Below, one piece after another: positions 1-21,562 of a stretch of DNA of 21,562 nucleotides. The notes below the pieces were generated by a model. The model searched no databases and had not been told where the DNA came from. It was given only the letters and a program-made list of their open reading frames with translations. The position numbers were made by a program, and so were the translations under genes. Source of the DNA: Escherichia phage vB_EcoS-569R3. Where the stretch lies: the sequence record ON470597, one strand, 5' to 3'. The stretch's first letter is position 1, and each line of letters begins with the position of its first letter.

Positions 1-534
1 ATGAACGCAAAAATCAGATACGGCCTGTCGGCTGCCGTTCTGGCGCTGATTGCCGCTGGTGCGCCTGCGCCTGACATTCTCGACCAGTTTCTGGATGAAA
101 AGGAAGGTAACCACACCACGGCATACCGTGATGGCGCGGGTATCTGGACCATCTGCCGCGGTGCCATCCTGGTGGATGGCAAACCTGTCGTTCCGGGCAT
201 GAAGTTGTCGAAGGAAAAATGCGACCGGGTTAACGCCATTGAGCGTGATAAGGCGCTGGCATGGGTGGAGAAAAACATCAAAGTGCCATTGACCGAACCC
301 CAGAAAGCGGGGATCGCGTCATTCTGTCCGTACAACATTGGTCCCGGTAAGTGTTTCCCGTCGACGTTTTACAGACGAATTAATGCAGGTGATCGCAGGG
401 GAGCATGCGAAGCGATTCGCTGGTGGATTAAGGACGGTGGCAGAGACTGCCGTATTCGCTCAAATAACTGTTACGGTCAGGTATTCCGTCGTGACCAGGA
501 GAGCGCGCTGGCGTGCTGGGGAATCGACAGATAA
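1..534 (+). CDS. Phage endolysin (lysozyme R) with N-terminal SAR (signal-arrest-release)-like segment
   Basis: 177-aa ORF starting at the ATG at position 1, so the upstream RBS and holin are outside the window. The N-terminus YGLSAAVLALIAAGAPAP is weakly hydrophobic and Gly/Ala-rich, typical of SAR domains, followed by the T4-lysozyme-like catalytic region EKEGNHTTAYRDGAGIWTICRG (Glu...Asp...Thr spacing). Family assignment by motif recognition. Confidence 0.88.
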   Translation: MNAKIRYGLSAAVLALIAAGAPAPDILDQFLDEKEGNHTTAYRDGAGIWTICRGAILVDGKPVVPGMKLSKEKCDRVNAIERDKALAWVEKNIKVPLTEPQKAGIASFCPYNIGPGKCFPSTFYRRINAGDRRGACEAIRWWIKDGGRDCRIRSNNCYGQVFRRDQESALACWGIDR

Positions 535-624
535 GCAGAATATTTTGCTGAAAAATGAGGTTGGCCAACGCGGGCGGATAACACGAAGTCCTGTGAACTG
601 GCAAAACCTAAGTGAATAAAAGTA

Positions 625-663
625 AAAACCCCGTTTGTTGGCAGCAAGCGGGGTTTTGTTTTT
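625..663. terminator. Intrinsic terminator-like hairpin after the endolysin gene, possibly bidirectional
   Basis: AAAACCCCGUUUG / CAAGCGGGGUUUU inverted repeat (about 9 bp plus a GC-rich core CCCCG/CGGGG) followed by GTTTTT; the opposite strand also has a T-rich tail. Read directly from the sequence. Confidence 0.6.
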
Positions 664-728
664 ATGGCAGTAAGCTATGGGAGGCTGCCTTGATTGATTT
701 TAGCAAACTGATTAGGGAGTTGCGACTC

Positions 729-824
729 ATGATTAGTCAATTACCAAACTGGAAATTTTTGCTGGTCTGGAGCATCCCTTTTTTATGGGTAGTATCCCAG
801 TTAATTGTGGCAATTAAGGGGTAG
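729..824 (+). CDS. Small hydrophobic peptide (31 aa, single predicted TM helix), hypothetical
   Basis: ATG at 729 preceded by AGGGAG about 11 nt upstream; translation MISQLPNWKFLLVWSIPFLWVVSQLIVAIKG. Lies in the AT-rich insert between R and Rz. Too short for confident calling. Confidence 0.3.
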   Translation: MISQLPNWKFLLVWSIPFLWVVSQLIVAIKG

Positions 825-826
825 CT

Positions 827-958
827 ATGTCAGACAAACTCATAACGCCGGCAAAGGTCCTGTGTGTGATTGTCGGTATTTCATTTTCACTAATGCTGGT
901 TGCTCTTTTTCTGTCCCTCGCCTGGGTGATGTTGTCTTCGTCGGGGCTGCTGGGGTGA
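827..958 (+). CDS. Small hydrophobic membrane peptide (43 aa), hypothetical
   Basis: ATG at 827 with AAGGGG 6 nt upstream; translation MSDKLITPAKVLCVIVGISFSLMLVALFLSLAWVMLSSSGLLG, a polar N-terminus followed by one long hydrophobic helix. Starts 2 nt after the previous small ORF. Confidence 0.4.
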   Translation: MSDKLITPAKVLCVIVGISFSLMLVALFLSLAWVMLSSSGLLG

Positions 959-1077
959 CAGTGACTGATGACATCAGCAGAGCGCTGGCTTTTGCTATTA
1001 AGTGGGTGGCTGTTGGTATTGCTGTGTCTCCGATGCTGTATGGGCTGGCAAAACTGGTCATTGCGCTGAAATCGTGA
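955..1077 (+). CDS. Small hydrophobic peptide (40 aa, GTG start overlapping the previous stop as GTGA), hypothetical
   Basis: Translation (V/M)TVTDDISRALAFAIKWVAVGIAVSPMLYGLAKLVIALKS. Start/stop overlap suggests translational coupling. Shares the motif A-x-AFAI-x-x-VA-x-x-x-V with the next small ORF. Confidence 0.3.
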   Translation: MTVTDDISRALAFAIKWVAVGIAVSPMLYGLAKLVIALKS

Positions 1078-1088
1078 ACTTTAAAAAG

Positions 1089-1175
1089 ATGAGTGCTGAA
1101 CTTATTCGGGCAATGGCATTTGCCATTCGTATTGTGGCCATTGCTGTTCTGGTCTGGGCAATCCGTTGGTGGTGA
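1089..1175 (+). CDS. Small hydrophobic peptide (28 aa), hypothetical; paralogous motif to 955-1077
   Basis: Translation [28 protein letters not shown]; stop is 1 nt before the Rz ATG. No clear SD. Weak, loose resemblance to Ldr-type toxin peptides, not established. Confidence 0.25.
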
Positions 1176-1176
1176 T

Positions 1177-1671
1177 ATGAACCGTGTTCTGTGTGTGGTG
1201 ATTATTGTCATGCTGGTAGCCTGTGGTGTGCTTAGTCTGGGGCTGAATCATTACCGCGATAACGCCATCACCTACAAAGCGCAGCGCGATAAAAAAGTCA
1301 GTGAGCTGAAACTGGCGAATGCCACTATTACTGACATGCAGCAGCGCCAGCGAGATGTCGCTGCGCTTGATGCCAGATACACGAAGGAATTAGCCGATGC
1401 GAGAGCTGAAAATGAAACTCTGCGCGCTGATGTTGCCGCTGGTCGTAAGCGCCTGCGGGTCAACGCCACCTGCCCCGGTACCGTGCGTGAAGCCACCGGC
1501 ACCTCCAGCGTGGATAATGCAACCGGCCCCCGACTGGCAGACACCGCTGAACGGGATTATTTCATCCTCAGAGAACGGTTGATGACAATGCAGAAGCAGC
1601 TGGAAGGGGCGCAGGAATATATCCGCACTCAGTGCACTAAGCTGGCTTTTTATTATCCGGAGGATACATGA
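1177..1671 (+). CDS. Rz: Rz-type inner-membrane spanin (i-spanin)
   Basis: 164 aa with N-terminal TM segment [21 protein letters not shown] followed by a charged, coiled-coil-like periplasmic domain ([58 protein letters not shown]); follows the endolysin and contains an embedded Rz1 ORF. Confidence 0.88.
1397..1582 (+). CDS. Rz1: Rz1-type outer-membrane lipoprotein spanin (o-spanin), embedded in the +1 frame of Rz
   Basis: 61 aa, [20 protein letters not shown] with lipobox VSAC, then a proline-rich mature region ([38 protein letters not shown]) closely resembling lambda Rz1. Start could alternatively be the ATG at 1412. Confidence 0.85.
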
Positions 1672-1883
1672 AGAAATTACGGGTAACCGTAGAACCTTTT
1701 CAGGGAACAATTCCGTTCCGTATTTTGCAGCGTGGTCGTGTTCTTGTTGAAGGTTCGTTCAGTGGTAAATGTACGCAATTACACTCCCGGACCTTTCAGG
1801 TGAATGCCACGAATGAAGAGCTAACCGTGGAGTGTACGATGAATGCCGCTAAATGCCGCATGGTATTACAGCCAGTGTGTTGA
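1668..1883 (+). CDS. Hypothetical 71-aa protein translationally coupled to Rz
   Basis: ATG overlaps the Rz stop (ATGA) with GGAGGA 5 nt upstream; translation [71 protein letters not shown]. No recognisable family. Confidence 0.5.
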
Positions 1884-2081
1884 GCGACCTTATTATCCAT
1901 GCGCGGTATTGTCGCCGTATTCCTGCATTAACAGAGACCGCAGCCCGACAGGGAGACTCCTCTGCGCGAGTGTGCGGGGATAATCAAAAACGATACACAC
2001 CGGGGTTTACCGCGTTAACGGAGCGCGGCGTTGTCCCCTCATAGTCGCCTGTCCGGTGCGATGGTGGAAGAAACCGAACGT

Positions 2082-2282
2082 TCATTTCTCGTTATTTGTC
2101 ATGCTGGCCGGGCGCAGATGCGTTGCATCTGTTGCCAGCCTTCTCCTGCAGGCTTCAATAACCCACGCTGAAAAGTTACCGGACCCTTTATGCTCAAGGG
2201 CGATGTTGATCTGTTCAATTATGTGATTGGGGAAACGGATATTGCGGGTTGTGGTTCTGCGGGTCCGGTTTTTCGATGACAT
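2082..2282 (-). CDS. Small DNA-binding-like protein, DUF3950 / YlcI-like (prophage moron)
   Basis: Minus-strand ORF starting at the internal ATG (forward CAT at 2280-2282) with AGGAAA upstream; translation MSSKNRTRRTTTRNIRFPNHIIEQINIALEHKGSGNFSAWVIEACRRRL... Resembles, from memory, the DLP12 prophage YlcI family found near packaging genes. The longer ORF-track version (2082-2342) has an unsupported N-terminal extension. Confidence 0.55.
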   Translation of the reverse strand: MSSKNRTRRTTTRNIRFPNHIIEQINIALEHKGSGNFSAWVIEACRRRLATDATHLRPASMTNNEK

Positions 2283-2323
2283 ATTTATTTCCTTTACTGA
2301 TTGCCATATGACGGGGATTTTAC

Positions 2324-2689
2324 ATGGCTGAGCTTCGTACACTCCAGAGCAGAATCAAAACACTGAATACCCGACGGGTGAATATTCTGAAGGGGGAGCA
2401 GCGTCGTGTCAGTGGCAGTGCACGTGTTTCCCTCAAGCGTCATATCTGGCTGAGGGACGCCGGGCAGTGCTGTATCTGTGGTCGTGTGGTTGACCTCTGT
2501 GACAGTGAACTCGATCACCGAATTGCACTTCAGTTCGGTGGTGGTAATGAGGAGACGAATCTTTGGACGCTCTGTGCCGAATGCCATCGACAAAAGTCTG
2601 CTCGTGAAGCGGCGAGTGGTATGCCGGACCCGACGCTGCCGGAGGTGTCCGGAGGTAGTGGCAGAGAGGACGACATCATCGGACTGTAA
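2324..2689 (+). CDS. HNH endonuclease (terminase-associated, HK97 gp74-like position)
   Basis: 121 aa with HNH motif CCICGRVVDLCDSELDHRIALQFGGGNEETNLWTLCAECHRQKS (Cys pairs, DH, N, CH). Sits immediately upstream of cos/terS as in HK97-like cos phages. Confidence 0.85.
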   Translation: MAELRTLQSRIKTLNTRRVNILKGEQRRVSGSARVSLKRHIWLRDAGQCCICGRVVDLCDSELDHRIALQFGGGNEETNLWTLCAECHRQKSAREAASGMPDPTLPEVSGGSGREDDIIGL

Positions 2690-2783
2690 CCCAACCCGGG
2701 GGGGGTATCATCCGGCGTAAAAAACGATCGCTTTGGACACCGCGCCCCCTCTCACGCAGAGAAAAAATTCCCGTTTCAGGGCA

Positions 2784-2905
2784 GTTAACATGTTAACTGG
2801 CTGCCCGGGCATTTTTGCGGTTTTTATCTTTATTATTCAGTTTGTTGTGCGGAAAAAATGTTAACAGGCTTTTTCAGCAAATGTTAACCAGGCAGCAGTT
2901 AACAT
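2784..2905. repeat. Cluster of ATGTTAAC / GTTAACAT motifs (candidate terminase small-subunit binding sites, cosB-like) upstream of terS
   Basis: Perfect 14-bp palindrome GTTAACATGTTAAC at 2784-2797, ATGTTAAC at 2858-2865 and 2881-2888, inverted copy GTTAACAT at 2898-2905, in an AT-rich non-coding spacer between HNH and terS. Functional role inferred by analogy to lambda cosB. Confidence 0.5.
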
Positions 2906-2979
2906 TTGCGGCATGAGACGCCGGGAAAAATGGGCTGAACCATACCCGGCTGAGTGCGTTCTGGACCCGGGAGGAGGCT

Positions 2980-3543
2980 GTGCTGACAACGCAAAAACGA
3001 AAATTTGCGCTGGCGCTCATGTCCGGGAAAAACAAAACAGCGTCAGCCATTGCCGCCGGTTATTCGGCGAAGACCGCCAGGGTTAAAGGCTCGCAGCTGG
3101 CAAAAGATCCTGAGGTGCTTGCGTTTATAGCCCGTAAACAATGCGAGACGGTGGAGGTGGATGAGGTTCCTGTTTACCGGCAGAAAAAATCAGAGCAGGA
3201 GGATAAACCCCGTCGCCGTGAGGCGGCTGCAATACCACAGCCGGACGAAAACAATCTGGAGATGCCACCGTCCGCGGTGATGTCTCCTGGTATTGAATAT
3301 ATGGAGGATGGTCTTCCCGATCCGGTGAAAGCCATGGGGCGGATCCTGGTGGAAAACCTCTGCATTGATCCGAAACTGGCACTGGATGCGGCCTGGCGTC
3401 TGGCGCAGTTCACGCACCATAAAAAAGGGGATACCGGGAAAAAATCGGCAAAAGGTGATGCCGCGAAAAAAGCGGCTAACCGTTTTGCGGTGCCACCGCC
3501 CCCCCGACTGGTGGTGAATAACGATAATGAGGGCAACGGATGA
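2980..3543 (+). CDS. Terminase small subunit
   Basis: 187 aa; N-terminal HTH-like region KRKFALALMSGKNKTASAIAAGYSAKTARVKGSQLAKDPEVLAFI typical of phage terminase small subunits; stop overlaps the terL start (ATGA). Start uncertain: GTG at 2980 is only 2 nt after GAGGAGG; CTG at 2983 or ATG at 3019 are alternatives. Confidence 0.78.
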   Translation: MLTTQKRKFALALMSGKNKTASAIAAGYSAKTARVKGSQLAKDPEVLAFIARKQCETVEVDEVPVYRQKKSEQEDKPRRREAAAIPQPDENNLEMPPSAVMSPGIEYMEDGLPDPVKAMGRILVENLCIDPKLALDAAWRLAQFTHHKKGDTGKKSAKGDAAKKAANRFAVPPPPRLVVNNDNEGNG

Positions 3544-5201
3544 TACCTGTATGGAGCACAGCCTGCCCGGACTGGGCAGAGCGCCTGAAAAAGGGGCTGT
3601 CGATTATTCCGGATCCGATTTATCCGGACGAGGCCGCACATGCCCTGGCGATTTTTAAACAACTGCGGATTGTGGATGCACCTGGTAGCCCTACGTTCGG
3701 GGAGTCCTGTGCACCGTGGGTGTTTGACCTGGTGGCGGCCCTGTTTGGCTCCTACGATGCGCAGACCGGTGTACGCCATATCAAGGAAGTTTTTATCCTT
3801 ATCCCCAAGAAAAACTCGAAGTCCACGCTGGCCGCGGGGATCATGATGACTGCACTGTTACTGAACTGGCGGCAGGCGGCGGGTTACACGATTCTGGCCC
3901 CGACTGTGGAGGTGGCGGCCAACGCCTTCAACCCTGCCCGGGATATGGTACGACGTGACGATGATCTGGATGACCTCTGCCAGGTACAGACCCATATCCG
4001 GACCATCACCCACCGAGTGACGGACACCACCCTGAAGGTGGTGGCAGCCGATCCGAATACGGTGTCCGGTATCAAGTCCGTGGGTACGCTGATTGATGAG
4101 TTGTGGCTGTTTGGCAAGCAGTGCAAGGCGGAGGACATGTTACGTGAAGCCATAGGCGGCCTTGCCTCCCGCCCGGAAGGGTTTGTGGTGTATACGACCA
4201 CCCAGTCGAATGAACCGCCCGCCGGGGTGTTCAGACAGAAACTGCAGTACGCCCGGGATGTGCGCGACGGCAAAATTCATGATCCGCACTTTCTGCCGGT
4301 GATATTTGAACACCCTCCTGAAATGGTGGAAAGCGGGACTAACCTGCTGATGGAAAACCTCGCCATGGTCAATCCGAATCTCGGCTATTCAGTGGATGAG
4401 GCCTTTCTGTACCGGGAGTACCGTAAAGCCCGGGAAGCCGGTGAAGAGACATTCCGGGGGTTCATGTCAAAACACGCCAATGTGGAAATTGGTCTTGCCC
4501 TGCGCTCTGACCGCTGGGCGGGGGCTGATTTCTGGGAAGAGCAGGGCCGTTGTATCAGCCTGGACGATATCCTGCGTCGTGCTGATGTGGTGACGGTGGG
4601 GATTGACGGCGGAGGGCTGGATGATCTGCTGGGGATGTATGTGATTGGGCGTGACCGGGAGACCCGCGAATGGCTGGGCTGGGGCCATGCCTGGGCGCAT
4701 GAAACCGCGGTGGTCCGACGGAAGAGCGAGGCGTCCCGGTTTCAGGATCTTGTTGCCTGTGGAGATATGACCATTGTCCGGCGTGTCGGGGATGACACGG
4801 CGGAAGTGGCGGAATATGTGCGTCGCATTCATGAGGCTGAGTTACTGGACCATATCGGTATTGACCCGTCAGGGGTGGGGCAGATTCTGGATTCACTGGC
4901 GGAAGCCGGGATCCCCGACGGAATTGTGGTGGGGATAAGCCAGGGCTGGAAACTGGGCGGGGCCATTAAAACCACCGAGCGCAAACTGGCTGAAGGGGTG
5001 CTGGTGCATGGTGACCAGCCCCTGATGGCCTGGTGTGTCGGCAATGCCCGGGTGGAGCCTAAAGGTAACGCCATTCTTATCACCAAACAGGCCAGTGGAC
5101 GGGGAAAAATTGACCCGCTGATGGCGCTGTTCAATGCGGTCTCCCTGATGTCCCTTAACCCGGAACCGAAAAAGAAAGAATATGCGGTTTTTTTCATATA
5201 A
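3540..5201 (+). CDS. Terminase large subunit (Terminase_1 / HK97-type)
   Basis: 553 aa; Walker-A-like LIPKKNSKST; C-terminal nuclease region with VTVGIDGGGLDD acidic motif; translationally coupled to terS. Confidence 0.9.
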   Translation: MIPVWSTACPDWAERLKKGLSIIPDPIYPDEAAHALAIFKQLRIVDAPGSPTFGESCAPWVFDLVAALFGSYDAQTGVRHIKEVFILIPKKNSKSTLAAGIMMTALLLNWRQAAGYTILAPTVEVAANAFNPARDMVRRDDDLDDLCQVQTHIRTITHRVTDTTLKVVAADPNTVSGIKSVGTLIDELWLFGKQCKAEDMLREAIGGLASRPEGFVVYTTTQSNEPPAGVFRQKLQYARDVRDGKIHDPHFLPVIFEHPPEMVESGTNLLMENLAMVNPNLGYSVDEAFLYREYRKAREAGEETFRGFMSKHANVEIGLALRSDRWAGADFWEEQGRCISLDDILRRADVVTVGIDGGGLDDLLGMYVIGRDRETREWLGWGHAWAHETAVVRRKSEASRFQDLVACGDMTIVRRVGDDTAEVAEYVRRIHEAELLDHIGIDPSGVGQILDSLAEAGIPDGIVVGISQGWKLGGAIKTTERKLAEGVLVHGDQPLMAWCVGNARVEPKGNAILITKQASGRGKIDPLMALFNAVSLMSLNPEPKKKEYAVFFI

Positions 5202-5264
5202 CCCTGTTCACACTGTAACCATCACGAACCGCTCCGGCGGTTTTTTTATTTTCAGGAGGCTGAT

Positions 5265-7202
5265 GTGACTCTTAAACGGGCCTGTTCCCTGCTGACGGTG
5301 AAATCCTTCAGTGAGGATGAACGGGTGATCACCGGGATTGCGTCAACGCCTTCTCCGGATCGGGATGGTGACATCCTGGAGCCGGAGGGCGCGGAGTTTG
5401 GCAGTGCGATCCCGTTTCTCTGGCAGCATGACCATTCCCGCCCGGTGGGGCAGTGTACGGTGCGCCGGGTCAGCGAAGGGCTGGAAATCACGGCAACACT
5501 GGTGAAGCCCGTACCGGATATGCCGTCGCAACTGGCTGCCCGGCTGGATGAGGTCTGGGCGGCCATTAAGACCGGGCTGGTCAGGGGGCTGTCCGTGGGC
5601 TTCCGTCCCCATGAATACACCTTTCTGGACGGAGGCGGACTGCATTTTCTGCGCTGGGAACTGATGGAGGTGTCTGCCGTCACCGTGCCCGCGAATGCGG
5701 AATGCACCATCCGGACCATTAAATCTTACGACCGCCCGTTTTCTGCCGCGTCCGGCAACCGGAAACCGGTGGTGAAAATCGCATCTTCTGCCGGCGCTGC
5801 GGCACAGTCAACAACCGTTTTTCATAAGGAAAAGACCATAATGAATATTGGCGAACAGATTAAAAGTTTTGAAAACAAGCGTGCAGCGCTGGCAGCCTCC
5901 CTTGAGGAGGTCATGACCAAAGCCGCAGAGGAAGGGCGCACGCTGGATGTGGAGGAGGAAGAGCATTACGACAACACCGCAGCGGAAATCCGTCAGGTGG
6001 ATGCGCACCTGAAGCGCCTGCGTGAACTGGAAGCCGGTAAGGCCGCCACGGCGCAGCCGGTGAAACAGGCCGGTAACGGGAATGTGGCCGCGGTGGCTTC
6101 TGCGCCGGTGATCCGTGTGGAGCAGAAACTGGATAAGGGGATTGGCTTCGCCCGCTTTGCCAAATCGCTGGCTGCGGCTAAAGGCGTCCGATCTGAAGCC
6201 CTGGAAGTGGCCCGTCGTCAGTATCCGGATGACAGTCGTCTGCATCATGTCCTGAAATCGGCAGTGGGCGCGGGGACCACCACGGATCCGCAGTGGGCAG
6301 GCAGCCTGTCTGAATATCAGGAATACGCACAGGACTTTATTGATTACCTGCGTCCGCAGACCATTATCGGGCGATTTGGTCAGGGCGGGATCCCTGCACT
6401 TCGTCAGGTGCCATTCAATATCCGTGTGCACGCCCAGGTGTCCGGCGGTGCTGCCGGCTGGGTGGGTGAGGGTAAGGCAAAACCCCTGACGAAGTTTGAT
6501 TTTGAATCCATCACCTTCAGTCATGCGAAGGTGTCGGCCATTGCGGTACTGACGGAAGAATTGATCCGTTTTTCCAGTCCGGCTGCTGATGCACTGGTCC
6601 GTAATGCGCTGGCGGAAGCGGTGGTGGCGCGTCTGGATACAGACTTTGTGGACCCGAAAAAAGCCGCAGTGGCAGATGTCTCCCCGGCGTCCATCACCCA
6701 TGATGTGAAGGGCACGGCATCAACCGGTAACCCGGATGCGGATGCAGAGGCTGCGTTTGGACAGTTTGTGGCAGCAAACCTGCAGCCCACCGGTGCGGTC
6801 TGGCTGATGTCCAGCACCAATGCCCTGGCACTGTCCATGCGTAAAAATGCGCTGGGTCAGAAGGAATACCCGGACATGACCCTGCTGGGTGGCTCCTTCC
6901 AGGGGCTGCCGGTGATTGTCTCCCAGTACGTGGGTGACCAGCTGGTGCTGGTGAATGCCCCGGATATTTATCTGGCGGATGACGGCGGCGTGGCAGTGGA
7001 TATGTCCCGCGAGGCATCACTGGAAATGCAGTCTGAGCCGACCGGCGACAGTACCACGCCGTCCCCGGTGGAGCTGGTTTCCATGTTCCAGACAGGCAGC
7101 GTGGCCATCCGTGCGGAGCGCTGGATCAACTGGCGTCGTCGCCGTACTGCGGCGGTGGCGGTGATCACCGGAGTGAACTACGGCAGTGCGTCCGGCGGCT
7201 GA
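5265..7202 (+). CDS. Fused prohead protease (HK97 / U35-S78 family) and HK97-fold major capsid protein
   Basis: 645 aa, GTG start with AGGAGG 5 nt upstream. N-terminal ~170 aa carries protease motifs (GIASTPSPDRDGDILEPEGAEF, LWQHD, SVGFRP, VSAVTVPANAECTI). Then a coiled-coil delta-like segment and a C-terminal domain with HK97-capsid-like motifs (GWVGEGKAKP, ITFSHAKVSAIAVLTEELIRFS, DTDFVDP). Confidence 0.8.
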   Translation: MTLKRACSLLTVKSFSEDERVITGIASTPSPDRDGDILEPEGAEFGSAIPFLWQHDHSRPVGQCTVRRVSEGLEITATLVKPVPDMPSQLAARLDEVWAAIKTGLVRGLSVGFRPHEYTFLDGGGLHFLRWELMEVSAVTVPANAECTIRTIKSYDRPFSAASGNRKPVVKIASSAGAAAQSTTVFHKEKTIMNIGEQIKSFENKRAALAASLEEVMTKAAEEGRTLDVEEEEHYDNTAAEIRQVDAHLKRLRELEAGKAATAQPVKQAGNGNVAAVASAPVIRVEQKLDKGIGFARFAKSLAAAKGVRSEALEVARRQYPDDSRLHHVLKSAVGAGTTTDPQWAGSLSEYQEYAQDFIDYLRPQTIIGRFGQGGIPALRQVPFNIRVHAQVSGGAAGWVGEGKAKPLTKFDFESITFSHAKVSAIAVLTEELIRFSSPAADALVRNALAEAVVARLDTDFVDPKKAAVADVSPASITHDVKGTASTGNPDADAEAAFGQFVAANLQPTGAVWLMSSTNALALSMRKNALGQKEYPDMTLLGGSFQGLPVIVSQYVGDQLVLVNAPDIYLADDGGVAVDMSREASLEMQSEPTGDSTTPSPVELVSMFQTGSVAIRAERWINWRRRRTAAVAVITGVNYGSASGG

Positions 7203-7413
7203 GTCTGATAAGGAGGACGGGAGGCGTGCGCCTCCCGTAACAGGTTATGGCAAAGATCCGATATCTGCAGGGCACGCATGATGCCCGGGCCGGGGATATC
7301 CGTGATGTGGCACAGCCGTGTGCGGAGGTGCTGGTTCGCCTGGGAAAGGCGGAGTACATCACGGTGCGACGTCCGGCAGGTCAGAAAAAGAAACGTGATG
7401 CGGAGCATGGCGA

Positions 7414-21562: not shown

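What the first reader, a model, noticed from the sequence alone, without database searches (positions are those of the whole stretch)
729..1175. Array of four tandem, tightly packed small hydrophobic ORFs inserted between endolysin R and spanin Rz
Lambdoid lysis cassettes normally run holin, endolysin, Rz/Rz1 with no spacer. Here about 640 bp of AT-rich DNA sits between R and Rz. It contains an intrinsic terminator and then four ORFs of 28-43 codons, each a single predicted TM helix, with start/stop overlaps or 2-nt spacing (GTGA overlap at 955-958; last stop 1 nt before the Rz ATG). Two share a duplicated motif (ALAFAIKWVAVGIAV vs [15 protein letters not shown]) that is also visible at the DNA level. 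Possibilities are accessory lysis regulators for the SAR endolysin (antiholin/pinholin-like peptides), a toxic small-membrane-protein moron (type I toxin-like), or a degraded membrane protein gene broken by frameshifts.
Basis: partly seen in the sequence, partly recalled or inferred. Interest (0 to 1): 0.6.

Follow-up and report, generated by a model that had tools for sequence, protein, structure and literature searches.

The report
Small membrane-peptide genes inside prophage lysis cassette
Between the cell-wall enzyme gene and the outer-membrane-disruption gene of an E. coli prophage lie four real, conserved genes for 28-44-residue membrane peptides of unknown function. They are probably held in check by a small antisense RNA and are widespread in E. 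coli prophages, including Shiga-toxin phages.

Summary
A 642-bp spacer (535-1176, 46% GC against about 55% in the flanks) separates the SAR endolysin R from Rz/Rz1. It contains a strong hairpin terminator (625-657) and four tightly packed small hydrophobic ORFs.

All four are real protein-coding genes. No longer intact homologue exists, so the pseudogene reading is refuted.

There are two families. One is o2, a strong TM helix. The other is the paralogues o1, o3 and o4.

The genes behave as shuffled cassettes, with more than 12 architectures. In every locus where flanks are present they lie between an endolysin and Rz, or a small lipoprotein that takes its place. Two unrelated lysis cassettes carry them. 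An o2 homologue lies unannotated in Stx2 phage 933W.

Two features are new here:
- o1 probably starts at TTG 690, giving 44 aa.
- The terminator looks bidirectional and probably ends a roughly 70-nt antisense RNA built like P22 sar, which would cover the o1 ribosome-binding site.

Function is untested. My best guess is late-expressed inner-membrane peptides acting at lysis. Rivals are a host-directed moron and a type I toxin-like module.

The parts
1..534 (+). SAR-type endolysin R (177 aa), upstream neighbour of the cassette
   Evidence: Pfam PF00959 at 9e-24 and phrog_7 endolysin. PGAP calls it rrrQ lysozyme in identical genomes. The N-terminal hydrophobic Ala/Gly-rich segment scores +5.4 on the crude scale.
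535..624 (.). Non-coding stretch after R; the most polymorphic part of the spacer among near-identical prophages
   Evidence: 19 of the 24 polymorphic sites in the near-identical variants (9 distinct sequences) fall in 550-608, and only 5 fall in the ORF array.
625..657 (.). G+C-rich hairpin flanked by an A-run (624-628) and a T-run (654-665): an intrinsic terminator, probably bidirectional
   Evidence: Terminator scan and folds. A hairpin with both an A-run and a T-run is kept in 33 sequence variants with different inner stems. The L168-type version matches the P22 sar terminator at 25 of 30 bases, shuffle p < 0.0005.
618..690 (-). Predicted antisense RNA of about 70 nt built like P22 sar: a 5' hairpin GGCAG/CUGCC with the anti-Shine-Dalgarno CCUCCC in its loop, then the terminator hairpin and a U-run. 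It is complementary to the SD and start codon of long o1. This is inferred, not shown.
   Evidence: The fold shows two hairpins, as for P22 sar. The geometry is the same as the annotated P22 arc-sar-ant region. Rfam sar gives a weak sub-threshold hit at the homologous place in L168 (23.2 bits, gathering score 43). Rfam gives no hit in the window itself.
697..705 (-). Candidate extended -10 promoter box for the antisense RNA: TGCTAAAAT on the minus strand (plus strand ATTTTAGCA)
   Evidence: It lies at the same offset from the start codon as P22 Psar TGCTATACT (plus AGTATAGCA, at the 3' edge of the annotated promoter 15097-15125). It is kept as TGCTAATAT in L274 despite an amino-acid change. 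o3-first loci have TATACT or TATAAT at the same offset together with a -35-like TAGTCA. The two-hexamer scan did not call it.
690..824 (+). o1: 44-aa long form from TTG 690 (SD GGGAGG at 680-685), or the 31-aa short form from ATG 729 (SD GGGAG). A single hydrophobic helix; paralogue of o3.
   Evidence: omega about 0.23, p = 4e-9, in this frame only. It matches phrog_6632 at 6e-5. The in-frame TTG/GTG start with an SD is kept in divergent loci, and 4 of 5 base changes in the 13-codon extension are synonymous. The leader and extension resemble those of o3.
827..958 (+). o2: 43-aa peptide with a strong TM helix (residues about 11-32). Invariant G17, F20, M23, V25, W33 and L36. The core module of the family.
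   Evidence: phrog_4906 at 4.5e-21. 103 homologues, nearly all 43-44 aa, in E. coli. omega about 0.35, p = 4e-13, in this frame only. PGAP annotates it as hypothetical protein WP_001280935.1. It is present in nearly all architectures.
955..1077 (+). o3: 40-aa copy with a GTG start inside the GTGA overlap with the o2 stop. It is an N-terminally shortened member of a family that is 48 or 60 aa elsewhere. Its helix is marginally hydrophobic and rich in Gly/Ala/Ser.
   Evidence: phrog_1115 at 6e-25. The family alignment is. omega about 0.19, p = 5e-9. In L006 the same o2 3' end (CTGCTGGGGTGA) is followed by a GTG-start Rz, which supports GTG 955 as the start here. AlphaFold2 of a 60-aa family member gives helices 2-16 and 22-59, pLDDT 79.5. 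PGAP-1077 instead.
1089..1175 (+). o4: 28-aa paralogue of the N-terminal half of o3. Its stop lies 1 nt before the Rz ATG.
   Evidence: o3-o4 similarity has shuffle p = 2e-4. phrog_4493 at 4e-6. omega about 0.30, p = 8e-4. PGAP annotates it as WP_032140280.1.
1177..1671 (+). Rz i-spanin (164 aa), directly abutting the array, with the embedded Rz1 o-spanin at 1397-1582
   Evidence: PF03245 at 4e-51 and PF06085 at 2e-21. phrog_13 and phrog_3198.

Best explanation
The R-Rz spacer is a horizontally mobile accessory cassette of the phage late (lysis) operon.

Shown:
- It encodes four genuine small proteins of 28-44 aa, each essentially one hydrophobic helix.
- They fall into two families: o2, and the paralogues o1, o3 and o4.
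- They are strung together with 2-nt, overlapping, 11-nt and 1-nt junctions and run straight into Rz.
- Related phages carry the same genes in many combinations, always between the endolysin gene and the spanin gene (or a small lipoprotein gene in its place).

Inferred:
- The consensus scan finds no sense promoter, and a terminator lies just upstream. The peptides would therefore be made mainly when Q-antiterminated late transcription reads through that terminator.
- The terminator probably also works on the other strand, as the 3' end of an antisense RNA of about 70 nt. That RNA would start from an extended -10 box inside the first codons of o1, in the layout P22 uses for sar RNA against ant. 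It would pair with the o1 Shine-Dalgarno sequence and start codon and silence leaky translation in the lysogen.
- Once made, the peptides insert in the inner membrane. o2 would be a stable anchor, and the o1/o3/o4 helices are weaker and rich in small residues. There they most likely modulate the membrane step of lysis, such as holin triggering or timing, or membrane integrity before spanin action.
- Because the same cassette serves unrelated holins and endolysins, the target is more likely the host membrane or a host protein than a particular phage partner.
For: Coding status. There is frame-specific purifying selection for all four ORFs: o1 omega 0.23 (p = 4e-9), o2 0.35 (p = 4e-13), o3 0.19 (p = 5e-9) and o4 0.30 (p = 8e-4). 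The other two frames are about neutral. ORF lengths are conserved, and all four match PHROG families.

Position. In all 326 fetched loci (some contigs were fetched more than once) where flanks are present, the ORFs lie between R and Rz or between GH108 and a 60-aa lipoprotein. There are more than 12 architectures. The alternative cassette has a 3-TM holin and a GH108 endolysin. The array abuts or overlaps the Rz start in the window, L006 and L209, and ends 7 nt before it in 933W.

Late expression. The consensus scan gives no plus-strand promoter-like site in the spacer of the window, L006 or L168. In L006 only about 34 nt separate the hairpin from the start codon. A terminator-like hairpin follows the endolysin gene in the representative of each leader type examined.

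Antisense RNA. The annotated P22 arc-sar-ant layout matches base for base in geometry. The L168 hairpin matches the P22 sar terminator at 25 of 30 bases, p < 0.0005, and gives a weak sub-threshold Rfam sar hit on the predicted strand and coordinates. A chain of homology links L168 to L276 to the window, and L006 to the window. A -10 box sits at the same offset in three different coding contexts. All candidates fold into two hairpins. The A-run upstream of the hairpin is conserved even where the plus-strand T-run is poor, as in L274.

Precedents for extra small membrane proteins next to endolysin genes are P1 lyz-lydD-lydE and Mu releasin.
Against: No function has been tested, and nothing here shows transcription, translation, membrane insertion or any effect on lysis.

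The same gap also carries ant and dam genes, which have no role in lysis. Position alone could therefore mark a tolerated cargo site rather than a lysis function.

The cassette is more conserved than its neighbours. o1 is 87-90% identical where Rz is 45%, and the array is nearly invariant where R and Rz vary. That pattern fits a self-contained mobile moron.

Many phages with the same holin, R and Rz lack the cassette, for example K-12 Qin, so it is dispensable.

The antisense RNA is not detected by Rfam in the window. Its -35 region is poor and the two-hexamer scan does not call it. The window hairpin has a G-U pair that becomes a C-A mismatch on the minus strand. Covariation evidence is limited to the terminator stem.

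The resemblance of o3 to pinholin TMD2 is weak (BLASTP E = 0.005 for one pair, shuffle p = 0.004 before correction).
Confidence: 0.42

Rival explanations
1. This is a host-directed moron. The peptides would be cargo unrelated to lysis, such as superinfection exclusion, membrane stress tolerance or another lysogenic-conversion function. On this view they sit in the R-Rz gap only because insertions are tolerated there.
For: The gap also holds ant and dam cargo. The cassette moves between unrelated lysis cassettes with 94-98% identity for o3. It is better conserved than R and Rz. Its GC content is lower than the flanks. It is dispensable in relatives.
Against: No promoter-like site reads into the ORFs, and a terminator lies directly upstream. 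The fetched loci show the ORFs only in the lysis-cassette position. There is no terminator between the array and Rz, and the junction is 1 nt. There are no PADLOC hits. The predicted antisense RNA would act against expression in the lysogen.
Confidence: 0.25
2. This is a type I toxin-antitoxin-like module. One or more peptides, first of all o1, would be membrane toxins, and the antisense RNA would be the antitoxin. The module would stabilise the prophage or abort infections.
For: The peptides are small and hydrophobic, under 60 aa. A cis-antisense RNA candidate overlaps the ribosome-binding site and start codon. Weak, sub-threshold Rfam alignments to antitoxin RNAs (ohsC, rdlD) overlap the same hairpin; these are probably generic terminator matches.
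Against: No sense promoter was found for the toxin. The genes are polycistronic with Rz in the late operon. Four peptides would share one antisense RNA. The closest relative of the RNA is the phage regulator sar, which is not an antitoxin. There is no similarity to known toxin families in Pfam or NCBIfam.
Confidence: 0.1
3. These are leader ORFs whose only role is translational coupling. They would carry ribosomes from the inserted DNA to the Rz start, and the peptide sequences would not matter.
For: Junctions of 1-3 nt or overlaps with the Rz start occur in several architectures. In phages without the insert, R and Rz overlap directly.
Against: Amino-acid sequences are under purifying selection, with invariant intramembrane Gly, Ser, Phe and Trp residues. 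One ORF would be enough for coupling, yet up to four are kept. In some loci a dam gene separates the array from Rz.
Confidence: 0.05
4. These are chance ORFs or frameshifted remnants of one larger membrane-protein gene.
For: The ORFs are short. A 90-aa frame (805-1077) and a 123-aa antisense ORF (840-1211) are open in the window. phrog_3246 is a 90-position profile.
Against: Selection is specific to three different frames. No long homologue appears among 5.8 billion or 1.84 billion proteins. The modules occur separately and in other orders, which would break the long frames.
Confidence: 0.02

Closest known systems
P22 immI control region: sar antisense RNA against ant (Rfam RF00262)
   Same: The layout is the same. 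The upstream gene ends, then comes a hairpin with an A-run and a T-run, a Shine-Dalgarno sequence and the start codon of the regulated gene. A minus-strand -10 box sits at +7/+8 to +13 of that gene, giving an antisense RNA of about 70 nt with two hairpins that covers the ribosome-binding site. The L168-type hairpin is homologous to the sar terminator (25 of 30 bases). Ant genes occupy the same R-Rz gap in relatives.
   Different: The regulated gene is a 44-aa membrane peptide, not ant. The location is the lysis cassette, not immI. The window RNA does not score with the Rfam model, and even the L168 version is below the gathering score (23.2 against 43). No arc or mnt is present.
Extra holin-like or small genes next to SAR endolysin genes: P1 lyz-lydD-lydE
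   Same: In P1, small membrane-protein genes follow a SAR endolysin gene in the same late operon with overlapping junctions, and P1 LydD modulates lysis (PMC9025707).
   Different: LydD is 84 aa with two TM helices and a highly basic C-terminus. o1-o4 have one helix, are 28-44 aa and have no basic tail. No sequence similarity was detected in Pfam or PHROG lysis families.
Mu gp25 releasin (DUF2730)
   Same: It is a small membrane-tethered protein encoded in a lysis region that acts on a SAR endolysin (PMC9239132).
   Different: There is no DUF2730 match. Releasin has a sizeable cytoplasmic domain. The o3-o2 pair also accompanies a soluble GH108 endolysin.
P2 LysA, the putative antiholin between endolysin K and spanin lysB (from my own knowledge, not checked here)
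   Same: It is a membrane protein encoded exactly between the endolysin and i-spanin genes, and it affects lysis timing.
   Different: As I recall, LysA is about 140 aa with several TM helices. No similarity was tested or found here.
Type I toxin peptides (Hok, Ldr, Ibs, ShoB, TisB, Zor)
   Same: Both are hydrophobic peptides under 60 aa, and the array has a candidate cis-antisense RNA over the translation start.
   Different: There is no own promoter, the genes are part of a polycistronic late operon with four peptides, and there is no family match.

Membership tests
sar antisense RNA (Rfam RF00262) | Reaches the Rfam covariance-model gathering score (43 bits) | tested here: not met
   There is no sar hit in window 600-720 at E <= 10. 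The homologous L168 region scores 23.2 bits, E = 0.013 in a 231-nt search.
sar antisense RNA (Rfam RF00262) | RNA of about 70 nt transcribed from inside the first codons of the regulated gene, complementary to its ribosome-binding site, with two hairpins, ending at a terminator next to the upstream gene | tested here: inconclusive
   The geometry, the -10 box offset and the predicted fold all agree with annotated P22. No transcript data are available.
Type I toxin-antitoxin | Small hydrophobic peptide that is toxic when expressed | not testable with these tools
   Hydrophobic helices are present. Toxicity is unknown.
Type I toxin-antitoxin | Toxin gene with its own promoter forming a stand-alone locus with its antisense RNA | tested here: not met
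   The consensus scan gives no plus-strand promoter-like site. The ORFs are embedded in the late operon and run into Rz.
Holin / pinholin (e.g. Pfam Phage_holin_2_1, S21 type) | Sequence membership in a holin family | tested here: not met
   There are no Pfam or NCBIfam hits and no PHROG lysis category. o3 against the cognate pinholin TMD2 gives only 6 of 16 identities, E = 0.005 for the single pair.
Holin / pinholin | At least one TM domain plus a charged, usually basic, C-terminal tail; lethal hole formation at a set time | tested here: not met
   The C-termini are KG, SSSGLLG, LKS and RWW, so there is no basic tail. Hole formation is not testable here.
Mu-type releasin (DUF2730) | Match to DUF2730 | tested here: not met
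   No Pfam hit at E <= 1.
Spanin components | i-spanin: N-terminal TM domain plus a long periplasmic coiled coil. o-spanin: lipobox lipoprotein. | tested here: not met
   The peptides have 12 or fewer residues beyond the helix and no lipobox. Rz and Rz1 are separately present.
Moron (Hendrix/Juhala sense) | Own promoter upstream and terminator downstream, allowing expression from the prophage | tested here: not met
   The terminator is upstream, no promoter was found, and there is no terminator before Rz.
Moron (Hendrix/Juhala sense) | Present or absent between otherwise colinear phage genomes, with deviant base composition | tested here: met
   It is absent in K-12 Qin, has variable architectures, and is 46% GC against 55% in the flanks.
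PHROG families 6632, 4906 and 1115/4493 (unknown function) | Profile match | tested here: met
   o1 6e-5, o2 4.5e-21, o3 6e-25, o4 4e-6.

The most novel reading that the evidence does not exclude
A previously unstudied class of lysis-cassette micro-proteins exists in a large share of E. coli and Shigella prophages, including Stx phages such as 933W. Matches to this spacer occur in 38% of complete E. coli genomes. These interchangeable 28-60-aa inner-membrane peptides would be kept silent in lysogens by a sar-type antisense RNA and released by late antitermination. They would set lysis timing, and therefore phage and Shiga-toxin release, independently of the holin's own clock.
Probability: 0.2. 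Interest if true: 0.75.

Novelty: new variant of a known kind. Interest (0 to 1): 0.55.

Why it matters
The lambdoid S-R-Rz/Rz1 cassette is one of the best-understood gene sets in virology. Even so, 2068 of 5426 complete E. coli genomes carry at least part of this spacer. Its genes are annotated at best as hypothetical, and one of them is not annotated at all in the 933W reference genome.

If the peptides affect lysis timing, they would bear on phage yield and on the amount and timing of Shiga toxin release. If they act on the host instead, they are a widespread set of conserved single-helix membrane proteins with a natural combinatorial library of arrangements.

The predicted sar-like RNA would extend a classic P22 regulatory device to a new target and a new genomic location. 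It is directly testable.

Tried and rejected
1. Pfam, NCBIfam, PADLOC and PDB sequence searches of the peptides found nothing.
2. Rfam on the spacer gave only sub-threshold terminator-like matches in the window.
3. Similarity of o2 to the Rz membrane anchor (VLCV...MLVA) is not significant (shuffle p = 0.06), so I dropped the idea that o2 is a duplicated Rz 5' end.
4. Similarity of o3 to pinholin TMD2 is weak. The holin-o3 chimera P0062 lies on a single 554-bp metagenome scaffold and is probably an assembly artefact. I do not rely on it.
5. The genome-contig scan, with one genome per species, gave one hit on a 328-bp 'Xanthomonas pisi' contig that is probably contamination. It shows only that the family is narrow.
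6. The minus-strand promoter-like site at 833->804 is not conserved in other o1 variants, judged by eye from the sequences, so I dropped it as the antisense promoter.
7. The 33-aa ORF 968-1069 and the 123-aa antisense ORF 840-1211 are rejected. The +1 frame of o3 evolves about neutrally (omega about 0.8, no excess of synonymous changes), and the shuffled architectures break the long antisense frame.
8. Literature searches for these ORFs, their accession numbers, or small ORFs between R and Rz found nothing specific.
9. Covariation analysis of the antisense RNA recovered only the outer terminator stem, so it cannot tell the two strands apart.
Full report
**1. What is in the window**

The window opens with a 177-aa lysozyme gene at 1-534 (Pfam Phage_lysozyme 9e-24, phrog_7). 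Its N-terminus is hydrophobic and rich in Ala and Gly. In identical E. coli genomes the gene upstream is a 71-aa class II, S21-like holin, so this is a pinholin/SAR-endolysin type cassette.

Rz (1177-1671, PF03245 4e-51) and the embedded Rz1 (1397-1582, PF06085) follow only after a 642-bp spacer. The spacer is 46% GC, against 55% for R and 54% for Rz. It contains a 15-pair hairpin with a T-run at 625-657.

The o4 stop lies 1 nt before the Rz ATG. The rest of the window is an ordinary HNH-terminase-portal-head-tail module.

**2. Are the ORFs genes?**

I collected about 326 related loci from IMG/VR, GenBank phages and E. coli genomes. For each ORF I took the distinct DNA variants and joined them by a minimum spanning tree. 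I then counted synonymous and non-synonymous differences along the edges in all three frames.

|---|---|---|---|
| o1 | 0.23 | 4e-9 | 58 |
| o2 | 0.35 | 4e-13 | 54 |
| o3 | 0.19 | 5e-9 | 54 |
| o4 | 0.30 | 8e-4 | 54 |

The other two frames give omega between about 0.7 and 2.7.

o2 keeps a length of 43-44 aa down to about 55-65% identity. Invariant residues lie inside the helix: G17, F20, M23, V25, W33 and L36 in o2, and the AFAIKW.AVG.AVS..YG motif in o3.

Homologues are all small proteins from E. coli, Shigella and Salmonella. An HMM of o2 finds only 29 short representatives among 1.84 billion proteins. A scan of one genome per species finds only a stray 328-bp contig. All four peptides match PHROG families of unknown function, and PGAP already annotates o2, o3 and o4 as hypothetical proteins.

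The ORFs are therefore real, narrowly distributed genes. The reading that they are frameshifted fragments of one gene is refuted.

**3. Families and peptide features**

o3 and o4 are paralogues (shuffle p = 2e-4). o1 shares the C-terminal L-I/V-V/I-A-I/L-K-G/S motif with o3 (p = 0.01). As shown in section 5, o1 and o3 also share a homologous leader and N-terminal extension. o2 is a separate family.

On a crude Hessa-type scale (scale values from my memory), o2 is as hydrophobic as the Rz anchor. o1 and o4 are intermediate. o3 is marginal, lying between pinholin TMD2 and the SAR domain of R.

Elsewhere o3 is 48 or 60 aa long. The 60-aa start has a strong Shine-Dalgarno sequence and is open in all 20 variants seen. 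AlphaFold2 models a 60-aa family member as a short basic helix followed by one 38-residue helix. The window copy of o3 lacks that N-terminus and starts at the GTG that overlaps the o2 stop. In L006, the same o2 3' end is followed by a GTG-start Rz.

**4. Context in other phages**

The small genes behave as cassettes. The architectures seen include:
- R-o3-o2-Rz
- R-o1-o2-o3-o4-Rz (the window type)
- R-Ant-o2-Rz (Stx phages)
- R-Ant(KilAC)-o1-o2-Rz
- R-Ant-o2-o4-Dam-Rz
- R-o3-o2-o3-o4-Rz
- R-o3-o4-Rz
- R-o1-o2-o3-Rz, and others

The o3-o2 pair also occurs, at 94-98% identity for o3, in an unrelated cassette. That cassette has a 3-TM holin (PF05449), a soluble GH108 endolysin with a PG_binding_3 domain, a hairpin, o3, o2 and then a 60-aa lipoprotein.

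In every locus where flanks are present, the genes lie after the endolysin gene and before Rz or that lipoprotein. In Stx2 phage 933W, an o2 homologue fills the unannotated gap between ant and Rz.

The spacer matches 2068 of 5426 complete E. coli genomes, and 587 of them carry most of the four-gene form. K-12 Qin has the same holin/R/Rz type without any spacer.

The cassette is better conserved than its neighbours. The array is almost invariant where R and Rz vary. o1 is 87-90% identical in loci whose Rz is only 45% identical.

**5. The terminator and a probable antisense RNA**

A hairpin follows the endolysin gene in the representative of each leader type examined. In 33 sequence variants it keeps both an upstream A-run and a downstream T-run, although the inner stems differ.

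The consensus scan finds no plus-strand promoter-like site between the hairpin and the first ORF. In o3-first loci only about 34 nt separate them.

The scans did find a minus-strand promoter-like site inside the first codons of the 60-aa o3: TAGTCA-18-TATAAT or TATACT. Rfam gave a weak but full-length, sub-threshold match to P22 sar RNA on that strand and at those coordinates in L168 (23.2 bits against a gathering score of 43).

The annotated P22 record shows the same plan. The arc gene ends, and the sar terminator follows. The sar RNA (70 nt, minus strand) starts 1 nt before the ant ATG. Psar lies within the first 35 nt of ant.

The L168 hairpin matches the sar terminator at 25 of 30 bases, with a 14-nt identical core (shuffle p < 0.0005). 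The window hairpin is not significantly similar to P22 directly, but it is linked through intermediates:
- L168 to L276: 61 of 74 bases
- L276 to the window: 100 of 124
- L006 to the window: 52 of 55
- L168 to L006: 74 of 83

Aligning divergent o1-first loci shows that o1 has a conserved in-frame start 13 codons upstream of ATG 729. It is TTG 690 in the window and GTG in L274-L276, preceded by GGGAGG or AGGGAG. Four of the five base changes in this extension are synonymous.

At +8 to +13 of this start, the minus strand reads TGCTAAAAT, an extended -10 box. P22 Psar has TGCTATACT at +7 to +12 of ant. L274 has TGCTAATAT. The o3 loci have TATACT or TATAAT at the same offset. Three different codings (N-S-I, K-Y-K and D-F-S) all keep a -10 box at this place.

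The predicted window RNA (about 690 to about 620, minus strand) folds like sar. It has a 5' hairpin with the anti-Shine-Dalgarno CCUCCC in its loop, then the terminator hairpin and a U-run.

I therefore propose a sar-like antisense RNA over the translation start of o1. This is an inference. Rfam does not detect it in the window, the -35 is poor, and no expression data exist.

**6. How it most likely works**

Shown:
- There are four real small hydrophobic proteins in two families.
- They are organised like an operon running into Rz.
- The modules shuffle between phages.
- They hold a strict position inside lysis cassettes.
- A hairpin lies upstream, and the scan finds no sense promoter.

Inferred:
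- Expression depends on read-through by the Q-modified late transcription complex.
- In the lysogen, an antisense RNA would block translation of the first cistron.
- After induction, the peptides insert in the inner membrane and act at the membrane step of lysis.
- Because the cassette serves unrelated holin/endolysin pairs, a host or membrane target is more likely than a specific phage partner.

I put about 0.9 on the gene and cassette anatomy, about 0.55 on the antisense RNA and about 0.4 on a lysis-related function.

The main rival, at about 0.25, is a host-directed moron that merely uses a tolerated insertion site; ant and dam share that gap. A type I toxin-like module (about 0.1) gains the antisense RNA as a point in its favour, but it lacks a toxin promoter and a stand-alone locus. 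Pure coupling leaders (about 0.05) and pseudogene or chance ORFs (about 0.02) are contradicted by the selection data.

**7. Comparison with known systems**

The control region works like P22 sar/ant, and in some relatives it is homologous to it. The window element fails the Rfam membership test.

As small membrane proteins beside an endolysin gene, the nearest precedents are P1 lyz-lydD-lydE (PMC9025707), Mu releasin gp25 (PMC9239132) and P2 LysA (from my own knowledge). None shares sequence or domain features with o1-o4. The holin criteria of family match and a basic C-terminal tail are not met.

I found no paper that deals with these ORFs.

**8. Verdict**

The sequences are already in databases as hypothetical proteins or PHROGs of unknown function. 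They appear to be uncharacterised, and in 933W unannotated.

I class this as a new variant of a known kind: accessory small membrane proteins of phage lysis regions, here as a shuffled multi-gene array with a sar-type antisense control. Interest is moderate to fairly high, because it sits inside a textbook cassette, is very common in E. coli including Stx phages, and is directly testable.

Noticed in passing
L330 (933W, NC_000924) 5421-5570; record 27420-27569: The RefSeq annotation of Stx2 phage 933W leaves a 153-nt gap between ant and Rz. The gap holds an intact o2 homologue (MISDKLITLVKSLCVLVGISFLVMLVAIFFSTAWRVLTLSGLVG). It overlaps the ant stop and ends 7 nt before the Rz ATG.
   Followed up: yes
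L168 467-1986 (IMG/VR UViG_2778261085_000009): This is a different lysis cassette: a 3-TM holin (PF05449), a GH108 endolysin with a PG_binding_3 domain, a sar-like hairpin, o3 (60 aa), o2 (44 aa) and a 60-aa lipoprotein with lipobox LVGC (phrog_7528, unknown function). No recognisable i-spanin is nearby, and the lipoprotein occupies the position Rz has elsewhere.
   Followed up: partly
window 1668-1883 (+): A 71-aa ORF starts with an ATGA overlap on the Rz stop. It matches only positions 100-165 of the 291-position phrog_2571, so it looks like a fragment of a longer gene. PGAP keeps it as a hypothetical protein.
   Followed up: no
window 550-608: Among near-identical prophages, 19 of 24 polymorphic sites in the spacer cluster in this 60-nt non-coding stretch just after R. 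The ORF array has only 5.
   Followed up: partly
window 2082-2282 (-), 2324-2689 (+), 2980-5201 (+): A YlcI/YnfO-family gene lies on the opposite strand. It is followed by an HNH endonuclease gene directly upstream of the small and large terminase genes, the usual HNH-terminase pairing of HK97-like packaging modules.
   Followed up: no
L087 (ENA scaffold, 554 bp) 43-222: Protein P0062 joins the N-terminal 34 residues of the class II holin to the C-terminal 22 residues of o3, at a point where both read QW/KW-[AV]A[IV]G. It is either a recombinant at a short patch of similarity or an assembly chimera.
   Followed up: partly
L094 914-2520; L106 711-1406: The same R-Rz gap can also carry a P22-type Ant (PF10547), a KilAC-type Ant (PF03374) and a Dam-like D12 methyltransferase (PF02086). 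The small ORFs overlap or abut the ends of these genes.
   Followed up: partly
L248 (NZ_JPLE01000251.1, 'Xanthomonas pisi', 328 bp): This tiny contig carries an E. coli-type Ant 3' end and an o2 gene. It is almost certainly contamination in that assembly.
   Followed up: no
L001 1279-1623 (upstream of the window): In this prophage a YdfR-family gene, with an antisense hypothetical ORF, sits between the holin and endolysin genes. The cassette is therefore interrupted at both junctions.
   Followed up: no
o2 variants in 8 loci (e.g. P0147 type): A frameshifted o2 allele (MSDKLITLAKILCVIVGISFSLMLVALRLDDVVFVG...) recurs. In L002 the o3 copy has no usable start. Individual modules do decay in some prophages.
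   Followed up: no

Follow-up and report, generated by a model that had tools for sequence, protein, structure and literature searches.

The small terminase of SPP1, G1P, binds to a number of short repeated boxes that flank the cleavage site and lie in DNA with an intrinsic bend. Packaging in the SPP1/SF6 group is of the headful type, and it proceeds without an HNH partner or defined cohesive ends. In HK97, the order of elements is HNH, cos, terS, terL, and terS begins 49 bp after the cut. The HK97 small terminase (TerS) uses its central channel to bind one 15-bp site, which lies at +15 to +29 (PMC11331095). In lambda, the gpNu1 sites of cosB (R3-I1-R2-R1) lie between cosN and the Nu1 gene (PMC6739421). 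A near-identical relative of the DNA described here is Lys8385Vzw. PhageTerm analysis of its virion DNA identified a cos phage with 10-nt 3′ cohesive ends, CGCCCCCCCT (PMC7946995). Both the partnership between HNH endonuclease and terminase and the cohesive ends in this group of phages are already published.

We analyzed a stretch of 21,562 bp, called the window here, in which the gene order is HNH, spacer, terS, terL. The region tested is 100 % identical to Escherichia phage vB_EcoS-705R7 and approximately 96 % identical to many Stx1/Stx2-converting and related lambdoid phages, among them BP-4795, 2851, YYZ-2008, and 1717. The segment from HNH to terS was found in 1,282 of 5,426 complete E. 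coli genomes. The carriers of the packaging module include Stx1- and Stx2-converting phages of O157 and non-O157 STEC as well as a prophage of ST131, which is 100 % identical. Judged by sequence comparison, the HNH–terS spacer of this Stx-phage-like E. coli prophage is a DNA-packaging (cos) site, and its five ATGTTAAC repeats are very probably small-terminase docking sites next to the cut. We consider it likely that positions 2698–2909 form the modular cos signal of a lambdoid, Stx-phage-like siphophage, made of a cleavage module and a cosB-like array that is read by TerS. The borders of the spacer are those given in a first-pass annotation of this DNA, with the HNH gene ending at 2689 and terS beginning with a GTG at 2980. 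The genes around the spacer are the following.

2324–2689, plus strand: HNH endonuclease gene (Pfam HNH, PF01844, E = 2.7e-7), presumed cos-cleavage cofactor
2980–3543, plus strand: terS, 187 aa, GTG start (Pfam Terminase_2, E = 1.3e-8)
3540–5201, plus strand: terL, HK97-type large terminase (Pfam TerL_ATPase and TerL_nuclease, PF03354 and PF20441)
5265–7202: prohead protease/capsid fusion

In relatives, the HNH gene is annotated as an HNH or a homing endonuclease.

The cut site was placed by homology. The Lys8385Vzw spacer is 96.6 % identical to that of the window (280 of 290 positions), and all five motifs are identical. The Lys8385Vzw record starts with CTCACGCAGAG, which corresponds to window position 2751, and finishes with GGACACCGCCCCCCCT. 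With position and polarity transferred from Lys8385Vzw, the top strand would be cut after 2750, and the packaged left end would start from 2751. The cohesive-end site falls inside the spacer by way of these PhageTerm ends, which bears out the earlier description of the spacer as cos-proximal. Headful (pac) packaging was not what we found, as the near-identical Lys8385Vzw is a cos phage with fixed 3′ ends. A search for independent end mapping through other phage records that end here returned only prophage-derived records and SP-016, which is a partial genome. The elements around the cut are listed below.

2698–2705: G8 run that precedes the cut, a conserved element of cos
2735–2772: conserved cleavage core GGACACCGCGCCCCCT^CTCACGCAGAGAAAAAATTCCC, with an A6 tract at 2762–2767
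2741–2750: putative 10-nt 3′ cohesive-end sequence CGCGCCCCCT, by homology to the Lys8385Vzw ends

The G8 run had been reported at 2697–2704; it is present, one base further to the right. A run of 5–13 G residues is found in 108 of 109 unique related contexts, and in 101 of these it ends 44–45 nt before the cut. A satellite that lacks terS (see below) keeps the run despite diverged flanks. By chance alone, such a G-run would not be unusual; its significance derives from this conservation. It lies on the presumed last-packaged side and is a candidate termination or cleavage-complex signal. The cleavage core is nearly invariant in the relatives (classes A and B, see below) and in the satellites, and it is identical between lineages with different downstream motifs.

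This part of the locus resembles HK97. In HK97, GATCA follows a G8 run 43 nt before the right end; the window has G8 and then TATCA, 45 nt before the cut. The comparison with HK97 cos drawn in the first-pass annotation is borne out by this similar spacing, the C-rich overhang region, the A/T tract after the cut, and the gene order. The homologous TerL, the 10-nt 3′ ends (taken here from Lys8385Vzw), and a TerS site (proposed in the window) just downstream of the cut are further likenesses.

Downstream of the core, the exact ATGTTAAC octamer occurs five times in the 21,562-bp window when both strands are counted, and all five copies lie inside 2784–2905 (122 bp). The chance expectation is 0.37, and five copies were reached in 0 of 100 shuffles. 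The first two copies belong to GTTAACATGTTAAC at 2784–2797. This had been described as a perfect 14-bp palindrome, which is present, although its true extent is 18 bp (CAGTTAACA-TGTTAACTG, 2782–2799). Past the palindrome, the octamers said to start at 2858, 2881, and 2898 could be read directly in the sequence (ATGTTAAC at 2858–2865, ATGTTAAC at 2881–2888, and GTTAACAT at 2898–2905). They are three further motifs rather than the four that were claimed. When one mismatch is tolerated, a single additional match appears in the spacer, the pseudo-dyad of the 2858 site, and counting it would bring the number to four. The last two motifs form a perfect 12-nt inverted repeat with a 9-nt gap (2877–2888 and 2898–2909). 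The palindrome is 34 bp downstream of the cohesive-end site, toward terS, and the five octamers span +34 to +155 from the presumed cut. All motifs are on one side of the nick, and the other side has the G-run only, so the idea of motifs flanking the nick had to be given up. The features between the core and terS are as follows.

2782–2799, +32 to +49 from the cut: site I, an 18-bp perfect palindrome with two GTTAAC hexamers 8 bp apart; putatively the main site for TerS and the ancestral start of terS
2810–2850: T-tract spacer, with T5 at 2812–2816, T5 at 2821–2825, T3 at 2829–2831, and ATTCAGTTTGTTG at 2835–2847
2855–2870, plus strand: site II, a single ATGTTAAC (2858–2865) with A6 and T5 tracts at its sides
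2877–2909: site III, the inverted repeat GCAAATGTTAAC-N9-GTTAACATTTGC
2910–2979, plus strand: terS leader, not conserved, with the Shine–Dalgarno sequence GGAGGAGG at 2970–2977

We propose that 2810–2850 bends the DNA between site I and sites II/III, either intrinsically or with the assistance of IHF. The T-tracts are phased, and they and the ATTCA...GTTG elements are retained in the satellite and variant lineages. The match to the IHF consensus at 2835–2847 has one mismatch; such matches are common by chance and the match is statistically weak. It was set aside as firm evidence, being too weak to rely on. The segment 2910–2979 is missing from the satellite, and there the window and the variant lineage (STEC1587, see below) cannot be aligned except for the Shine–Dalgarno sequence. 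By this pattern of conservation, it is outside the packaging signal and is the leader of terS only. The interval given in the first-pass annotation runs to 2979, and these last approximately 70 bp are now excluded from the signal.

The Pfam match of TerS comprises residues 2–57 and covers the N-terminal third of the family profile. In an AlphaFold2 model, the N-terminal domain has a pLDDT of 85–91 and consists of helices 4–14, 19–25, 30–41, and 44–56. The C-terminal half, in which a putative ring-forming oligomerisation core would lie, has low confidence in this single-sequence model (pLDDT of 40–70). Using Foldseek, we identified the DNA-binding domain of SF6 TerS as the best match (4zc3, TM 0.84, rmsd 1.6 Å; 2cmp, TM 0.81). 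There are also weak sequence matches to the SF6 domain. The model identifies residues 1–56 as a helix-turn-helix of the SF6/SPP1 G1P type, in which residues 30–41 are the predicted recognition helix. Given this fold, TerS residues 30, 32, and 35 are placed in the predicted recognition helix.

TerL is 23 % identical to HK97 gp2 over approximately 480 aa (BLASTP, E = 2e-11). No similarity was seen when TerS was compared with HK97 gp1 or, pairwise, when the HNH protein was compared with the HK97 gp74 HNH. The suggestion of HK97-like packaging is accordingly right for TerL and for the position of the HNH gene, but it does not extend to TerS, which is of the SF6/SPP1 type. The two TerS families are unrelated. 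HK97 TerS has one site, whereas five sites of the helix-turn-helix type are predicted here. As HK97 TerS reads DNA via its channel and not through a peripheral helix-turn-helix, the binding mode is not transferable from HK97.

The repeats are also found in a satellite. In E. coli Ec-042-T5-ESBL, an island of approximately 9.4 kb sits beside clpS. Its genes are for an integrase, regulators, a RepA-type helicase, and a protease/capsid fusion of its own, and it lacks genes for a terminase, an HNH protein, and a portal. The satellite capsid has no detectable similarity to the phage capsid, and thus the island is not simply a deleted prophage. The end of the island carries a G8 run, a near-identical cleavage core, the palindrome, and the three downstream motifs. 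From 2784 on, the island agrees with the window at 38 of 38 motif positions and, outside the motifs, at 57 of 87 (Fisher p = 5e-6). The homology ends at approximately window position 2908, just past site III. Because the island has no terS gene, the motif bases are not conserved for terS coding or regulation. The cos cassette in the satellite is bordered by TTAACRTTTAACC repeats. When 601 bp around the cos end of this island served as the query, approximately 25 complete genomes matched at least 80 % of it.

A second satellite type, the clpS island of O157:H7, has its own terS and keeps the G-run and the cleavage core. Immediately upstream of its own terS, it has two copies of AAAAGTTACAC. The strategies of the two islands parallel the redirection logic described in PMC6739421. 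As in redirection by the E. coli PICI Rpp with its own cosB and by the TerS encoded by SaPIs, the helper-type cleavage core is kept in the islands. The Ec-042 island copies the helper cosB exactly, and the O157 island brings its own TerS and different repeats. The systems differ in that the helper here is of the HNH/HK97 type and not a lambda/phi80 or a staphylococcal pac phage.

A rare lineage of E. coli prophages (STEC1587, 2012C-4221, O158:H23) has the layout of the window, with all five motifs changed to ATGTTTAY. All five copies have T in place of A at position 6, and 3 of 5 have T in place of C at position 8. The palindrome of this lineage is TTATAAACATGTTTATAA; symmetric changes of a palindrome are equally expected for a hairpin. 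Site II is ATGTTTAT, and the arms of site III are ATGTTTAC and GTAAACAT. In two members of the lineage with 86 % identity to each other, 38 of 38 motif positions are the same, versus 65 of 87 other positions (Fisher p = 2e-4). Compared with the window, the lineage shows 96.7 % identity in HNH, 97.1 % in TerL, and 99.2 % in the capsid, but 78.6 % in TerS. The TerS substitutions between the two motif types are located at residues 19, 22, 24, 25, 30, 32, and 35 and in the linker.

We scanned viral and genome collections for the core GGACACCGCNCCCCC(N)CTCA. The phage-type matches share the run of 5–13 G residues, the core, and the A-tract. Class A is the type of the window. It is found in E. coli and has five motifs, and terS begins approximately 245 nt after the start of the core. 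Among 37 unique class A contexts, 34 contain five copies of ATGTTAAC and 3 contain five copies of ATGTTTAY; mixed sets were found in 0. Class B comprises the Salmonella phage SP-016 and prophages of Citrobacter, Enterobacter, Kosakonia, Atlantibacter, Buttiauxella, and others. At the place of the window palindrome, this class has one bipartite motif, G(T/A)TAAC-(A/G)T-GTTAAC. The ATG or GTG within this motif is the start codon of terS, and translation gives Met-Leu-Thr. Since the class B motif at the position of the palindrome is the terS start, window 2798–2979 is extra sequence relative to class B. The terS start of the window reads GTG CTG ACA, apparently a copy of ATG TTA ACA that has drifted.

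In class B, a TerS helix with SEKSARSKGSQL (S-type) pairs with a (G/A)TAAAC left half-site, and one with SEKTARSQGSRL (T-type) pairs with GTTAAC (or GTTGAC). There is a second site in the linker-coding region of terS, approximately 207 nt past the start codon. In the S-type, it is an internal ATGTTTAY-N9-GTAAAC inverted repeat (34 of 42 unique contexts). In the T-type, a single internal GTTAAC is found in 11 of 14 contexts and the GTTTAC repeat in none. The internal repeat has the same architecture as site III of the window.

Taken over the concerted change in E. coli and the correlation in class B, the site sequence co-varies with the DNA-binding domain of TerS, with exceptions; this covariation rests on approximately four independent lineage contrasts. 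The exceptions are as follows. Locus L225 (Ser at residue 32) and locus L046 (Thr) both have AAAGTTAAAG, locus L135 (Thr) has a GTTTAC right half-site, and an internal GTTAAC is present in five S-type class B loci. The TerS of the O157 satellite has almost the recognition helix of the window, and its repeats are different. A simple rule in which Ser32 is paired with TAAAC and Thr32 with TTAAC was rejected; it is true in the close family, but it fails in more distant relatives.

Among distant TerS relatives, at least two GTTAA/TTAAC words are present at the cos–terS junction in 43 of 48 unique loci. The same count in two control regions outside the terS body was 1/48 and 0/48. A third control, inside terS (+200 to +305), gave 10/48, and the enrichment is therefore not confined to the junction. 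The arrangements in these relatives vary and include direct repeats, inverted repeats, and one to several copies.

We take TerS to be the probable reader of the motifs. They are conserved as footprints in a satellite without terS, and the five copies changed in concert where only TerS differs substantially among the packaging proteins. The motif type also tracks the TerS helix type in relatives, and GTTAA-type words are enriched at the cos–terS junction of distant relatives. These sequence comparisons agree with the earlier proposal that the repeats are candidate small-terminase sites. The footprint and the satellite data show selection on the DNA, though not the identity of the reader. The motifs could be a cis-acting part of cos that is read by another protein, such as a host nucleoid protein, HNH, TerL, or another phage protein. 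An IHF-like element is located between the sites, and the exceptions to the link between recognition helix and motif would fit such a reader. However, a host factor would not explain five copies changing together within E. coli. HNH and TerL are approximately 97 % identical across the motif types, while the DNA-binding domain of TerS differs, and the motif type tracks the TerS helix across genera. A reader other than TerS is thus unlikely in our view. It is less likely still that the repeats control transcription or translation, as an antisense or terS-proximal promoter or as late-mRNA hairpins that tune terS. The scan for promoters and terminators returned only a weak promoter-like match on the minus strand, built of the motifs themselves. 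This sigma-70-like match lies over two motifs (TTAACA, 18 nt, TGnTAACAT). The same scan found no terminator-like site inside the spacer, and an Rfam scan of 1800–3600 returned nothing at E ≤ 1. The palindromes do form local hairpins, and their pairing survives symmetric changes. The class B motif, moreover, overlaps the ribosome-binding site and start codon of terS and could also regulate it. Against this, RNA folding of 2770–2915 gave a z of only −1.86. The long-range pairs of the minimum-free-energy fold are lost in the satellite and the variant lineage, and the consensus of four diverged copies kept only the local palindromes. All five sites are kept in the satellite, which has no downstream terS, and site II, which is single and has no partner arm, nevertheless changed in concert with the others.

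Sites II and III might also be functionless remnants of a duplicated or rearranged ancestral 5′ end of terS, or recombination scars, so that only site I matters. Several observations are in keeping with such an origin. The segment 2798–2979 is extra relative to SP-016 and the other class B prophages, ATGTTAAC corresponds to the start of the ancestral terS (Met-Leu-Thr), the internal terS repeat of class B is similar to site III, and TTAACRTTTAACC repeats border the cos cassette of the satellite. Yet sites II and III show perfect conservation amid bases that diverge by 25–34 %, and both sites changed in concert with site I. All five copies are kept in 37 of 37 unique class A contexts, and the ORF starting at 2790 is not conserved. 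We regard a loss of function in sites II and III as highly improbable.

With TerS as the reader, the locus could work as follows. The cleavage module would comprise the G-run, a gap of approximately 45 nt, GGACACCGCGCCCCCT^CTCA, and the A6 tract; it is common to many relatives and resembles that of HK97. TerL and HNH would make a staggered cut in the core, leaving the 10-nt 3′ ends (2741–2750). On the first-packaged side, a cosB-like recognition module would follow, consisting of site I, the T-tract bend, and sites II and III, all built from ATGTTAAC. The N-terminal helix-turn-helix domains of an oligomeric TerS would occupy sites I, II, and III. With the spacer bent, a single TerS assembly could contact all of them, as in the R3-I1-R2-R1 arrangement of lambda, possibly with help from IHF. 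With TerS docked, TerL and HNH would be placed on the core next to it to initiate packaging and, probably, to recognize the following cos when packaging terminates. Our analysis shows the cluster of motifs, how it is conserved, its change in concert with TerS, and the fold of TerS; that TerS binds, that the spacer bends, what the G-run and the A-tract do, and in which direction packaging runs are inferred.

As an element, the array is of the cosB kind, well supported and fairly ordinary; what it brings together is a TerS of the SF6 type and a cleavage core of the HK97 type. Like lambda cosB, it has several repeats in mixed orientation on the first-packaged side, between the nick and terS, and a bend element, proposed here, between the first site and the rest. 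In lambda, the specificity of cosB is exchangeable together with the DNA-binding domain of TerS, and satellites exploit the site (PMC6739421); we propose the same for the array described here. The repeat sequence is unrelated to that of lambda, however, and the TerS has an SF6-type helix-turn-helix and not the winged helix of gpNu1. Lambda has 5′ overhangs, whereas those of Lys8385Vzw are 3′ and 10 nt long; an HNH cofactor is present here, and the IHF match is weak. With SPP1/SF6 G1P, the locus shares the TerS family and the N-terminal helix-turn-helix fold. In contrast to SPP1/SF6, the phage family has defined cos ends and an HK97-type TerL.

Beyond this locus, we suggest tentatively, at slightly less than an even chance, that the DNA-binding domain of TerS and the GTTAA-type array are an exchangeable specificity cassette. 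The cassette would be placed on a cleavage core, made of the G-run and a C-rich site for the 3′ overhang, that is common to HK97 and many Proteobacteria. It would sort E. coli lambdoid/Stx prophages and satellites into packaging-compatibility groups, which can be joined by copying the helper array or by bringing one's own TerS and array. If this is true, the terS start and linker codons carry their own binding sites in most relatives, tying together coding, expression, and packaging recognition. A sequence-level code for TerS recognition and a defined cos would predict which helpers package which prophages and satellites, and such a prediction matters for how stx and satellite cargo spread. 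A defined cos would also yield minimal cos cassettes for transducing particles. The two motif types, ATGTTAAC and ATGTTTAY, are a natural two-allele system. With seven substitutions clustered in the DNA-binding domain of TerS, this system is suited to dissecting how an SF6-type TerS reads DNA in a cos phage that needs HNH. In the searchable literature, we found no description of the ATGTTAAC array as a module recognized by TerS, of its variant allele, or of satellites using the array. Literature queries with the palindrome and overhang sequences gave no phage paper among the 15 of 43 matches listed.

A 43-aa ORF at 2733–2864 is annotated as 'putative DNase' in some records. A coding role for this ORF was rejected: it has no Pfam match, the cut site lies inside it, and it is not conserved in relatives. 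A coding role was likewise rejected for the ORF from the ATG at 2790, which stops after 4–5 codons in the satellite and in the variant lineage. Within the cohesive-end sequence, the fourth base differs among relatives; it is G in 67, C in 15, A in 3, and T in 3.

The cleavage region of the window has counterparts far beyond its closest relatives. A G-run, followed after about 45 nt by a C-rich cut site and then by an A/T tract, is common to HK97 and to distant prophages, and the layout is found at the following comparison loci:
L007 470-533, right end of HK97
L144, Pseudoxanthomonas
L203-L226, diverse IMG/VR contigs
The prophages with this HK97-like layout lie far outside the Enterobacterales, and their TerS belongs to the same family as that of the window. 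That HK97 and such distant prophages have the arrangement in common suggests that a signal for HNH/TerL cleavage is widespread.

Within this layout, relatives differ freely at position 2744, which is base 4 of the inferred 10-nt cohesive end (67 unique contexts have G, 15 have C, 3 have A and 3 have T). The sticky ends of related phages are therefore non-identical. A 43-aa ORF with a TTG start (2733-2864) carries the label 'putative DNase' in several phage records. This annotation is probably spurious: the ORF runs across both site I and the cohesive-end cut, it matches no Pfam family, and relatives do not conserve it.

At the class B loci of many enterobacterial relatives (e.g. L003 3101-3330, L184 and L139), a TerS-type site is embedded in the terS start codon (ATG TTA AC). 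A second lies in linker codons ~68-80 of the same gene, where NVYTPAVN is encoded by AATGTTTATACCCCAGCAGTAAAC. The site-bearing codons are kept at the nucleotide level, and the rest of the linker is variable.

Two types of island next to clpS carry related sequences. The clpS-adjacent island of O157:H7 FRIK2069 (NZ_CP015846; L130 4220-4835) is a related satellite, and the same type is present at L171. It has its own TerS of 163 aa, which is 51% identical to that of the window and has a phage-like C-terminal half. The segment directly upstream of this terS contains a G10 run, GGACACCGCCCCCCGTCTCA as the cleavage core, and a direct repeat present twice, AAAAGTTACAC. The island appears to be a satellite that redirects packaging, with a cut site in common with the phage.

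In E. coli Ec-042-T5-ESBL (NZ_CP086532; L008 1-9300), and also at L063, clpS is adjoined by an island that resembles a satellite and is about 9.4 kb long. Its genes include:
an integrase
an Icd-like gene
a RepA helicase
its own ClpP-protease/capsid fusion
No terminase, HNH or portal gene is among them, and no sequence similarity could be detected between its capsid protein and that of the window phage. The island holds an exact copy of the phage G-run, cleavage core and five motifs (L008 8960-9180). With 601 bp around its cos end as the query, about 25 complete E. coli genomes matched 80% or more of the query. TTAAC(G/A)TTTAACC repeats stand on both sides of this cos cassette (L008 8934-8949 and 9165-9181). 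The O157 island has one such repeat at the equivalent place, where the cassette is absent (L130 6010-6040 and 6550-6580). Together, the bracketing and single repeats suggest that the cassette was gained or lost via recombination between TerS-site-like repeats.

One further small gene is present in the window:
2082-2282, minus strand, YlcI/YnfO (DUF3950) gene just upstream of HNH
In phages it is encoded on the strand opposite to HNH. Both satellite types also have a member of this family (L008 2051-2356; L130 1-136).
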